From an uncultured Bacteroidota bacterium (GTDB taxonomy: Bacteria; Bacteroidota; Bacteroidia; Bacteroidales; 4484-276): a stretch of DNA of 64,000 nucleotides. Made by a program: the position numbers and the translations under genes. The stretch lies in assembly GCA_937950125.1 (NCBI GenBank), contig CALFEP010000306.1, positions 168 to 64,167 on the forward strand, given 5' to 3'. Shown here piece by piece: positions 1 to 64,000 of this stretch. Positions within the stretch are counted from its first letter, which is position 1; each line of letters starts with the position of its first letter. The notes under the pieces are model-generated. The model saw only the letters and a list, made by a program, of their open reading frames with translations. It was not told the origin of the DNA and did not search any database.

Positions 1-1
1 T

Positions 2-556
2 GTTGGTTTACAGGAATATAGCGGTAAATACTTCATCCTTGCCAAAATTGACTGCTCGCAAACGGTTGATTCGGTTTACCTTTTTTACAAATTGAAAAAT
101 GAGCCGGAATTTACGCGCGTGGAAATGATACCAGGCTGCCCGTTTCACACGGGTCTGATTTTCAACAGCAACCTCAACGACACCATACATTATTACATAT
201 CAGCCACTTACAACGGCGACCTGGTTTCGGTCCCTCCACAGGCGCCCAATGGTTGGTACACGTTCTGGTGCCAGCCTACCGTTGGCGAATATGAGGAGGA
301 AATTTCTTCGCAATCCGACATTCACATTGTTCCAAATCCATCCAACGGCAATTTTTCATTATATCCCAATCAAAAAACAGAAAATCAGCATCTTATTGAG
401 ATTTTCAATCAAATGGGCCAGTTAGTGTTCAAAGAAAAATTAATCCACGAAGGAACCCTTTCCCTGAATCTTTCTGATCAGCTCAGGCCAGGATTTTATG
501 TTTTAAAAATTGGCCAGAAGCAAAATTCATTTGTTAAGAACCTTATCATTCAATAA
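2..556 (+). CDS. T9SS type A sorting domain-containing secreted protein, 5'-truncated by the window edge
   Basis: Frame is open from base 2 (VGLQEYSGKYF...), so the TTG at 92 is not the true start. The C-terminus has a Por-secretion CTD pattern (IVPNPSNG...IFNQMGQLV...GFYVLKI...KNLIIQ). Confidence 0.8.
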   Translation, partial: VGLQEYSGKYFILAKIDCSQTVDSVYLFYKLKNEPEFTRVEMIPGCPFHTGLIFNSNLNDTIHYYISATYNGDLVSVPPQAPNGWYTFWCQPTVGEYEEEISSQSDIHIVPNPSNGNFSLYPNQKTENQHLIEIFNQMGQLVFKEKLIHEGTLSLNLSDQLRPGFYVLKIGQKQNSFVKNLIIQ

Positions 557-569
557 TTCCTCAGGATTT

Positions 570-1283
570 ATGCCGCTTTTCCAGTTGGTTGATGAACTGA
601 TATTTCCACACCCGTTGCGGGCAGATGATGATGGATTATTAGCTATTGGCGGCGATTTGAGTGTTGAAAGGTTATTGTTAGCCTACTCAAATGGCATTTT
701 TCCCTGGTTTAGCAATGGTTCACCCATTCTTTGGTGGTTTACTCATCCCAGGATGGTACTGTTCCCGGATAAAATGAAAATTTCGGCTTCTTTAAAACAA
801 ACCATAAACAGTAAAAAATTTACGGTTACTTTTGACCAGTGTTTTCGGGAAGTGATCGGAAATTGTGCAAAAGCGCCGCGTCATGGTGAAAATGGCACCT
901 GGATCACCCCCGAAATTAAGGAGGCATACATGAAATTGCACCTTGAAGGTTATGCACATTCCGTGGAAACCTGGTATGAGGGAGAGTTGGCGGGTGGGCT
1001 TTATGGAGTTTCTTTAGGACGTGTGTTTTATGGCGAGTCGATGTTTTTCAAAGTCAGGGATGCCTCAAAGGTGGCTTTGTTTTATCTTGTTCAGTTTTTA
1101 AAGTCATTGGATTTCATGGTAATTGATGCTCAACAGGATACACCACATTTGAGGAAACTGGGCGCAGAATTGTTACCAGGCAGGGAATTTTTAAAAATAC
1201 TTGAACAATCAGCAAAATTTCCGACTTTAAAAGGTTCATGGAATAATGAAAATGAAACATTTACAAAAATTATTAAAATATAA
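570..1283 (+). CDS. aat: Leucyl/phenylalanyl-tRNA--protein transferase
   Basis: Motifs GLLAIGGDLS, AYSNGIFPW, GYAHSVETW, FYGESMF, DASKVA, IDAQ. Likely start is ATG 570; the ORF-track start at 510 overlaps the upstream gene. Confidence 0.95.
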   Translation: MPLFQLVDELIFPHPLRADDDGLLAIGGDLSVERLLLAYSNGIFPWFSNGSPILWWFTHPRMVLFPDKMKISASLKQTINSKKFTVTFDQCFREVIGNCAKAPRHGENGTWITPEIKEAYMKLHLEGYAHSVETWYEGELAGGLYGVSLGRVFYGESMFFKVRDASKVALFYLVQFLKSLDFMVIDAQQDTPHLRKLGAELLPGREFLKILEQSAKFPTLKGSWNNENETFTKIIKI

Positions 1284-1295
1284 AAATTAAAGACG

Positions 1296-1667
1296 ATGAA
1301 TTTTGAAATTACAGGTAAACTAATCGAAAAGTACAAAACCACCCAGGTTACCGACAGGTTTCGCAAACGGGAGTTTGTGATTGAAAAAAGAGAGATGGCC
1401 AGCTTTGGCGAAACAGTGGAAACCATTAAGTTCCAACTCAACCAGGATAAATGTGAGATTATTGAAAACCTTAATATTGGCGAGGATGTGAAAATTAACT
1501 TTTCCATCCGTGGACGCAGGTGGGAAAAAGACGGTCAGGTGAATTATTTCAATAACCTGGAAGCCTGGAAAGTAGAGAAAATAGCCATGACGCAGGAAGC
1601 GCCACCACCACCTCCGCCTACCATGGACGACATTCCACCCGAACCGACTGACGATTTGCCCTTTTAA
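1296..1667 (+). CDS. DUF3127 family OB-fold/SSB-like protein with an acidic DDLPF tail
   Basis: FRKREFVI, KFQLNQDKC, FSIRGRRW, YFNNLEAW pattern, then a Pro-rich linker and terminal DDLPF. Confidence 0.85.
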   Translation: MNFEITGKLIEKYKTTQVTDRFRKREFVIEKREMASFGETVETIKFQLNQDKCEIIENLNIGEDVKINFSIRGRRWEKDGQVNYFNNLEAWKVEKIAMTQEAPPPPPPTMDDIPPEPTDDLPF

Positions 1668-1686
1668 CCGGCAAACAGCATGACTT

Positions 1687-2367
1687 ATGAAAGAAGTGAA
1701 TTCAGGTAAAAGCGCTATTTTATTTGGAGCTACCGGACTTGTCGGAAACGAATTGCTAAAAATACTCTGTGCTTCGGAAAGGTATGCTTCCGTAAAGACC
1801 TTTAGCCGCCGGACATCAGGTCTCAGCAACGCAAAACTGACTGAATTGATCAATCCGCTTGTTGATCCGAACGAAATCAGTGATGAAATTAAAGGTGATG
1901 ACTTGTTTTGCTGTCTCGGCACAACCATCAAAAAAGCGGGCAGCAGGGAGGTTTTCAGAAATATCGATATGGAACTGCCGGTAACACTTGCAAAAATTGC
2001 CCAAAAAAATCAGGTGAAGAAATTTATTGTTGTTTCTTCAGTTGGCGCAAATGCAGGAAGCCGTAACTTTTATCTGCAAACAAAGGGCGAAATGGAAAAG
2101 CAGGTTTCTGAAACAAACATTCCTGATATTATCATCGTCCGCCCCTCGATGCTGTTAGGAAAGCGCAATGAATTCAGGTTTGGTGAAATCATGGGAAAAG
2201 CCGTAATGAAAGCTTTTTCGCCATTATTAACCGGAAAGCTAAAAAAATACCGGGGTATAAAGGCCGAAACTGTGGCTATGGCAATGCTCAACCTGGCCAA
2301 CGCCAACGAAAACCAGGAAATTTTTGAATCGGATGAACTGGAAGTGTGGGGAAAGGACCATGTTTGA
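1687..2367 (+). CDS. NAD(P)-binding Rossmann oxidoreductase (HTATIP2/CC3-like, atypical SDR)
   Basis: GATGLVG, FCCLGTTIKKAGS, VSSVGA, YLQTKG, RPSMLLG. Confidence 0.85.
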   Translation: MKEVNSGKSAILFGATGLVGNELLKILCASERYASVKTFSRRTSGLSNAKLTELINPLVDPNEISDEIKGDDLFCCLGTTIKKAGSREVFRNIDMELPVTLAKIAQKNQVKKFIVVSSVGANAGSRNFYLQTKGEMEKQVSETNIPDIIIVRPSMLLGKRNEFRFGEIMGKAVMKAFSPLLTGKLKKYRGIKAETVAMAMLNLANANENQEIFESDELEVWGKDHV

Positions 2368-2603
2368 ATTTCGCTGAGAAAAAAAGGATTCATTTTTTTT
2401 AAAGCGAAACATGTTTACTCCCCGGGATAAGCTTAGTAAACCGTCAGGCAGAGCAATTTTGTTGATACGGCGTTCATATACCCTTTTTTTACGTTGAAAA
2501 AAGGGCGGTTTCGATGAAAAAAACGCTTGGATGGAAAGATTCCCAACGATATGCTTTCTTAATCCGTGGCTTACCCGTTGCCTTTTCATTCTATCAAAAA
2601 CAC

Positions 2604-2611
2604 TACTTTTG
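2604..2611 (+). promoter_or_regulatory. Bacteroidota housekeeping promoter -7 element (TACTTTTG) for pcrA
   Basis: Matches TAnnTTTG, 19 nt upstream of GTG 2631. Confidence 0.55.
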
Positions 2612-2630
2612 GCACTCAAAAATTTTTGAT

Positions 2631-4937
2631 GTGAACGATTTTTTAAACGATTTAAACGAAGCCCAGCGAAAGGCAGTTGTGCACCTTGAAGGCCCGGCGA
2701 TGGTAATTGCAGGCGCTGGTTCCGGAAAAACCAGGGTGCTTACCTACCGTGTGGCCTATTTGCTTACCCGCGGGGTTGACCCACACCAGATACTTGCACT
2801 TACGTTTACCAATAAGGCGGCCCGCGAAATGAAGGAACGCATTTTGAAACTGGTTGGAAATACCGATGCGCATAGTGTTTGGATGGGTACCTTTCACGCG
2901 GTTTTTGCCAGGATTCTGCGGGTTGAAGGCCATCACCTGGGTTACCCGTCAAACTATACCATTTACGACACCGACGATAGTAAGAGCCTAATCCGCAGTA
3001 TTTTAAAAGAGCAGGGGCTCGACAGCAAAATCTACCAGCCTGGTTACATCTTGGGGCGAATTTCTGCGGCAAAAAGCAACCTTATTTCAAGTGAGGATTA
3101 CAACAGCAATGATGAATTAATTGCTCAGGACAAAGCTTCGGGTAAACCACTGATGGGAATCATTTTCTCGACTTACAATGCCCGCTGCAAGCGGGCATCG
3201 GCCATGGATTTCGACGATCTGCTGTTCAACATGAACCTGCTGTTGCGCGATAACCCGGAGATTTTGCTCAAATACCAGCAGAAATTCAGATACATTCTGG
3301 TGGATGAATACCAGGATACCAACTATGCTCAGTATCTGATTGTGAAAAAACTGGCTGCCCGTCATGAAAACATTTGCGTGGTTGGCGACGATGCCCAGAG
3401 TATTTATGGATTCAGGGGGGCAAACATCCAGAATATCCTGAATTTCAAAAAAGACTACCCCGACCAGAAAACATTTAAGCTGGAACAAAATTACCGCTCG
3501 ACAAAAAACATCGTCAATGCTGCCAATAGTGTAATTGTTCACAACAGAGAGCAGATTTTCAAGAAAATATGGACCGACAACGAAGAAGGCAACCGGTTGA
3601 AATTAATGCGTGCCACCAGCGATACAGAAGAAGGTAACCTGGTGGCCAACTCGATTTTCGAAATCAAAATGAACAACCAGCTGCCCAACAGCGATTTTGC
3701 TATTTTGTACCGCACCAATGCTCAGTCCCGATCGATGGAAGAAGCTTTGCGCCGGCTCAACATTCCGTACAGGATTTATGGTGGATTGTCCTTCTACAAA
3801 CGCAAAGAAATCAAGGATTTATTAGCCTATTTCAGGGTTGTCGTCAATCCTGCCGATGAAGAATCGCTAAAAAGAATCATCAACTACCCCGCACGTGGCA
3901 TCGGTCAGACGACCATCGACAAACTGGTCGTAGCTTCCGACGAGCTGAAGACCAGCCTTTGGGACGTCCTTATCAATATTGAAAAGCTTTCTCTTGACAT
4001 AAATACAGGCATCAAAACCCGTATCGCAAATTTTGTTACCATGATGAAACGTTTCATGGTGCAGAACAAAAACCGTAATGCCTTCGAGCTGGCTTCCGAA
4101 ATTGCCAAAGCGTCGGGCATCCTGAAAGATCTGGATGAGGACAAAACCCCTGAAGGTATCAGCAGGATTGAAAACCTTGAGGAGTTGCTTAACGGGATCA
4201 AGGAATTTGCTGAAAACGAAATCGAAATCATGTTGTCCGACGGCGACACCTCCGTGCGTACTTTAGACAAATACCTCCAGGAAATTTCGCTGCTCACCGA
4301 CTCGGATTCTGAGGATAAAGACGACAACAACAAGGTTTCGCTGATGACCATTCACAGTGCCAAGGGTCTTGAGTTTCCTTACGTTTACGTGGTTGGGATG
4401 GAGGAAAACCTCTTTCCATCCATCATGTCGCTGCAATCGAGGCAGGATTTGGAGGAAGAACGCCGACTGTTTTATGTTGCCCTCACCAGAGCCGAAAAGG
4501 GCGCCATACTTTCGTATGCCGAAAATCGCTACCGCTGGGGTAATCTTACCAGTTGCGAGCCCAGTCGTTTCCTGGAGGAAATCGATGCTGCATTGATCGA
4601 ACTTCCCCGCAAAGTAGGTTTTCACCCGAGCGATCATCACAAGTTCAGGTCAAACAATGATCAAGCTGCAAAGCCTGCTGTTTCAGGATTAGGCGCTGAT
4701 CGTTTGAAAAAAACAGACAAACCGTCGTCAGCAGCTGATGAAAGTAAAATTCCGTTTGAAGAATCGGACAGCAACATGATAATGACTGGCATGCAAGTGG
4801 AGCATCACAGGTTTGGGCAGGGAAAAGTGATCAGCATCGAAGGCTATGGACCAAACCGTAAAGCCACGGTGTTTTTTCCGGAGGTAGGACAAAAACAGTT
4901 GTTGTTGAAGTTTGCACGGTTGCGAATTGTGGAATAA
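2631..4937 (+). CDS. pcrA: ATP-dependent DNA helicase PcrA/UvrD (SF1A)
   Basis: AGAGSGKT, ALTFTNKAA, DEYQD, VGDDAQSIYGFRGA, LEQNYRS, MTIHSAKGLEF, EERRLFYVALTRA, plus a C-terminal Tudor-like domain (VEHHRFGQGKV). Likely start is GTG 2631 (track: 2514). Confidence 0.95.
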   Translation: MNDFLNDLNEAQRKAVVHLEGPAMVIAGAGSGKTRVLTYRVAYLLTRGVDPHQILALTFTNKAAREMKERILKLVGNTDAHSVWMGTFHAVFARILRVEGHHLGYPSNYTIYDTDDSKSLIRSILKEQGLDSKIYQPGYILGRISAAKSNLISSEDYNSNDELIAQDKASGKPLMGIIFSTYNARCKRASAMDFDDLLFNMNLLLRDNPEILLKYQQKFRYILVDEYQDTNYAQYLIVKKLAARHENICVVGDDAQSIYGFRGANIQNILNFKKDYPDQKTFKLEQNYRSTKNIVNAANSVIVHNREQIFKKIWTDNEEGNRLKLMRATSDTEEGNLVANSIFEIKMNNQLPNSDFAILYRTNAQSRSMEEALRRLNIPYRIYGGLSFYKRKEIKDLLAYFRVVVNPADEESLKRIINYPARGIGQTTIDKLVVASDELKTSLWDVLINIEKLSLDINTGIKTRIANFVTMMKRFMVQNKNRNAFELASEIAKASGILKDLDEDKTPEGISRIENLEELLNGIKEFAENEIEIMLSDGDTSVRTLDKYLQEISLLTDSDSEDKDDNNKVSLMTIHSAKGLEFPYVYVVGMEENLFPSIMSLQSRQDLEEERRLFYVALTRAEKGAILSYAENRYRWGNLTSCEPSRFLEEIDAALIELPRKVGFHPSDHHKFRSNNDQAAKPAVSGLGADRLKKTDKPSSAADESKIPFEESDSNMIMTGMQVEHHRFGQGKVISIEGYGPNRKATVFFPEVGQKQLLLKFARLRIVE

Positions 4938-5031
4938 AATCAATGTTTGGCGATGCTGTTTGATGTAAAAATTGCCTGAAAATTACACTCTTTAAAGATG
5001 CAGGTATTTGTTTTTACAAAATGTCGAAAAT

Positions 5032-7671
5032 ATGGATGCGTTGATAATCAAACAGGTAAAAGAAAAGTTATTTCAACTGGCTGCTCAGCCGGCAACTGGA
5101 ACCCTCGCTTACAGACAAGGTCAAAACCTTTACGTCAATGGGCAAATCAACCTTTTGTCGCACTCCGGTATTCAGTATGATTTTGTTGTTGATGATCATC
5201 ATGGCGATTTTTATGTAAATATTAGCACCGAAAAAGATATCGTTGCGGAGTGTACCTGCAAAAGCAGGCACTTGTGCAGGCATCAGGCAGCTGCACTAAT
5301 GCAGTTGCACGAACTTTTGAAACTCCAGGAAGAAGCCACACCAACCGAAGGAATTAAATATTCACGCAAGGGAATGATGAAACGCGTGGTGGAGGAACGG
5401 GTTGAGAAAGCCCAACGGGCAAATTACAAAATTGAGTTTGCCGACAACATCTATGGCGAACATCACCTGACCAACGAAAAAGGGCTTACCTATCGACTCA
5501 CATTCCGCGACCTTGAGCGAAAACACGGGTACTGTTCCTGTCCCGACTATGGCACCAACAAACTTGGAACCTGCAAACACCTGATCTATGCCTTCGAAAA
5601 CCTTAACCGGAATATGGCAATTGTTCCTGAAGTGCTGCCTGTTTATCCGTTTATCGAAGTATTTTTGAATCCATTCAGAGAACTGAAAATCAGTTGGTTT
5701 TACCCTGAGAAACCCATTGGGGCTGTAGCTGAACTGCTGTACCGTTATTTTGGAAATAAAAATTACATCGAAGATGACCAGGTTGAACAATTTCTGGGTT
5801 TTTTGAACAATGCCAGTGGTTTCAAACAAATTCTTGTTCGCCCCGAGGTGATGAAAAAGGTTGAAAAAGCCCACGAAGCTGCTGCCCTGAAGCAAATTTC
5901 GAAAAATGCCCACTTCGATTTTTCATTATTGAACAAGCCACTGCTCCCTTACCAGGAAACCGGCGTTCAGTTTGTTACTTTTAAAACGGGAGCAATACTG
6001 GCCGACGAAATCGGGCTCGACAAAACCTCACAGGCCATCGCCGCTGCCATCATGAAAAAACAGTTTCTGGGCTTTCGCAGCACACTTGTTATCTGCCCGT
6101 CATCCCTAAAAATTACCTGGAAAAACACCATCGAAAGCCTGACAAACGAACATGCTATTATCGTGCAGGGAACAACCGAAGAACGAACCCTTTTGTACCA
6201 ATCGGGTGAGGCCTTTTTCAAGATTGTAAATTTCGATACCCTGGTTCGCGATCAGCATATCATCCGCCTGTTTCCACCAGATTTGGTAACCATCGACGAT
6301 GCGCAGAAAATTAAAAACTACACCACGGTAACCTCTTCTGCTATAAAATCGATACCCCGCAGGCATACCCTTTTACTCACCAGCTCGCCGCCCGAAAGCG
6401 ATCTGCTTGAACTTTACTCGCTGGTTTTATTTGTTGACCAGGAATTGCTCACGCCTCTGTGGGAGTTTTCGTATCAGCATTGCTACTTCAATCCTGAAAA
6501 CAAAAACAAGGTTGTGGGATATTACGATCTGGATGTTTTGTGGCAAAGGATTAATAAAATAGTACTCCGACGTACAAAAAGTGAAGTCATAAAGCAGTTG
6601 CCTCAAATAATCAACCTTGATGTTCCTGTGAAAACCGATACGCGCCAGGTAAGTCTTCAAATAAAATTTGCATCAGAAGCATTGTCAGTTTTAAGCCAAA
6701 ATATCATCACACCATACGATGTCCGGAAACTCAGCATTTTATTTGAAAAATTGCGCATGACTGCTTCCTCAGTCTCCCTCGTCGAGGAATCCGCAAAAAC
6801 AGCACCCAAAACCGATGAATTGAAAAATATACTGGTTGACAAACTCCGGAACCCTGGCATAGAAAATAAGGTGGTAATCATCACATCATGGCAAAAAATG
6901 TCGAACCTGATTCAGCGTATGCTCCGTATTCAACGGATCAATTTTGTTGAAATTCAGCCTGATATGCCCTCTCATAAAAAAAAGGAACTCGCATTGATGT
7001 TCGGAAAAAATCAGGATGTAAATGTTTTGCTCACAACCGATGACAACGCCAAAGCCATTAATTTTCAACTGGTTGATACCATAATAAACTTTGATATTTC
7101 AGAAAACACCTATTCAAGAAACCACTGGCCAGGAACCATCGACCCGTTGGTAAACCGCAACAAAAGCCTCACCATCATCAACCTTATTTCCGAAAACTCG
7201 GTGGAGGAAATTTTTCGATCCTATCCGGATAACCATAACCTGGCCATTCACAATCTTGCAGCCATCCAGGCTGTTGTTGACGATGGCAAGATCAGGGATT
7301 TCTGGGTTGATAAACTCTCAAATCTGTTGATGATTTTGCAAAACCTTCCTTTGCCCTTTGACGAAAGTACTGAAAAACCTGCAGACGGCAGGCAGATGCT
7401 GATGGATTTTGAGGATGATGCCGATTACCCGCACGACTACCGCGCAGTAATTTTAAGCGGGACGAATCCGGAAATACTGCCTGAAACCAAAACTGAAAAT
7501 CCTGAATTTGACAAAGAAATAATGGAAAAAGCAGTAAAAGGCGGCATTTCAATCATTTCGGAACTTTACAAAGCATCAACCGGCGCCGAAATTCAGCTTT
7601 TAAACGAATCATTGACCATTAATTCTGATACAAACGAAATTATTATCCGACTGAAAAAGGTTAAAAAGTGA
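5032..7671 (+). CDS. SWIM zinc-finger + SNF2-family helicase-like protein with degenerate ATPase motifs
   Basis: SWIM motifs CTCKSRHLCRH and CSCPDYGTNKLGTCKH. SNF2 scaffold LLPYQETGV, ILADEIGLDKT, VICPSSLK, IDDAQKIKN, LRRTKSEV. Likely start is ATG 5032. Confidence 0.85.
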   Translation: MDALIIKQVKEKLFQLAAQPATGTLAYRQGQNLYVNGQINLLSHSGIQYDFVVDDHHGDFYVNISTEKDIVAECTCKSRHLCRHQAAALMQLHELLKLQEEATPTEGIKYSRKGMMKRVVEERVEKAQRANYKIEFADNIYGEHHLTNEKGLTYRLTFRDLERKHGYCSCPDYGTNKLGTCKHLIYAFENLNRNMAIVPEVLPVYPFIEVFLNPFRELKISWFYPEKPIGAVAELLYRYFGNKNYIEDDQVEQFLGFLNNASGFKQILVRPEVMKKVEKAHEAAALKQISKNAHFDFSLLNKPLLPYQETGVQFVTFKTGAILADEIGLDKTSQAIAAAIMKKQFLGFRSTLVICPSSLKITWKNTIESLTNEHAIIVQGTTEERTLLYQSGEAFFKIVNFDTLVRDQHIIRLFPPDLVTIDDAQKIKNYTTVTSSAIKSIPRRHTLLLTSSPPESDLLELYSLVLFVDQELLTPLWEFSYQHCYFNPENKNKVVGYYDLDVLWQRINKIVLRRTKSEVIKQLPQIINLDVPVKTDTRQVSLQIKFASEALSVLSQNIITPYDVRKLSILFEKLRMTASSVSLVEESAKTAPKTDELKNILVDKLRNPGIENKVVIITSWQKMSNLIQRMLRIQRINFVEIQPDMPSHKKKELALMFGKNQDVNVLLTTDDNAKAINFQLVDTIINFDISENTYSRNHWPGTIDPLVNRNKSLTIINLISENSVEEIFRSYPDNHNLAIHNLAAIQAVVDDGKIRDFWVDKLSNLLMILQNLPLPFDESTEKPADGRQMLMDFEDDADYPHDYRAVILSGTNPEILPETKTENPEFDKEIMEKAVKGGISIISELYKASTGAEIQLLNESLTINSDTNEIIIRLKKVKK

Positions 7672-7697
7672 CATACTTTTTTATCTTTGTCATCAAT

Positions 7698-10600
7698 ATG
7701 AACCAAAAAACAATCATAAATTGTCTTTTTATTATCGTTTTTTCAATTTTGCCAGGTTTTCTTTTGGCACAAACAGCCGACCAGTGGCTTGATCAGCCTG
7801 TTTTCAATAAACTAAATGCACAGGAAGGCCTGTCTCAAGGCAGGATTTCTGACATCATTCAGGACAGCGCCGGATTTATGTGGTTTGGCACACGCGATGG
7901 ATTGAACCGGTGGGATGGTTATTCCATGCAGGTTTATAAAAATTCACCCGGCAACCCAAATTCAATTCAATCCAACATTATCGAAAAAATATTGATGGAT
8001 AATAAAGGCGTACTTTGGATTCTGACAGGAAAAGGCCTTTGTAAACACCAACCAGGCACCGACATCTTTACCCCTTATGAAATACCGGGCAAAATAGATG
8101 AATCGAAGATTTTTGACTTTAATTTCGATAGAGCAGGAAAACTATTGTTGGCTACCCACGCCCAAGGCCTGATCGAAATAGATACTGCCACTCTAAAATT
8201 GACAGAATACAACCTTTCAGGTGTTCTTGATGCAAATGATGATATCCGCCTGATATTTGTCAGCAAAGACAATAAAGTATGGTTGAGCAAGCGCAAAGGT
8301 GGCGCCCTTTTATTCGACCGCACCGTTAAAACTCCGGTGTCAATTAAATCCCTATTAAAACAAACCTTGAATATCGACTTACATTACATCACGTCAATCG
8401 TCGAAGATAATGACAACAATTTGTGGATGGGAACCGGAGATACCGGGCTAATTTTTGTTGATACCAAAAAATTGGCTTTAAAAAGTTTTTTCTTTCTTGA
8501 GAATGGAGATTATTTGCAGGGAAGAGTGATTTTGGATTTGATGTACTGTGATGATGATAATATTTGGATTGGCACTGATTCCGAAGGACTTGTATGTTTC
8601 AACATTAAAAATCATATTGTCAGGCAATTCAGGGAAGGCGAAACCGAAAACAATCTTCTATACAAGACCATCAGTTCGCTGTATTTCGACAGAAGCGGTA
8701 ATTTGTGGATCGGTACCAACGGCAAAGGATTGAATATCCTTAGCCCATTTTCCAAAAAGTTTTATTCGGTTACAAAAAACACAGCATCCACCCTGAATCT
8801 GAGTTTTGAAAGCGTCAGGTCAATTTATGAAGACAAAGACAATATTCTGTGGGTGGGAGGTTACAGCGGGATGCAACGAATTGATTTTCAAAAAAACACA
8901 TCAGAACTTGCAGCGCCACACGTAATCTATTCGATTTGCCCCGACCCTGAAGATGATAACATTTTGTGGCTTGGCACCGAAGGTGGAGGTTTGAAACAAT
9001 TTGATAAATCCAACCGACAATTAACAGCGTTGCCGGTTTATAATGAATATGGTGAAAAACCCTTATCCGATGATATGCTTCATGGATACCGGATTTACGA
9101 CATCCTTGCCGCTCCCGACAACCGTTTACTCATCGCCACAGCTCAGGGGCTCAATGTTTTTAATCCCAGAACGAAAACGTTCAGGTTTCTCAAAATTAAT
9201 TTGCCTGACCCGTCGTACATGATCGAAAGCGGATTGACTACCATTTATTATGACAGCCATAATTGCCTGTGGTTAGGCACTTTTACCGAAGGTTTGATAA
9301 AAATGAACAGCGATTTTTCCGCCGCCAAAAACTTTACCAACAAGCCCGAAAAGCAGGATTTGCCTGGTAACAGGGTAAACTGTATTCATGAAGACAGCCA
9401 GGGAAGATTCTGGATTGCAACCAATATGGGGCTGTGTATGATGGACAGGGATACCGAAAGTTTTACTACTTACACCGAAGCCGAAGGGCTGCCCAACAAC
9501 ACCGTTTACGGAATACTCGAAGACAGCCTGGGGCACTTGTGGTTGAGCACCAATAACGGGATTTCCAATTTCAACCCCAATGAAAAAACCTTTAAAAATT
9601 ATAATCAGTCCGACGGTCTGCCAGGTAATGAGTTTAACTCGGCTGCTTACTTTCAGTACAACAAATCAAGGCTCTATTTTGGAGGCGTCGATGGTTTGGT
9701 GGCTTTCAACCCTCAAAATGTAGTATCGGACGAGGAACCACCAGCGATGAATTTCACCAGAATGAAAATCTTTTATTCTGACACGGTTTACAATATCAAT
9801 TTATCCAACAAATCCTACGTTGAAATAAATCCAAATGCAATCCTGCTTGAAATCGAGTTTTCAGCTTTTAATTTTATCAATCCATACGATTGCAGTTATG
9901 CTTATCAGTTTGGCGAAAAAACGCTGGATTGGATAAATCTCGGAAACAAACGAATCATCACCCTTACAAACCCTTCACATGGTGAGTATGTTATTAATAT
10001 TAAAGCTTCTAACAGCGATGGCTTTTGGAATAACGATCCAAAGACCCTAAGAATCCTCGTACTCCCGGAGTTTTACCAAACACTTTGGTTTCGCATCATG
10101 ATAATTACAGTTATCCTTGCGGGTATTGTGTTTGTTTTTTACCTCAAACAAATTATCCATGCGCAACAGCAAAAAAAATTACAACTTCTCATCGAGCAAC
10201 GCACCAGGGAACTAAGTGCTGCAAATATTGAACTTAACCGCGCAAATGCTTCAAAAGACAAGTTTTTTTCCATCATCGCACACGATCTGAAAAATCCATT
10301 CAACTCTTTGTTAGGGTTTACCGATCTGTTGGTTGATGAATGGAAAAAAATGAACGACAATGAAAAACATGACATCGTTAAAATTCTGAAAAATACTATT
10401 GAAAACACTTATGATTTGCTCCTGAATTTATTGGAATGGTCGAAGTTGCAAAGAAAAAAGTCGTTGCCAGTGCCCGAGCAATTCAAAATTTCAGAAGTAA
10501 TTGATGATATTGTTTCTCAACTCAACGTTATCAGCGAATTAAAAAACATCAGCATCGAAACAGAAATCATTAAAGATCAATGGATTTATTATGATCTTAC

Positions 10601-10964
10601 CATGTTTGGCACCATTATAAGAAACCTTGTTGGAAATGCCATAAAGTTTTCACATAAAAATGGGAAAATAGTAATTAGCGCTTACAGCGAAAATGAGGAT
10701 TTTATAATTTGTAAAGTAAGAGACAATGGAATTGGAATGGACGAAGAAAGAACCAGACAGATTTTTGATGAAGACAACATTCAATCAACACCCGGAACGG
10801 GAGGAGAAACGGGCACCGGACTTGGTCTTGCAATTACCCACGAATTTGTCAAACTAAATGGAGGTAAGCTTTTTGTAGAAAGCAAACCTGGCGAAGGAAG
10901 TAGTTTTTACTTTTCTATCCCAACCAAAATCCCAGGTGAAATCTTACCTCAAAATGAGGCTTAA
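7698..10964 (+). CDS. Membrane sensor histidine kinase: beta-propeller repeats + Y_Y_Y + HisKA + HATPase
   Basis: Repeated D..G.LWIGT units, Y_Y_Y region (GEYVINIKASNSDGFW), TM helix, FSIIAHDLKNPF, RNLVGNAIKF, DNGIGM, GTGLGL. No receiver or AraC domain. Confidence 0.9.
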   Translation: MNQKTIINCLFIIVFSILPGFLLAQTADQWLDQPVFNKLNAQEGLSQGRISDIIQDSAGFMWFGTRDGLNRWDGYSMQVYKNSPGNPNSIQSNIIEKILMDNKGVLWILTGKGLCKHQPGTDIFTPYEIPGKIDESKIFDFNFDRAGKLLLATHAQGLIEIDTATLKLTEYNLSGVLDANDDIRLIFVSKDNKVWLSKRKGGALLFDRTVKTPVSIKSLLKQTLNIDLHYITSIVEDNDNNLWMGTGDTGLIFVDTKKLALKSFFFLENGDYLQGRVILDLMYCDDDNIWIGTDSEGLVCFNIKNHIVRQFREGETENNLLYKTISSLYFDRSGNLWIGTNGKGLNILSPFSKKFYSVTKNTASTLNLSFESVRSIYEDKDNILWVGGYSGMQRIDFQKNTSELAAPHVIYSICPDPEDDNILWLGTEGGGLKQFDKSNRQLTALPVYNEYGEKPLSDDMLHGYRIYDILAAPDNRLLIATAQGLNVFNPRTKTFRFLKINLPDPSYMIESGLTTIYYDSHNCLWLGTFTEGLIKMNSDFSAAKNFTNKPEKQDLPGNRVNCIHEDSQGRFWIATNMGLCMMDRDTESFTTYTEAEGLPNNTVYGILEDSLGHLWLSTNNGISNFNPNEKTFKNYNQSDGLPGNEFNSAAYFQYNKSRLYFGGVDGLVAFNPQNVVSDEEPPAMNFTRMKIFYSDTVYNINLSNKSYVEINPNAILLEIEFSAFNFINPYDCSYAYQFGEKTLDWINLGNKRIITLTNPSHGEYVINIKASNSDGFWNNDPKTLRILVLPEFYQTLWFRIMIITVILAGIVFVFYLKQIIHAQQQKKLQLLIEQRTRELSAANIELNRANASKDKFFSIIAHDLKNPFNSLLGFTDLLVDEWKKMNDNEKHDIVKILKNTIENTYDLLLNLLEWSKLQRKKSLPVPEQFKISEVIDDIVSQLNVISELKNISIETEIIKDQWIYYDLTMFGTIIRNLVGNAIKFSHKNGKIVISAYSENEDFIICKVRDNGIGMDEERTRQIFDEDNIQSTPGTGGETGTGLGLAITHEFVKLNGGKLFVESKPGEGSSFYFSIPTKIPGEILPQNEA

Positions 10965-11262
10965 AAACTATGTCGAATTGAACGCTTCAGCAACTGCTAA
11001 TAGATTATTTGAACCTTGCGTGTAAAATAAATTTTTGACGCCTGTCTGGTATTGATCGTATTGTAAATCCTGCTCAGAAGTTTGGACAAATGGGTCAAAA
11101 ACAGGTGTCTTTTTTTGGTCGTGTTTTTCCGTGTTACTAAGATTGTCATTTTGTTTAATGTTTTAATTTATTTATTAAACAAAAAGAATTGGTAAAAGTT
11201 TCTGAAAATGATTTTTTTTTATTAAAAAAGTGATATCAATCAGATTATTAATATTTTAAAAA

Positions 11263-12105
11263 ATGAATAAATCAGATCTTGTAAAGTTGATCAAAGAAAA
11301 AAGATCGTTTTTGTGTATTGGACTCGATACTGATCCTGAACAAATTCCTGCGCATTTAAAATCATCTGACGATCCGGTGTTTGAATTCAACAGGCTGATT
11401 ATTGATGCAACACACACATACACAGTAGCATACAAGCCAAATCTTGCATTTTACGAAAGTCAGGGTGTTAAAGGCTGGCAGAGTCTTGAAAAAACCATGA
11501 ACTATCTTAAAAACTTGAGGCATGAGGTTTTTACCATTGCTGATGCCAAGCGGGGAGACATTGGAAACACATCGGAACGTTACGCCAGGGCTTTTTTGGC
11601 TGCAGCGCCTGCCGGCTTTGGTTTCGATGCCATCACGGTAGCCCCTTACATGGGGCACGATTCAGTAAAACCGTTCCTTGCGGTGAAAGATAAATGGATA
11701 ATTCTGTTGGCGTTGACGTCCAATCCGGGCGCTTTCGATTATCAAACCCTTCAGCTCGAAAATGGCCATGCTTTGTACGAGCACGTTATCAAAACTGCTA
11801 CAGCGTGGGGGAGTGATGAAAATCTGATGTTTGTAGTAGGCGCCACTCGGTCAGAAATGCTTGTCAGAATCAGGAACATAATTCCTGATCATTTTTTGCT
11901 GATACCGGGAGTGGGCGCCCAGGGAGGCACATTGGCCGAAGTTGCACAATATGGAATGACAAAAGAGTGTGGATTGCTTGTAAATTCTTCGCGGGCAATA
12001 ATTTATGCTTCAAACGGCGAAGATTTTGCCTTGAAAGCCGGTGAAGCAGCTCGTGAAATGCAGAAGGAAATGGAAGACGCATTGATAATTAAAGGATTAT
12101 TGTGA
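11263..12105 (+). CDS. pyrF: Orotidine-5'-phosphate decarboxylase (type 2)
   Basis: LCIGLD, YKPNLAFYE, DAKRGDIGNT, TVAPYMG, TSNPG, PGVGAQGG, NSSRAII. Confidence 0.95.
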   Translation: MNKSDLVKLIKEKRSFLCIGLDTDPEQIPAHLKSSDDPVFEFNRLIIDATHTYTVAYKPNLAFYESQGVKGWQSLEKTMNYLKNLRHEVFTIADAKRGDIGNTSERYARAFLAAAPAGFGFDAITVAPYMGHDSVKPFLAVKDKWIILLALTSNPGAFDYQTLQLENGHALYEHVIKTATAWGSDENLMFVVGATRSEMLVRIRNIIPDHFLLIPGVGAQGGTLAEVAQYGMTKECGLLVNSSRAIIYASNGEDFALKAGEAAREMQKEMEDALIIKGLL

Positions 12106-12142
12106 CAATTGACGTTTCATTTATACATTTTTATTTATTAAA

Positions 12143-14689
12143 ATGAAAAGCAAACACGCCAAAAACTATTCTCCCTTCGCATCCATAATCATTGTTTTTC
12201 TTACCCTGATTCTTCCTCTTGTTTATTTCAAAAGTACACTGGACCCCGTATTGTTGCCAAGGCTGCTGTTTCTGAATATCTTATTAACAGGGGTGTATCT
12301 GTTCTTACTACTAAGTAAAAACCCTGCTTATCAAGATGCGTCAATACTTAGGCGATGGGTGTTTGTGCTGCTGTTTGGTTATTTTGCAATTACGGTAGTT
12401 TCTGGTTTCTGGGCACTCAATTTCAGAGAGGGGATTTTCGACATGGTTAAAACTTTTTCGGTTTTTTCACTTGTTGCAGTCATTGCGTTGATTTTCAACC
12501 AAACTATCAACTGGCGCGAAAAATTGGTAAAATCTGTGGTTGTTGCAGCCATATTGTCATTATTTATCGGTTTTTACCAATATGTTCAAAATGTAATTCT
12601 TTCCACCAATCCATGGTTGCCCGATGGCAGTCCGGTGGTTTATTCGGTCAAAGGTTTGATGGCACACCGCAACCAATATGCAATCTCGTTGATGCTTATG
12701 CTACCTTTTACACTTTATGGAGTTTTTATTTTTAAAAATAAATGGAAATGGGCTGCTTTGGTATCCTCATTATTAATACTGATACTCATATTTTTATTGC
12801 AGGTAAGGAGTGTTTGGGTTGGTTTATTTGTTGCGGCCATTGTAACATTTTTCAACATCATAATTTTTGGCAAAGACACTATTGTTAGAAAAAAATATTG
12901 GGTCACTGGTGTGTTGATTGCCCTGGCCATGGGTGTGTTTTCTGTTTTTCTAGTAAGGAATTTTTTACCTGCGGGCGACAACATATTGAAGAGCAATAAC
13001 CCGAATTCACTCGATCCTTATTCTGCCAAAAATATTAACCGGTTCAAAATCTACAATGTGTCAACTGAAATGATTTTACGACACCCAATTACCGGGGTTG
13101 GTGCCGGAAACTGGAAGATTCACTCGCCCACATATTTCACTAATTATCACTTCGATAGGGATGAACTCATCTGGTTGCGGCCACATAATGACTACCTTTG
13201 GGTTGCCTCCGAAAAAGGGATTCCCGGGTTATTGATTTTTCTTGGAATTTTTGCCATTACACTTTATTATCTTTATAAAATACTGATTACCAACATAGAG
13301 ATAAATTTAAAAATTTTTGCATTGTTCCTGATGGGAGGGGTTATTGGTTACATGGTTGTTTCACTTTTTTCGTTTCCACTCGAAAGAATAAACCAACAGG
13401 TGTATCTTTCGCTATTAATAGCTTCATCGGTTGTGATTTATCACAACAACTTTCCGGATAAACCAAAATCTTTCCAAATCCGGAAAGTTTTATTCTTAGC
13501 CTTGCCATTGCTGGTTTTCGGTGTAGTTTACGGTATTTCGGAAGTCAACATGGAAATTTTGGTGAAAAAAGCCAGAGGTTTGCAAATGCAGTCGAACTGG
13601 CCAGGGTTGTTATCGGAATCGAGAAAAATACCACAAACCTTTAAAAATATTGATGTTGAGGGAATGCCGATCAATTGGTATCCGGGGCTGGCAGCTACCA
13701 ATATGCGCGATTTTGAAACCGCAATAAAAGAATACGGGAAAGCCGTTGAAACCTTTCCATCAAATGTGAAGGTGCTGAATAACCTGGGTCAGGCATATAT
13801 TGAAACCGGAATGTACGAAAAAGGCCTGGAATGTTGCCAAAGGGCGGTTTCAGTCCTGAATTATTATCCTGAGGCTTTTGTAAACATGTCGTGGGCATAT
13901 TTTAAAATGAATCGTTTTGAAGAAAGCATGGAAATGCTTTTAAAAATCAGGGATTATGACCGAACACAACTGATTAAGCAGATGATGAATAAAATTATGC
14001 TCCAGGATTCGTTTTTAACAAGACATCACTACGATTTTAAAAAGTACACCTATACAGGTAGCATTGTATCCAAGTATCAACAAACGATTGACCTTGTGCC
14101 CCACTGGAAAGAAGCTTTAATGAAAAAGGCAGCTTTTAAAAACATTGTCCTCAGCAAAGCCATATTGGAAGATGCCTGCTACATTGCTCAAAAAAATGAA
14201 CCAGAGAAGTTCTTTGCCTGGTACGGTGCTGAATACTACAAAACTCTGATAAGGAACGATTCAGCCTGGATGAAATCGATAAAAGAGAAAAGCGCGAAAA
14301 ATAATATTGCTGAAGAAGAACAGCTTGAACTTGACGCGAACTATCTTTTTAAGCAGGAGCAACCGGATATTTACAAGAAACATGGCATGATCATAACACA
14401 AAAACAAAAACTGCTCAACGAAACTAAAGTGATCGATTTTATTGCTGGGAAAGCAAAAAAATGTAACATGTCCTTTGAAGAAATGCTGGATGTTTACGCT
14501 GGATATCTCATTGATCTCCAATTAAGAACCATTGACCCACTCGAAAAGAAATTGGCCGAAACAGTTGAGCTGATTAAAGACAACCACAACTGGTACAAGC
14601 AGGTGGTTTTAAAATCAAGATTCATTAACAAGCCTTTGGACGAAACCTTATGGAGGGAAGCTTATTATGTTTTAATGCAGGAACGATAA
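12143..14689 (+). CDS. O-antigen ligase (Wzy_C)-family membrane protein with TPRs and a repeated C-terminal domain
   Basis: About 12 hydrophobic segments, RSVWVG, GVGAGNW, PHNDYL, TPR-like helices (KAVETFPSNVKVLNNLGQAY), then four ~54-aa repeats. Confidence 0.8.
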   Translation: MKSKHAKNYSPFASIIIVFLTLILPLVYFKSTLDPVLLPRLLFLNILLTGVYLFLLLSKNPAYQDASILRRWVFVLLFGYFAITVVSGFWALNFREGIFDMVKTFSVFSLVAVIALIFNQTINWREKLVKSVVVAAILSLFIGFYQYVQNVILSTNPWLPDGSPVVYSVKGLMAHRNQYAISLMLMLPFTLYGVFIFKNKWKWAALVSSLLILILIFLLQVRSVWVGLFVAAIVTFFNIIIFGKDTIVRKKYWVTGVLIALAMGVFSVFLVRNFLPAGDNILKSNNPNSLDPYSAKNINRFKIYNVSTEMILRHPITGVGAGNWKIHSPTYFTNYHFDRDELIWLRPHNDYLWVASEKGIPGLLIFLGIFAITLYYLYKILITNIEINLKIFALFLMGGVIGYMVVSLFSFPLERINQQVYLSLLIASSVVIYHNNFPDKPKSFQIRKVLFLALPLLVFGVVYGISEVNMEILVKKARGLQMQSNWPGLLSESRKIPQTFKNIDVEGMPINWYPGLAATNMRDFETAIKEYGKAVETFPSNVKVLNNLGQAYIETGMYEKGLECCQRAVSVLNYYPEAFVNMSWAYFKMNRFEESMEMLLKIRDYDRTQLIKQMMNKIMLQDSFLTRHHYDFKKYTYTGSIVSKYQQTIDLVPHWKEALMKKAAFKNIVLSKAILEDACYIAQKNEPEKFFAWYGAEYYKTLIRNDSAWMKSIKEKSAKNNIAEEEQLELDANYLFKQEQPDIYKKHGMIITQKQKLLNETKVIDFIAGKAKKCNMSFEEMLDVYAGYLIDLQLRTIDPLEKKLAETVELIKDNHNWYKQVVLKSRFINKPLDETLWREAYYVLMQER

Positions 14690-14704
14690 ACGATTTTCAA
14701 GCAT

Positions 14705-15238
14705 CTACTCCTGCTTTTCTGTTTGCTGATTTTCACTATTTTGCTGAAAAATCTGGATAAGCTCTTCGGGTGTTTTACCCAAATATTTCAACGAGACTTC
14801 AGCATCATCAGCAAAATCATTGTTGGGATATTTCGCCAGGAATTCTTCATAAATAGCTTTGGCTTTGTCCAACCTGCCAAGATTGTTTTCATAAACATAA
14901 CCTTGCAAAAACAAGGCTTCCGGCGCTTTGCTGTAGTCAGGATATTGTTCGAGTATTCTCCCGTAAAATTTAATTGCCTGCGTGGCTCGGCCTGTGTTCA
15001 TGGTCACATCACCGGCCTTAAAAAGGAATTTTGGCGCCAGCGAATCTTTGGGATACGTGTCAGCGTAATTAAGATATGCTGCAATAAGCTCCTCGACGCG
15101 GTTTGGATCAAGCCTTCCATCTTCCGAAAAAAGTTCTTTTTCAAGCGCTTCAATCGCATTTAAGGCTTTTTTTTCGGGGGAACTACAACCTAAAATCAAA
15201 ACAAGAGCAAAGGCAGAAATTAAATTAAAATATTTCAT
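14705..15238 (-). CDS. TPR lipoprotein (BamD/CpoB-like TPRs)
   Basis: Lipobox ILGC, TPR motifs (YPDYSKAPEALFLQGYVYEN...AKAIYEEFLAKYP). Confidence 0.75.
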   Translation of the reverse strand: MKYFNLISAFALVLILGCSSPEKKALNAIEALEKELFSEDGRLDPNRVEELIAAYLNYADTYPKDSLAPKFLFKAGDVTMNTGRATQAIKFYGRILEQYPDYSKAPEALFLQGYVYENNLGRLDKAKAIYEEFLAKYPNNDFADDAEVSLKYLGKTPEELIQIFQQNSENQQTEKQE

Positions 15239-15259
15239 ATTCAATGTGTTATTTTGTTT

Positions 15260-15832
15260 TTACCATTTTTTTCTTTTCTGCACCGGAAACATCATCTTGT
15301 AATCCACATCAACTTCGCCTTTTGTAATTTCGTGCAGTTTGCGCCTGATTATTGCTTTACGCAAGTTATTGATTCGCTCAACAAAAAGCACACCTTCGAT
15401 ATGGTCGTATTCGTGCTGAATGATACGCGCTGCGGTTCCTGAATATTGTTCTTCGTGAAAAACCCAGTTCTCGTCGTAATACTCGATGAGGATTTCGGTT
15501 TTCCGGGGAACGTATTCCCTGACGTTTGGAATACTAAGACAACCCTCGTCAACCACTTCTTCTTTGCCGGCGTATTCAACAATGTAAGGATTGATAAAAA
15601 CCTTTTTAAACTCAAGGAGTTCCGGGAATTTATCGGCAAAAGGAGATGCGTCAATTACAAAAAGCCGGATGGACTTATTAACCTGTGGTGCGGCCAGTCC
15701 AACACCTTCGGCAGCATACATGGTTTCGAACATGTCGGCAATAAGCTGGTTTAAACCATCATAATCCTTATCAATTTCTTCGGCAACTTGTTTTAAAACT
15801 GTTGATCCATATGCCGTTATCGGTAAAATCAT
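15260..15832 (-). CDS. def: Peptide deformylase
   Basis: GVGLAAPQ, EGCLSIP, QHEYDH. Confidence 0.97.
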   Translation of the reverse strand: MILPITAYGSTVLKQVAEEIDKDYDGLNQLIADMFETMYAAEGVGLAAPQVNKSIRLFVIDASPFADKFPELLEFKKVFINPYIVEYAGKEEVVDEGCLSIPNVREYVPRKTEILIEYYDENWVFHEEQYSGTAARIIQHEYDHIEGVLFVERINNLRKAIIRRKLHEITKGEVDVDYKMMFPVQKRKKW

Positions 15833-16263
15833 ATTTTCTGGTTGTTTAAATTCTCTGTCATTCTTAAATACGATTGTAGCATAATCGTTGCACTTATCGT
15901 ATCAACAAGCGCTTTATTCTGTCTGTCTTTCTTTTTCAGCCCAGCCATCAACATTGCATCGTGAGCAAGTTTCGATGTAAACCGTTCATCTGCCCTTTCA
16001 ACAGGAATTTGAGGAAAATGTTTAGCGAGCTGCTTAACAAAGGGTTCGGTAAACCGTTGTGCGTCCGAAGCTGAATTGTTCATCTGAACGGGCTGACCAA
16101 CAACAAATTTATCAATTTTTTCGCGGTTTACATAATCTTTCAGAAACACAAAAATTTCGGAAACATGCACTGTCTTCAAGCCGGTAGCTATAATCTGAAG
16201 TTCATCAGTGACAGCAATTCCCACTCGTTTTTGACCGTAATCTATGGCTAATATTCTTCCCAA
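15829..16263 (-). CDS. ruvX: YqgF/RuvX family nuclease (pre-16S rRNA nuclease)
   Basis: ILAIDYGQKRVGIA, DERFTS, VDTISATIMLQSYL. Confidence 0.92.
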   Translation of the reverse strand: MGRILAIDYGQKRVGIAVTDELQIIATGLKTVHVSEIFVFLKDYVNREKIDKFVVGQPVQMNNSASDAQRFTEPFVKQLAKHFPQIPVERADERFTSKLAHDAMLMAGLKKKDRQNKALVDTISATIMLQSYLRMTENLNNQKI

Positions 16264-16348
16264 ATTCTTGTTTTGTTGTGGTTTAAAACGGATGTTTCAA
16301 CTTAAAATACTTAGTTTTAAATGTTTAATAAAAGCTTTCAAGCCGCTG

Positions 16349-16414
16349 CAAAATTAAATAAAAGTTTGAAAAGGTTTCAATCCCGGCCAGGTTCACCTAA
16401 TTTGCCTACTTTTG
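16349..16414. promoter_or_regulatory. Divergent -7 elements for ruvX (minus, 16349-16356) and dapD (plus, 16407-16414)
   Basis: TAATTTTG on the minus strand and TACTTTTG on the plus strand, both matching TAnnTTTG. Confidence 0.55.
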
Positions 16415-16438
16415 GAGCTGCCCAAAAATGATTATTGG

Positions 16439-17254
16439 ATGAATGAATTGAAACAACGAATTGACGAGGCCTGGGAAAACAGGCAATTGCTAAGTGAACG
16501 CGCTTACGCTGATGCGGTATCAGAAGCCATTGGAATGTTGGATTCGGGAAAAGCGAGGGTTGCCGAGCCACAAAATGGCGCCTGGGTGGTGAACGAATGG
16601 TTAAAGAAAGCCGTCATCATGTTCTTCCAGGTTAGGAAAATGGTGGTATCGGAGGTTGGTATTTTTGAGTTTCACGATAAAATTCCGTTAAAATCGAGCT
16701 ATGAATCGCTGGGCGTCAGGGTTGTGCCACATGCTATCGCCCGTTATGGTGCGTATCTGGCACGGGGTGTTGTCATGATGCCCTCATACGTAAACATTGG
16801 TGCTTATGTTGACAGTGGAACCATGGTCGATACCTGGGCAACAGTCGGATCGTGTGCACAGATTGGTAAAAATGTGCATCTTAGCGGAGGTGTGGGAATT
16901 GGGGGTGTGCTGGAACCCGTGCAGGCTTCGCCGGTAATCATCGAGGACAACTGTTTTATTGGTTCGCGATGCATCGTCGTTGAAGGTGTTCGTGTTGAAA
17001 AAGAAGCCGTTCTGGGAGCGAGTGTCGTACTGACAAAATCAACCCGAATCATTGATGTTTCAGGCAGTTCACCTGTCGAAATGCGCGGTGTTGTCCCCGA
17101 AAGATCGGTTGTGATACCGGGTGCAATGGCCAAAAGTTTTCCGGCTGGCCATTACAATGTTCCCTGCGCTTTGATTATTGGCAAACGAAAAGCCTCTACC
17201 GATTTGAAAACTACCCTGAACGATGTCCTGCGGGAATACGAGCTTGATGTTTAA
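16439..17254 (+). CDS. dapD: 2,3,4,5-tetrahydropyridine-2,6-dicarboxylate N-succinyltransferase
   Basis: VNEWLKKA, FHDKIP, MPSYVNIGAYVD, VDTWATVGSCAQIG, GIGGVLEP. Likely start is ATG 16439. Confidence 0.95.
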   Translation: MNELKQRIDEAWENRQLLSERAYADAVSEAIGMLDSGKARVAEPQNGAWVVNEWLKKAVIMFFQVRKMVVSEVGIFEFHDKIPLKSSYESLGVRVVPHAIARYGAYLARGVVMMPSYVNIGAYVDSGTMVDTWATVGSCAQIGKNVHLSGGVGIGGVLEPVQASPVIIEDNCFIGSRCIVVEGVRVEKEAVLGASVVLTKSTRIIDVSGSSPVEMRGVVPERSVVIPGAMAKSFPAGHYNVPCALIIGKRKASTDLKTTLNDVLREYELDV

Positions 17255-17259
17255 CATGA

Positions 17260-18294
17260 TTGCAAACACTTGATTTTGTGAAAAAAACAGCCATTAGCAA
17301 AATTCTGATTATACAAACTGCTTCCATCGGCGATGTTGTCTTGGCAACACCTGTTATCGAAAAACTCCACCTTTTTTATCCCGAAGCACACATCGATTTC
17401 CTTGTAAAAAAAAATATTGAGGGTATTCTGAAAAACAGCCCTCACCTTCGACAGGTGATTGTTTGGGATAAGTCAGCAAAAAAGTATGCACATCTCAAGG
17501 AGTTAATTCAAATTATCAGGACTGAAAACTATGATTGTGTTGTCAACCTTCAGCGTTTTGCCGCAAGTGGGATAATTACCACCTTGTCGGGTGCCGTCAT
17601 AAAACTGGGGTTTAATAAAAACCCTTTTTCTCCCTTTTTCACGAAAAGTGTAAAACACCTCATTACTGCTGATAAGGCCAAAGGCAACCATGAAGTTGAA
17701 CGTAACCTGACTGTAATCGACTGTATTACAGACGGTAATCATCAATTTAAGGTAAGGTTGTACCCATCGCAGGCCGATTTTGCCAAGGTTTCGCAATACA
17801 AAACCAACCGATACATTTGTGTGGCGCCGGCTTCGCTGTGGTTTACCAAGCAATATCCTGCCGAAAAATGGATTGAATTCCTTTTTTCGATTGACAAAGC
17901 GCTGTATGTGTATTTTTTAGGTTCGCCAAGCGATGTTGGGTTATGCAATGAAATGATTGCAAAATCGGGACACACAAATTCTTTGAATCTGTCTGGTAAG
18001 CTAAGTTTTCTGGAATCGGCAGCATTGATGAAAGATGCAGCAATGAATTTTGTCAACGATTCGGCTCCCCTGCATTTTGCTTCTGCCATGAATGCCCCTG
18101 TGACTGCCATTTTCTGTTCGACAACCCCCAATTATGGCTTTGGACCTTTGTCTGAAAATTCGGTGGTGGTAGAGGCCAAAATTGATTTGCCTTGCAAACC
18201 TTGCGGTTTGCATGGTTTTCGACAATGCCCCGAAAAACATTTTAAATGTGCCCTAAACATTAAAAAGGAACAATTACTTTCACGGCTGCAATAA
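17260..18294 (+). CDS. Glycosyltransferase family 9 (heptosyltransferase-like)
   Basis: IQTASIGDVVL, SLWFTKQYP, NDSAPLHFASA, CKPCGLHG. Confidence 0.9.
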   Translation: MQTLDFVKKTAISKILIIQTASIGDVVLATPVIEKLHLFYPEAHIDFLVKKNIEGILKNSPHLRQVIVWDKSAKKYAHLKELIQIIRTENYDCVVNLQRFAASGIITTLSGAVIKLGFNKNPFSPFFTKSVKHLITADKAKGNHEVERNLTVIDCITDGNHQFKVRLYPSQADFAKVSQYKTNRYICVAPASLWFTKQYPAEKWIEFLFSIDKALYVYFLGSPSDVGLCNEMIAKSGHTNSLNLSGKLSFLESAALMKDAAMNFVNDSAPLHFASAMNAPVTAIFCSTTPNYGFGPLSENSVVVEAKIDLPCKPCGLHGFRQCPEKHFKCALNIKKEQLLSRLQ

Positions 18295-18322
18295 AAGGTT
18301 TATTAATTTTGCGTTTAATAAC

Positions 18323-18357
18323 AAGGGTTCCGAACCCTCGAAGGGATTGGAACCCTT
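18323..18357. repeat. Imperfect 16-bp-stem palindrome (REP-like) in the tsaC leader
   Basis: AAGGGTTCCGAACCCT-CGA-AGGGATTGGAACCCTT, with one G-T pair and one mismatch. It lies just after a TAATTTTG element at 18304-18311. Confidence 0.5.
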
Positions 18358-18372
18358 TAAATTTCAACTGAA

Positions 18373-18945
18373 TTGGAAAACATGAAAGAGGAGATCGAAA
18401 AGACGCTCAATGTTTTACGAAAAGGAGGGGTTATTCTTTATCCCACCGATACCATATGGGGAATTGGCTGTGACGCCGAAAATCAAAAGGCAGTGGACAA
18501 AATTTACAAAATAAAAAAAAGAGTTGAGGGGAAAAGCCTTTTGGTACTGGTTGATTCTATTGAAAAGATTGCCCGATATGTAAAAAAAACCGACCCGGTA
18601 ATTATTGATCTGGTTTTGGGTTACAACAAGCCACTCACAGTGATTTATCCCGGTGCCGTAAACGTTGCCAAAGGCGTTTCAGCTCCCGATAAAACCATAG
18701 GAATCAGGGTTGTAAGGGATGATTTTTGCAAAACGCTAATCAACGAATTTGGCCGGGCTATTGTTTCTACCTCGGCCAACATTTCAGGAGAACCCTCACC
18801 GGTAGTTTACCATCAAATATCAGAGGAAATTACAAATGCTGTCGATTACGCTGTAAACCTCAACAGGTCGGTGATAGCATCCATGCGCCCATCACGCATT
18901 ATCAGGGTTTTGCCTAATGGCGGATTTGAAGTGGTGAGAGAATAA
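18373..18945 (+). CDS. tsaC: L-threonylcarbamoyladenylate synthase (Sua5/YrdC/TsaC)
   Basis: YPTDTIWGIGC, IYKIKKR, TIGIRV, STSANISG. An alternative start is ATG 18382. Confidence 0.92.
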   Translation: MENMKEEIEKTLNVLRKGGVILYPTDTIWGIGCDAENQKAVDKIYKIKKRVEGKSLLVLVDSIEKIARYVKKTDPVIIDLVLGYNKPLTVIYPGAVNVAKGVSAPDKTIGIRVVRDDFCKTLINEFGRAIVSTSANISGEPSPVVYHQISEEITNAVDYAVNLNRSVIASMRPSRIIRVLPNGGFEVVRE

Positions 18946-19767
18946 TTACAAGTCCTTTTTGCGTAGAAAAAGGTAAATCGCTGAAATGAAAATAATTACG
19001 TAGAGAAAACAAATTCCTGCATCAGCCCAGGAAATAAATTCCTGAAAGTCCATGTTGAATTCCGGGGTTTTAACCTTTATCAGCGACGTGTTGGGCGACC
19101 AAATTAGATGGTTCATCGCATTTAGCGGTAAATATTTATCAAAATCATCGGGCACATAATATTGAATAATTGGCTCAATAATCAGGTAAAGAAGAAGTAC
19201 AATAACCGCGAACCCTGTCTTTCGAATCAAAACCCCAATCATCAGTGCAAAAGTCAGGTAGGTAAACACCTCGAGGAAATAGGCCAGCAGGTAATGCATT
19301 TTGCTGAATACCGCACTCACAGATCTGACCGGCGATTGTGTAAATCCCAGATACATACCGGCAAAAAACACTGCAAGGGTTGAAAGTAAGGTGAGGAAAA
19401 AAATCACCAGCAGTTTTCCAGTGATAAACTCCCCACGGCTCATTCCGTTTAAAATGTTGGTGCGGATGGTGAGAAAGCTAAATTCGTTGGTGATAAAAAT
19501 CATTACCAGTATAGCCAGAAATATTTTGATAAACCCCCTCATGCTGGCAACAAACGCGATGTTTTGCCAAATATCGGGGAAATTAAAAACAATGGCTTTG
19601 AATGCTTTTAGTGCAAGGTTTTCTTTGGCGTGGTCGGCGATGTAGTCGAGCAAAGCGGGTACTGCAAAAATCATCGAGAAAAGTACAAAAACATAAAGCA
19701 CCACCATTACCCAAAAGGCGCGGTAAGACCGGAGTTTTTCCCATTCGATATTTAATAATCTTAACAT
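18946..19767 (-). CDS. ABC-2 type transporter permease
   Basis: Six hydrophobic segments, ITNEFSFLTIRTNILNG; directly downstream of an ABC ATPase. Confidence 0.85.
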   Translation of the reverse strand: MLRLLNIEWEKLRSYRAFWVMVVLYVFVLFSMIFAVPALLDYIADHAKENLALKAFKAIVFNFPDIWQNIAFVASMRGFIKIFLAILVMIFITNEFSFLTIRTNILNGMSRGEFITGKLLVIFFLTLLSTLAVFFAGMYLGFTQSPVRSVSAVFSKMHYLLAYFLEVFTYLTFALMIGVLIRKTGFAVIVLLLYLIIEPIIQYYVPDDFDKYLPLNAMNHLIWSPNTSLIKVKTPEFNMDFQEFISWADAGICFLYVIIFISAIYLFLRKKDL

Positions 19768-19769
19768 AA

Positions 19770-20660
19770 TCAGCTTTGTAATACTTCGATAAACTGCTGT
19801 TCCAGGGTTTTTTTTCGAAGACTCAGATGGGAAAGAACAATCCCTTTTTCGATGAGAAATTCGTTGACATCCGAGGGGTTGATGTCCTTTTTTACCTTAA
19901 TTACGAGCAGCGAACCTTCTTTTCTGATCTCCTGGATGCCTTCAAAACTGTTTAATGCGTTTGATAAAAGTGCAAGATTGTTTGAGGATAATTCAATAAT
20001 GTCGTTTTCATTCAATGCTTCGGCTACATTTCCATTAAAAAGGATTTTACCAGTTCTGAGAACCGCCACATGTGAGCACATTTTCTGCACTTCGTCAAGA
20101 ATATGGCTGGCTAAAATAATGGTCATGCCCTGGTTTGCAATTCGGTTTACCAAGTTTCGTATTTCAGCAATTCCCAAAGGATCAAGTCCGTTGGTAGGTT
20201 CATCAAGTATCAGTACCTCAGGCTCGCCAACAAGCGCAGCGGCAATAGCCAGGCGTTGTTTCATGCCGAGTGAGTAGGTTCTGAATTTGTCGTTTTTCCG
20301 GTGGTAAAGATCAACTGTTTTTAAAGCTTCGTCAATTTTGTCGAATGGCTTTTCCTTGATACGGGCAACAATACGAAGATTATTGACAGCCGATAGATAT
20401 GGATAGAAATAGGGTGTTTCGAGGGTAGCCCCGATTCGCTTGCGACTGTGATGTCCAGGCTCCTCCCCAAACCACCGATAGGTACCAGTCGGGGTTTTAA
20501 TGATATCTAAAACAATGCCAAGTGTAGTAGTCTTGCCGCTGCCGTTGGGACCTAACAGGCCATAAACATTTCCTTTTTCGACGGTAAGATTCAACCCGTC
20601 CACAGCCTTCAGGCGGCCATAGTTTTTGGAAAGATCAGTTATTTGGAGTACTGGTGTCAA
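19770..20660 (-). CDS. ABC transporter ATP-binding protein (BcrA/CcmA-like exporter)
   Basis: GPNGSGKTT, YSLGMKQRL, ILDEPTNGLDP, SHIL. Likely start is TTG 20660; the track start at 20783 overlaps the next gene. Confidence 0.92.
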   Translation of the reverse strand: MTPVLQITDLSKNYGRLKAVDGLNLTVEKGNVYGLLGPNGSGKTTTLGIVLDIIKTPTGTYRWFGEEPGHHSRKRIGATLETPYFYPYLSAVNNLRIVARIKEKPFDKIDEALKTVDLYHRKNDKFRTYSLGMKQRLAIAAALVGEPEVLILDEPTNGLDPLGIAEIRNLVNRIANQGMTIILASHILDEVQKMCSHVAVLRTGKILFNGNVAEALNENDIIELSSNNLALLSNALNSFEGIQEIRKEGSLLVIKVKKDINPSDVNEFLIEKGIVLSHLSLRKKTLEQQFIEVLQS

Positions 20661-20701
20661 ACAAAAATATTGAATTTCAGGCTGAAAGGCCTGTCGAAAA
20701 T

Positions 20702-21229
20702 TTACTTTGAATATTTTGAAAAAATGTCCTCCAGAACAGCATCTGTCAACTCGTTGCCTTGTAAAAACGGAAAGCCTTCCCACCTTACAATACCTTGAGG
20801 GTCAATAAGAACCACATGTGGAATACCGGTAACCTGGTAAGTGCCCTTCAAGCGTTTTTGTGTATCGATAGCGCTGTAATAGTTGATTACCGGCTGTTTC
20901 ATAGCCGATACCTTTGCTTCGGTTTCATCCGACAAACCGACAACCACCAGTTTATCACTGTATTTTTCGTACCACCGGTTTAATTCAGGAATAGCCCTTT
21001 TGCAGGGGCCGCACCAGGTAGCCCAAAAATCGATCAACAAAAATTTCCCTTTTAAATCAGGCTCACTGCTGAGCCATTTTTCGACAACAAGTTCAGGCGC
21101 TTTTTGGTTAAGATACGGTTTTGCCCACATCTGTTTGTAGGGTTTGGTGTCGGCGCTTTGCGCATAAACACCCATGTTTGCCAATAACCCAATGATTAAA
21201 ATTGCAGTAAAAACTATCCTTTTTTTCAT
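20702..21229 (-). CDS. TlpA/ResA-like thiol-disulfide oxidoreductase, exported
   Basis: Signal peptide, DFWATWCGPC, GIPHVVLID. Confidence 0.9.
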   Translation of the reverse strand: MKKRIVFTAILIIGLLANMGVYAQSADTKPYKQMWAKPYLNQKAPELVVEKWLSSEPDLKGKFLLIDFWATWCGPCKRAIPELNRWYEKYSDKLVVVGLSDETEAKVSAMKQPVINYYSAIDTQKRLKGTYQVTGIPHVVLIDPQGIVRWEGFPFLQGNELTDAVLEDIFSKYSK

Positions 21230-21267
21230 GTTAAATGGTGTATTTTCTAATTGTTTCTAAAAATTCG

Positions 21268-21324
21268 CAAATTTATGTATTCACAAGCATAAACAAAGTA
21301 GCAACTGGTTTAATCGTATTTTTG
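21268..21324. promoter_or_regulatory. Divergent -7 elements for tlpA-like (minus, 21268-21275) and slyD-like (plus, 21317-21324)
   Basis: TAAATTTG on the minus strand and TATTTTTG on the plus strand. Confidence 0.5.
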
Positions 21325-21345
21325 CTCACATAAAAAAAGTTAAAA

Positions 21346-21846
21346 ATGATCGTTGAAAAAAACAGGGTTGTGACTTTCGTTTACGAGCTTAAACTGCAAA
21401 ACGTTGATGGAGAAAGCATTCAGCAAGTCGAAAAGTCACGGCCCATGAAAATTGTGGCAGGTCGTGGCGCGTTACTCGAACCTTTTGAGAAACGGCTTTT
21501 TGGATTGAGAAAAGGAGACCGTTTCAACTTCACCTTGCTAAGCGAAGAAACATTTGGACCGTACAAACCAAAAGCGATTATCAGGCTTCAAAAGTCAGTA
21601 TTTATTGAAGAAGGTAGTTTGCAACCTGCTGACCTTGTGGTTGGTAATTATATTCCCATGGAAACTGAAGAAGGTACGCCCTTCAACGGCAAAATTATTG
21701 AAGTGAGTGAGGAATCGGTGGTTGTCGATTTTAACCATCCGCTTGCAGGCAAGGACCTTCATTTTTCAGGTGAAATTCTTGAAGTAAAGGAAGCTTCCGA
21801 CAAGGAAATCATCTTAGGAAAAGCCGATTATTCTGTAATAAAATGA
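21346..21846 (+). CDS. SlyD/SlpA-type FKBP peptidyl-prolyl isomerase without a His-rich tail
   Basis: FEKRLFG, FGPY, VDFNHPLAGKDLHF. Confidence 0.88.
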   Translation: MIVEKNRVVTFVYELKLQNVDGESIQQVEKSRPMKIVAGRGALLEPFEKRLFGLRKGDRFNFTLLSEETFGPYKPKAIIRLQKSVFIEEGSLQPADLVVGNYIPMETEEGTPFNGKIIEVSEESVVVDFNHPLAGKDLHFSGEILEVKEASDKEIILGKADYSVIK

Positions 21847-22028
21847 GTTTTTCAGAATAATTTGTTGGAACCACAAAACCTTAAAAATTCCTCATTATAA
21901 AAACCACAGCCTTTTTAATTTTTTCATAAAAATGTAAATTTCCGGTATTTTACTTTATAAGTGATTTGAACGGGTTAAAATACTAATTTCGCTTAATTAA
22001 ATTACAAGGTGGATTACCTTAAATAATT

Positions 22029-25000
22029 ATGAATCAAGATACAACTAATTTTGAACACAAATACCAGGTTTTATTATCCGAATTGTTCAACCTTAAAGAA
22101 GCACTGCGCAATTCTGAAAAACTGCTTTCGGAATACAGGCAGATTGTTGAAAATGCCAATTCAGCCATCATAAAAATCAACCTCGATTGCAAAATTGACT
22201 ATGCCAATCCCTTTGCACGTGAACTTTTTAATTTCGACGCCGAAAATTTTAATCCTGTAACCGTTTACAAATCAGTGTTACCCCACGGAAACGAAACTTA
22301 CGAAGCTATTGCAGCAACGCTTCAGGGCATAACCCGCGGAAGAATCAGGTTCTCACAACACGAAACACATTTTATCCGTCCTGAGGGAAAATCGGTGTGG
22401 ATGGCTTGGTCAAACAAGGTTTTGAAGGATGATACCGGCGCTGCAGCAGGGCTAATTTGTATCGGAACCGACATTACTGAACGTAAAATTACCGAGGAAG
22501 CCCTCAAAGAAAGTGAGTACAACCTGCTGAAAGCGCAGGAAATTGCCAAAATAGGTACCTGGGCCAGGGAACTCGATACTGACAATATTCACTGTTCTGG
22601 TTACTTCTTTTCCATTTTCGGTATTCACCCCGTTACAAGTTACAAACTTCTGAATGAACAATTTAAAAAAATTGTTCACCCTGAATACCGCGATTTTATT
22701 CAGATGAAAATCGAACGAGCCATCAACCGGGGTACAACCGAACAATTTGTTTACAAAATCACCGACTCTGGTGGTAAAATCAGGTGGGTGTTGGAGGAGG
22801 TAAGTCTGCTTGGTGATATTTACAAAAAGAAACAAATAATAATAGGTACAGTGCGCGACATCACTGAACAAAAAAAAGCAGAGGACAAGTTGCGAGAATA
22901 CCTGTTGATTGTTTCATCGTCGAGTGAACTGATGTCGCTCATTGGTCCCGATTACCGCTATATTAATGTCAATCAGGCATATTTGGACGCTTACCAGAAA
23001 ACAAAGGATCAGATTGAAGGACACACCGTGGCCGAAATGTTTGGTGAAGATATTTTTGCGGAGGTGATCAAATCGCACATCGATCGCTGCCTTTTAGGTG
23101 AAAATATAAGCGATCACTACTGGTTTACATTTCCGGGTGGTGAGCCCCGTTACATGCATGTTAAATACAACCCTGTGAGGGAAATTGATGGCACCATTTC
23201 GGGCGTAACCGTAAGCTCCCGCGATATTACAGAACTGAAAAACGTGGAAGATCAATTAAAAATCTTCAAAATGTTTGCTTCTGAATCGGGGATTGGATTT
23301 GGGATGGCCGATATGAACGGCATTGTAACTTACGTGAATTCGACGCTTTGCCGCATGGCTGGCTATAATTCCCCATCCGAAATTATCGGACTTTCAATAG
23401 CTGTCACCTATTTAAAAAATCACCTTCGCAAAATCAGGAATGAAATTCTGCCGGTTATCCTCGAAAAAGGACAATGGACCGGCGAGATCGATATGGAGCG
23501 GAAAGACGGAAAAATTGTTCATACCATCGAAAACTTCTTCTTAATCAACAACGATTATGGAAAACCAGTAGCTTTTGCCATGTCAGTCACCGATATCAGC
23601 GATCGCAAACTGGCTGAGCAGGCCTTGCAACATAGCGAGCACAATTTCAGGTCCATATTCACAAATGCGGCCATCGGCATTGATGTGGTTGACGAAGAGG
23701 GCAATTTTATCCAGGTAAATGAAGCCCTTTCTCAAATGTTAGGTTATTCCCCCAAAGAACTTTGCGGGATGAACATATTCCAGGTTACCTATCAGGATGA
23801 TTTAGGAATCAGCCAAACTCCACTGGTTGACCTTTTTAGCGGAAAACAACCGAATTACAGGCTCGAAAAACGATATGTGCGAAAGGATGGGGAAATATTT
23901 TGGGCTGATTTGTCAGTGACACCATATTATGATGTTATAAACCAGCGTAACCTGGCCATCGGAACCATCATTGATATCAGCGAGTCGAAATTGTTGCAGA
24001 AAGAATTGGAGCACTCGAAAGAAGAGGCCATAAAAGCCAACAAAGCCAAGTCGGAGTTTTTAGCCAACATGAGCCACGAGATCCGGACACCACTTAATGC
24101 GGTTATCGGTTTTACAGAACTACTCGAAAGCATTGTTGAAGATCCGCGGCAAATCAACTACCTCGAATCGATTAAATCTGGCGGTAAAAACCTACTCCTT
24201 CTCATCAACGATATTCTTGACCTTTCGAAAATTGAAGCCGGTAAAATGGAATTCAAGTACGAACCGGTAAACCCTTACAGCCTGATAAGTGAAATTCGGC
24301 AGATTTTTTCATTAAAAATTAAGGAAAAAGATCTTGACTTTATTGTTGAAGTTGATGACGAAATTCCCGAAAGCCTCATCCTTGACGAGGTGAGGGTAAG
24401 GCAGGTAATTTTCAACCTGATTGGCAACGCCATAAAATTTACTGAATCGGGGCATGTAAAGTTTTCGGTAAAAAAAATATTTACCCCCGAAGATACAAGC
24501 CGGATTAACCTGACTTTTTCGGTCGATGACACCGGCATTGGAATTCCTGAAGACCAGCACGTTCGGATATTCGATGCCTTTCAACAGCAAAGTGGGCAGA
24601 GCACACGCAAATATGGCGGAACCGGCCTTGGGCTGACCATCAGCAAGCGGCTTGTGGAGATGATGGGTGGCGACATTCAGCTTGCCAGCACCCTGGGAGT
24701 TGGCTCTACATTTACCTTCACATTGAAAAATGTTGCCATTGGCGCTTCGTACCAGATGCCCCACGATGATGACGAATTTGATATTGGAAATCTTGAATTT
24801 GAACCCTCCCGAATTATGATTGTGGATGATATTGAAAGCAATCGCAACCTGATTTTCGAAAATTTCGCATCCCCAACCATCGAGGTCATTCAGGCAGAAG
24901 ATGGACAAAAAGCTGTTTTATTGGCAAGTCAGTTCAAACCAAATCTTATTTTTATGGACATCAGAATGCCAGTAATGGATGGGTTTGAAGCTGCAAAAAT

Positions 25001-25517
25001 CATCAAAACCAATAAAGACACACGCAACATCAAAATTGTTGCGCTAACAGCCTCAACCCGAAGCGAAGAGCATGAAAACGACTATAAAAAATATTTCGAC
25101 AGCTACCTTCGTAAGCCGGTTTTACGTGTCGAATTGTATAAAGAGATGATGAAATATCTTAGTTTTAAAGTAAAAACTTCTCAAAACGAAATACTCGAAA
25201 CACCGCAATCAACAAGCCAACCTCCCCTGAACATTGAACTAAGTACCCGCCAGACCAGCGAATTGATTAACCTGATAGATGGCGACCTGAAAGCAAAATG
25301 GAATGAGGCAATGCTTTACCAGATGTCAGACGAAATTGAAGCATTTGCGCGGAAACTGAAATCAACAGGCGAGTTGTACCAAATTTCTGAGCTTGTTAAG
25401 TACGGAAACGAATTATTGCTTTATGTGGATAACTTTGATCTCGAAAAAATGGACAAATCACTCAAGCTGTATCCAAAATTTACCAAAGAGATTAAAAAAA
25501 GATTAGCGCCAAAATAG
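22029..25517 (+). CDS. Cytoplasmic hybrid histidine kinase: about five PAS domains + HisKA + HATPase + REC + Hpt-like helical tail
   Basis: Repeated PAS/PAC ends (DITERK, RDITEQK, RDITELK, TDISDRK, IDISESK), [52 protein letters not shown]. No TM segment seen. Confidence 0.92.
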
Positions 25518-25602
25518 TTTTTTTTGAAAAGATTTGCTGTTTTGAAACGATAAACTATATTTGTTGAAAATTAGAGTTTTATAGTTTTCTCAGCAAAAAC
25601 TG

Positions 25603-26718
25603 ATGTCAGGTGAACATCCAAAAATATTACTTGTTGACGACAACCCAATCAACATCAGGGTTGCGGCCAAAATTTTAAGATCACAAAAGTACAACATCAC
25701 CTATGCACAAAGTGGGCACAATGCCTTGCAAAAAGCCAAATCCATTGATTTTGACCTCATTTTGTTAGATATTATGATGCCCGAGATGGATGGTTACGAG
25801 GTGTGTGAAGCACTAAAAAGCGATCCACAGACGCACAAAATCCCCATTATTTTTCTCACCGCAAAAACAGAATCCGAAAACATTGTTAAGGCATTCAAAC
25901 TGGGTGGTGCTGATTATGTTACAAAACCATTCAACGGGCAGGAACTCATATCGAGGGTCGAAACACATATCCGCCTGAAACAGGCAAGAGAAAAACTTGA
26001 AAATGCAAACCTTCTGTTAAAAGAAGCCAACGACACCAAAGACAAGATGTTTTCGATCATCAGTCATGACTTGCTGGGTCCTTTTGGAAACATACGTGAA
26101 TCGCTCGAAATGATTGTAAATAAGGATGTTAATCTTGACGAAGAGAACATGCACACCTTCATCAGAGCAATGTGGAATTCGATAAGCTCGGCTTATTCGC
26201 TTTTGGAAAATCTTTTATATTGGGCACGAAATCAACAGGGTAGAATGGTTTACAAACCCAAATCAATCAATCTCAACAGTACTATCCACGAAACATACGC
26301 CCTGCTGGATGGGGTTGCCCGACATAAAAACATCATGCTAAAAACAAATCTGATTGAAGATTTTACAGTTTTTGCTGATAAAAATGCCGTGAAAACCATC
26401 ATCAGAAACCTGGTTTCAAACTCAATAAAATTTACTGAACCGGAGGGTACAATCACTACCAAAGTTAAAAACCTGAAAGATAACTTTGTACAGGTTTCGA
26501 TTACCGATACCGGAATTGGAATGGATGATGAATTGAAAGATAAAATATTTTCGATAAATAAAGCCGAACCCCGTTGGGGAACAAAAGGTGAAAAAGGTAT
26601 TGGGCTTGGCCTGGTTATCACCAGAGAATTTGTTGAAAAACATGGTGGTGAAATTTGGGTAGAGAGCCGCAAAGGTGAAGGGACAACTTTTTATTTTACG
26701 TTACCAAAATCTGAATAA
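25603..26718 (+). CDS. Response regulator-histidine kinase hybrid (REC-HisKA-HATPase)
   Basis: LLVDD, LLDIMMPEMDG, DYVTKPF, IISHDLLGP, NSIKF, DTGIGM, GIGLGL. Confidence 0.92.
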   Translation: MSGEHPKILLVDDNPINIRVAAKILRSQKYNITYAQSGHNALQKAKSIDFDLILLDIMMPEMDGYEVCEALKSDPQTHKIPIIFLTAKTESENIVKAFKLGGADYVTKPFNGQELISRVETHIRLKQAREKLENANLLLKEANDTKDKMFSIISHDLLGPFGNIRESLEMIVNKDVNLDEENMHTFIRAMWNSISSAYSLLENLLYWARNQQGRMVYKPKSINLNSTIHETYALLDGVARHKNIMLKTNLIEDFTVFADKNAVKTIIRNLVSNSIKFTEPEGTITTKVKNLKDNFVQVSITDTGIGMDDELKDKIFSINKAEPRWGTKGEKGIGLGLVITREFVEKHGGEIWVESRKGEGTTFYFTLPKSE

Positions 26719-26723
26719 AAGAT

Positions 26724-27647
26724 ATGCAAAACGAAACAGAAAAAAAACAAAAGGTATTAATTGTTGATGATATTCCCAAGAATATTGAACTGGCAGCTAA
26801 CATTTTACGAACAAAGGATTACAATGTTACCTACGCCAAAAGTGGTTTATCGGCCTTGCAGAAAATTGAGTCTATCGACTTCGATCTCATTTTGTTGGAC
26901 ATTATGATGCCCGAAATGGATGGTTTTGAAGTATGTATGAAATTAAAGGAGAGCGAAAAAACACGCGACATCCCGATCATTTTTCTTACTGCACGCACCG
27001 AAACCGAAAATGTGGTGAAGGGGCTCGAGATGGGAGCTGTCGATTATGTCACCAAACCTTTTAAAGCAGAGGAATTGCTAGCACGTGTGCGTACTCACCT
27101 CGATATCCGGCGTAAAATTGTTGAACTGGAAATGATTGAAAAACAGTTGCGTGAAAAACAAACCGACCAGGAAAAAGTTATCGAGGAACTTGCCGTCAAA
27201 AGCCAGACACTTCATGGTGAGGTTGTGTTGCCTGCCAAATCAGCACAGGAAATCGAACTCGAACGGCAACATGAGGAGAAAAAAAGGGAAGTAGACAACA
27301 TCACCCTTTTTTATGATTTGCGCAGTCAACTGGATAAACTTATTCAGGACAAGACCCCTGTGGCAAGGATGGAAATTAAGCACATTAAAGAAATGATTTC
27401 CAATTTGTTCATCGATAAAAGCAACCAGGATTTTCATCGTGCTCTCAAAAAGGAGTTTCCCAAGCTTACTTTTGACGATCTGCGGTTGTGCTCATACCTC
27501 AAACACAGGTTCCTCAATATCGAAATTGCCGAATTTCTGGAAACGTCTCCCGAAGCTGTTTATACACGCAAATCGCGCCTGCGTGCTAAACTCAACCTTC
27601 AAAAAGACGATGAAGTCTCCGAATTCCTTTCCAATTACGAGTATTGA
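26724..27647 (+). CDS. Response regulator with coiled coil and C-terminal LuxR-like HTH
   Basis: REC domain (LIVDD, LLDIMMPEMDG, DYVTKPF). C-terminus LTFDDLRLCSYLK...EIAEFLETSPEAVYTRKSRLRAKL. Confidence 0.85.
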   Translation: MQNETEKKQKVLIVDDIPKNIELAANILRTKDYNVTYAKSGLSALQKIESIDFDLILLDIMMPEMDGFEVCMKLKESEKTRDIPIIFLTARTETENVVKGLEMGAVDYVTKPFKAEELLARVRTHLDIRRKIVELEMIEKQLREKQTDQEKVIEELAVKSQTLHGEVVLPAKSAQEIELERQHEEKKREVDNITLFYDLRSQLDKLIQDKTPVARMEIKHIKEMISNLFIDKSNQDFHRALKKEFPKLTFDDLRLCSYLKHRFLNIEIAEFLETSPEAVYTRKSRLRAKLNLQKDDEVSEFLSNYEY

Positions 27648-28352
27648 TTATTTGTAAAGCAGAAAAACAGCAGGTTTTTTGTTGAGTTCCAATTTCACTT
27701 TTTGCCAGCTGGAAATGGTTCTCGTTTTAATCAACTCATTATCAGTTGTTAATTCTAATGCAATACAAAGTACCGTTTCTGGTAAACAGGTTTTTAAAAG
27801 AACTTCCATGAGTTTTTGATTTCTGTAGGGAGTTTCTATAAAAATTTGGGTTTGATCATTCTGATAAACAGCAGTTTCAATGGCTTTTACCTTTTTTTTC
27901 AAAGCATTGGTTTCGATAGGCAGGTAGCCGTGAAAAGCAAAATTTTGCCCGTTGAAACCCGAACCCATGAGTGCCAATAATATAGAAGAAGGACCAATCA
28001 AAGGAAAAACCGGAATATCATTTTCATGACACCATTTCACGATAGCCGCGCCAGGATCGGCAATACAGGGTGTTCCTGCTTCCGACAGAAGCCCAACCGG
28101 TTTCCCCGCCTTAAGTGAACCAATAAAAGCATCGTATCCGAGATGTTGATTGTGTTTGTCAAATTCATGAAAAACAACCGAATCAAAAGGCTTGTCAAAT
28201 CCTGCTTTGCGCAAAAACCTTCGTGCTGATTTTACATTTTCAACAATAAACTCATCGAGATTGTGGATAATGCTAAAGACGGGTGCAGGCAGCGAAAAGA
28301 TAGGATTTACATCGCCCAAAGTTACCGGAATCAAGTAAAGGCCTGTTTTCAC
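27648..28352 (-). CDS. SAM-dependent tetrapyrrole-methylase family protein (RsmI-like)
   Basis: LYLIPVTLG, GLLSEAGTPCIADPG, IGPSSILLALMGSG, FIETPYRN. Confidence 0.88.
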   Translation of the reverse strand: MKTGLYLIPVTLGDVNPIFSLPAPVFSIIHNLDEFIVENVKSARRFLRKAGFDKPFDSVVFHEFDKHNQHLGYDAFIGSLKAGKPVGLLSEAGTPCIADPGAAIVKWCHENDIPVFPLIGPSSILLALMGSGFNGQNFAFHGYLPIETNALKKKVKAIETAVYQNDQTQIFIETPYRNQKLMEVLLKTCLPETVLCIALELTTDNELIKTRTISSWQKVKLELNKKPAVFLLYK

Positions 28353-28363
28353 AATAATGTTTT

Positions 28364-29323
28364 TTACCAGGGAAGATGGTCAAGGTCAACATTTCCACCC
28401 GAAATGATGATACCAATATTTTTGTTTCTGAAATCATATTTTTCTTCCAGGATAGCAGCAAAAGGTACAGCCGACGAAGGTTCTACAATCATTTTCATTC
28501 TTTCCCATATCAATTTCATGGCGCTAACAATGGCTTCCTCGCTCACCGTAACAATGTCGTCAACTTCCTGAAGAATAATAGGAAAAGTAAGGCTTCCGAG
28601 CGAAGTTCTCAAACCATCAGCAATGGTGTCCGGATTTACCGAAGGAATAAACTTTTGTTGTTGGAATGATTGCCAGGCATCGTTGGCCTGTAAGGGTTCA
28701 GCTGCAATCACTTTTGTACCTTGCGAGAAGATTTTCGTTGAAAGGGCAGTTCCACTCAACAATCCGCCACCACCTACCGGCGCCATGATGATATCAGGCC
28801 TGCCGATCTCTTCAATCAACTCTTTTGCAGCAGTGGCCTGCCCGGCAATAATCAAAGGGTGGTTGTAGGGATGAACCTCCAAAGCTCCGGTGGCTTCTAT
28901 CACCTTTTCCAAAGTTGATTCGCGGGAGGCGAGATTTGGTTCGCAAAAGGTAATTTTACCACCATAGTGTTCAACAGCAGCAATTTTCACTTTCGAAGAG
29001 TTTGAAGGCATCACAATGTGCGCTTGCGTGCCGCGGAGTTTTGCAGCCCGTGCCAGGGCAGCAGCATGGTTTCCCGATGAATGGGTGGCAACTCCGTTTT
29101 TTATTTGATTTTCATCGAGTGAGAAAACAGCATTCACAGCTCCTCTTGATTTAAATGCCCCGGCTTTCTGAAGGTTTTCGCATTTAAAAAAAAGGGAACA
29201 GCCAGTAAGCTCATTTAAATTTTGGGAGGTTAAAACGGGAGTACGATGGACTTTTCCGAAAATTCGTTTTTCTGCTTCCAATATTTCGTATTTTCCTGGA
29301 AAAGAATAGGTTGTGGTTTCCAT
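28364..29323 (-). CDS. PLP-dependent serine/threonine dehydratase / serine racemase family
   Basis: KCENLQKAGAFKSRGA, SSGNHA, AGQAT, PVGGGGL, EPSSAV, SGGN. Likely start is ATG 29323. Confidence 0.9.
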   Translation of the reverse strand: METTTYSFPGKYEILEAEKRIFGKVHRTPVLTSQNLNELTGCSLFFKCENLQKAGAFKSRGAVNAVFSLDENQIKNGVATHSSGNHAAALARAAKLRGTQAHIVMPSNSSKVKIAAVEHYGGKITFCEPNLASRESTLEKVIEATGALEVHPYNHPLIIAGQATAAKELIEEIGRPDIIMAPVGGGGLLSGTALSTKIFSQGTKVIAAEPLQANDAWQSFQQQKFIPSVNPDTIADGLRTSLGSLTFPIILQEVDDIVTVSEEAIVSAMKLIWERMKMIVEPSSAVPFAAILEEKYDFRNKNIGIIISGGNVDLDHLPW

Positions 29324-29787
29324 TATGAATTGATAATCAAATTTTCTGCAATGATGTCGCAAGCCTCATCCAACATCCTGTAAACGTGCTCAAAGCCATT
29401 TGAACCGCCAAAATAAGGATCGGGAACGCTCATGTTTTTACCGGGATGGCTGGTGTTGAGTATCATTTCAACTTTTTGCCTGTCCTGTTCATTTCTTGCT
29501 AAACGCAACACATCCTGATGGTTTGATGCATCCATGGTGTAAATTTTGTCGTATCTGTCGAAATCGGCGATACTAAATTGTCTTCCTGTGTGTGTCGCAA
29601 GACTGATTCCGTGCTTACGGGCGACATCAATGGTTCGTGGATCGGCTGAGTCGCCTGCGTGGTAATTTGATGTACCGGCTGATTCAACTAATACCTTTAA
29701 ACCCAGCTTCTTAATTTTGCTTTTCAGAATACCTTCGGCCAATGGTGAACGGCAAATGTTACCGAGGCAAACCATTAAAATTTTCAT
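29323..29787 (-). CDS. Low-molecular-weight protein-tyrosine phosphatase
   Basis: VCLGNICRS P-loop, SAGT, VPDPY. Confidence 0.93.
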   Translation of the reverse strand: MKILMVCLGNICRSPLAEGILKSKIKKLGLKVLVESAGTSNYHAGDSADPRTIDVARKHGISLATHTGRQFSIADFDRYDKIYTMDASNHQDVLRLARNEQDRQKVEMILNTSHPGKNMSVPDPYFGGSNGFEHVYRMLDEACDIIAENLIINS

Positions 29788-29818
29788 TAACAATATTTTA
29801 GGAGGTTAGAAAAGGGAA

Positions 29819-31252
29819 CTATAACCTGATTTTTTTCTCAAGCTCATCAACGTATGCTTTGAACTCCTTGTCGGTATCAATCAGGTTCAACACTGTTTTG
29901 CAGGCATGCAGCACAGTTGCGTGGTCTTTGTTGCCACATTGCAATCCAATGGTTGTTAAAGATGCTTTGGTATGATTTTTTGCAAAATACATAGTCAATT
30001 GCCTGGCTTGTACAATGTTACGCTTTCTTGTTTTCGAAATCATGGCGTCAACCGACAAACCAAAGTATTCAGAAACTACTTTTTGAATGTAGTCGATTGA
30101 AATTTCTTTATTGACATTTTTAATAAAATTATCGACAATCTGTTTGGCCAAATCCAGGGTGATTTCCTTTTTGTTGAGTGAAGCCTGGGCAAGTACTGAT
30201 ATCATGGCTCCTTCAAGTTCCCTGATGTTGGAGGTTATGCTGTAGGCTAAATATTCGACCACATTTTCGGGCATTGTAATCCCGTCACTGTAAAGACGTT
30301 TTTGTAAAATAGCAATCCTGGTTTCAAAATCCGGCGACTGCAAATCGGCAGTTAACCCCCATTTAAACCGCGAAAGAAGCCTGGCTTCCATTCCTTCGAT
30401 ATCAACCGGTGGTTTGTCAGATGTAATAACTAACTGTTTTGATCTCTGATGTAACTGGTTGAAAATATGGAAAAATACATCCTGGGTTTTTTCCTTTCCG
30501 GCAAGAAAATGAATATCGTCGATGATTAGGACATCAATGAGCTGGTAAAAATTGGTAAAATCATTCTGACTGTTGTTTCTAACCGATTCGATGTATTGTG
30601 CAATAAACTGATCGGTAGTAACGTAAAGTACCGTTTTATCCGGAAAATTGTTTTTAACCTCAAGACCAATGGCATGCGCCAGATGTGATTTGCCCAAACC
30701 AACCTTACTGTAAACAAAAAGTGGGTTGAAGGCTGTTTTTCCAGGATTTTTTCCAATGGCCAATCCTGCCGAACGGGCCAACCTGTTGCAGTCACCCTCG
30801 ATAAAATTATCAAACGAATAACGCTCAACAAGTTGCGAATTTACTTTTACCTTTTGTATGCCGGGAATGATGAAAGGATCGGGAATAACTTTCGACATGG
30901 ATTTCATGTTGAAAGGCATCGAAACATCAGGGTTTTGAATTGCTGCACGGTTGGAAGTGGGAACCAGTATGGAAAAACCATCCTGCCGGTTGTAAGGATT
31001 TTCCATAACAATGCTGTATTCGAGCCTTCCTGCAGGTCCAAGCTCCTTTTTTATGGTTTTTCGAAGCAGCCCAATGTAATGTTCTTCAAGCCATTCGTAA
31101 AAAAACTGACTTGGAACCTGAATTGTCAATACATGGTCGTCCAGTTTTACCGGTTTAATTGGTTCAAACCATGTAATATAGCTCTGCAGATTGATATTGT
31201 CTTTGATGACTTTCAGACAGTTATCCCATACAATTTTGGCGAGTTCTTCCAT
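29819..31252 (-). CDS. dnaA: Chromosomal replication initiator DnaA
   Basis: WFEPIKP, YSFDNFI, GLGKSHL, IIDDIHF, RLLSRF, NIRELEGA, ARQLTMY, KDHATVLHA. Likely start is ATG 31252 (track: 31357). Confidence 0.97.
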   Translation of the reverse strand: MEELAKIVWDNCLKVIKDNINLQSYITWFEPIKPVKLDDHVLTIQVPSQFFYEWLEEHYIGLLRKTIKKELGPAGRLEYSIVMENPYNRQDGFSILVPTSNRAAIQNPDVSMPFNMKSMSKVIPDPFIIPGIQKVKVNSQLVERYSFDNFIEGDCNRLARSAGLAIGKNPGKTAFNPLFVYSKVGLGKSHLAHAIGLEVKNNFPDKTVLYVTTDQFIAQYIESVRNNSQNDFTNFYQLIDVLIIDDIHFLAGKEKTQDVFFHIFNQLHQRSKQLVITSDKPPVDIEGMEARLLSRFKWGLTADLQSPDFETRIAILQKRLYSDGITMPENVVEYLAYSITSNIRELEGAMISVLAQASLNKKEITLDLAKQIVDNFIKNVNKEISIDYIQKVVSEYFGLSVDAMISKTRKRNIVQARQLTMYFAKNHTKASLTTIGLQCGNKDHATVLHACKTVLNLIDTDKEFKAYVDELEKKIRL

Positions 31253-31489
31253 GTTTTGATTACCCCGTTCTGATTCAAGAATATTCTCTTGTTTAATTAA
31301 GTTTCGAGAAAATTGAGTTGACAAATCCCTAATTGATTGCTCCCAATTTTTCAACAAAATTCAGTCAAAAAAAGTGAAAAAAAAATTTGTTTTTCTGTTG
31401 GTTTTCTTAAAAAAAAGACTATTGATAAAAGTTGCATTTTTCTTCACCTACTCAATCAATTGCTTTTATGCTAATAATTTACCAAGAAG

Positions 31490-31587
31490 TAATTAATTAA
31501 TTTAAATATTTTGCTTATCAAACTTGTTAAGTTTTTTCCTGAGCTACTATGAAAAGTTATTTACATACCCTGAAAAAATGTTGATAA
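31490..31587. promoter_or_regulatory. AT-only tract and DnaA-box-like sites upstream of dnaA
   Basis: 23-nt A/T-only run at 31490-31512. TTATTTACA at 31557-31565 (2 mismatches to TTATCCACA) and TGTTGATAA at 31579-31587 (1 mismatch). Confidence 0.35.
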
Positions 31588-31734
31588 CTACTCCTGATTA
31601 AATGAAAAAAGGGGGCTAAAAGTACATAAATTCGATTCGGAAAGCAGATCGTTGAAAAAAAAAATTGATAAAGAATCTTAAAATAATTGCCTTAAGCTAC
31701 CATTCGTTTTGTTTCAGATTCAAGTCATTATAAA

Positions 31735-32784
31735 TCAGTTGATTTCGATGATTTTTAAAACTGAAGGCTCAATTTTAAGCCAGATTTCATTTTTTAATGA
31801 AATCTGATTTTTTAACAGAAGTTCGGAATTGGGCTGAATGTAAAGTTTAACACCAAAATCAGCTTCCAAAACAAATCCATTTCTGTTGTGTGTAATGTCA
31901 GTGATTGATGCTTTAAAAGTGTTAACAGCTTTATTTTCAATGGGTAATTCACTAATTTCAATTTTTTCTTCAGGAATTATCAAAGCCAATTTTTCAGATT
32001 TGAATTTCGAAGTTCCAATCGTAATTAACACCTTATTATCAATCATTACCTGCCCGATATGAAGGTTTTCGGCGTAAAAGAAATTCCTGTAACCACAAAA
32101 TCTTGCTGTAAACTCGTGGGTTGGATGGTGAAACACCTTATCTGTCGTGCCTTGTTCTATCAGTTTTCCTGAATTCATTATTCCAACTTTTGTAGCCAGG
32201 GATATTGCCTCATCAAAATCATGTGTAACATGAATAATTGTTTGCCCTTTTCGGTTCAGGTTGCGGAGAAGGGTTTTTAATTGATCTTTTCCTGCAGCAT
32301 CAACAGAAGAGAGAGGTTCATCAAGCAGAAGTATCTGTGGTTTGGAGGCCAGGGTTCTGGCTAAAACGACCCGCTGTAACTCACCACCTGAAAGTGTTGA
32401 TGGCTTGCGGTGCATCAGGTGTCTGATTCCTAAATTGTCAGCCACCTGCTGAAGTTCATTTTCAATTCTTTGTTTATCAAGTGTATTAATTCTCAGGGCA
32501 AACAGGATATTTTTCCTGACCGAAAGGTGTGGAAATGCTGTATTATCCTGAAAAACCAGCCCGATACTCCGCTTCCCGGAAGGAATCCTGGAAATATCCC
32601 GGCCATTCAACAAAATCGTTCCTTTCGACGGGCCGATCAATCCGGCAATTGTTTCAAGCAGAATGGTTTTTCCGGCTCCCGACGGGCCTGCTACAACAAA
32701 ATAGTCACCTTTTTCAACAGTAAGACTGACGGATGAAATTTTAAAATCGCCAGCCTGAATGTGTATGTCCTTCAATTCAAGCAT
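31735..32784 (-). CDS. wtpC: Tungstate/molybdate ABC transporter ATP-binding subunit
   Basis: GPSGAGKT, LSGGELQRV, LLLDEP, HVTHD, TOBE-like C-terminus; in an operon with wtpA and wtpB. Confidence 0.8.
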   Translation of the reverse strand: MLELKDIHIQAGDFKISSVSLTVEKGDYFVVAGPSGAGKTILLETIAGLIGPSKGTILLNGRDISRIPSGKRSIGLVFQDNTAFPHLSVRKNILFALRINTLDKQRIENELQQVADNLGIRHLMHRKPSTLSGGELQRVVLARTLASKPQILLLDEPLSSVDAAGKDQLKTLLRNLNRKGQTIIHVTHDFDEAISLATKVGIMNSGKLIEQGTTDKVFHHPTHEFTARFCGYRNFFYAENLHIGQVMIDNKVLITIGTSKFKSEKLALIIPEEKIEISELPIENKAVNTFKASITDITHNRNGFVLEADFGVKLYIQPNSELLLKNQISLKNEIWLKIEPSVLKIIEIN

Positions 32785-33580
32785 GTTGGCTTTTATCCTT
32801 GGTGAAAGACCTAAGCAAAATAAAAAACATTAAACAAACGCCAATGAACAGGACGGCAACAGGTTTTGCATAATTTAAACCAAATGCACCAAATCGTTCA
32901 AATATCAAAACTGGTGTGACCATAGGATGGTAAGCAACAATAATGACGGCGCCAAACTCACTCATTCCTCGGGCAAACATCATGATTAATCCCGAAACAA
33001 TATTTTTCCAGGCAAGTGGAAGGCTGATGCAAAAGAAAACCCGGATTGATGAAGCACCCAGGTTTTGAGCGGCTTGTTCGAGCCTTACAGGGACATCGCT
33101 GAAACCATCACGGGCTGCATTGATCAGGAAGGGCAGGCTAACAAATGCCATGGCTACCATAATACCTGCAGGACTTCCCACCATTTCGATACCCAGACTG
33201 CCAGCTGTTTTTCCAACAATTGTTTCTCTTGAAATAACACTCAAAACTGCAATTCCGGCGGCTGAATGAGGTATTACTATAGGTAAATCGATGATTCCCG
33301 AAACCATCCGCTTAAACCTGAAGTTGCGACGGGCTAACAAATAGGCAAGTGGAATGGCTCCCAAACTCAGGATTAAGGTTGCCAGCATCGAAGTCCAAAG
33401 CGTAAGCCAGATGCTTGATGTGACTTCTTTATCGCTGGCAGTTTCAGCAATCGATACCGGAGATGTGTGAATGATTAATCCCAAAAGTGGGGCAATGATA
33501 AAAAGCAGGGCAAGGCCTGCCAGAAAAGTCAGCAGTAACCTGAAAAAGTTTATTTTGAAGCCAATTGTGCTCTGGGTCAT
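32777..33580 (-). CDS. wtpB: Tungstate/molybdate ABC transporter permease
   Basis: IDLPIVIPHSAAGIA, EQAAQNLGAS, FARGMSEFGA, AYHP. Confidence 0.85.
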   Translation of the reverse strand: MTQSTIGFKINFFRLLLTFLAGLALLFIIAPLLGLIIHTSPVSIAETASDKEVTSSIWLTLWTSMLATLILSLGAIPLAYLLARRNFRFKRMVSGIIDLPIVIPHSAAGIAVLSVISRETIVGKTAGSLGIEMVGSPAGIMVAMAFVSLPFLINAARDGFSDVPVRLEQAAQNLGASSIRVFFCISLPLAWKNIVSGLIMMFARGMSEFGAVIIVAYHPMVTPVLIFERFGAFGLNYAKPVAVLFIGVCLMFFILLRSFTKDKSQHA

Positions 33581-33583
33581 TTT

Positions 33584-34675
33584 TTATTCGTTTTCCAGAA
33601 AGACCATTGACACCGATTTTATAGCCCGGTCAGAAAAGAAATCGCCAGCCGGGAACAACCTGAATGCGCCACCATCCTGGTTTTCCGGATCGTAAATCAT
33701 CAACAATTCGGCCTGGTCGTTCCTGTTAAAAATTTCTGACCAGGTGAACACAGCCCTGTAGCCATCAATCGCACCAACGACCAGATAAGATCGCTGAATG
33801 TTGGCCGCTGAGTTTTCGAACAATCCATTTAATAGATTTTTAATCATAAATCCTGTAAAGGGTGTTGTGCTGTGAATGCCTCTTCCACGTCCATAAAATG
33901 TTGTTTCGTAAGTTATTAACGGTAGGTTTTGGGGCTGTTTGGCAAGGGTCAGTTTTATCACATCATCCTCCACAAAATCCACCTTTGGAGCAAACATGGG
34001 TTGCATACCTTTGTTGATTTTCAGGTTGCAAACTGCTGATTTTACGGTAATTTTTACCGGCTTCTCAATATTTCGTGATGTCAACAGGTCGGTGCCTACT
34101 ACCACTTTACTGTTTTCGGGAATTGGCCATAACTCATGCGTTTTCGATGGAACTATTCGCATCACACTTTTTGCAAGGATAATTTCGTGCAAATGATTCG
34201 GGTAATAAATTTCACCCCAACTAATCACACATTTTTCACCAGCTTCATTCTCAATCACCACATACATGTCGATGATTGGTTGAAAATCTTCCTGATTTTT
34301 CTTGTCCAACACACATCCGTTTAAAATATCCAATAGCGAGTAACCATCATACCTGTAGGCTCCTACAAATTTGTTTTGGGGTTCACCAGGAAGCGTTTCT
34401 TTTACAATTATTGTGTGAATGGGCAACCTTGAAAGGTCAACTGTGCCCGGATTCTGAACCTCGCCTGCAATTTCAAGCTGCGTCATTTTTAGCGAAAATG
34501 TCTCCTCATTGTCATAGAAATTATTTGTCCGGTCAACCGAATCTGCAATGATGCTTTGTGGGAGCGGCATTACAGCCTTGTTCGACTGTTGATTTTGACA
34601 GGAAAAAAGGACAATTGTTAAAACAAAAAGTACAATTCTCATCATTAGCAATTTTTTTTCGTTATGAGTTTTCAT
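33584..34675 (-). CDS. Uncharacterised lipoprotein with two Mo-pterin-oxidoreductase-like (Oxidored_molyb-type) repeats
   Basis: Lipobox LFSC (start could be 34675 or 34645). Repeat 1: YDGYSLLDIL...YVVIENEAGEKCVISWGEI. Repeat 2: FTGFMIKNLL...YLVVGAIDGYRAVFTWSEI. Confidence 0.7.
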   Translation of the reverse strand: MKTHNEKKLLMMRIVLFVLTIVLFSCQNQQSNKAVMPLPQSIIADSVDRTNNFYDNEETFSLKMTQLEIAGEVQNPGTVDLSRLPIHTIIVKETLPGEPQNKFVGAYRYDGYSLLDILNGCVLDKKNQEDFQPIIDMYVVIENEAGEKCVISWGEIYYPNHLHEIILAKSVMRIVPSKTHELWPIPENSKVVVGTDLLTSRNIEKPVKITVKSAVCNLKINKGMQPMFAPKVDFVEDDVIKLTLAKQPQNLPLITYETTFYGRGRGIHSTTPFTGFMIKNLLNGLFENSAANIQRSYLVVGAIDGYRAVFTWSEIFNRNDQAELLMIYDPENQDGGAFRLFPAGDFFSDRAIKSVSMVFLENE

Positions 34676-34745
34676 GCATATCCATTGCAAAGAAAAATAA
34701 ATTCTTTGTCGAAATTTTTCTAAAAGCTAAATCTTTGCTTAAAAA

Positions 34746-35729
34746 TCAGGGTTTAGCGTATTTTTGAAGGGCTTTCGGCATTTTTTCAAACCCCGTTGCT
34801 TTTTCAGGAATTATGGATGGCTGCCCGTTTAACTCCAAAATTCTCATTCCTTTATTTTCATTCAGTAAAAAATCGCAGAATTGGATAGCCAAATTGTAGT
34901 TTTCTGATTTATCAGGTATTGTAAGCCCATAAATCATGGGTTCACCATTGTGAATGATTTTTTCACCGGGCTGCTTCCCGTTAATTTCAACCTGTTCAGA
35001 GTGGTACCAAGCGGCTAAAGCGGGATTTCCGAGATTGAGTGAATCGGGAAGCGTTATGAAATTCAACTTGTGCTGAATAGCAACCGACTTGTAAATGAAA
35101 ATGTAATCAATGGTTTGTGTTTCGAGAAGGGCTATCAGGTCAACCTCCTTTGGGCGGATAAATCTTTGATCTTTATTAAGCATTAAGCCTGCAAAATCCT
35201 CATCCTGAAACATTTTTCCAGCCAGTTTTAGCGAAATCGCTGTACGGTAACCACAAGGGTCTGAATTTGGATCAGACCTTCCGTAATACACATCCTCCAG
35301 AAGCAGAATCTGTGGCCAGTTTTTGTTGTTAATTTCCTGCGAATACCTTGATTTATCGGTAAATATAATAGCCATTTCGTTACTGGCAAATTTCATATTC
35401 CACGAGGCATATTCAGGGATCAGAAAACTGTCGATTACCATGTAATCGGCTGACAGAAAAACATCGCAACCTCTTTTCAGATCGGTTATTTTACGGGCAG
35501 AGGCAACACTTCCGGCAGCTTCAGGTTTCAATACTACTTCGGGATGGAGAATCCGGAATGAATCGCATATTTGTTTCACGGGCAACGAAAGACTCCCCGC
35601 GTGAAAAATAATCAGTTCATCGTTTTTTATTCTGTTTGAATCCGATGGCCGGTTACAATCTAAAGCACTGAAAGTGAAAGTAAAAAATATCAGGTGAAGG
35701 AGCGTTGCAGAAATTTTTCGGTTTTTCAT
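34746..35729 (-). CDS. wtpA: WtpA-type tungstate/molybdate-binding protein
   Basis: HAGSLS, EAAGSV, DVFLSADY, SDPNSDPCGYR, RPKEVDL, YKSVA. These match the WtpA/archaeal ModA class with Asp and Glu oxyanion ligands. Confidence 0.85.
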   Translation of the reverse strand: MKNRKISATLLHLIFFTFTFSALDCNRPSDSNRIKNDELIIFHAGSLSLPVKQICDSFRILHPEVVLKPEAAGSVASARKITDLKRGCDVFLSADYMVIDSFLIPEYASWNMKFASNEMAIIFTDKSRYSQEINNKNWPQILLLEDVYYGRSDPNSDPCGYRTAISLKLAGKMFQDEDFAGLMLNKDQRFIRPKEVDLIALLETQTIDYIFIYKSVAIQHKLNFITLPDSLNLGNPALAAWYHSEQVEINGKQPGEKIIHNGEPMIYGLTIPDKSENYNLAIQFCDFLLNENKGMRILELNGQPSIIPEKATGFEKMPKALQKYAKP

Positions 35730-35739
35730 TGAAGGGTGG

Positions 35740-37029
35740 CTAACGCAAAATTGTCAATGATCCCCGGTAAACATCAGTGCCAAAGTAGCCTTTGGCTTTA
35801 ATCACATAAAAATAAACACCCTCTTTCAGGTTGTCACCATCCCAGTCGCCCTGATAGTTGTTTTGTGCAAATACCCTTTTCCCGTAGCGGTTAAAAATCA
35901 CGGTTTCGTTGCTGATGTAATATTCGAGTTCATTTATTTTAAAGGTATCGTTTGATCCGTCACCATTGGGTGTAAAAACGTTTGGTATTTCTATTTTTGC
36001 TTCCTTAATATCCACTTTTTTCATCACTGAATCAATACATTCGTCGCTGGTAGTGTATTTTAGCCAAACTTCATATTCCCTAACCATGGTGAAAACTTTT
36101 TTTGGCGTTTCTTCGGTGGAGTAGGTGCTGTCGCCAAAATTCCAGTTCCAGTCGATCACCTGAATCGAGTCAATCGATTGGTTTTCAAACGAAAAAGTAA
36201 CAACCGGATTTTGTATGTAAATGGCAGTATCAGGATCGGTAATGATCTCAACTGTAGGCATATCAAATACTTCCACCGGAATTATTGTATCACGAATACA
36301 GCTGTATTGGTCAGTTGCCTGAAATTTGTAATCCTCTTCGCAAAGTCCGAATGCAATCGAATCGTACTGGTAAGGGCTGGTGTACCAGCGATATGAATAG
36401 GGTGGGAGGCCACCACCAACAATTACCTCCAATTGACCTTTGCAGGTCCCAGGGCAGCCCATGTTAATCTGGGTAACTTCATCGAAACGCATTCTCGGAA
36501 AAAGCCAGATCTGCACGCTGTCTTTGCACTGTATAATGTTGTTGCTATCCGACATCACAACATAAACCCAGCTGGTGTCTTTTTCAGGAATTACCTCAAC
36601 ACAAGTTTGGTTTGTGTTGTCAAATTCAGCATCCGGGTCGTCCGAAAACCAGTTGTACATGAGTTGAAGCGTGTCGGGAATCACGCACAATTCAACCGAA
36701 TATGTGTAGCAGGTGTAAATGGTGTCAGGTTGTTCTATCTGTGCATTGAAGAAAAACACCCAGGTAGAATCTCTCACAACACCCATTGTATCGTTAACAC
36801 AATCAACAAAATAATAACCGGTATCGTGCACGAAAATTACCTGCGATTGCTCATTGGTACTCCACAAATAACTCAGAAATCCTTCTCCGGCATCCAGCCT
36901 GACGCTATCAGCACGACAGGCCAGTGTGGTGTCGGGCAACAAGGGCTGCTGCGATTTTACATCATTAAATAATACCGCCACGAAAATCAGCATTAGCAAT
37001 GAGTGAATGAAAAATTTGCTCTTCAACAT
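35740..37029 (-). CDS. T9SS type B (gliding-motility/CHU C-terminal) protein with PKD-like domain
   Basis: WNWNFGD, then EIPNVFTPNGDGSNDTF...IFNRYGKRV...WDG...GVYFYVI. Likely start is ATG 37029. Confidence 0.88.
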   Translation of the reverse strand: MLKSKFFIHSLLMLIFVAVLFNDVKSQQPLLPDTTLACRADSVRLDAGEGFLSYLWSTNEQSQVIFVHDTGYYFVDCVNDTMGVVRDSTWVFFFNAQIEQPDTIYTCYTYSVELCVIPDTLQLMYNWFSDDPDAEFDNTNQTCVEVIPEKDTSWVYVVMSDSNNIIQCKDSVQIWLFPRMRFDEVTQINMGCPGTCKGQLEVIVGGGLPPYSYRWYTSPYQYDSIAFGLCEEDYKFQATDQYSCIRDTIIPVEVFDMPTVEIITDPDTAIYIQNPVVTFSFENQSIDSIQVIDWNWNFGDSTYSTEETPKKVFTMVREYEVWLKYTTSDECIDSVMKKVDIKEAKIEIPNVFTPNGDGSNDTFKINELEYYISNETVIFNRYGKRVFAQNNYQGDWDGDNLKEGVYFYVIKAKGYFGTDVYRGSLTILR

Positions 37030-37094
37030 CCGGTAGGTTAATATCATTAAATAAAGGTGTGTAATCTGTTTTTCACAAAACTTAGCTCCGTTTA

Positions 37095-37463
37095 CTAAAA
37101 AATTCCGTACTCCAACATGACAAGGGTACAATTTCTCACTACTTCAATTCCTTTGTCGGCCGCCATTTGCTCAAACTCATCATTTTCGGTTCCCGGATTG
37201 AAAATAATCCGTTTTGGATTGAGCCTATCAAGGATGTAATCGAAATACTGAGATTGGTTTTGAGGACTTACATAAATCGTTACAGTGTGCACGTCTTCAA
37301 TCATTGGAAAGCCGGTTTTGATTTCAATATTTCCGATTCGATCGCTGCGCAAACCAATGGCCTCTACAGGAAATCCATTGCTTTTCAACTCCTTAACCGC
37401 TGTATTTGAATACCTTGCGGGATTAGGACTGGCGCCGATCACAACTGTTTTTTTGCTTTCCAA
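37095..37463 (-). CDS. CoA-binding domain protein (YccU-like)
   Basis: VIGASPNPARYS, VHTVTIYV, IFNPGTEN, CTLVML. Confidence 0.9.
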   Translation of the reverse strand: MESKKTVVIGASPNPARYSNTAVKELKSNGFPVEAIGLRSDRIGNIEIKTGFPMIEDVHTVTIYVSPQNQSQYFDYILDRLNPKRIIFNPGTENDEFEQMAADKGIEVVRNCTLVMLEYGIF

Positions 37464-37662
37464 CTTTTTAGAATTAAATATTTTGAAAATGCAAAGGTGT
37501 GAATTTTATTGCCTTTTCAGGAAAATATTTCAGTGGCAGCTCCTTTAATTAAAGGTTCAAAATGAAATGAAAACCAGGTTACAAAAAACCACAAAAGACA
37601 AAAAGTCATAATAAAGTGTTGTTTTTCTGTCATAATTTCGTGAATTTCAACAACATTGCTCA

Positions 37663-37677
37663 TGGCAAAGGAATTGA
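37663..37677 (+). promoter_or_regulatory. Sigma-54-like -24/-12 element upstream of clpB
   Basis: TGGCAAAGGAATTGA has the spacing of TGGCAC-N5-TTGC but reads TTGA at -12. It lies 45 nt before ATG 37723. Confidence 0.4.
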
Positions 37678-37722
37678 TTGGCTGGAGGAATCATAAAAAC
37701 AACCAGAAAGGAGAAACCAAAA

Positions 37723-40311
37723 ATGAACTTAAATAATTTCACACTGAAAGCCCAGGAGGCCGTTCAGAAAGCGCAGGAAATTGCTGAAATGGGCATGCAT
37801 CCTCAAATCGAAAACGCACACCTGCTCAAGGCGATTTTAACGATCGACGAAAATGTAGCGCCTTTCCTGTTGAAAAAAATGGATGTGAATGTTGACGCAT
37901 TAAAAACTGATCTTGAAAAAATCCTTGCTACCTTTCCAAAAGTCACAGGTGGGCAGGTTTATCTATCGTCAGATGCAAATGTTGCTTTGCAAAAAGCACT
38001 TTCATTTTTAAAAGATTTTAATGATGAATTTGTTTCGATTGAACATATTTTATTAGGAATTTTATCGGTTAACGATCAGACATCAAAGCTGTTGGGCGCT
38101 TTTGGTGTGAACCGGAAAAACCTGATGGAAGCCATTAAAAGCCTAAGAAAAGGCTCCACTGTGAAAAGCAAATCTGCCGAAGATACCTTCAACGCCCTGA
38201 ACCGATATGCGCGAAACCTCAACGAGATGGCTGCTAGTGGTAAACTCGATCCCGTGATTGGCCGTGATGAGGAAATCAGGAGGATTTTGCAGATTTTATC
38301 GCGAAGGACGAAAAACAATCCGGTGTTGATCGGCGAACCTGGTGTAGGTAAAACCGCCATTGCTGAGGGAATTGCCCACCGTATCATCAATGGCGACGTA
38401 CCTGAGAACCTGAAATCAAAGCAGATTTTTTCGCTGGACATGGGTGCTTTAATAGCAGGAGCTAAATACAAAGGTGAATTTGAGGAAAGGCTGAAAAGTG
38501 TTGTTAAAGAGGTGGTTGAATCGGATGGTGAAATCGTTTTGTTCATCGATGAAATTCATACGTTGGTCGGCGCCGGCGCCAGCGAAGGCGCCATGGATGC
38601 CGCCAACATCCTGAAACCGGCTCTTGCCCGCGGCGAACTGCGGGCAATTGGCGCTACAACTTTAAAAGAATACCAGAAATATTTTGAAAAAGATAAAGCG
38701 TTAGAGCGAAGATTTCAGATTGTGATGGTGAACGAACCCGACACCCTCGATGCAATCTCGATTTTGAGAGGATTGAAGGAAAGATACGAAACGCATCACC
38801 GGGTCAGGATAAAAGACGAAGCCATCATTTCAGCAGTGGAACTTTCGCAGCGTTACATCACCGACAGGTTTTTGCCCGACAAAGCCATCGACCTGATCGA
38901 TGAAGCCGCCTCAAAACTCAGGCTCGAAATGAACTCTTTGCCAGAAGAATTAGATGAAATTGAAAGGAGGATCAAATACCTCGAAATTGAGCGCGAAGCT
39001 ATCAAACGCGAAAAAGATAGAGAAAAACTTGCCCAGTTAAGCGAGGAAATAGCCAACCTCTCAGAAAAGCGAAACCACCTCCGGGCCAGGTGGCAGGCCG
39101 AAAAGGAGGTTGTAGAATCTATCCAGACCCGCAAAAGGGACATAGAAGACCTGAAACTGCAGGCTGAGCAGGCCGAGCGGGACGGGAATTTTGGAAAAGT
39201 AGCCGAAATCCGTTATGGAAAAATAAAACAGGCCGAAGATGACCTGGAAAAATTCAAAGCAAAACTCACCCTCATCCAGGGTGAAAATCCGATGATTAAC
39301 GAGGAAGTGGACTCAGAGGGCATAGCCGAAATTGTTTCGCGCTGGACAGGAATCCCCGTTAACCGCATGCTTCAGAGTGAGCGTGAAAAACTGCTGGAAC
39401 TCGAATCGCGGCTTCATACACGGGTCGTTGGTCAGGATGAAGCCATAACGGCAGTAGCTGATGCAATCCGCCGAAGCCGTGCCGGGCTGCAGGATGCCAA
39501 ACGACCGATAGGTTCGTTCATCTTTTTGGGAACCACCGGAGTAGGAAAAACCGAATTAGCCAAAACCCTCGCTGGTTTCCTGTTTAACGATGAAAACTCG
39601 ATGGTGCGAATTGACATGTCGGAATACCAGGAACGACACACCGTTTCGCGTTTGATCGGAGCGCCTCCCGGCTACGTTGGATACGACGAAAGTGGTCAAT
39701 TGACGGAGGCTGTGCGCAGAAAACCCTATTCAGTCGTCCTGTTGGACGAAATCGAAAAAGCACACCCGGATGTTTTCAACATTCTTTTGCAGGTGTTGGA
39801 CGATGGAAGGTTGACAGATAACAAGGGTAGGGTGGTGGATTTTAAAAACACCATCATCATCATGACCTCTAACATTGGTTCGCACCTGATCCAGGATAAA
39901 CTGGGCGCACAAAATGGCAGCAATGATGAACAGAAGTTTGAACAAACCCGGCAGGAAGTTTTTGAACTCCTCAAACGAACCATTCGCCCGGAATTCCTGA
40001 ATCGTGTTGACGAAATCATCATGTTCAGGCCATTGTCAGAAAAGCAGATCCGCGAAATCGCAATGCTCCAGTTTGATTTGCTAAAAAATCTTCTGGAGAA
40101 AAACGGAGTTACAATGCTAGTTACCGATGCTGCTATCGATTGGATTTCAGAAGCCGGATTTGATCCTCAATATGGCGCACGCCCGGTAAAAAGGGTTATC
40201 CAGAAAAACGTGATGAACGAACTTTCGAAAATGATCCTGGCCGGAAAATTATTGAGAGACAAACCTATCGTCCTGGATTTTGATGGAAAAGGGCTGGTTT
40301 TTACAAATTGA
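37723..40311 (+). CDS. clpB: ATP-dependent chaperone ClpB
   Basis: [24 protein letters not shown], middle coiled-coil domain, [34 protein letters not shown]. Likely start is ATG 37723. Confidence 0.97.
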
Positions 40312-40390
40312 AATCCGATCTTCAAGGATTAATAATGCTTGTAACTCGTTGATAATAAACCTAACAAGTCTTAAAGACTTGTTAGGTTTT
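40171..40390 (+). repeat. Direct repeat copy 1: last 141 nt of clpB + 3' UTR + hairpin
   Basis: Aligns without gaps to 41442-41582 over 141 nt (24 mismatches, 83%). Similarity continues through the downstream hairpin. Confidence 0.9.
40357..40389. terminator. 15-bp perfect hairpin after clpB (terminator/REP-like)
   Basis: AAACCTAACAAGTCT-TAA-AGACTTGTTAGGTTT followed by TTT. Confidence 0.7.
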
Positions 40391-40494
40391 TTAGTAGTAC
40401 CGAATCTTGAAAATTAATTAGGAGAATTTGCAAAAAATGAAGATACCTTTGCTTTACAGCTATGTTAAAATTATGATTTCTAAATTCTTGTATT

Positions 40495-41391
40495 ATGAGA
40501 AAATTTACCATAACTCTTTTCGCAATTTTTCTAATGTCGTTTAAAATGGTTGATGCTCAGGAATACCATCCTTTAATTGAGTCTGAAAAGTCTTGGGATA
40601 TGGATTATTACTACATGGGTTCATGGTGCCCGGTGTGGTTCCATCGTTATTTCTATGATGGAAAGGATACAGTAGTAGGAGGTACTCTTTACTCCAAAAT
40701 CGACTATTTTAAGTTTCTATCAGATCATCCAATGTATTGCCCACCATACTATTGCGATACAATCCAGTACACAGGGTACCTTTTGTATGAAGATACAACC
40801 GAAAGGAAAGTATTCATAAAGTATGAAGGTGAGCCAGTACTCTTGTACGATTTTTCTCTTGCAATTGGTGATACTTTTGTATCACAATATACAACTGAGG
40901 GAATTGAATTTCTTGTAACTCAGATTGATGAAATTGAACTATTAAATGGAGAGATGAGGAAAAGATGGACGTTTCTGGATTTCAATGGCTGGTACGGTGA
41001 ATCTTCATATATCGAAGGCATTGGTTTAGAGTCAGGGTTGTTCAGCAATATGATTCACTTTGAATGGGTTTCAAATTTATTATGTGTTCAAATAAATGAT
41101 GTTCAGGTATTTGGAGAATTTTGTTATGGTTGGGTCGGACAAGAGGATTTAGTTAAAGATGGTTTTTTAGTTTTCCCCAACCCTGCTAAAGACTTACTCC
41201 GTATCACAATTCCTGAAAATTGTGAAAATAGGATTATCCGGCTTTACGATGTAACCGGGCATTTACTGTTTCAAAAAGAAATGATTTCAGCCAACGATTA
41301 CATCGATATTTCAAGGTTTTCACCAGGAATGTATTTTCTTTATTTACAATCCGGAGATTTCATTCACAAACAAAAAGTTGTAATCAAGTAA
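40495..41391 (+). CDS. T9SS type A sorting domain-containing secreted protein
   Basis: Signal peptide, LLYDFSLAIGDTF, YIEGIG, CTD VFPNPAKD...LYDVTG...GMYFL...KVVIK. TACCTTTG promoter element at 40444-40451. Confidence 0.85.
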   Translation: MRKFTITLFAIFLMSFKMVDAQEYHPLIESEKSWDMDYYYMGSWCPVWFHRYFYDGKDTVVGGTLYSKIDYFKFLSDHPMYCPPYYCDTIQYTGYLLYEDTTERKVFIKYEGEPVLLYDFSLAIGDTFVSQYTTEGIEFLVTQIDEIELLNGEMRKRWTFLDFNGWYGESSYIEGIGLESGLFSNMIHFEWVSNLLCVQINDVQVFGEFCYGWVGQEDLVKDGFLVFPNPAKDLLRITIPENCENRIIRLYDVTGHLLFQKEMISANDYIDISRFSPGMYFLYLQSGDFIHKQKVVIK

Positions 41392-41441
41392 AGATTAAAT
41401 CAATTGAGTTAATCAGTCACACTAAAATTTTACATCTGTTT

Positions 41442-41582
41442 TATGGTACCCGCCTGGTAAAAAGGGTTATCCAGAAGAATGTAATGAACGAACTTTCGAA
41501 AATGGTCCTGGTTGGCAAAGTCATAAAAGACAAACCAATCGTGCTTGATTTTGTCGGAAAAGAGGTAGTTTTTACAAATTGA
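41442..41582 (+). pseudogene. Start-less duplicate of the last 46 codons of clpB
   Basis: Translates [46 protein letters not shown], versus [46 protein letters not shown] in clpB. Confidence 0.88.
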
Positions 41583-41628
41583 AAAACAACTTTCACGAAA
41601 TAAAAAATGACTGTAACCGATTGATAAT

Positions 41629-41661
41629 AAACCTAACAGGTTTTAAAAACCTGTTAGGTTT
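41629..41661. terminator. 15-bp perfect hairpin, paralogue of 40357-40389
   Basis: AAACCTAACAGGTTT-TAA-AAACCTGTTAGGTTT. Confidence 0.65.
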
Positions 41662-41733
41662 TGCTTTTCGTCAAAACAAAAACCTGGTTGTTATTTTTTA
41701 TTTTTGCCCATCATTTAACAAACTCTCTGGTAA

Positions 41734-44154
41734 ATGCATAGAAGTAGAATTTTCAGACTAAGCCTTGTTTCCTTATTATCGGTTATTTTTTACCTTTCGG
41801 CAAATACCCAGGAAAAAACCATTACCTATCCATTCGACCCCTCCTACCAGTTTGAAGACCGGCAAATTGAAATTTACCATCTGAAAGCCGACCTCGAAAT
41901 CTTCCCTTTCGATACCCTTGTTATTGGTGAGGCTGAATTTTCATTTAAAATCTTGGATGAAAATCTGGATTCGATTGTATTCAGTGTTCCTGAACTGGAC
42001 ATTAAAAAAGTCAACATTGATGGCTCAAATGCTGATTTCAGGGTAAAAGGCAACCAGGTTTTGGTATTTCCAACAGAAAAATTCACGTGGCAAACCCATC
42101 ATAAAATCTCATTCACTTACACTGCCAAGCCCACGGAAGGTCTTTATTTTATTGGCTGGAATGACCCTCAGAAAATTCGCCGTAAGCAAATCTGGGGGCA
42201 CCGGCCCGATCATTGGCTGCCCTATTCTGCCGCAATCCTTACGGTTGAAATGTCGGTAACCGTTCCCGATGACCAGAAAGTATTTTCAAACGGTGTTCGT
42301 GAATCAATAAAATCCAATAAAAACGGCACCAAAACCTGGAATTACCGGATGAATCATCCGCACCCTTTCTTTTCGACCTGCCTAGTGATTGGTGATTATG
42401 AATACAAAAACCTGAAAACCGCCCGCGGCCTGCCTTTGGAGCTTTGGTACTATCCCGACCATGAAGATCATTTTGAACCGACATACCGTTACCAGGCCGA
42501 GATGTTCAGCTTTTTTGAGGAAGAATTTGGTTTTAATTATCCGTGGGAACTTTATCGCCAGGCGCCTGTCACCGATTATTTGTATGGAGCCATGGAAACA
42601 ACCACTGCCACTGTGTTTGGCGATTTTTTGATGGTTGATGACAGGGGTTTTACAGGCAGAAATTATGTGAATGTAAACGCTCACGAACTGGCGCATCAGT
42701 GGTTTGGAAATTACATTTCGCACCTGAAAACGAAGGATGTTTGGCTCACCGAAAGTTTTGCTACCTATTTTGCCAAAAAATTTGAACAGCACATTTATGG
42801 AGAAGATTATTATCAAAATATTCGCGTCCAAGAACTTGAAGACACCTACACAGCGGCCAAGCGAAACAATTATGGGGTTGGCCATGCCCAGGGTGGGAGA
42901 GAGCGGTTTTATCCGAAAGGCTCGCTGGTGATGGACATGCTGCGTGATGTGCTGGGTGAGAAGGAATTCAAGGCAAGCATTAAATATTACCTCGAAAACA
43001 ATCCTTACCAGGCTGCTGAAACCTGCGATTTTCTCCAGGCCATCAGGAAAACTACCGGCCGTTCACTGGAATGGTTTTTTGAAGAATGGATTTATCGTGG
43101 TGGAGAACCGTTTTATGAGGTAGCATATAAAAAATTAATACCTGAAAGTGGCATTCCTGAAATCCGCATAAAAGTCGATCAGATTCATGAAACCAACGCA
43201 TTGATTGGTCTTTTCAATATGCCGATGGATTTTGAAATTCACTACAGTGATGGAACCATTGACAAAAAAACCCAATGGATTGAAAGTAAACATGAAGAAG
43301 TAGTAATTAAAAATCCTGATAATAAACCAGTTGATTTTGTTCTATTTGATCCAGGAAGAAAGATTATTAAAAAGGTCAAATTTGAAAGAACTTACCAGGA
43401 ATTGATTGCTCAGGCTGAGAAGGCTCCAAACATGATCGACAGGTATGATGCACTTCTGGCGATGAGGAATACACAACTTTCTGAAAAAGAAAGTGATCTT
43501 ATTCGAATTTATCAAAAGGAGAAATTTCATTTAACCAAATCTGAAATAATTGCCCAATTGGCCTTATCCCGAAGTCCGGAAGTGGAATTGTTGATGAAAT
43601 CAGCCCTTCATGACCAGGATGACAAAGTGAGGCTGGCAGTTGTGCAAAATCTTCTATTAATTCCTGAAAACTTAAAAACGGATTATGAAACCCTGCTTTA
43701 CGACTCTTCGTACATCAACCTGGGTTTGGCACTTGAAAATCTGTGCAATTCCTTTCCTGAAAATTGTACCAGCTATCTTGAAAAAACAGTACAAGAAACC
43801 GGTTGGAGAGGTCTGAATATCAAAATAAAGTGGCTTGAAATAGCCATCTATCATGGTTTTGAAGAGCATCTTCCGGAGTTGATCAATTACTCAGGACCAT
43901 CTTTTGAATTTGAGACCAGGATCAATGTCTTTGAAGCGTTTAAAAGACTGAATTTGTTGAACCCCGAAATCGTTCAAAACATGCTTGAAGGTATGCTACA
44001 CTGGAATTATAAAATCAGGAATGCAGCACAGTCCAATCTCCGTGAAATGGTAAAGCAAACCCAATGGGCAGAACTGGTCAAAAACATTATCATCACGAGT
44101 AGTTTTTCAGGTAACCAAAAAATGAAACTTTTTCAGGCACTTGCGATAAACTAA
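41734..44154 (+). CDS. M1 family aminopeptidase with HEAT-like C-terminal region
   Basis: Signal peptide, GAMET exopeptidase motif, HELAHQW...WLTESFA zinc motif, YPKG. Confidence 0.9.
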   Translation: MHRSRIFRLSLVSLLSVIFYLSANTQEKTITYPFDPSYQFEDRQIEIYHLKADLEIFPFDTLVIGEAEFSFKILDENLDSIVFSVPELDIKKVNIDGSNADFRVKGNQVLVFPTEKFTWQTHHKISFTYTAKPTEGLYFIGWNDPQKIRRKQIWGHRPDHWLPYSAAILTVEMSVTVPDDQKVFSNGVRESIKSNKNGTKTWNYRMNHPHPFFSTCLVIGDYEYKNLKTARGLPLELWYYPDHEDHFEPTYRYQAEMFSFFEEEFGFNYPWELYRQAPVTDYLYGAMETTTATVFGDFLMVDDRGFTGRNYVNVNAHELAHQWFGNYISHLKTKDVWLTESFATYFAKKFEQHIYGEDYYQNIRVQELEDTYTAAKRNNYGVGHAQGGRERFYPKGSLVMDMLRDVLGEKEFKASIKYYLENNPYQAAETCDFLQAIRKTTGRSLEWFFEEWIYRGGEPFYEVAYKKLIPESGIPEIRIKVDQIHETNALIGLFNMPMDFEIHYSDGTIDKKTQWIESKHEEVVIKNPDNKPVDFVLFDPGRKIIKKVKFERTYQELIAQAEKAPNMIDRYDALLAMRNTQLSEKESDLIRIYQKEKFHLTKSEIIAQLALSRSPEVELLMKSALHDQDDKVRLAVVQNLLLIPENLKTDYETLLYDSSYINLGLALENLCNSFPENCTSYLEKTVQETGWRGLNIKIKWLEIAIYHGFEEHLPELINYSGPSFEFETRINVFEAFKRLNLLNPEIVQNMLEGMLHWNYKIRNAAQSNLREMVKQTQWAELVKNIIITSSFSGNQKMKLFQALAIN

Positions 44155-44232
44155 TTAAACTTTTATCCTTCGGTTGTGTTAAACTTCATACATTTGGAAA
44201 TTCAATTTTAAACTCAAAACGCTAAATAAACT

Positions 44233-45933
44233 ATGAAACATATTGTGCTTTTGGCTTTTGCTTTTGTTTTCGCCTTGCCAGTATTTTCTCAGATTTATCC
44301 TGACAAATACCTGGTTGAGTTTACTGACAAAAACAATTCACCGTATTCAATTCAGAATCCTGCAGCGTATTTATCACCACGGGCTATTGACCGGAGGGAA
44401 AGGTACGGAATACCAATTGATGAACTCGATCTGCCTGTCAATCCCCAATATTTGCAGGCAGTTGCTGATGTCGGTGTTCAAATTATCAATCCCACAAAAT
44501 GGCTTAACGCAGTGACAATTTATACCGATAATCCAGAAAAAATTTCAGAAATTCAGGCTTTACCTTTTGTAAAAAATGTTCTGAAATGTTTTTTAGGCAC
44601 AAAATCATCTTCAGGTAAAGCATTAGATCCGTTTTCGCTAAATAAACCTTTTGGTTATGATGAAGCATTTGAAGGGTTTTTATCGACAACTAAATCGTCA
44701 AATGCAACCACCTCACTCGATTATGGGCAGGGCTTCAATCAAATCGATATGATAGGCGGGGTTGGACTTCATGACCAGGGTTTTCAGGGGCAGGGAATGG
44801 TTATTGCTGTTTTGGATGGAGGATTTACTGCCACCGACGTGCTCGATGCCTTCGACAGTCTTTACATGAATGGTCAGATTTTGGGAACACGCGATTTCGT
44901 GAGCGGCGGAACCAATGTTTACCAGGGTTCGGGACACGGAACAGCGGTACTTTCCACCATGGGCGCAAATCTTCCTGGGCAACTGATAGGAACAGCACCA
45001 AAAGCAAGTTATTGGCTTCTGAGAACTGAAGACACTGGTTCAGAATACATTATTGAAGAATTCAATTGGGCTTCAGGCGCCGAGTTAGCCGATAGTGTGG
45101 GTGCAGACATTATCAACTCATCATTAAGTTACAAAACCTTTGATGACCCACTGTATGACCACAGTTACGAAAATATGGACGGAAACACCGCTCCATCAAC
45201 AAGAGCCGCAGATATTGCAATGAGTCGCGGAATGGTGGTTGTCAACAGTGCCGGCAACGATGGGAACTCATCAACCTGGCCATGGATTGGCGCCCCGGCT
45301 GATGGTGACAGCGTTTTCAGCATTGGAGCCGTTGATTCTGAAGGCGTTTATGCGTCTTTTAGTTCCATTGGCCCTACCTACGATGGCCGGTTGAAACCAA
45401 ATTTTGTTGCTCAGGGCAAAAATACCGTAATAGCGTCTTTAAATGGAGGAATTGGTACCTCAAGCGGTACATCGTTTTCATCACCCATTATAGCAGGAAT
45501 GACAGCTTGTTTGTGGCAAACCGACCCCACAATGACTAACATGAATCTGCTTAATGCCATTCAGATGAGTGCAAGCCAGGCTATTAACCCAGATTACCAA
45601 ATGGGTCACGGAATACCCGATTACACAATGGCAAGTATCATTCTTTCAGGGTTTAATCCTGATTTGGTTAAAGAAACAAACCAAATTGATGTCTTCCCAA
45701 ATCCTTTTGATGATGAATTGAAAATCGTTTACAATTCACCCGATACCCACAACATCAGCATCGAAATCTATGACATGAAAGGAAGACTCATGTTTTCACA
45801 ACAAAACATCAACAGAAGGGTAGGGTTGAATTATTATCAAATCAAAGGATTAATTGATTTGGATAAAGGTGTGTACTTTTTATCAATTTCTTCAAAAGAG
45901 GTCATTACTACCCAAAAGATCATCAAGTTTTAG
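44233..45933 (+). CDS. S8 subtilisin-family serine protease with T9SS type A CTD
   Basis: Catalytic triad IAVLDGG, HGTAVLS, GTSFSSP; NSAGN; CTD VFPNPF...IYDMKGR...GVYFL...KIIKF. Confidence 0.93.
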   Translation: MKHIVLLAFAFVFALPVFSQIYPDKYLVEFTDKNNSPYSIQNPAAYLSPRAIDRRERYGIPIDELDLPVNPQYLQAVADVGVQIINPTKWLNAVTIYTDNPEKISEIQALPFVKNVLKCFLGTKSSSGKALDPFSLNKPFGYDEAFEGFLSTTKSSNATTSLDYGQGFNQIDMIGGVGLHDQGFQGQGMVIAVLDGGFTATDVLDAFDSLYMNGQILGTRDFVSGGTNVYQGSGHGTAVLSTMGANLPGQLIGTAPKASYWLLRTEDTGSEYIIEEFNWASGAELADSVGADIINSSLSYKTFDDPLYDHSYENMDGNTAPSTRAADIAMSRGMVVVNSAGNDGNSSTWPWIGAPADGDSVFSIGAVDSEGVYASFSSIGPTYDGRLKPNFVAQGKNTVIASLNGGIGTSSGTSFSSPIIAGMTACLWQTDPTMTNMNLLNAIQMSASQAINPDYQMGHGIPDYTMASIILSGFNPDLVKETNQIDVFPNPFDDELKIVYNSPDTHNISIEIYDMKGRLMFSQQNINRRVGLNYYQIKGLIDLDKGVYFLSISSKEVITTQKIIKF

Positions 45934-45962
45934 TATCGGCTAATCATATTATTGAAGGAAAG

Positions 45963-45989
45963 GCAGGAGAATACTCCTGCTTTTTTTTT
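45963..45989 (+). terminator. Intrinsic terminator after the S8 protease
   Basis: GCAGGAG-AATA-CTCCTGC followed by T9. Confidence 0.8.
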
Positions 45990-46281
45990 GAATAATCTTT
46001 TGTATTTGCTATTTCTGCAATAACCCTATTCTTAGTAGCTGGTTTTTAATTTTTTACATTAAATCTTGGTACGCCAACCTAAATCCACATCTCGTTTTAA
46101 TCAGAATATTCAGGATTAAAAGAAATTTTGTGCCCGAATAGCATATTTATTTCCACATATTCAATTCCATCTCCATTTTAATTAAATCGTTTTAATCTCA
46201 CGTGCATGATTAGGGTAGGGCAGGGAAAAAAAGAAACATCTCAATAACATTCCTTTACATTAGTGATTTTGCAATTAACAT

Positions 46282-46342
46282 TTACAAACGTAACATCAAT
46301 ATCTTAACAATTGTAAATCTATTTATTTGATTACATTTGTAA
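46282..46342. promoter_or_regulatory. Distal triplet of palindromic TTACAWWTGTAA sites
   Basis: 46282 TTACAAACGTAA, 46305 TAACAATTGTAA, 46331 TTACATTTGTAA. Confidence 0.6.
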
Positions 46343-46590
46343 AATATGATGTCAAAATATCATGAATTTTGTAAAACGAATGAAATTCATGGAAATAATC
46401 AACTAAAATTTTATGATCGACTAATATCCAGTAATTTATAGAACTTACCTGAATTAAAAATAAAAAAAATACCTGAATTATCCTTAAAACATAGCATCGC
46501 GTTAATTGATTCGATTAACTTATTAAATATTAGCTATTTATTGCATTTATCTTGGTTATTAATTGATTTTTTTACTCATGTGAATCGCAA

Positions 46591-46649
46591 TTACAATTGT
46601 ATTTTATGTAAATTTACATTTGTTATTATTAAATGATTTACTTTTGTAA
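46591..46649. promoter_or_regulatory. Proximal triplet of palindromic TTACAWWTGTAA sites overlapping the XRE gene promoter
   Basis: 46591 TTACAATTGTAT, 46614 TTACATTTGTTA, 46638 TTACTTTTGTAA. The last site contains TACTTTTG (-7) and ends 15 nt before the ATG. Confidence 0.6.
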
Positions 46650-46664
46650 AAATTATAATAAATT

Positions 46665-47195
46665 ATGGAAACGATGCAGGACAGAATAGCATTAATAATT
46701 TCGACCAAAAATTTGACCAATGCAGAATTTGCTGAGGCCATAGGTGTTCAGCCTTCAAACATCAGTCACATCATGTCTGGACGAAACAATCCCAGCCTGG
46801 ATCTGGTTAAGAAAATTTTGAACCGTTATCCTGAAATCCGGCTTGAATGGTTGGTAAATGGTAAAGGGGCAATGACCAAAGAGTTGAACCTTTTCGATTA
46901 TGAAAATCAAAAATCAACCAATGTAAAATCTGTTGCCAAAAGTGCAGATGCACAGGATATAGTAAAACCTCAAACCGATTCGGTGCAAATACCGCAGGCA
47001 TTTGAAGATAAATTGCCCGAAAAGGTGTCAGAAATGATTAAAAAAGAGGAAGATAAAGGTAAATCGCTGTTAGGTTCATTCAGGGAGGAAATAGAAAAAA
47101 AGTTCGAACCGCATAAATCAAATCCAAAAAAGGTGGAAAGGATTGTGATTTTTTATGAGGATCGAACTTTTATTGAGTACAAACCTGCTGATTAA
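46665..47195 (+). CDS. XRE-family HTH transcriptional regulator with Bacteroidota C-terminal VERIVIFY motif
   Basis: [39 protein letters not shown]-terminal [15 protein letters not shown]. No S24 peptidase domain seen. Confidence 0.88.
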
Positions 47196-47611
47196 AAGCG
47201 CTCGAGGCGTGAGAAGAAGAAATCGGATTCGATTACGGCGTTTTCGTCACTATCTGAACCGTGCACGGCATTGGCCTGGATTGAGGTGCCGTAAAGTGCT
47301 CTGATTGTACCTGCTTCGGCATTAGCTGGATTTGTGGCGCCAATCAGTTTCCTGTATTCTTCAATGGCATTTTCTTTTTCAAGAATGGCTGCCACTATAG
47401 GTCCTGATGACATAAATTCCACAAGATCGTTGTAAAATGGTCTTTCGGCATGAACAAGGTAAAACTGTTTGGCCTGGTCAGCGGTCAATCGCATGAATTT
47501 CATTGCTACAATCCTAAATCCTGCTTCATTGATTTTGGCTAAAATAGGGCCGATAAATCCTTTCTGAACGGCCACAGGTTTGATCATTGTAAGTGTTTTA
47601 TTTCCTCTCAT
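47192..47611 (-). CDS. ndk: Nucleoside-diphosphate kinase
   Basis: [32 protein letters not shown]. Likely start is ATG 47611. Confidence 0.96.
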
Positions 47612-47640
47612 TGTAAAATTGTAAATTAAATGGTGTGGTA

Positions 47641-47698
47641 CAAAAATAGCATTACCCTGTCTATACAGTGGCATTTAACGTTTTTTATTATACTTTTG
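47641..47698. promoter_or_regulatory. Divergent -7 elements for ndk (minus, 47641-47648) and nrnA (plus, 47691-47698)
   Basis: TATTTTTG on the minus strand and TACTTTTG on the plus strand. Confidence 0.55.
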
Positions 47699-47745
47699 CA
47701 TCAGTGAAACTTATATAAAATATTACAGATCAACTATTTATAATT

Positions 47746-48774
47746 TTGGAAAAGATAAAAGCCGAAGATTTGGCAGCAATGCTTCGAAAGCCAGCCAGAA
47801 TAACAGTCACTTCACATCATAATCCTGATGGTGATGCCCTGGGTTCAGCAATGGCCATGTTTCATATTTTAAAACAAACCGGACACAAGGTTAAGGTTGT
47901 CATACCCAATAATTATCCTGATTTTTTGAAATGGATACCTGAAAATGAGTCAGTGATTATTTTTGAAAGTGATCAACAACATTCAGCTGAACAGGCGATA
48001 GCAGCATCTGATATTATTTTTTGTTGCGATTACAATGCCTTGAACAGAGTTGGGAAGATGGAGAAAGCATTAACCGAAGCCACCGGAATGAAAGTTTTGA
48101 TTGATCATCATCCAAATCCCGATGAAAATGCATTTAACGTTTTGTTTTCCAATACAGCAGCTTCATCAACAGCGGAGCTAATTTATGAATTTGCCCAACT
48201 TGTTGGCTTACAATCTTTCATCAACCAATCAGCTGCCGAGTGCCTGTATGCTGGAATTATCACCGACACAGGGTCGTTCAGTTTTGCGTGTAATTCTCCT
48301 AAAACTTATCTCATTATTGCTGACCTGATACAACGTGGAATTAACCCTGAACGGCTGCACAGGCTTATTTATGATACTTTTTCGGAGAACCGGATAAGGT
48401 TGCTTGGCTATGCAATTAACCAGAAAATGATTGTTTTTGATGAATTTCGAACAGCAATCATTCCTTTATCACGAAAAGACCTCGATTTTTTCGAACACAA
48501 AACAGGTGATACAGAAGGAATTGTCAATTACCCGCTTTCGATAAAAAACATCAATCTTTCGATAATGCTCACCGAAAGAGATGACCTTGTAAGGCTTTCG
48601 TTCAGATCGAAAGGAAAATTTCCTGCCAATAAAATTGCGCGCGATTTTTTTGAAGGGGGTGGACACATGAATGCCGCAGGAGGTAACAGTTATGTTTCAA
48701 TAGAAGAAACCATTGAAAAGATAATCAGCCTCTTGCCATTGTTCCAGGAACAATTGGACTTCGTAATATCCTGA
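47746..48774 (+). CDS. nrnA: DHH/DHHA1 bifunctional oligoribonuclease/PAP phosphatase
   Basis: HHNPDGDALGS, CDYN, IDHHP, GIITDTG, SFRS, GGGHMNAAG. Confidence 0.9.
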   Translation: MEKIKAEDLAAMLRKPARITVTSHHNPDGDALGSAMAMFHILKQTGHKVKVVIPNNYPDFLKWIPENESVIIFESDQQHSAEQAIAASDIIFCCDYNALNRVGKMEKALTEATGMKVLIDHHPNPDENAFNVLFSNTAASSTAELIYEFAQLVGLQSFINQSAAECLYAGIITDTGSFSFACNSPKTYLIIADLIQRGINPERLHRLIYDTFSENRIRLLGYAINQKMIVFDEFRTAIIPLSRKDLDFFEHKTGDTEGIVNYPLSIKNINLSIMLTERDDLVRLSFRSKGKFPANKIARDFFEGGGHMNAAGGNSYVSIEETIEKIISLLPLFQEQLDFVIS

Positions 48775-48777
48775 CAC

Positions 48778-49323
48778 ATGACCACTATGATTTCTTTCAG
48801 AATTTCAAGAGTTGTGGCTGTTGTATTCATTTCTTTGTTGCTTTTTTCATGCAACAGCAAAAAGCAAGGTAAACCAATTCCTTCAACCGAAACATTTTCA
48901 AAGGAGTCGTTGATAGAGGCCAACAAGCTGGCTATGAAAACTGAAGATAAGCAGATTGAAGATTTTCTTGGCAGGGTAAAATGGAAAATGCATGCAACCG
49001 GAACCGGATTACGATACGCTATTTACGAAAATGGAACCGGGCAGGCTGCTCTACCGGGGAAAATTGCCGAAGTAGCGTACACTGTCAGTCTGATAAGTGG
49101 TGACACACTTTACACATCGGAAAGGCTTGGTAATAAAATATTTACAATTGGTAGGGGTGGAGTGGAATCCGGGCTTGAAGAGGGTATTTTGTTGTTGCAC
49201 GAGGGCGACCGAGCCAAATTTATTCTACCTTCGCACCTTGCTTACGGATTGATGGGAGATCAAGACAAAATCCCACCGAAATCTACTTTGGTTTATGATG
49301 TTAAATTAATTAAAATCAAATAA
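48778..49323 (+). CDS. FKBP-type PPIase lipoprotein (GldI-like)
   Basis: Lipobox LFSC, TGTGLRY, GLEEGILLL, PSHLAYG, IPPKSTLVYDV. Confidence 0.85.
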   Translation: MTTMISFRISRVVAVVFISLLLFSCNSKKQGKPIPSTETFSKESLIEANKLAMKTEDKQIEDFLGRVKWKMHATGTGLRYAIYENGTGQAALPGKIAEVAYTVSLISGDTLYTSERLGNKIFTIGRGGVESGLEEGILLLHEGDRAKFILPSHLAYGLMGDQDKIPPKSTLVYDVKLIKIK

Positions 49324-49335
49324 TTAAACTTAATA

Positions 49336-50205
49336 ATGAAGGTTTTTTTACAACGTAGCCGATTTATTTATCTAATTGGCATTTTTCTTATCTTAACGAT
49401 GTTTTATGCATGTAAAAACGAACCTGATTTTCAAACTACAGCATCGGGTTTGAGGTACAGATTTTATGTACAAAACATTGATTCAGCTAAAGTTAATAAA
49501 TATGACATCGTTCAGGTTTACATGAATTACCGAACTGCAGACTCTATGCTTTTTGATGGCAGCAAAACTGTAATTCCTTTTCAGGTAAATCCCTTTTATG
49601 ACGGCGATCTGATGGAAGGAATCATGATGATGCACAAAGGCGATAGTGCAACATTTGTGCTCGATGCAGGAGATTTTTTTATGAAAATGATGAATCAGAC
49701 CTCCATACCCGAACATGTTGGCAACAACAAAGAACTTTTTTTCGATATCAAAATCCTGAGTGTTAATCCTGAACCGGAAAACGTTCAGCAGCAGCGTGTT
49801 GAACTGGAAACCCGTAAAGATCAGGAAACCACGCTCATCGAAAAGTACCTAAGTTCAAACAGTTTAGCTATACAACCATCATCAAGTGGATTGTACTACC
49901 TTGAGTTGACTGCTGGAAAAGGCAAATCCGTGAAAACCGGAAACAAAGTTAAGGTTCATTACAACGGTTACTTTTTGGATGGTTCATTATTCGATTCGTC
50001 ATACGAGCGAAACAATCCCATTACTTTTGTTGTTGGAAATAATGAGGTGATACCCGGGTTGGATGAAGGCGTTTTGCAAATGATGGAAGGAGGAAAATCA
50101 AAGTTGATTATTCCTTCAAAAATTGGTTATGGTGCTGAACAACGCGGAAACATCAAACCATTTACAACATTAATTTTCGATGTTGAACTCTTAAGGGTTG
50201 AATAG
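49336..50205 (+). CDS. FKBP-type PPIase lipoprotein with two FKBP-like domains
   Basis: FYAC lipobox, N-terminal degenerate FKBP, C-terminal VHYNGYFLDGSLFDSS...GLDEGV...PSKIGYG. Confidence 0.88.
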   Translation: MKVFLQRSRFIYLIGIFLILTMFYACKNEPDFQTTASGLRYRFYVQNIDSAKVNKYDIVQVYMNYRTADSMLFDGSKTVIPFQVNPFYDGDLMEGIMMMHKGDSATFVLDAGDFFMKMMNQTSIPEHVGNNKELFFDIKILSVNPEPENVQQQRVELETRKDQETTLIEKYLSSNSLAIQPSSSGLYYLELTAGKGKSVKTGNKVKVHYNGYFLDGSLFDSSYERNNPITFVVGNNEVIPGLDEGVLQMMEGGKSKLIIPSKIGYGAEQRGNIKPFTTLIFDVELLRVE

Positions 50206-50302
50206 ACTGATAGGAATTTTATTGATGTAAGCTAAATTATTGATTAGCAATTATTCATACAATTATTTATTAAACATTTCACAAAAATTAATTACAATTA
50301 TC

Positions 50303-51199
50303 ATGAAAAGAATGACTTTGAGTCTTGCCACTTTTACAACCGTGTTGATGTTTCTGATTGCCTGCAGTCAGGGAAAAAAAGGTGGTGTTGAAGGGTTTGA
50401 TTACACCGATACTGGTCTTGGGTACAAATTTCATGTTTCCAACGATCAAAATCCCAGCCCCGATGTTGGTAAACTTGCTGTTTTGAAGATGACATATGGA
50501 ACTGCTGACACAGTATTTTTCAATACGGATATCATTCCAGATAAAAAGATGAAGCTGCCGATGTCGAATTCTACATATCCTGGTGATTTTTATGAGGCCT
50601 TGGGCATGATGCATATTGGTGACAGTGCTTCGTTTGTAATCAATGCCGATTCGTTTTTCATCAAGACTGCCCACTTTCCAAAAATTCCTGAATATGCGGT
50701 TGGTGTTAAAGACTTGATTTTTAATGTGAAACTCGAGAATGTTCAAACTGAAGCTGAAGCACGTCAGGAATACGAAGACAAACTTAAATCGATGGAATTG
50801 AATGAAGCAAGTACCCTTCAAAACTATGTTGAATCGAAAGGGATAAAGGTTGAACCGACGGCTTCAGGACTTTATTTTATTGAAAATATGAAAGGCAAAG
50901 GTGCAAAACCAAAAACTGGTGATAAAGTAAAAGTGCATTATACAGGCACCTTGCTGGATGGAACCAAATTCGATTCTTCGGTTGACCGCAATCAGCCTTT
51001 TGAGTTTGTTTTAGGACAGGGCAGGGTTATTAAAGGCTGGGATGAAGGTGTTGCCATGATGAATGTTGGCACCAAAGCAACCTTGGTAATACCTTCAAAA
51101 TTAGGGTATGGCGAACGGGGAGCTGGTCAGCAGATTGGACCTTATGCCTCTTTGGTATTTGAGGTGGAATTATTGGAAATTGTGAAGGATAAGAAATAA
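50303..51199 (+). CDS. FKBP-type PPIase lipoprotein with two FKBP-like domains
   Basis: LIAC lipobox, [31 protein letters not shown]. Likely start is ATG 50303. Confidence 0.9.
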
Positions 51200-51219
51200 A
51201 GGTATATCCAAACCCAATT

Positions 51220-51264
51220 GAAAAGGCCGAAAGGAGAAAATTACATACCTCTTTTGGCCTTTTC
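51220..51264. terminator. Bidirectional hairpin between convergent FKBP and GT2 genes
   Basis: 51220-51234 pairs with 51250-51264 (15 bp, two G-T pairs). The right arm lies in the last codons of the GT2 gene. Confidence 0.55.
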
Positions 51265-52431
51265 CCATTTTACTGATTGTCCGCCCTTTATGTACCTGAA
51301 AAATCCCAGGTAAACGGCAATATTCATTATTAAAAAATAATAAGGTATGAAAAGTACTTTGATTTTTATTTTTCTGTTTTCGAAGAACCAACCTGCGAAG
51401 GCTGCCAAATAAAACAATGCCTGACCCGCAAACAGCCAGAAATAGATGCCTGTAAAAATCTGATATTCATTACTAAAAGCAATCAGGAAATTTAAAATAA
51501 ATATGACAAGCAATCCCATTGGGGCTAAAGTCCAGCGCAACACACGGTGCGATATGTATTGAAAAGATAAAACACCATACCTGAAAATATTCAGTAATTC
51601 TTTCAACCTGACGATTGACTGTATTCCTCCTGCGGCAATTCTAACCTTTCTCTTTAGCTCGTTTTTAATGTCGGCAGAAGCCGTTTCGATGGCGTAAGCT
51701 TCAGGGTCGTATTTCACTGTATAGCCTCGTTTGGCGATTTCGAGCGAAATGATAAAGTCGTCGAGAATGGTATCGTTTTCTACCGGTCTGAATAATTCGG
51801 TTCGGATGGCAAATAGCTCACCAGCTGCGCCGACTACGGAGTACAATTCTGAATCCCATTGTTTTAGCTTCGACTCGTATTTCCAGTAAAAGCCTTCGGT
51901 GGCCACAGCACTGTCCTTTTCTTTTTGTAGAACACGCTTTTCACCCGAAACACAACCCACAATCGGGTCTTGAAACAAGTTAACAATCCGGCGAACCGAT
52001 TCTTTACCAAGCAAGGTGTTGCCATCCGAAAAAATAACCAACGGGGTGTTCACAAATTTCATCCCACGGTTCATGGCTGCCACTTTCCCTGCTCTTTCGT
52101 CCTGATGTTGTACCTGTACTTCAGCGTATTTCTTCAAAATTTCGGGTGTGCCGTCATCCGAGCCATCAGTTACCCAAAGATGCTTTAATTTATGTGCCGG
52201 ATATTCAAGCGACAACGAATTGTCCATTTTCTTTTCAACATAATTTCTTTCGTTGTAAGCGGTACAAAACAAGGTAACTTCAGGTTCGTAACATTGTTCG
52301 CGAGAAACTCTTGCTGGCTTTGATAATAACCGCTTGATTTTAATGATGATAAAAAGCAATAACCCATACCCTACATAGGCATAGAAAATGATGAAGAGGA
52401 AAAACCAAAATAGGATTTTTATGGCAAGCAT
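51241..52431 (-). CDS. Glycosyltransferase family 2 (IcaA/PgaC-like processive type)
   Basis: VTDGSDDGT, GKVAAMN, FSDGN, LDDF, RKVRIAAG, N- and C-terminal TM helices. Confidence 0.88.
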   Translation of the reverse strand: MLAIKILFWFFLFIIFYAYVGYGLLLFIIIKIKRLLSKPARVSREQCYEPEVTLFCTAYNERNYVEKKMDNSLSLEYPAHKLKHLWVTDGSDDGTPEILKKYAEVQVQHQDERAGKVAAMNRGMKFVNTPLVIFSDGNTLLGKESVRRIVNLFQDPIVGCVSGEKRVLQKEKDSAVATEGFYWKYESKLKQWDSELYSVVGAAGELFAIRTELFRPVENDTILDDFIISLEIAKRGYTVKYDPEAYAIETASADIKNELKRKVRIAAGGIQSIVRLKELLNIFRYGVLSFQYISHRVLRWTLAPMGLLVIFILNFLIAFSNEYQIFTGIYFWLFAGQALFYLAAFAGWFFENRKIKIKVLFIPYYFLIMNIAVYLGFFRYIKGGQSVKWEKAKRGM

Positions 52432-52523
52432 AGGTTTTATGTTTTACGTAAAACAGTTGTCTTTCATGTTCAACTTAACTCCTTACAAATTTACAGTAAT
52501 GATTTACATCAAAAACATCAAAT

Positions 52524-54053
52524 TCAATTTTTCAAATATCCGTTTTTTAGATCAAAAAGATAGGCCGTTGAACCTTTTGCGTGAAACGACTTTATTATCG
52601 AATTTCCTTGCGTTTCCAGTTGATCAATGATGTATTCTTCTTCATTATCAATATTATGGCTGAATAACAGCCAGGTTGGTCCACTGAGTTGTGAAATTTC
52701 GGTCAGATAGAGTGATTTGTCGTTTTTGAAAGATTGCCCTATGATCAGATGATTACCGAGCCGGTAATATTTGATCAATTTGTAGTAATAGAAGGCATTT
52801 GAAGCTCCGTAGTAAACATAAATATTGTCGTTTGGACTGTTGTGAATGCTCACAAATTTCATCGACTTTTTTAATTCTTCTTTTTCGATAGGGTATTCTC
52901 TCATGAAAAAAAGTACTGCTATCATAACAGTAAAAGCAACAGAAAATATTCTTAACCGGCTGATTGTCTGTTTAAATGAGAAATAATTAGTCAGAAAATC
53001 GAAACAATACCCGAGAACAATCACAAAGTTGGGAACCATGTAGAGGATGAGGCGCTTGTCGAAAGGATAAATTTGAAAAGCGGACAACAGCAAATGAACG
53101 ATAATGGGCAGAAGAAGCAGCACAGTAAATGATTTGTTTTTTCTAATGAATATCAGGTTAATTAACCCCGCAAATACCAGAAGGCCAAATAAAGTTCCAA
53201 TTAAAACCGATTTGCTGTTACTTAAAACGCCCAAGATTATCTGTGTTTTCTCGAAAAAAAACCATGTAAATCCAGGGTCTGCAGGATTTAGTGGCATAAA
53301 CGCATTGGCACTGTTCCAATAGTCTAACATGACATTTTTAGCTGGATGGTCATGAATAAAAAAGAAATAATAAACTGCGAAAGTAAAAATCCAGGTTCCA
53401 AAAACCCTTGTAAAGGCCATGATCGGCGTGCGGCGAAACTCTTGAGCAAACCACAAAGCACCGGCTGAAAATAAAACGATGACTGCAACATTCGACAAGA
53501 ACAGAGCCAAAACCCCGGAAACCGCTAACAGCAAATGTTTTGAAGCAGGTTTTTCGTATTTCTTTAAAATCAAGTAATTAATTACCGAAAGCACCATCAC
53601 ATCAGTCATGTACTGCTTCACCTCGTTTGAATAATATATCAGTGTTGTGTTGAAAACAAAAAACGACAGTGTAACAATTTGAACATAAATGTTTTGAAAT
53701 TGTAACCTGATGATTTTGAAAACAAAAACCAAAGCAACCAAGTAGCAGATTAGCGGGAAAATACGTAAACCAAGTTCAGAATCAGGAATGATATGAGAAA
53801 AGAACTTCTCGGCCTGCAGAAACAAAATTGGCGCTACCTGGTCAAATTTCAGGGGTTTCAACAAATCAACAGCATCAATGGTTACAATATTGATAGCCAG
53901 CATCGCTTCGTCTAACCACAAACTACGGTTGAAAAAAAACTGTATTGTAGCCAACATAAATCCAGTTACCAGGATTAGGAAACTTAGAATTTTCCCGTTC
54001 TGCGAGGTTGCATTCAAACCGATTTTTTCGTTGTTGAAATTATTCGAAAACAT
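52524..54053 (-). CDS. GT-C fold polytopic membrane glycosyltransferase (GT39/ArnT-like)
   Basis: RSLWLDE acidic motif after the first TM, APILF, YYSNEVKQY, many TM helices. Confidence 0.65.
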   Translation of the reverse strand: MFSNNFNNEKIGLNATSQNGKILSFLILVTGFMLATIQFFFNRSLWLDEAMLAINIVTIDAVDLLKPLKFDQVAPILFLQAEKFFSHIIPDSELGLRIFPLICYLVALVFVFKIIRLQFQNIYVQIVTLSFFVFNTTLIYYSNEVKQYMTDVMVLSVINYLILKKYEKPASKHLLLAVSGVLALFLSNVAVIVLFSAGALWFAQEFRRTPIMAFTRVFGTWIFTFAVYYFFFIHDHPAKNVMLDYWNSANAFMPLNPADPGFTWFFFEKTQIILGVLSNSKSVLIGTLFGLLVFAGLINLIFIRKNKSFTVLLLLPIIVHLLLSAFQIYPFDKRLILYMVPNFVIVLGYCFDFLTNYFSFKQTISRLRIFSVAFTVMIAVLFFMREYPIEKEELKKSMKFVSIHNSPNDNIYVYYGASNAFYYYKLIKYYRLGNHLIIGQSFKNDKSLYLTEISQLSGPTWLLFSHNIDNEEEYIIDQLETQGNSIIKSFHAKGSTAYLFDLKNGYLKN

Positions 54054-54125
54054 GACCTTGAGGTTTCTGTTGGTGTTAAACTATTTTGCTGAAAATCAAT
54101 TGTTGCAATGAATTTTTCGTAAAGA

Positions 54126-55337
54126 TCATTTCTTGCTCGATTTTTTCGATTTGCTATCCAAAATCTTCACAATGGCATTTGAAAATTCTTCGGCACGCGA
54201 AGCCCACGAATTGTTTCGTGCAACATCAATTCGATGTTGCTTTTTAGTAATCGAATCATTTTCAACTTCATAAACCAATTTTGTCAAAAACTCTTCTTTC
54301 GTTCCAGCAGTACTCACCACATGGTCAAACTCAGGTAAATCAGCAAAATTTGTCCTGACAACAGGTAAACCCACACTCAAATATTCGTTAATTTTCATTG
54401 GATAAACATTTCTGTTTATAGGTATTTGTGTAAGCGGAATAAGACCTGCATCGCAACTATACATAATTTGTGGAACTTCCTCGGGTTTAACAGGTTTTTG
54501 TAATGTAACATTTTTCATTTTAGCCAGTTTTTGATAGGCATCTTCGTTTGCATTTCTTCCAACTACCAAAAAATCGTAACCGGGTAGCTGTTCAGCAAGC
54601 CAACTGAAAAGGTCAATGTCGAACCTGAAGTCGATGCTACCAATGAAGCCTATTTTCTTTCTTTTGTTTAGAATGGGCTTTTGTAAATCAACTATTTTGT
54701 TGAAAAGCTCGAACTCAACCCCGTTTTTCACCAGGTAAGTATTTGAATTTATTTTCGATTTTGTGAGGAAAAGTTCATCAGACGTGGTAATAACTCCGTC
54801 AACAAGCGAACAAAATTTGTTTTCCACCTCCAAGCCCCGACCTTTGTTGCGACTGTCGTTAATGGCATCGTAACAATAATAAATGTGGGCGCTTTCGCCA
54901 AGTTTTCCAATCATGTTCAATCCTGCAAAAGGGTTGAAGGCATTCACAACAACAGGATTGGTTAATCCGGCACTTTGAATGCTTTTGTGCAGCGATCTGG
55001 AAATGATTGAGGAATTGAATTTTAAGGCCTGGTAAAAACGGCGGTCACCGGTTAAAAACGAAAAGGGCAAAACAGGTGGTGGATTAAAAAGCCAAACCTT
55101 CGCCCCGGTAATAGATTCTGAATAGCTAATCCGCGGTTGCAACCCCAAAATTTTCCTTACGGGAATAACCCGGTTACCCATCATTCCCGAAAAAACATCT
55201 TTAATCGTAAATGGATATTCACAAAATAGTACCTGATTGTATAATGCCAGATAACTCATTAGCTGAACCGTTGATTTGACAAAATCGCCTGCCCAGGTGG
55301 TATAACTCACACAAACAATGCTTTGGTTTTGAATCAT
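54126..55337 (-). CDS. Glycosyltransferase, GT-B fold (TuaH-like)
   Basis: YYCYD, NGVEF, GFIGSIDFRFD, YPMKINEYLSVGLPVV. Confidence 0.85.
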   Translation of the reverse strand: MIQNQSIVCVSYTTWAGDFVKSTVQLMSYLALYNQVLFCEYPFTIKDVFSGMMGNRVIPVRKILGLQPRISYSESITGAKVWLFNPPPVLPFSFLTGDRRFYQALKFNSSIISRSLHKSIQSAGLTNPVVVNAFNPFAGLNMIGKLGESAHIYYCYDAINDSRNKGRGLEVENKFCSLVDGVITTSDELFLTKSKINSNTYLVKNGVEFELFNKIVDLQKPILNKRKKIGFIGSIDFRFDIDLFSWLAEQLPGYDFLVVGRNANEDAYQKLAKMKNVTLQKPVKPEEVPQIMYSCDAGLIPLTQIPINRNVYPMKINEYLSVGLPVVRTNFADLPEFDHVVSTAGTKEEFLTKLVYEVENDSITKKQHRIDVARNNSWASRAEEFSNAIVKILDSKSKKSSKK

Positions 55338-56488
55338 TTTGCCGTTTCAAATTGTTTGTAAACTTCAAGCACGTTTTCTGCCATTTTTAACCACGAAAAC
55401 TTTTCAGCTTGTTGAAATCCTTTTTGAACCAGATTTTCTGCAAGTGTTTTATCATCTGACAAACTGATCATGGCTTCAGCAATTTCATCTGGCTTTTCAG
55501 GGTTGACCAGAAGTGCATTTCCACCGGAAACCTCCGGCATGGACGATGTATTGGAGGTAATTACAGGTTTTCCGCACTTCATAGCCTCAAGTATTGGAAT
55601 TCCAAAGCTTTCGCGCAATGAAGGATATAAAAAGATTGAACATAAATTGTAAAGCATTGGCATATAATGGTTTGGCACATAGCCAATAAGTTGAATATTG
55701 CAAGCAATTTCCGGCTTTCCGATGCTGTTCAGGGAGTTTTTCAGGTCGGAAGGTTTATAGTCGGAAATGACAAGTGGAATTTTTTCGCCCGATTTCTCAA
55801 GAAAAATGGAATAAGCTTTTAAAACTCCAAGTGTGTTTTTCTTCTCATCGGTATTTCCGAGAAATAAAATAAACCTGTCAGGCAAACCGAATCGTATTTT
55901 GATTTCATTCAGTTGGTTAACATCGTTAATTGGCGTAAACTGTTCACCAGCAGCATTATAAACCACACGGATCTTTTGATCGATGCTGTCGAACCTAAAA
56001 TGGTTGATTATTCTACTTTTTTCAGCATTTGATACAGTAATAACCCGCCGGGCATTTTTTACAATCCGTGGAACAATAAAGCGCCTGTAAATGTTGCCAT
56101 ACTTCTGATAGTAGGTTCCCTTGCTTTTAATAATACCGGGGTACGATTTTTCGAGATAGATGATGTCGTGAAGTGTTACCACAAAAGGAGTTTTGGTAAA
56201 AAGTGGGGCTGTATTGCTTGTGCAGTGCAGAATATGGCAACCATATTTTGATGCTGTTAAGGGCAGAGCCAACTGCTCCCAGACAGGGTAAGTGGGCGCA
56301 TTGATTTCAACAATCCTGAAATTTGAGGTTTCCTGAATGCAATTGTTGTCTTTGTCGGGTTTAACAAATAAAAAATACTCATTTTCCTTATCAAGAAACT
56401 GAAGATTTTTTACGAGTTCAACAGCCACGAGTTCGATTCCGTGCTTTTTTTCACGGAATATTCGTTGTGCTTCTATTCCAATTTTCAT
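55334..56488 (-). CDS. Glycosyltransferase family 4 (mannosyltransferase-like)
   Basis: VTLHDII, ITVS, KKNT, YPSLRESFGIPILEAMKCGKPVI. Confidence 0.88.
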   Translation of the reverse strand: MKIGIEAQRIFREKKHGIELVAVELVKNLQFLDKENEYFLFVKPDKDNNCIQETSNFRIVEINAPTYPVWEQLALPLTASKYGCHILHCTSNTAPLFTKTPFVVTLHDIIYLEKSYPGIIKSKGTYYQKYGNIYRRFIVPRIVKNARRVITVSNAEKSRIINHFRFDSIDQKIRVVYNAAGEQFTPINDVNQLNEIKIRFGLPDRFILFLGNTDEKKNTLGVLKAYSIFLEKSGEKIPLVISDYKPSDLKNSLNSIGKPEIACNIQLIGYVPNHYMPMLYNLCSIFLYPSLRESFGIPILEAMKCGKPVITSNTSSMPEVSGGNALLVNPEKPDEIAEAMISLSDDKTLAENLVQKGFQQAEKFSWLKMAENVLEVYKQFETAK

Positions 56489-57611
56489 TGCACTTAATAA
56501 TTAATTTATAATGATTTTCGATTTTTTCCACCATTTCGGATATGGTAAATTTTTCAACAATGGTTTTTATAGCATTTTCCGACAGCTTTTTCTGCAATTG
56601 TTTGTTTTTATGCACTTTAATAATTGCATCAGCCAGGAGCCGGGGATTCTGTTGGGGTACAAAAAGACCATTTTCGTTGTCGATAATTATCTCCTTAGTA
56701 CCATCGATGGGTGTGGCAATGATGACTTTACCCATCGACATAGCCTCGAGGATTCCAATTGGCAATCCTTCCCACAAAGACGGCAGGCAATAAATGTCGG
56801 TGGCGTGCAAAATATCAGGCACGTCCTGTCTGAAGTTTTCAAAAACAACATGTGATGAAAGCCCATAATCGCGGGTCATTTGAACAATTTTTTCTTTCAG
56901 ATCTCCTTCACCAACAACAAGCAAAAATACATCTTTAGTCACTTCCATCACCATTTTCATAGCCTCAATCAGGGTCATTGGGTCTTTTTGCATGGTAATT
57001 CTAACAATGTAACCAATGAGGGTTTTTTCCTCAGGGATGTTTAATTCTTTTCTGATGTCGGCATATTTTCCTGTCGGATCAAATTTTTCGGTCGAAATTC
57101 CATTGAATATTACAGTGGAATTTTTCATGTTAAATTTTTTAACACCATCTTGCTGATTGCTAAAGGAAACGCAAATATTGGATGTAGTTTGCGATGTAAG
57201 AAACCATTCGGATAACATCCTGATGTTTTTCACCAGTTTTGACTGATCCTGGTGGAAAGACCATCCGTGAATGGTGTAAACCAGTGGTAATTTCAAATTT
57301 CTTGCTGCCCAAAACACATTTGTATTTGCTCTGGTTCCGTGTGCATGAACAATATCAATTTTTTGGTTTATCAATAATTTTTTTACCCGACCCCAAATTT
57401 TCCAGTCAAAGCCTCTCTCAGTTTCAATAATATGAACAGGAATTCCCATCTTTGAGATTTGATCGACCATTGGACCAGGGGTAAAACTCAATACTTCGGG
57501 ACTAAAAACTGATTTATCCATTCGTGAAACCAGTTCAAACATGTGCGTTTCGCCACCTCCAACTTTCCCCTGCCTAATAGCCTGCATCACCCTTATCTTA
57601 CTGCCAATCAT
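56451..57611 (-). CDS. Glycosyltransferase family 4
   Basis: GGGETH, IHGWSF, QKDP, PSLWEGLPIGILEAMSMGK. Confidence 0.88.
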   Translation of the reverse strand: MIGSKIRVMQAIRQGKVGGGETHMFELVSRMDKSVFSPEVLSFTPGPMVDQISKMGIPVHIIETERGFDWKIWGRVKKLLINQKIDIVHAHGTRANTNVFWAARNLKLPLVYTIHGWSFHQDQSKLVKNIRMLSEWFLTSQTTSNICVSFSNQQDGVKKFNMKNSTVIFNGISTEKFDPTGKYADIRKELNIPEEKTLIGYIVRITMQKDPMTLIEAMKMVMEVTKDVFLLVVGEGDLKEKIVQMTRDYGLSSHVVFENFRQDVPDILHATDIYCLPSLWEGLPIGILEAMSMGKVIIATPIDGTKEIIIDNENGLFVPQQNPRLLADAIIKVHKNKQLQKKLSENAIKTIVEKFTISEMVEKIENHYKLIIKCNENWNRSTTNIP

Positions 57612-57672
57612 AATCTATTCCCCACAAATCTTTTTTATTGATTTCGTTTATGCTAATTCAAATTGAATTTTA

Positions 57673-58848
57673 TTAAGATCCTGATAATCCATGTTCTGTA
57701 TGTAAAAACTTTTTGTTTGCCCCTTTCAGGCGAAATAGTACCAACAGCATCATCAACATGCTTTGTGGCAACATCAACAAAGCCATCAACGATCGTTTGT
57801 TGTACAGATATCCAGGAATTGCTAATAAAATGGAAGTCACAAGCATAACAAACAATGTTGACCAAATAATGGTAAATGCCTGCGAGGCAAAAAAGTATGA
57901 TCCAATTGTTGCTAATAATAAAAACATCAGAAGCACACTGCGTGGTGGAAACGAAAACTGCACTGCTTTAACGAAGTAATCCAGATTTCGGTTAATGAAA
58001 AGTTCAGAAAATAATGTTTGAAACGATTGTCTGAAATAAATCCATTGGGCAGAAAGCCACCGCCTTCGTTGTTTCGAAAAGTGTTTGATGTTTGTTACTT
58101 TTTCGTCATAAATCAGTGCATCTTCACAATACGCTATTTCATAACCATTTTTTATTACAGCCAGTTCCAATTCCTTATCAAATCCTCCAACGGCATCAAT
58201 ATTTTTCATTACAGTTTTGTAATACCTATACTCGAAAGCCATTCCCGAACCAATTAAAGCAGCCGAAAAGCCTAAAACCCGGTGACCTTTCCTGAAGAGG
58301 TTATTATTTATTTCTTCGCTGATGGCATCAAGAATTGCCATCGAAGTATTCATATTTTTGGCAATCCGGTGACCCTGAACACAAATGTAACCTCTTGAAA
58401 AAAAATTGTTTATCTTTCTTAAAAAATCTTGTTCCATGTGATTATCAGCATCCAGAATTAATGCAATATCAAAATCGTCGGGTAATACATCAAGGGCTTT
58501 GTTGATTGATTTTGATTTCGTGCTGTTTTCAAACGAAACCTCAATTACTCTTACCGGCAATTGTGCTAATTTTATTAACGTTTGGGGTAAAAACGAGTCG
58601 GCAATAACTACAATTTCGAACAAAGACGATGGAAAATTCTGTGTCAAAGCCTCAGCCACTGTACTAACAATAACATTATCTTCTTTAAAGCCAGGTACTA
58701 AGACCGCAAATTTCCTGTCTTTTTCGCAAACAACAGGCTTGCTTTTTGCCGAAAAACGGCTTGCCACTGCAAAAACCAAAATGTAAATGGTTGAAAAACC
58801 CAGGTAAAAAAGTATTAAATAATGAATAATAGTCAATAGCATTGTCAC
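57673..58848 (-). CDS. Glycosyltransferase family 2, membrane-anchored
   Basis: VPGFKED, VIADS, ILDADN, FDKELEL, QRRRW. Confidence 0.88.
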   Translation of the reverse strand: MTMLLTIIHYLILFYLGFSTIYILVFAVASRFSAKSKPVVCEKDRKFAVLVPGFKEDNVIVSTVAEALTQNFPSSLFEIVVIADSFLPQTLIKLAQLPVRVIEVSFENSTKSKSINKALDVLPDDFDIALILDADNHMEQDFLRKINNFFSRGYICVQGHRIAKNMNTSMAILDAISEEINNNLFRKGHRVLGFSAALIGSGMAFEYRYYKTVMKNIDAVGGFDKELELAVIKNGYEIAYCEDALIYDEKVTNIKHFSKQRRRWLSAQWIYFRQSFQTLFSELFINRNLDYFVKAVQFSFPPRSVLLMFLLLATIGSYFFASQAFTIIWSTLFVMLVTSILLAIPGYLYNKRSLMALLMLPQSMLMMLLVLFRLKGANKKFLHTEHGLSGS

Positions 58849-58972
58849 AGTTGCTTTATCTGGTTTTGTTCTTTAATCAGGTGTTAAAAGTAAAAAAAAA
58901 TCATTTGCCGTGTTTTTATTGAATTATTAATAATTTTACATCAACATAAAACAAATCAAAAGGTAATAATTT

Positions 58973-59617
58973 ATGGTAGGTTACGAGGAACAATATCACA
59001 ATGCAGTTCATAACCGATTGGTAAGTAACAGCAAATATTACGAAGCCAGAGCAAGGGTAGCCAGGCAGAAGTATTTTCATGACCTGCCCGTAAATACAAG
59101 AATCCTCGAATTTAGTTGTGGATTAGGTCAGGATACATTGTATTTTCCTAACACCGTCGGATTCGACATTTCTGAATTTTGTCTCGATTTCTGCCGCAAA
59201 AAAGGAAAAATCGTGATTAATGATCTAAATCTTGCTGAAAATCATTCATTTGATCTTGTTTTCTCGGCGCACACCCTTGAGCATGTACCCAATCCTTATG
59301 AGGTACTTGTTCAACTAAAAGATAAACTTAATGATAACGGGCGATTGATGCTCATTTTACCTTGTGAGCAACATGGCAAAGCATCTTTTGAGTTTGATGT
59401 TAATCAACATTTGTATTGCTGGAATTTCAGAGCAATAAATAACTTACTGCTAACTGCCGGGTTTTCAATTCTCGAAAACAAGTATTTTCGTGGAGCCGGT
59501 TACGAAAAATTTCTGTTTACATCAAATTTTGGTATTCCCTTTTATCAGAAAGTTACACAAATAGTAGCATTTTTGAATGGAATAAAAGAACTTTGTGTGA
59601 TCGCAAAACCAAAATAG
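58973..59617 (+). CDS. Class I SAM-dependent methyltransferase
   Basis: ILEFSCGLG, GFDIS, FDLVFSAHTLEHV; divergent from the GT cluster. Confidence 0.82.
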   Translation: MVGYEEQYHNAVHNRLVSNSKYYEARARVARQKYFHDLPVNTRILEFSCGLGQDTLYFPNTVGFDISEFCLDFCRKKGKIVINDLNLAENHSFDLVFSAHTLEHVPNPYEVLVQLKDKLNDNGRLMLILPCEQHGKASFEFDVNQHLYCWNFRAINNLLLTAGFSILENKYFRGAGYEKFLFTSNFGIPFYQKVTQIVAFLNGIKELCVIAKPK

Positions 59618-59824
59618 CTGCACCTGCTGTATCCAGGTATTTTCTCCCATACCATGACGTTTTTTATTAGCGTGCTTTTCCATTCATGGAGCATGCTTTT
59701 ACTTCATGAAAAGTCATTTGATTTGATTCGGTGCAAAACGCGACCAAAAAAGATAGATAATTTTGAATAACATTTATTTTTGCACCACAACATCATCAGA
59801 AAAAAATTAAGGAATTATCAAAAA

Positions 59825-60886
59825 ATGACATTATTATTCACATACCTTTTCCTTGCACTTTTTGTTTCGTTTTTGTGTTCCATCATGGAAGCGGTTTTAT
59901 TGTCAACCCCAATTTCATTTCTAAAAGTAAAAGAAATGAGAGGGAGCCGTGAAGCGACCCGCCTTATAAAGCATAAAAGCAAAATCGACAGACCTTTATC
60001 GGCCATTTTAACTTTGAATACAATTGCTCACACCGTGGGGGCAGCCGGTGTAGGCGCCGAAGCTACTAAACTATGGGGTGAAACCTATTTTGGCATTGTT
60101 TCAGCCATTCTAACAATTTTAATCCTTGTTTTCACTGAAATAATTCCCAAAACCATCGGAGCAAGGTTTTGGCGTGAATTGGCCTTGATTTCGAGTAGTA
60201 TCATACGATTTATGATGTTTATCACTTATCCGTTGGTCGTTATTTCAGCAATGATAACAAGGTTGTTTTCGGGTGGAAAATCAGGTCATGCAACCAGCCG
60301 TGAAGAGTTTTCGGCTTTGGCTGATATTGGAACCGAAGAGGGCATTTTTGGCGAAAAGGAAAACAGAATTATTCAGAATCTTATTCGGTTAAAAGGCATT
60401 AAAGTATCTGAAATTATGACTCCAAGGGTAGTAATTTCGTCAGCGGATGAAGAAATGTGCCTTGATGATTTTTTAAAAAACAAGGATTTCCTCAGGTTTT
60501 CGCGAATCCCCGTTTTTTCTGCAAATGTTGAAAACATAACGGGATATGTTTTTCGTCAGACGGTTTTCGAAAAGCTGGCCGAAGATATGACAGGACTGAA
60601 GCTCAAAGACATAAAGCGGAGTATAACCATAATTCCGGATACAAAACCACTTTTTGGTGTTTGGGAAACACTCCTCGAAAAAAAGGAACACATCGCACTT
60701 GTAGTTGATGAATATGGAGGTGTTGATGGTATTGTGACAATGGAAGATATCATTGAATCGTTGCTTGGTTTTGAAATTGTGGACGAAAAGGATACCATTG
60801 CCGATATGCAGCAATTTGCACGAGAAAGGTGGAAGATGAGACAGGAAAAGTATCGGCTCCTTGATCAGATTTCAGATAAAAAGTAA
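59825..60886 (+). CDS. CNNM (DUF21)-CBS domain protein (hemolysin/CorB family)
   Basis: SFLCSIMEAVLLS, LTLNTIAHTVGA, TEIIPKTIG, IMTPR, VDEYGGVDGIVTMEDIIE. Likely start is ATG 59825. Confidence 0.9.
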   Translation: MTLLFTYLFLALFVSFLCSIMEAVLLSTPISFLKVKEMRGSREATRLIKHKSKIDRPLSAILTLNTIAHTVGAAGVGAEATKLWGETYFGIVSAILTILILVFTEIIPKTIGARFWRELALISSSIIRFMMFITYPLVVISAMITRLFSGGKSGHATSREEFSALADIGTEEGIFGEKENRIIQNLIRLKGIKVSEIMTPRVVISSADEEMCLDDFLKNKDFLRFSRIPVFSANVENITGYVFRQTVFEKLAEDMTGLKLKDIKRSITIIPDTKPLFGVWETLLEKKEHIALVVDEYGGVDGIVTMEDIIESLLGFEIVDEKDTIADMQQFARERWKMRQEKYRLLDQISDKK

Positions 60887-60974
60887 GCTTTCTTGCTGTT
60901 TGTTCCATGTTTGAAATGCCTCCGGATGTATTTGCAAAATGTTGTTGATGAAAAAGTTATAAAAAGATAAGATT

Positions 60975-61328
60975 ATGCAAAAAACTTGTCCCGAATGTGG
61001 CGAACCCATTATTGGAAGAACCGATAAAATTTTTTGTTCGGATCAATGTCGGAATACCTACAACAACAAACAAAACCGCGATTCGACCAACTATATGCGC
61101 AGGGTAAACGGAATTTTGCGTCGAAACCGGCAAATCTTGCACGAGTTGGTTCCGGCTGATAATAAACATACAGTCCACAAAGATTCACTGGTGAAAAAAG
61201 GATTTGACTTCAATTTTTTCACAAACATTTACACCACCAAAACAGGCAAAGTATATTATTTCTGTTACGAGATGGGCTATCTACCCATCGAAAACGAGTT
61301 TTTCGCCATAGTAAGAAGAAGGGAGTAA
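60975..61328 (+). CDS. Zn-ribbon protein (DUF2116-like)
   Basis: CPECG...GRTDKIFCSDQCR; FCYEMGY. Confidence 0.75.
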   Translation: MQKTCPECGEPIIGRTDKIFCSDQCRNTYNNKQNRDSTNYMRRVNGILRRNRQILHELVPADNKHTVHKDSLVKKGFDFNFFTNIYTTKTGKVYYFCYEMGYLPIENEFFAIVRRRE

Positions 61329-61332
61329 AATC

Positions 61333-61368
61333 GGAAACCCGGCTGGTCAAAATATCTGCCGGGTTTCC
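61333..61368. terminator. Hairpin between convergent genes
   Basis: GGAAACCCGGC-(14 nt)-GCCGGGTTTCC, an 11-bp perfect stem. Confidence 0.6.
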
Positions 61369-61387
61369 TATTAACCAAAAACCGGAA

Positions 61388-61726
61388 TTAATTTTCGGCG
61401 CCCAGCATAACCAGGTCATTCACATTTACCTGAGTGTAGTATTTATGTATTCCATCCTTGTCGTCGTAATGACGGTTTTCCAGTTTTCCTTCAACGGCTA
61501 TTTGCTTTCCTTTTTTGAGGTACTTTTCGGCAATGTTCGCCAATGGCCCCCAAATGATTAGGTTATGCCACTGGGTTTCTGTTACTTTTTCACCTTTTTC
61601 GTTCCGATGGCTTTCGGAAGTGGCTAACGAAAAACGAGCCATTTTCCTGTCTTTTCCAACTTCTTTCACCTCAGGGTCCATACCCAGGTTTCCAATCAAA
61701 TGAACACTGTTTCTTAAACTTTTCAT
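61388..61726 (-). CDS. ssb: Single-stranded DNA-binding protein, short form without acidic tail
   Basis: NSVHLIGNLGMDPE, FSLATSE, TQWHNLIIWG, KGKQIAVEGKL; ends MLGAEN. Confidence 0.9.
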   Translation of the reverse strand: MKSLRNSVHLIGNLGMDPEVKEVGKDRKMARFSLATSESHRNEKGEKVTETQWHNLIIWGPLANIAEKYLKKGKQIAVEGKLENRHYDDKDGIHKYYTQVNVNDLVMLGAEN

Positions 61727-61820
61727 GACTATAAATTTTTTACGTGAATAAATAGAAAAATTTCATGAAACAAAGGTAAGGCGAGCGTTTTCGGATATTC
61801 GGTTAATAAATATTTGTATT

Positions 61821-61862
61821 CGTTTTCAAACGAATTTAAGCGTTTGTAAACGGGTACAAACG
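61821..61862. promoter_or_regulatory. Tandem CGTTT-NN-AAACG palindromes between divergent ssb and C39 promoters
   Basis: CGTTTTCAAACG at 61821, CGTTTGTAAACG at 61841 and a half-site AAACG at 61858. TACCTTTG elements at 61771-61778 (minus) and 61905-61912 (plus). Confidence 0.45.
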
Positions 61863-62014
61863 GGAAGACCTCATTTTCAAAATCAATCCAATCGGGTTAT
61901 TTAATACCTTTGTGTGTAATAAATTGCTGCAGATGATTTTTTATTTGATACTCCGGTGAAAAGTCAATAGCCGAAATAATAGGAGAGATGAAATTTTATT
62001 AAAATTGCTAAAAA

Positions 62015-62671
62015 ATGAAAAACATTTTTCTGCTCAGCCTGCTTGTAATCATTATGTTAACTTTTTCATTCTGTAAAAAGAGCGATTGTGATCCAAACCA
62101 AAATGATCAGGACACGACTCAGTATTATGTTTTGAATATTAAACCTGAGAAACCCCTTGAAGGACTGATTTATTTGGACGTGGATTCGTACCAGCAAACC
62201 ACCGAATACACCTGTGGGCCTGCTGCAGTGCTGTCGCTGATGAATTTTTACGGCAGGACAGGGGATGAACTCACCATTGCATCCGAAATGGGAACAAATA
62301 GCACAACTGGAACCAACCCCGATCAAATGACAAATTGGTTGAATCAGAATGGATTCACCGCTTCCTGGCATGAAAACGGAACCCTCGAAATGCTGCGGGA
62401 CAACCTTGCCAATAACATTCCAACACTTGTTGAATGGATTGATTGGGGCGGCCACTGGGTGCTGGTAATTGGTTACGATGTACGCGACCCTGAAAATGTC
62501 ATGGACGATGTGATTATTTTTGCCGACCCCTACGATCATCACGACGATAATCCCGACGGAATTACATGGTACAATGCCCAGCGGTTTTACTACATGTGGT
62601 TTGATGCGTTGTATTTTGGCAATTTGACGATGAGGATTTACATCAATGCTGTGCCGAACTCTAAATCATAA
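62015..62671 (+). CDS. Papain-like C39-family peptidase lipoprotein
   Basis: Lipobox FSFC, QQTTEYTCGPAA (Gln/Cys), GGHWVLVIGYD (His), ADP (Asp). Confidence 0.82.
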   Translation: MKNIFLLSLLVIIMLTFSFCKKSDCDPNQNDQDTTQYYVLNIKPEKPLEGLIYLDVDSYQQTTEYTCGPAAVLSLMNFYGRTGDELTIASEMGTNSTTGTNPDQMTNWLNQNGFTASWHENGTLEMLRDNLANNIPTLVEWIDWGGHWVLVIGYDVRDPENVMDDVIIFADPYDHHDDNPDGITWYNAQRFYYMWFDALYFGNLTMRIYINAVPNSKS

Positions 62672-62847
62672 AATCCGTTAAAAGCCGATGTAAGTTCGTT
62701 TGTAATTAAATTATTGATTGTGAAATTTTTATTCATGGTTTCTCAATTTTTACATTACCATAACTTTGAAATGTTTTCTGTTGTAAAGGCAATGTTTTGG
62801 TAAAAAAAAATGTTTGACATTAAAACATTTCATTAAAAATCAAAGAC

Positions 62848-63249
62848 ATGAAAGCACAAATCTTTTTTCTCGCTGTGATTTTTTTGGGCGTCCCGGAGTT
62901 ATTGACCGCTCAGCATGATCCGACACAAGCCAAAATTGTGAGCGACACGCTAAATAACTCGTATGCCGATTCGACTGAATATGAACTGATTGTTTTTGAT
63001 AATGATTTCAATAACTGGCTGATCACGAATAGTCGCCCGGTCAATTTTTACGAGAATCAATATTACCGGACAAAAAATCACCTCAATTCAGTAACCTGGA
63101 ACAACCTCGTGAAGCAGTACCTGCACCAGCCACCCTATGAATACGAAATTGATTATCAACCCGAAATCGATTATGGCATCGAGGTAAACTGGAAACTATA
63201 CTGGTATTTCAGGTATCTCGAAGGTACGTTGGGGGTAAAACTGAATTAA
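62848..63249 (+). CDS. Exported hypothetical protein (DUF6146-like)
   Basis: Signal peptide, EYELIVFD, YYRTKN...WN, IDYGIEVNWKLYWYF. Confidence 0.65.
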   Translation: MKAQIFFLAVIFLGVPELLTAQHDPTQAKIVSDTLNNSYADSTEYELIVFDNDFNNWLITNSRPVNFYENQYYRTKNHLNSVTWNNLVKQYLHQPPYEYEIDYQPEIDYGIEVNWKLYWYFRYLEGTLGVKLN

Positions 63250-63473
63250 TGTCTGATATTAATTTGCCGTTTTGATGTTCATCATCATTTTGACCGATAA
63301 CTGGTACGGGATTACGCTTAAAAATTAGTATTTTCTCCATTTGTCATGAAACCTCTTTAGGGTTATATCTATCCTCAATTTTCAATGGTTTGTGTAATTG
63401 GCAGAGACAGATTTTTGTCATACCAAACTGATCAGCAATAAATTAAAAAACAACAACATACAAAAACTACTTT

Positions 63474-64000
63474 ATGACTAAAAAAAAAATCGTACGAATA
63501 CTCAGAATCGTAATGCCCGTCGTTGCATTAATCTGTTTGATTACGCTGCCGCCCTGGATGCTTTTCAGAGCCTGGATTGCGCCTCTGCCTGAGACTCTTC
63601 AGGAACAACTCGATGATGGCATTAAGTATGGATTTGATGGTATGATAGTCTATGTGGATCAGGGAGGAAAGGAACCCGCCCTTTACGCCGCTGGCTGGAA
63701 AAACAGAGAGAAAAAGATTCCGGCTGATCCACATGCATTGTTTAAAATTGCCAGTATCAGCAAACTTTATGTTGCCGTTGCAATTACAAAATTGGTCAAT
63801 GAAAAGCGGTTGTCGTTGGATGAAACATTAGCGTATTATTTCCCGGAACTTTTGACAAGGATTGAAAATGCTGAAAAAATCACGGTAAGAATGATGGTTC
63901 AGCATCGCAGTGGCATTCCTAATATGACCGATAACCCCGATTTCCCCTGGGCTAACCCACCACAAAGCAGTCGGGAAGCCCTTGAATATGCGCTTGACCA
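63474..64000 (+). CDS. Serine hydrolase, beta-lactamase/PBP family, 3'-truncated by the window edge (absent from the ORF track)
   Basis: Manual translation from ATG 63474 (MTKKKIVRILR...) stays open to the window end; FKIASISK (SxxK), ITVRMMVQHRSGI. Confidence 0.88.
   Translation, partial: MTKKKIVRILRIVMPVVALICLITLPPWMLFRAWIAPLPETLQEQLDDGIKYGFDGMIVYVDQGGKEPALYAAGWKNREKKIPADPHALFKIASISKLYVAVAITKLVNEKRLSLDETLAYYFPELLTRIENAEKITVRMMVQHRSGIPNMTDNPDFPWANPPQSSREALEYALD

Follow-up and report, generated by a model that had tools for sequence, protein, structure and literature searches.

The window analysed here, a stretch of 64,000 nucleotides from the metagenome-assembled genome of an uncultured sludge bacterium, contains a gene (gene A; product P0001) that lies on the plus strand between pcrA/uvrD and the gene for a sensor histidine kinase (Table 1). 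Gene A belongs to a clade of the Lentimicrobiaceae (Bacteroidales), and its frame of 879 codons is intact. The mechanical open reading frame covers 5008–7671 and opens with a TTG; TTG 5008 is an alternative upstream start and ATG 5032 is favoured by the homologue alignment. For the kinase, the mechanical frame runs from GTG 7668, overlapping the stop codon of gene A, and ATG 7699 (MNQKTIINCLF...) is more likely to be the start than GTG 7668.

Table 1. Features of gene A and its neighbours, with positions in the window
Feature	Position	Strand	Remarks
pcrA/uvrD, 807 aa, tudor C-terminus	2514..4937	+	Upstream; 94-nt gap to gene A
Gene A (P0001), 879-aa double-SWIM SNF2 protein with eroded ATPase motifs	5032..7671	+	Pfam, homologue alignment
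N-terminal module, residues 1–295	5032..5916	+	Two beta-sheet + SWIM units, then alpha/beta subdomain; AF2 pLDDT ~89–90
SWIM 1, predicted zinc ligands C74-x-C76 ... C82-x-H84	5251..5283	+	Pfam SWIM 7.3e-5
SWIM 2, CSCPDYGTNKLGTCKH, predicted ligands C168, C170, C181, H183	5533..5580	+	Pattern; nearly invariant 16-mer
Motif I (Walker A), GLDKT, G328–T332	6013..6027	+	G330 to D; Lys and Thr kept
Motif II, DDAQ, D422–Q425	6295..6306	+	E423D; DEAQ in 58/60 clade members
Motif III, TSSPPES	6379..6399	+	Consensus TGTPIEN
Family-specific block, PLWEFSYQHCYF	6454..6489	+	Columns P475, L476, W477, F479, S480, F486 invariant
RecA-like lobe 2, residues 601–730	6832..7221	+	Fold kept, catalytic motifs lost
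Motif V, TTDDNAKAINFQ	7033..7068	+	Consensus STEAGGxGLNLQ; all three glycines gone
Motif VI, NHWPGTIDPLVN	7120..7155	+	Consensus NQRIGRIDRIGQ; R702T, R705P, both arginine fingers replaced
C-terminal tail, residues 831–879	7522..7668	+	Helix + beta-hairpin; common to paralogue and canonical members
Sensor histidine kinase (Reg_prop repeats, Y_Y_Y, HisKA, HATPase_c)	7699..10964	+	Downstream of gene A

By sequence and fold P0001 is a member of the SNF2 family. Pfam detects SNF2-rel_dom (1.3e-25; 90.5 bits, cut-off 24.9) and Helicase_C (2.7e-8; 34.5 bits, cut-off 23.5), two RecA lobes are present, and the confident AF2 model (pLDDT 81) matches ISW1, Mot1 and Sso1653 at E values of 1e-23 to 1e-26. 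The strands and helices of lobe 2 are retained in the model with a pLDDT of ~85, and the motif VI loop falls below 50. The N-terminal module carries the CxCxnCxH pattern of the SWIM zinc finger twice, and both Cys/His sets are intact (C74/C76/C82/H84 and C168/C170/C181/H183), as the original prediction from the DNA had stated for this uninterrupted 879-codon double-SWIM SNF2 frame with degenerate motifs. SWIM 1 scores 22.7 bits (Pfam SWIM cut-off 19.6), and the 16-mer of SWIM 2 is nearly invariant across all SWIM-bearing members. In a fold search of the module against the PDB the SWIM piece matched ZSWIM8 with a probability of 0.98, and nothing else was significant. Further along the protein, the PLWEFSYQHCYF block shows little or no variation whether a member is motor-dead, motor-live or SWIM-less, and the tail residues T850, G851, G868 and E869 are nearly invariant in the homologue alignment. 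Double-SWIM SNF2 proteins of ~880 amino acids occur in Bacteroidota, Desulfuromonadales, Marinimicrobia and KSB1 and carry no annotation beyond 'DEAD/DEAH box helicase' or 'SNF2 family helicase'. P0001 is colinear with these bacterial ATPases over its full length at 36–48% identity and has the same double-SWIM module, PLWEFSYQHCYF block and C-terminal tail; one of them, the orthologue in genome G003, even occupies the same pcrA locus.

It is in the ATPase motifs that P0001 departs from this family. The motifs were placed by HMMER alignment to human CHD1L (7epu), the base of comparison being this one solved SNF2 structure and 200 homologues. GLDKT of P0001 faces GLGKT, DDAQ faces DEAH, TSSPPES faces TGTPIQN, TTDDNAKAINF faces STRAGGVGMNL and HWPGTIDPLVNR faces AAARAHRIGQ, and the intact catalytic set (I GxGKT, II DExx, III, V GG, VI QxxxRxxRxGQ) is not found. 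The motifs had been predicted at exactly the right positions (G328–T332 at 6013–6027, D422–Q425 at 6295–6306 and N697 onward at 7120 onward). Both Walker motifs had been called degenerate; they do read GLDKT and DDAQ, but Lys and Thr of Walker A are kept, and E423D is a conservative change that is not shared by the three closest orthologues, which read DEAQ. The predicted loss of both arginine fingers holds in full (R702T and R705P). SF2/Snf2 enzymes depend on the motif VI arginine both to hydrolyse ATP and to close the lobes (PMC1616948). The motif pattern of gene A lies far beyond chance; the same 27 positions are 98–100% invariant in 141 relatives outside the clade.

The three closest orthologues, which are 67–85% identical to gene A, carry the same dead motifs, and motifs V and VI are scrambled among the 60 members of the clade. 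All eight SWIM ligands are kept in every one of the 60, DEAQ in 58 and the Walker A Lys in 49. The replacements differ by genus (S, N, I, K or T for R702; P, E, K, G or D for R705), and some members have motif VI wholly deleted. These counts bear on the reading in which gene A still works as an ATPase through an unusual active site, or binds ATP as a switch without hydrolysing it. The retention of K331, T332 and the acidic residues 422–423 favours it, and the frequencies of DEAQ and the Walker A Lys hint that the nucleotide site of lobe 1 still has some role in a portion of the clade. G330D, however, would bring a carboxylate to the site at which the amide of the P-loop glycine touches the phosphate; P0001 has neither the arginine fingers nor motif III nor the glycines of motif V; the replacements of R702 and R705 vary by genus, with no alternative catalytic solution conserved; and motif VI can be missing altogether. 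We regard this reading as distinctly unlikely. Judged from its motifs, gene A has probably lost its ATPase activity; nucleotide binding or weak non-canonical hydrolysis is possible, since the Walker A Lys and Thr and the acidic Walker B pair survive.

Conservation along the protein is inverted in the clade, where the N-terminal SWIM module ranks highest and lobe 2 near the bottom. Mean pairwise identity of the N-terminus is 0.58 in the clade versus 0.47 in canonical members, whereas that of lobe 2 is 0.41 in the clade versus 0.74 in canonical members; the narrow taxonomic span of the clade may account for part of the high N-terminal value.

Gene A is not decaying and is kept under strong purifying selection. 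Its dN/dS against an 85%-identical orthologue is ~0.09–0.12. Against L039 the NG86 estimate is 0.089 at a dS of 0.92, and in this pair (W–L039) the neighbours give 0.049 (pcrA) and 0.093 (kinase). Regional NG86 values for gene A, with residues 471–600 left out, are ~0.21 or less wherever dS is estimable, and within the close clade lobe 2 gives 0.10 and the V–VI stretch 0.09. Biopython maximum-likelihood estimates were unstable for some saturated pairs (0.95 at a dS of 0.24 for L039–L040, where NG86 gives 0.065), and the selection reading relies on the unsaturated W–L039 pair and on SNP data. Strain variants of ~99% identity from independent metagenomes differ from gene A by 26 synonymous and four non-synonymous SNPs and no indels, and the SNPs within motif VI are synonymous (H698H and P700P).

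Recent decay to an incipient pseudogene, or an assembly artefact, could be suspected in a window that comes from a metagenome-assembled genome, and a disrupted copy does exist: that of G014, a 64%-complete MAG, has in-frame stops and a change of frame, evidence that some lineages can do without the gene. Against decay or artefact, the frame is uninterrupted in ~60 clade members that have diverged to 41–48% identity, dN/dS is ~0.1, the SNPs stand at 26:4, and independent assemblies of a 2017 bioreactor-sludge sample and of sludge and food metagenomes from 2025 yielded the same sequence. This explanation is effectively refuted. Some relatives do have intact motifs (G003, G005 and every member from outside the family), but dN/dS on the branch of gene A is not near 1. 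By its sequence P0001 is a probable pseudoenzyme, homologous to active enzymes, short of catalytic residues and under purifying selection; together with the shared dead motifs of the three closest orthologues, this bears out the original prediction of a selected pseudoenzyme.

The history of the loss was reconstructed with an IQ-TREE phylogeny built on residues 1–600 with the motif columns removed. The clade has 100% SH-aLRT support, and its sister is a canonical orthologue from the same family at the same pcrA locus. The orthologue in G005 is fully canonical and is nested inside the clade with 100% support; it is split over two contigs, with the N-terminal half as L020 and the C-terminal half on C322. 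An early reading of the tree, with one loss at the root of the clade, was dropped on account of this nested lineage. Because the canonical G005 lineage lies within the clade, erosion must have proceeded in parallel, after a shared shift in constraint. One family and one locus thus hold a graded series, from canonical orthologues (G003, G005) through proteins that have lost one arginine (P0006, P0007) to the loss of all motifs in gene A. The loss had been predicted to be coordinated; the motifs are indeed lost, but across the clade their erosion is piecemeal and parallel. Other lineages that have eroded the motor and retained the SWIM module are found among the 50%-identity representatives (P0132/135/141/143, P0134, P0149, P0186, P0193/207, P0222 and P0268).

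Gene order suggests another explanation, that gene A is an operon-encoded partner of PcrA, an RNA-polymerase adaptor or a partner of the downstream sensor kinase. The order pcrA–A is kept in most Lentimicrobiaceae genera and on all three contigs of the close orthologues, and the kinase follows gene A in genera g1, g2 and part of g3, adjoining it in L039, L040, L013, L014, L021, L023, L025 and L029. Only short gaps separate gene A from pcrA (94 nt) and from the kinase (~27 nt), and a scan for sigma-70 promoters and terminators, of little information for a Bacteroidota locus, found no convincing terminator between the genes. A transcript search found gene A in no RNA run. The pcrA adjacency, however, is a synteny confined to the Lentimicrobiaceae and absent from ~70 loci outside the family, and it predates the loss of the motor because the canonical orthologue in G003 (and G005) has it; in several g3 genomes pcrA and A are no longer linked, and the kinase is missing in g5, g7 and g8. 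Since the synteny is limited to one family and older than motor loss, a functional partnership with PcrA was rejected, and the adjacency loses the value as a clue that the original prediction had given it. RapA, the proposed analogue, fares no better. E. coli RapA/HepA is an active Swi2/Snf2 ATPase that recycles RNA polymerase and has no SWIM domains. It resembles P0001 in its bacterial SNF2 core, but P0001 has no match to the NCBIfam RapA equivalog NF003426 at E<=0.001 and lacks the N-terminal RNA-polymerase-binding domains, and a RapA-like reading was rejected for want of a match to that model. A role as operon partner or polymerase adaptor therefore seems improbable.

The active paralogue that had been envisaged is present in the same genome. 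Gene B (P0122), on contig C57 of G000, has perfect ATPase motifs, from which its activity is read, and no SWIM zinc ligands; it scores 76.7 bits against the RapA model (cut-off 576). The alignment of A with B is colinear over the whole length at 34% identity, the two have the PLWEFSYQHCYF block and the C-terminal tail in common, and such a motor-intact, SWIM-less paralogue is often present in the same genomes of the Lentimicrobiaceae clade. This reciprocal degeneration, with SWIM ligands in 60 of 60 clade members beside a dead ATPase in A and the converse in the B type, would fit a split system in which the two genes have subfunctionalized and A, with zinc fingers and no motor, is the targeting or regulatory subunit of B. 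It is also in keeping with a split that the two Lentimicrobiaceae genomes with canonical A (G003 and G005) both lack B, and that no genome examined combines canonical A with B. However, B is not an obligatory partner, and was rejected as such, because an eroded A occurs without B in six genomes that are 94–98% complete (G002, G004, G006, G011, G015 and G017). Moreover, A and B are unlinked, B lies among housekeeping genes, the B type is common in other Bacteroidota where no A partner is seen, and the pattern of co-occurrence amounts to few independent evolutionary events. To our knowledge, characterized bacterial SNF2 enzymes such as RapA are monomers, which also counts against a split. We consider such a system rather unlikely, though more plausible than an operon partnership.

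Among known systems, the yeast HDA1 complex offers a parallel, as the SF2/SNF2-like lobe folds of Hda2 and Hda3 have no ATP-binding motif and are DNA-binding modules (PMC7793584). The likeness lies in an SNF2-type fold without catalytic motifs that is reused for binding, and P0001 gives a weak, sub-threshold match to Pfam HDA2-3 (E 0.0034; 17 bits, cut-off 27). Hda2/Hda3, however, have only the second lobe and a coiled coil and are eukaryotic and ancient, whereas P0001 has both lobes at full length, the module it has kept is a SWIM zinc finger, and its loss is young enough for canonical orthologues to persist in the same bacterial family. SNF2 proteins of defence systems (ZorD, DrmD, DpdE and BrxH; PADLOC, NCBIfam) share with P0001 a generic similarity of the SNF2 core, but the matches fall far short of the equivalog cut-offs (for ZorD, 66 bits versus 1500). 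No defence partner genes lie near gene A, whose neighbours are pcrA, the sensor kinase and pyrF, and with core-only matches membership in these systems was rejected.

Taken together, gene A is probably a catalytically dead orthologue of a widespread bacterial double-SWIM SNF2 ATPase that has been selected as a non-motor protein, and our best reading is a pseudo-translocase that is kept by selection and acts through its SWIM module. The protein has kept the two-lobe SNF2 fold, both sets of SWIM ligands, the PLWEFSYQHCYF block and the C-terminal tail. It has lost motif III, the glycines of the P-loop and of motif V, and the arginine fingers of motif VI. Across the clade, constraint has moved off the motor and onto the N-terminal SWIM module, and erosion has recurred in parallel from a canonical ancestor. 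With ATP hydrolysis and translocation presumably gone, P0001 would be a static binder or adaptor, a role that we infer in generic terms, in which the SWIM module and lobe 1 may recognize the nucleic-acid or protein target of the family. That target could be marked, occupied or handed over, for instance to the motor-competent SWIM-less paralogue where it is present.

SF2/SNF2-derived pseudo-ATPases are known mainly from eukaryotic complexes, and in the full-text literature we found no bacterial SNF2 pseudo-translocase and no description of the present double-SWIM SNF2 family. A more speculative extension, to which we give only limited credence, is that the double-SWIM module has an autonomous, ATP-independent function that has repeatedly outlived the motor, and that the Lentimicrobiaceae hold a natural two-gene separation into a reader (A) and a motor (B); the two could then make up a split remodeller or work against each other on one target. 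If this is true, the further eroded lineages would make pseudo-translocases a recurrent product of the double-SWIM SNF2 family. For the whole clade, 'DEAD/DEAH box helicase' would, on the evidence of the motifs, be wrong as a label of activity. The clade offers a natural series from canonical proteins through the loss of a single arginine to the loss of every motif, within one family and at one conserved locus, and with the reciprocal paralogue this series makes it testable what the SWIM module of bacterial SNF2 proteins binds, and which SNF2 functions need translocation and which need recognition alone.

The longest ORF of gene A found by mechanical ORF calling opens at a TTG codon, which is also the start of the 887-residue protein in the public collection (P0002); alignment to homologues prefers the ATG codon, which gives an 879-residue product (P0001) in register with the homologue N-termini. 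P0001 comprises SNF2-rel_dom, Helicase_C and SWIM domains (Pfam). Its motifs were assigned by HMMER alignment to human CHD1L (7epu), in which GLDKT, DDAQ, TSSPPES, TTDDNAKAINF and HWPGTIDPLVNR of gene A lie opposite GLGKT, DEAH, TGTPIQN, STRAGGVGMNL and AAARAHRIGQ, respectively. This alignment and the consensus of the protein's own family confirm the degenerate ATPase motifs described in the original prediction. Relative to that consensus, the three glycines of motif V are replaced by N, A and A, and both arginines of motif VI (consensus NQRIGRIDRIGQ) are lost, as had been claimed, with T702 and P705 in their place. Lys331 and Thr332 of Walker A are still present, E423D is a private change (the closest orthologues have DEAQ) and both sets of SWIM Cys/His ligands are, as foreseen, intact. 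In SF2/Snf2 enzymes, ATP hydrolysis and lobe closure need the motif VI arginine (PMC1616948).

Coordinates of gene A, its neighbours and related loci (window numbering unless a contig or locus is named)
Feature	Position	Strand	Remark
Gene A, longest ORF	5008-7671	+	TTG start
Gene A, preferred ORF (P0001)	5032-7671	+	ATG start
Stretch between the two starts	5008-5031	+	
N-terminal 300 residues of gene A	5032-5931	+	modelled separately
pcrA/uvrD	2514-4937		upstream of gene A; tudor domain at C-terminus (Pfam)
Sensor kinase, longest ORF	from 7668		GTG start; 4-nt overlap with gene A stop
Sensor kinase, alternative start	from 7699		ATG start; ~27 nt to gene A
Gene A-kinase junction	7668-7740		
Paralogue B (P0122)	G000:C57:10131-12833 = L043:10131-12833 / L003:541-3243	-	900 aa
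G005 gene A, N-terminal half (L020)	G005:C187		
G005 gene A, C-terminal half (L124)	G005:C322:1-870		
Interrupted orthologue (L125)	G014:C169:9000-13000; match ~9715-12196	-	in-frame stops

The three closest relatives of gene A (P0003-P0005; 85, 70 and 67% identity) carry the same dead motifs, GLDKT or GLNKT and N[HR]WPG.[IL]DP.VN, at loci with the order pcrA then A as in the window; the kinase follows A on both close-relative contigs long enough to show it (L039 and L040/L041). The dN/dS comparison proposed with the original prediction gave dN 0.081, dS 0.92 and omega 0.089 (0.12 by ML) for the window and L039, an unsaturated pair, a ratio not near 1; the corresponding omegas of pcrA and the kinase are 0.049 and 0.093, respectively. 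Constraint was found everywhere that dS was estimable, with 0.10 for lobe 2 and 0.09 across motifs V-VI, and regional dN/dS is highest (~0.21) in linker residues 731-830 and the C-terminal tail. The source of the window is a bioreactor-sludge metagenome; strains of gene A that are ~99% identical, with no indels, occur on contigs of independent sludge and food metagenomes from 2025. Synonymous changes account for 26 of the 30 strain SNPs in the ORF, H698H and P700P of the dead motif VI among them, and the other four are two V/I exchanges and two variable-linker changes. Decay or an assembly artefact is effectively ruled out by the omega of 0.089-0.12, the 26/30 synonymous SNPs and the independent contigs. 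The selection and comparative data support the proposal that gene A is a pseudoenzyme under selection and not a decaying gene. A picture of real decay, in contrast to the intact A copies, is offered by the orthologue L125 from a 64% complete MAG, which has one TGA and three TAA in-frame stops and a frame change between residues ~430 and 478; this copy may be a true pseudogene or may owe its interruptions to a MAG error.

Homologues of gene A number more than 1,100 in a large protein collection and 80 loci in the genome collection, with hosts outside Lentimicrobiaceae, the Bacteroidales family assigned to the window, in Flavobacteriaceae, Chitinophagaceae, Sphingobacteriaceae, Cytophagales, Saprospiraceae, Desulfuromonadales, Marinimicrobia and KSB1. 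This double-SWIM SNF2 family is claimed by no NCBIfam equivalog and no defence-system model, and full-text literature searches found no account of it. ATPase motifs are canonical in all ~70 genome loci outside Lentimicrobiaceae. A copy is present in 23/23 Lentimicrobiaceae species genomes, usually directly downstream of pcrA. In a FastTree phylogeny, 134 sequences fall into a clade of 64 with eroded motifs and a perfectly canonical set of 70, and IQ-TREE (LG+C20) repeats the split on an alignment of residues 1-600 from which motifs I-III were taken out and which has zero lobe 2 columns (clade support 100%, stem ~0.4 substitutions per site). The sister of the clade (96%, IQ-TREE) is the canonical G003 orthologue, which occupies the same locus next to pcrA. 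Site counts over 141 sequences from outside the clade give 98-100% invariance at 27 motif positions. Among 60 clade members, R702 is represented by S22, N7, R6, I6, K5, T2 and others and is deleted in seven members, R705 by P11, E8, K6, G6, D5 and others, and the motif V glycines by many different residues; T332 is kept in 18/60 members, the Walker A Lys in 49/60, D422 and E423 in 58/60 each, and A424 and the full set of eight SWIM ligands in 60/60. Within the clade, mean pairwise identity is 0.58 for the N-terminal module and 0.41 for lobe 2, compared with 0.47 and 0.74 in canonical members and 0.50 and 0.73 in SWIM-less (B) members; the regional conservation profile of the clade is inverted relative to that of canonical members. 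The Bacteroidales-type gene also occurs on records titled Clostridia, Oscillospiraceae or Synergistaceae MAGs (L052, L123, L106), titles that likely reflect mis-binning or mislabelling; L052 (SABY01000195.1) agrees in length (4,800 bases) and match coordinates with G019:C83, which GTDB places in Lentimicrobiaceae.

Motor erosion in the clade is parallel and not one single loss, chiefly because a canonical copy, that of G005 (genus g6), groups with P0006/P0007 as their sister inside the eroded clade (100% support). The G005 gene is divided between two contigs; its N-terminal half has GLGKT, DEAQ and TGTPIES and its C-terminal half ATETGGSGLNLQ and QRLGRIDRIGQ. The halves abut in sequence, and for both the nearest relatives are P0006 and P0007, which have lost one arginine each. 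In the FastTree set, P0011 and P0013 retain both arginines and P0010 and P0016 one, and GLGKT and TGTP are still present in many other sublineages of the clade. On a 64-tip tree, the parsimony minimum is eight changes for Walker A and seven for motif III. The most economical account would be a shift of function or constraint on the stem of the clade, an ancestor with motor motifs still canonical, and later piecemeal erosion, repeated across lineages; the genus of the window ranks with the most eroded of these. Motor loss may also be recurrent in the wider family, judging from motif sequences. Among 147 new representatives (50% identity) from an exhaustive HMMER search, SWIM 2 persists alongside scrambled motifs V and VI in at least ten more sequences, most with GLGKT and DEAQ. 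Representatives with scrambled motifs V/VI are P0132, P0135, P0141 and P0143, a coherent group with motif III 'TDSK', and P0134, P0149, P0186, P0193, P0207, P0222, P0268, P0176, P0201, P0126 and P0131, the last with neither SWIM ligands nor ATPase motifs.

The search for an active paralogue in the same genome, also proposed at the outset, found P0122, which is colinear with gene A end to end (34% identity) and whose ATPase motifs are textbook and predict an active motor: GLGKT, DEAQ, TGTPIENR, STEAGGSGLNLQ and QRIGRIDRIGQ. It has neither SWIM Cys/His set (SWIM 2 reads SDSLDSRLNKLGTTKH), and lies among housekeeping genes, namely yebC, a cytochrome c gene, DUF3843, T9SS cargo proteins and a T9SS C25 peptidase. 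The SWIM-less B type forms a subclade (99% support) nested among canonical members and is common in other Bacteroidota. B is present in 13/23 Lentimicrobiaceae genomes, all 13 with an eroded A; both canonical-A genomes (G003 and G005) are without B. Given this distribution, redundancy with B may have permitted the motor loss of A. Six genomes that are 94-98% complete (G002, G004, G006, G011, G015 and G017) have an eroded A without B, and B is no obligatory partner of eroded A.

Downstream of gene A lie a sensor kinase (Reg_prop/Y_Y_Y/HisKA/HATPase_c), pyrF and a Wzy_C/TPR protein (Pfam). For the kinase, the ATG start (MNQKTIINCLF...) is more plausible than the GTG; the protein then begins with a typical hydrophobic stretch, MNQKTIINCLFIIV, and the spacing to gene A agrees with the 26-nt gap in L039, so the overlap in the window may be an ORF-calling artefact. 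In L040 and L041, the genes as called do share a 4-nt overlap. The A-kinase adjacency occurs only in genera g1 (that of the window), g2 and part of g3. The pcrA-A adjacency is confined to Lentimicrobiaceae, is absent elsewhere and already exists for the canonical G003 orthologue; this synteny lends no specific support to a PcrA or RNAP role, and the PcrA/RapA connection drawn in the original prediction is not upheld.

An AlphaFold2 model of gene A from a 95-sequence alignment has a mean pLDDT of 81 (N-terminal module ~90, lobe 1 ~93, lobe 2 ~85), only the motif VI loop (693-698) and linker 773-824 being poorly defined, and its Foldseek matches are ISW1, Mot1, INO80, ALC1 and Sso1653. The separately modelled N-terminal 300 residues (pLDDT 89) had no match at E<1e-3 in a PDB fold search; the SWIM piece is the sole matching part (ZSWIM8, probability 0.98). 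As modelled, the double-SWIM module now protected by selection appears structurally uncharacterised, or novel.

Clade-wide parallel erosion, an inverted constraint profile and a reciprocal paralogue are thereby added to the original prediction. Lacking both arginine fingers, the motif V glycines, motif III and the P-loop glycine, gene A should be incapable of ATP-driven lobe closure or translocation. The near-universal DEAQ and the Walker A Lys in 49/60 members suggest that lobe 1 may still serve as a nucleotide-binding switch in some clade members, which is less likely in gene A itself given G330D. Hda2/Hda3, SNF2-like folds that lack an ATP-binding motif and serve as DNA-binding modules (PMC7793584), are a precedent for a fold of this type in a non-motor role. 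The motor residues are lost while the double-SWIM module, apparently more constrained than in active relatives, is kept, as are lobe 1, the C-terminal tail and the invariant PLWEFSYQHCYF block. From its sequence, gene A may therefore be read as a protein without motor function that recognises the nucleic-acid or protein target of its family or serves as an adaptor for it.

Follow-up and report, generated by a model that had tools for sequence, protein, structure and literature searches.

The 731-nt gap that precedes an XRE/Cro-CI-type regulator gene in this uncultured Bacteroidota bacterium is probably the control region of that gene, through which the gene product would repress its own synthesis cooperatively, with a distal cluster of sites acting as an auxiliary operator. 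The putative operators are 12-bp palindromes with the core TTACA-WW-TGTAA, placed ~23.5 bp apart in two clusters which are themselves separated by ~300 bp. The features of the locus are collected in Table 1, using the coordinates of the window (the whole 64-kb stretch of DNA that was analysed). The arrangement represents an uncharacterised form of an otherwise familiar regulatory design, and it is conserved widely among Bacteroidota; a search of the literature found neither this XRE family nor its Bacteroidota operator described, and the sources give the protein generic names only. A preliminary description of this DNA had already read the region as an autoregulatory operator with looping between distant sites. 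The autoregulatory part of that reading is largely right, whereas looping is unproven.

Table 1. Coordinates of the regulator gene, the elements of its control region and the convergent neighbour. Positions are those of the window.
Feature	Position	Strand	Description and basis
Intrinsic terminator	45963-45989	+	GCAGGAG-aata-CTCCTGC followed by a T run; read from sequence
GGGTAGGG island	46213-46220	+	~35 nt left of the distal cluster
Distal site D0, TTACATTAGTGA	46255-46266		weak, 2 mismatches; 12.7 bits with a matrix from other genomes
Distal site D1, TTACAAACGTAA	46282-46293		pattern match; conserved island in 76-91% relatives
Distal site D2, TAACAATTGTAA	46305-46316		pattern match; close-relative alignment
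Distal site D3, TTACATTTGTAA	46331-46342		perfect match; conserved; 18.7 bits
Distal half-site D4	46363-46374		TGTAA at 46370-46374; column TGTaAat in family and close-relative alignments
Central spacer element, TAATATCCAGTAATTTAT...TTACCTGAATTAAAAATA	46422-46462		family-specific
Proximal site P1, TTACTCATGTGA	46573-46584		3 mismatches here; better in relatives
Proximal site P2, TTACAATTGTAT	46591-46602		pattern match; close-relative alignment
14-nt palindrome, ATGTAAATTTACAT	46606-46619		read from sequence
Proximal site P3, TTACATTTGTTA	46614-46625		covers the would-be -33 element region
Proximal site P4, TTACTTTTGTAA	46638-46649	+	holds the -7 box TACTTTTG, 46639-46646
XRE/Cro-CI-type regulator gene	46665-47195	+	176 aa; HTH_3 E=4.5e-10
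N-terminal five-helix HTH domain	46665-46880	+	residues 1-72; AF2 pLDDT ~90 or more
C-terminal beta-hairpin	47133-47192	+	residues 157-176; AF2 and alignment
ndk	47192-47674	-	convergent; overlaps the regulator stop codon by 4 nt; NDK E=3e-53

Six matches to TTACAWWTGTAA with no more than one mismatch (at 46282, 46305, 46331, 46591, 46614 and 46638) are all that the 64-kb window contains, and they are confined to 370 bp of the gap. The distal sites are spaced by 23 and 26 nt and the proximal sites by 23 and 24 nt, with an offset of 309 nt between the clusters, which reproduces every coordinate first reported for them. The gap itself (45934-46664) was recomputed as 731 nt of 25% GC in which the only ORF of 40 aa or more is one overlapping the gene start, in agreement with its earlier designation as AT-rich and ORF-free. 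The array is real and far beyond chance: 5000 AT-matched, dinucleotide-preserving shuffles of the gap's own sequence, a comparison which the preliminary description had proposed, contain 0.07 sites on average and never more than 2, as opposed to the 6 observed, so AT-richness is no explanation for it.

Alignment of the gap with those of four close relatives, in which the regulator protein is 76-91% identical, reveals the palindromes as conserved islands amid diverged AT-rich DNA, with P3 and P4 invariant. This footprinting adds the weak sites D0 and P1 (the latter reading TTACTTATGTAA and TTACATTTGTAC in the aligned relatives), the half-site in D4 and an orphan half-site at 46607-46611, and each cluster therefore holds four to five sites. 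The two clusters seen at the outset thus stand, but not as strict triplets. The perfect 14-nt palindrome which had been said to overlap the proximal cluster is found in its place, and consists of the orphan right half-site TGTAA abutting the left half of P3; the same 12-bp offset between sites recurs at other loci. On its left, the control region is bounded by the intrinsic terminator of the upstream gene (an S8 peptidase/T9SS-cargo gene by Pfam assignment), whose hairpin and T run are kept in the close relatives. The central element between the clusters (consensus TAATA(A/T)CCAGT...TTAYCT) is conserved at -235 to -260 in most loci of the bacterium's own family and is rare outside it. Read as TAATATCCAGTAATTTAT...TTACCTGAATTA, it resembles an IHF-type site in part only, and after it there is a direct repeat of TACCTGAATTA (46446-46456 and 46470-46480, 24 nt apart). 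A small ORF in the spacer (46346-46441, 31 aa) is not kept in a 91%-identical relative.

The two-cluster layout recurs upstream of orthologues when the footprinting is extended to 91 loci from Bacteroidales, Flavobacteriales and Cytophagales. Against a background of 0.16 sites in 700 nt of control DNA, a weight matrix finds means of 2.4 proximal and 2.3 distal sites in these loci, the proximal ones being concentrated near -30, -55, -80 and -100. For the 64 loci with full flanks, site density was counted per 100-bp bin relative to the start codon and peaks twice: once at -100 to 0 (111 sites) and again at -500 to -300 (46 sites in the -400 to -300 bin and 30 in the -500 to -400 bin). The bins from -300 to -100 hold 14-15 sites each and those elsewhere ~1. 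Neighbouring sites are most often 22-24 bp apart, with smaller maxima at 12, 34 and 46-47 bp, and so describe a lattice of ~23.5 bp; the lambda-like spacing originally noted at this locus is a property of the orthologous loci too.

Paired sites are also associated with the regulator gene. Across 41 relatives, the exact paired pattern occurs ~14 times upstream of the XRE gene, in 11 genomes, and at 5 places elsewhere in ~175 Mb, none of them near an XRE homologue, while the reversed control pattern gave 1. In 151 genomes of the phylum this pattern, which is too strict to tell much, has 4 off-target places, none of them by an XRE orthologue. Because the genes on either side of the array vary from lineage to lineage (a metal-binding ABC protein, a glycosyltransferase, a peptidase, a DHH protein or, in the bacterium's own family, ndk), the array can be assigned to the XRE gene, and the comparison supports its being a conserved cis-regulatory element that travels with that gene. 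Two loci with the helix variant IQRSTLS (L027 and L109) have no full palindromes in the upstream 120 nt; they display four TTTGTAAA/TTTGTGAA half-sites in direct orientation, spaced by ~20-27 bp, and these may represent a derived form of the operator.

The regulator is a member of the XRE/HTH_3 superfamily (39.9 bits for HTH_3 against a Pfam cut-off of 23). Its first ATG, at 46665, is absent from the closest relative, so that translation probably begins at the second, at 46674 (MQDR...), to give a protein of 173 aa. In an AlphaFold2 model built with 51 homologues, the fold of the HTH domain matches those of P22 c2, 434 repressor and 434 Cro (TM 0.82-0.85 with Foldseek), and residues Q29, S31, S34, H35, R40 and N41 of this domain are invariant in the alignment. 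The domain is followed by a linker of ~80 residues (75-155) that is predicted to be disordered (pLDDT below 50 for residues 88-132), and then by the C-terminal hairpin, with strands at residues 160-163 and 169-172 (pLDDT ~92). The hairpin corresponds to an almost invariant motif, ExIVxFYxDxTFxEYxP, in which I160, V161, F163, Y164, D166, F169 and P174 each show conservation of 90% or more. Alignment and confident structure prediction thus agree on the conserved VERIVIFY strand that had been picked out from the single protein, and the modelled hairpin is a candidate oligomerisation module. Pfam gives HTH families only for this protein, with no S24 or other domain. An orthologue is present in 36 of the 41 relatives, most genomes having one full-length copy, and relatives of the protein are encoded in at least 598 stretches of the species-representative genome collection; the carriers include Flavobacterium, Epilithonimonas, Riemerella, Hymenobacter, Marinifilum and Alkaliflexus.

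The position of the proximal cluster points to a role at the promoter. [quoted passage not shown] The proximal cluster does therefore cover this promoter element, as had been suggested, and the last site carries the TT centre of a gene-facing -7 box in 65 of 103 loci. XRE/Cro-CI-type regulators recognise palindromic operators sequence-specifically, in most cases at their own promoter among others. We infer that the XRE protein itself binds the palindromes, putatively with its Cro/CI-type HTH domain in dimeric form. With P3 and P4 occupied, the sigma-A RNA polymerase would be excluded, and we would expect the autoregulation to be negative because these two promoter-proximal sites cover the -33 region as well as the -7 box. 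The hairpin, carried on a long flexible linker, would provide the contacts that make binding to neighbouring sites cooperative and may also connect the two clusters through a loop. The distal cluster would serve as an auxiliary operator, making repression sharper or stronger. The geometry of binding is uncertain since only ~7-8 bp separate the half-site centres, less than in the 434 or lambda operators.

Looping between the clusters is plausible but unsupported. A naive test of distal-proximal phasing returned an 11.25-bp period which arises from within-locus dependence; under a per-locus null, the distal-proximal distances have no helical phasing (p=0.12), and the spacers have no A-tract phasing or periodicity (largest z-score 2.0). 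With both tests negative, looping is left without positive support. Cooperative autoregulation, the other half of the original proposal, fits a conserved array that covers the promoter with lambda-like spacing, together with the conserved C-terminal hairpin. The distal cluster could also serve another purpose.

A second reading of the overlap between operator and promoter is possible, if doubtful: the operator may have converged on the sigma-A -7 element, making the XRE protein a global promoter-mimic repressor with a titration array at its own gene. The perfect site D3 contains TAnnTTTG, and a protein of this type would read a subclass of housekeeping promoters directly, in competition with RNA polymerase. 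The 8-10 sites at its own gene would then form a high-capacity homeostat that sets its free concentration, and contacts from hairpin to domain across the flexible linker would polymerise the protein along the 23.5-bp lattice. The 5.8-Mb genome contains 116 TTACAWWTGTAA sites with no more than one mismatch, and isolated copies lie 20-50 nt ahead of start codons, like ordinary promoters. The early caveat that the motif resembles a -7 element was thus well placed, and single sites are ambiguous because the motif overlaps the general -7 consensus. Under a third-order Markov model the motif has no genome-wide enrichment (38 intergenic sites versus 27-52 simulated, and 79 coding sites versus ~110), and a larger regulon in this genome, which a scan for the 12-mer had been hoped to define, is rejected. 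Nor do arrays occur close to any of the four genes of the DHO_dh (pyrD) family. The two XRE clusters are the only places in the assembly with two or more sites within 150 bp, and a weight matrix derived from other genomes likewise ranks them first.

It is distinctly doubtful that the sites are operators of another protein that controls the XRE gene, such as a winged-helix repressor of the BlaI/MecI/CopY type or a global regulator. The core of the palindrome, TACAnnTGTA, is almost identical to the published CopY/CopR box (ACAnnTGT/TACAnnTGTA; PMC7253601), and the genome encodes three proteins of the Penicillinase_R family, which are winged-helix readers of such boxes, whereas the gene adjacent to the array encodes an XRE protein. 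No covariation between the recognition helix and the motif was detected that would link the XRE protein to the sites; the sole deviant helix class, IQRSTLS (2 loci), keeps the TTTGTAAA half-sites and is not decisive on this point. Against this, the three BlaI-family genes have different palindromes upstream, with TACAnnTGTA absent, which speaks against a BlaI/CopY-type binder and rules out membership of a BlaI/MecI/CopY regulon. In this genome the arrays are confined to the XRE gene, and across the 41 relatives they are nearly so confined, which is the pattern expected of self-regulation and not of a regulator with its own locus elsewhere. Two clear BlaI-family genes have upstream tandem palindromes that are likely to be their own operators: GTACGAAGTATTTCGTA / GTACGAAACATTTCGTA on contig C26 (48720-48980) and AACTAAAAAAATAGTT / AACTAAAATATTAGTT on contig C256 (48465-48720).

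The sites might also be mainly stacked sigma-A -7 boxes that serve several transcription starts, including a leftward distal promoter for an unannotated RNA bearing CCCUACCC. In addition to the -7 box within D3 and the isolated promoter-like copies, this reading can draw on the centres of the distal cluster, which lean towards AA (56, versus 35 for TT) and hint at a possible leftward promoter there, on the strand-specific GGGTAGGG island just left of the distal cluster, and on RNA contigs over the distal cluster in a rumen relative, although these are unstranded and of low depth. At -400 to -750, ~25 of 90 orthologous loci have GGGTAGG on the gene strand, as opposed to a single CCTACCC in that interval, and the island is fixed at -452 to -485 within the bacterium's own family; it is not a general repeat in this genome. 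Possible interpretations are a G-rich structure, a binding site of some further factor, or the complementary strand of a C-rich stretch carried by a leftward RNA. A pure promoter cluster is nevertheless unlikely, because an AT or TA centre disqualifies ~23% of the array sites as -7 boxes (D2, with an AT centre, on either strand), because motif positions outside the -7 consensus (C4, A5 and T10-A12) are conserved in close relatives, and because a regular lattice of 22-24 bp is unexpected of independent promoters. The sites with AT or TA centres also indicate that the palindrome itself is what is conserved. No conserved ORF was found in the gap on comparison with relatives, and an Rfam search of 45500-47300 returned chance-level matches only, none at E<0.1.

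The orthologous gene is expressed in rumen metatranscriptomes (locus L054, from a rumen MAG). One RNA contig over the gene, from a single unstranded run, begins 1 nt past the last operator (contig at L054:1497-1705, operator at 1485-1496), and the spacer and proximal cluster are uncovered by RNA contigs in 8 runs. These observations are suggestive, if weak, evidence for the autoregulatory reading. Positions 1708-1755 of L054, which encode the invariant recognition helix, draw contigs from many other organisms. For the bacterium itself, the only RNA run contains a relative's contig over the regulator gene and ndk.

A chromosome-organising or replication site (an origin, a centromere-like site or a nucleoid anchor), which the preliminary description had offered as its alternative, is very unlikely. 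Although the tract is long, AT-rich and ORF-free with many repeats of one motif, the cumulative GC skew does not turn at 46 kb and shows no switch in the window, DnaA boxes are absent from the gap and occur in the window at a number equal to chance, and an origin is ruled out on both counts. The element occurs at one locus per genome with no other arrays, always with the XRE gene, and its position is fixed to the XRE start codon while the neighbours vary. A structured RNA (a long 5' leader or a small RNA) is the least probable explanation: the upstream region is long and of conserved length, but it has no Rfam match, conservation is limited to short palindromic islands in either orientation with free divergence between them, and the spacer and proximal cluster lack RNA contigs in the 8 runs of the rumen relative.

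By analogy, the system appears to resemble lambda-type multi-operator autoregulation, and also the controllers of restriction-modification (R-M) systems and the C repressor of phage P2. As with lambda CI, a Cro/CI-type HTH domain is joined by a linker to an oligomerisation element (a candidate only in the present case), several palindromic operators ~23-24 bp apart from centre to centre overlap a promoter, and a second operator cluster lies at a distance; the centre-to-centre spacing of lambda OR1-OR2-OR3 equals the ~23.5-bp lattice. The differences are also clear. The clusters are ~300 bp apart instead of 2.4 kb and contain four or five sites each, no divergent lytic promoter is evident, and the gene is a chromosomal and mostly single-copy Bacteroidota gene as opposed to a prophage gene. 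Repressors of the lambda CI/LexA type have a C-terminal S24 peptidase with a Ser-Lys dyad that undergoes RecA-stimulated self-cleavage. The XRE protein lacks this autocleavage domain and has in its place an 18-residue hairpin after the ~80-residue disordered linker, and is thereby ruled out as a repressor of that type.

The C proteins of R-M systems, C.Esp1396I and C.AhdI among them, form small XRE dimers and bind cooperatively to tandem, short-spaced palindromes before their own gene, with half-sites a few bp from the dyad, and they are fold neighbours of the XRE HTH domain (2b5a and 1y7y; Foldseek). They are single-domain proteins of ~80 aa encoded in R-M operons, whereas the genes near the XRE gene encode an S8 peptidase, ndk and a DHH phosphoesterase. 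With no R-M gene nearby, and with sites 22-24 bp apart instead of the 15 bp that separates C-boxes (PMC2995052), an R-M controller protein is ruled out. The P2 C protein shares the XRE fold (2xcj; Foldseek), and two of its dimers cooperate in binding a pair of promoter-spanning sites whose centres are 22 bp apart (PMC2995052). P2 C reads two direct, non-palindromic 8-bp repeats, whereas the present sites are palindromic, come four or five to an array and include a second cluster. The protein also matches the NCBIfam antitoxin models far below their cut-offs. Type II antitoxins with the XRE fold (HigA, HipB and MqsA) have an adjacent, co-transcribed toxin gene, and this class too is ruled out, there being no partner ORF, with ndk convergent downstream and no conserved ORF upstream.

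Beyond polysaccharide utilisation loci, transcriptional control in Bacteroidota has, to our knowledge, been mapped poorly. The XRE family is near-universal and mostly single-copy in the class, and its control region is among the most elaborate conserved ones that can be found from sequence alone. If the autorepression model holds, the locus would offer a ready, portable repressor/operator pair for synthetic biology in Bacteroidota, a natural example of operators built on a phylum-specific -7 box and, via ChIP or deletion in Bacteroides or Flavobacterium, a handle on what the regulator controls. If the protein is merely a local autorepressor, it would be a tidy and ordinary case of XRE self-control.

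The neighbouring ndk gene is syntenic with the XRE gene only inside the bacterium's family. Its ORF of 160 aa has an N-terminal extension of 21 residues compared with the 139 aa called in relatives, and so probably starts too early, the real start being internal. An apparent second cluster of sites on contig C209 was dismissed as chance, as it falls inside a 1488-aa ORF. That ORF (C209:11498-29047, locus L036) is very long, at least 1488 aa as read and extending to ~5800 aa on a crude map; it contains several chance copies of the palindrome and probably encodes a giant secreted repeat protein.
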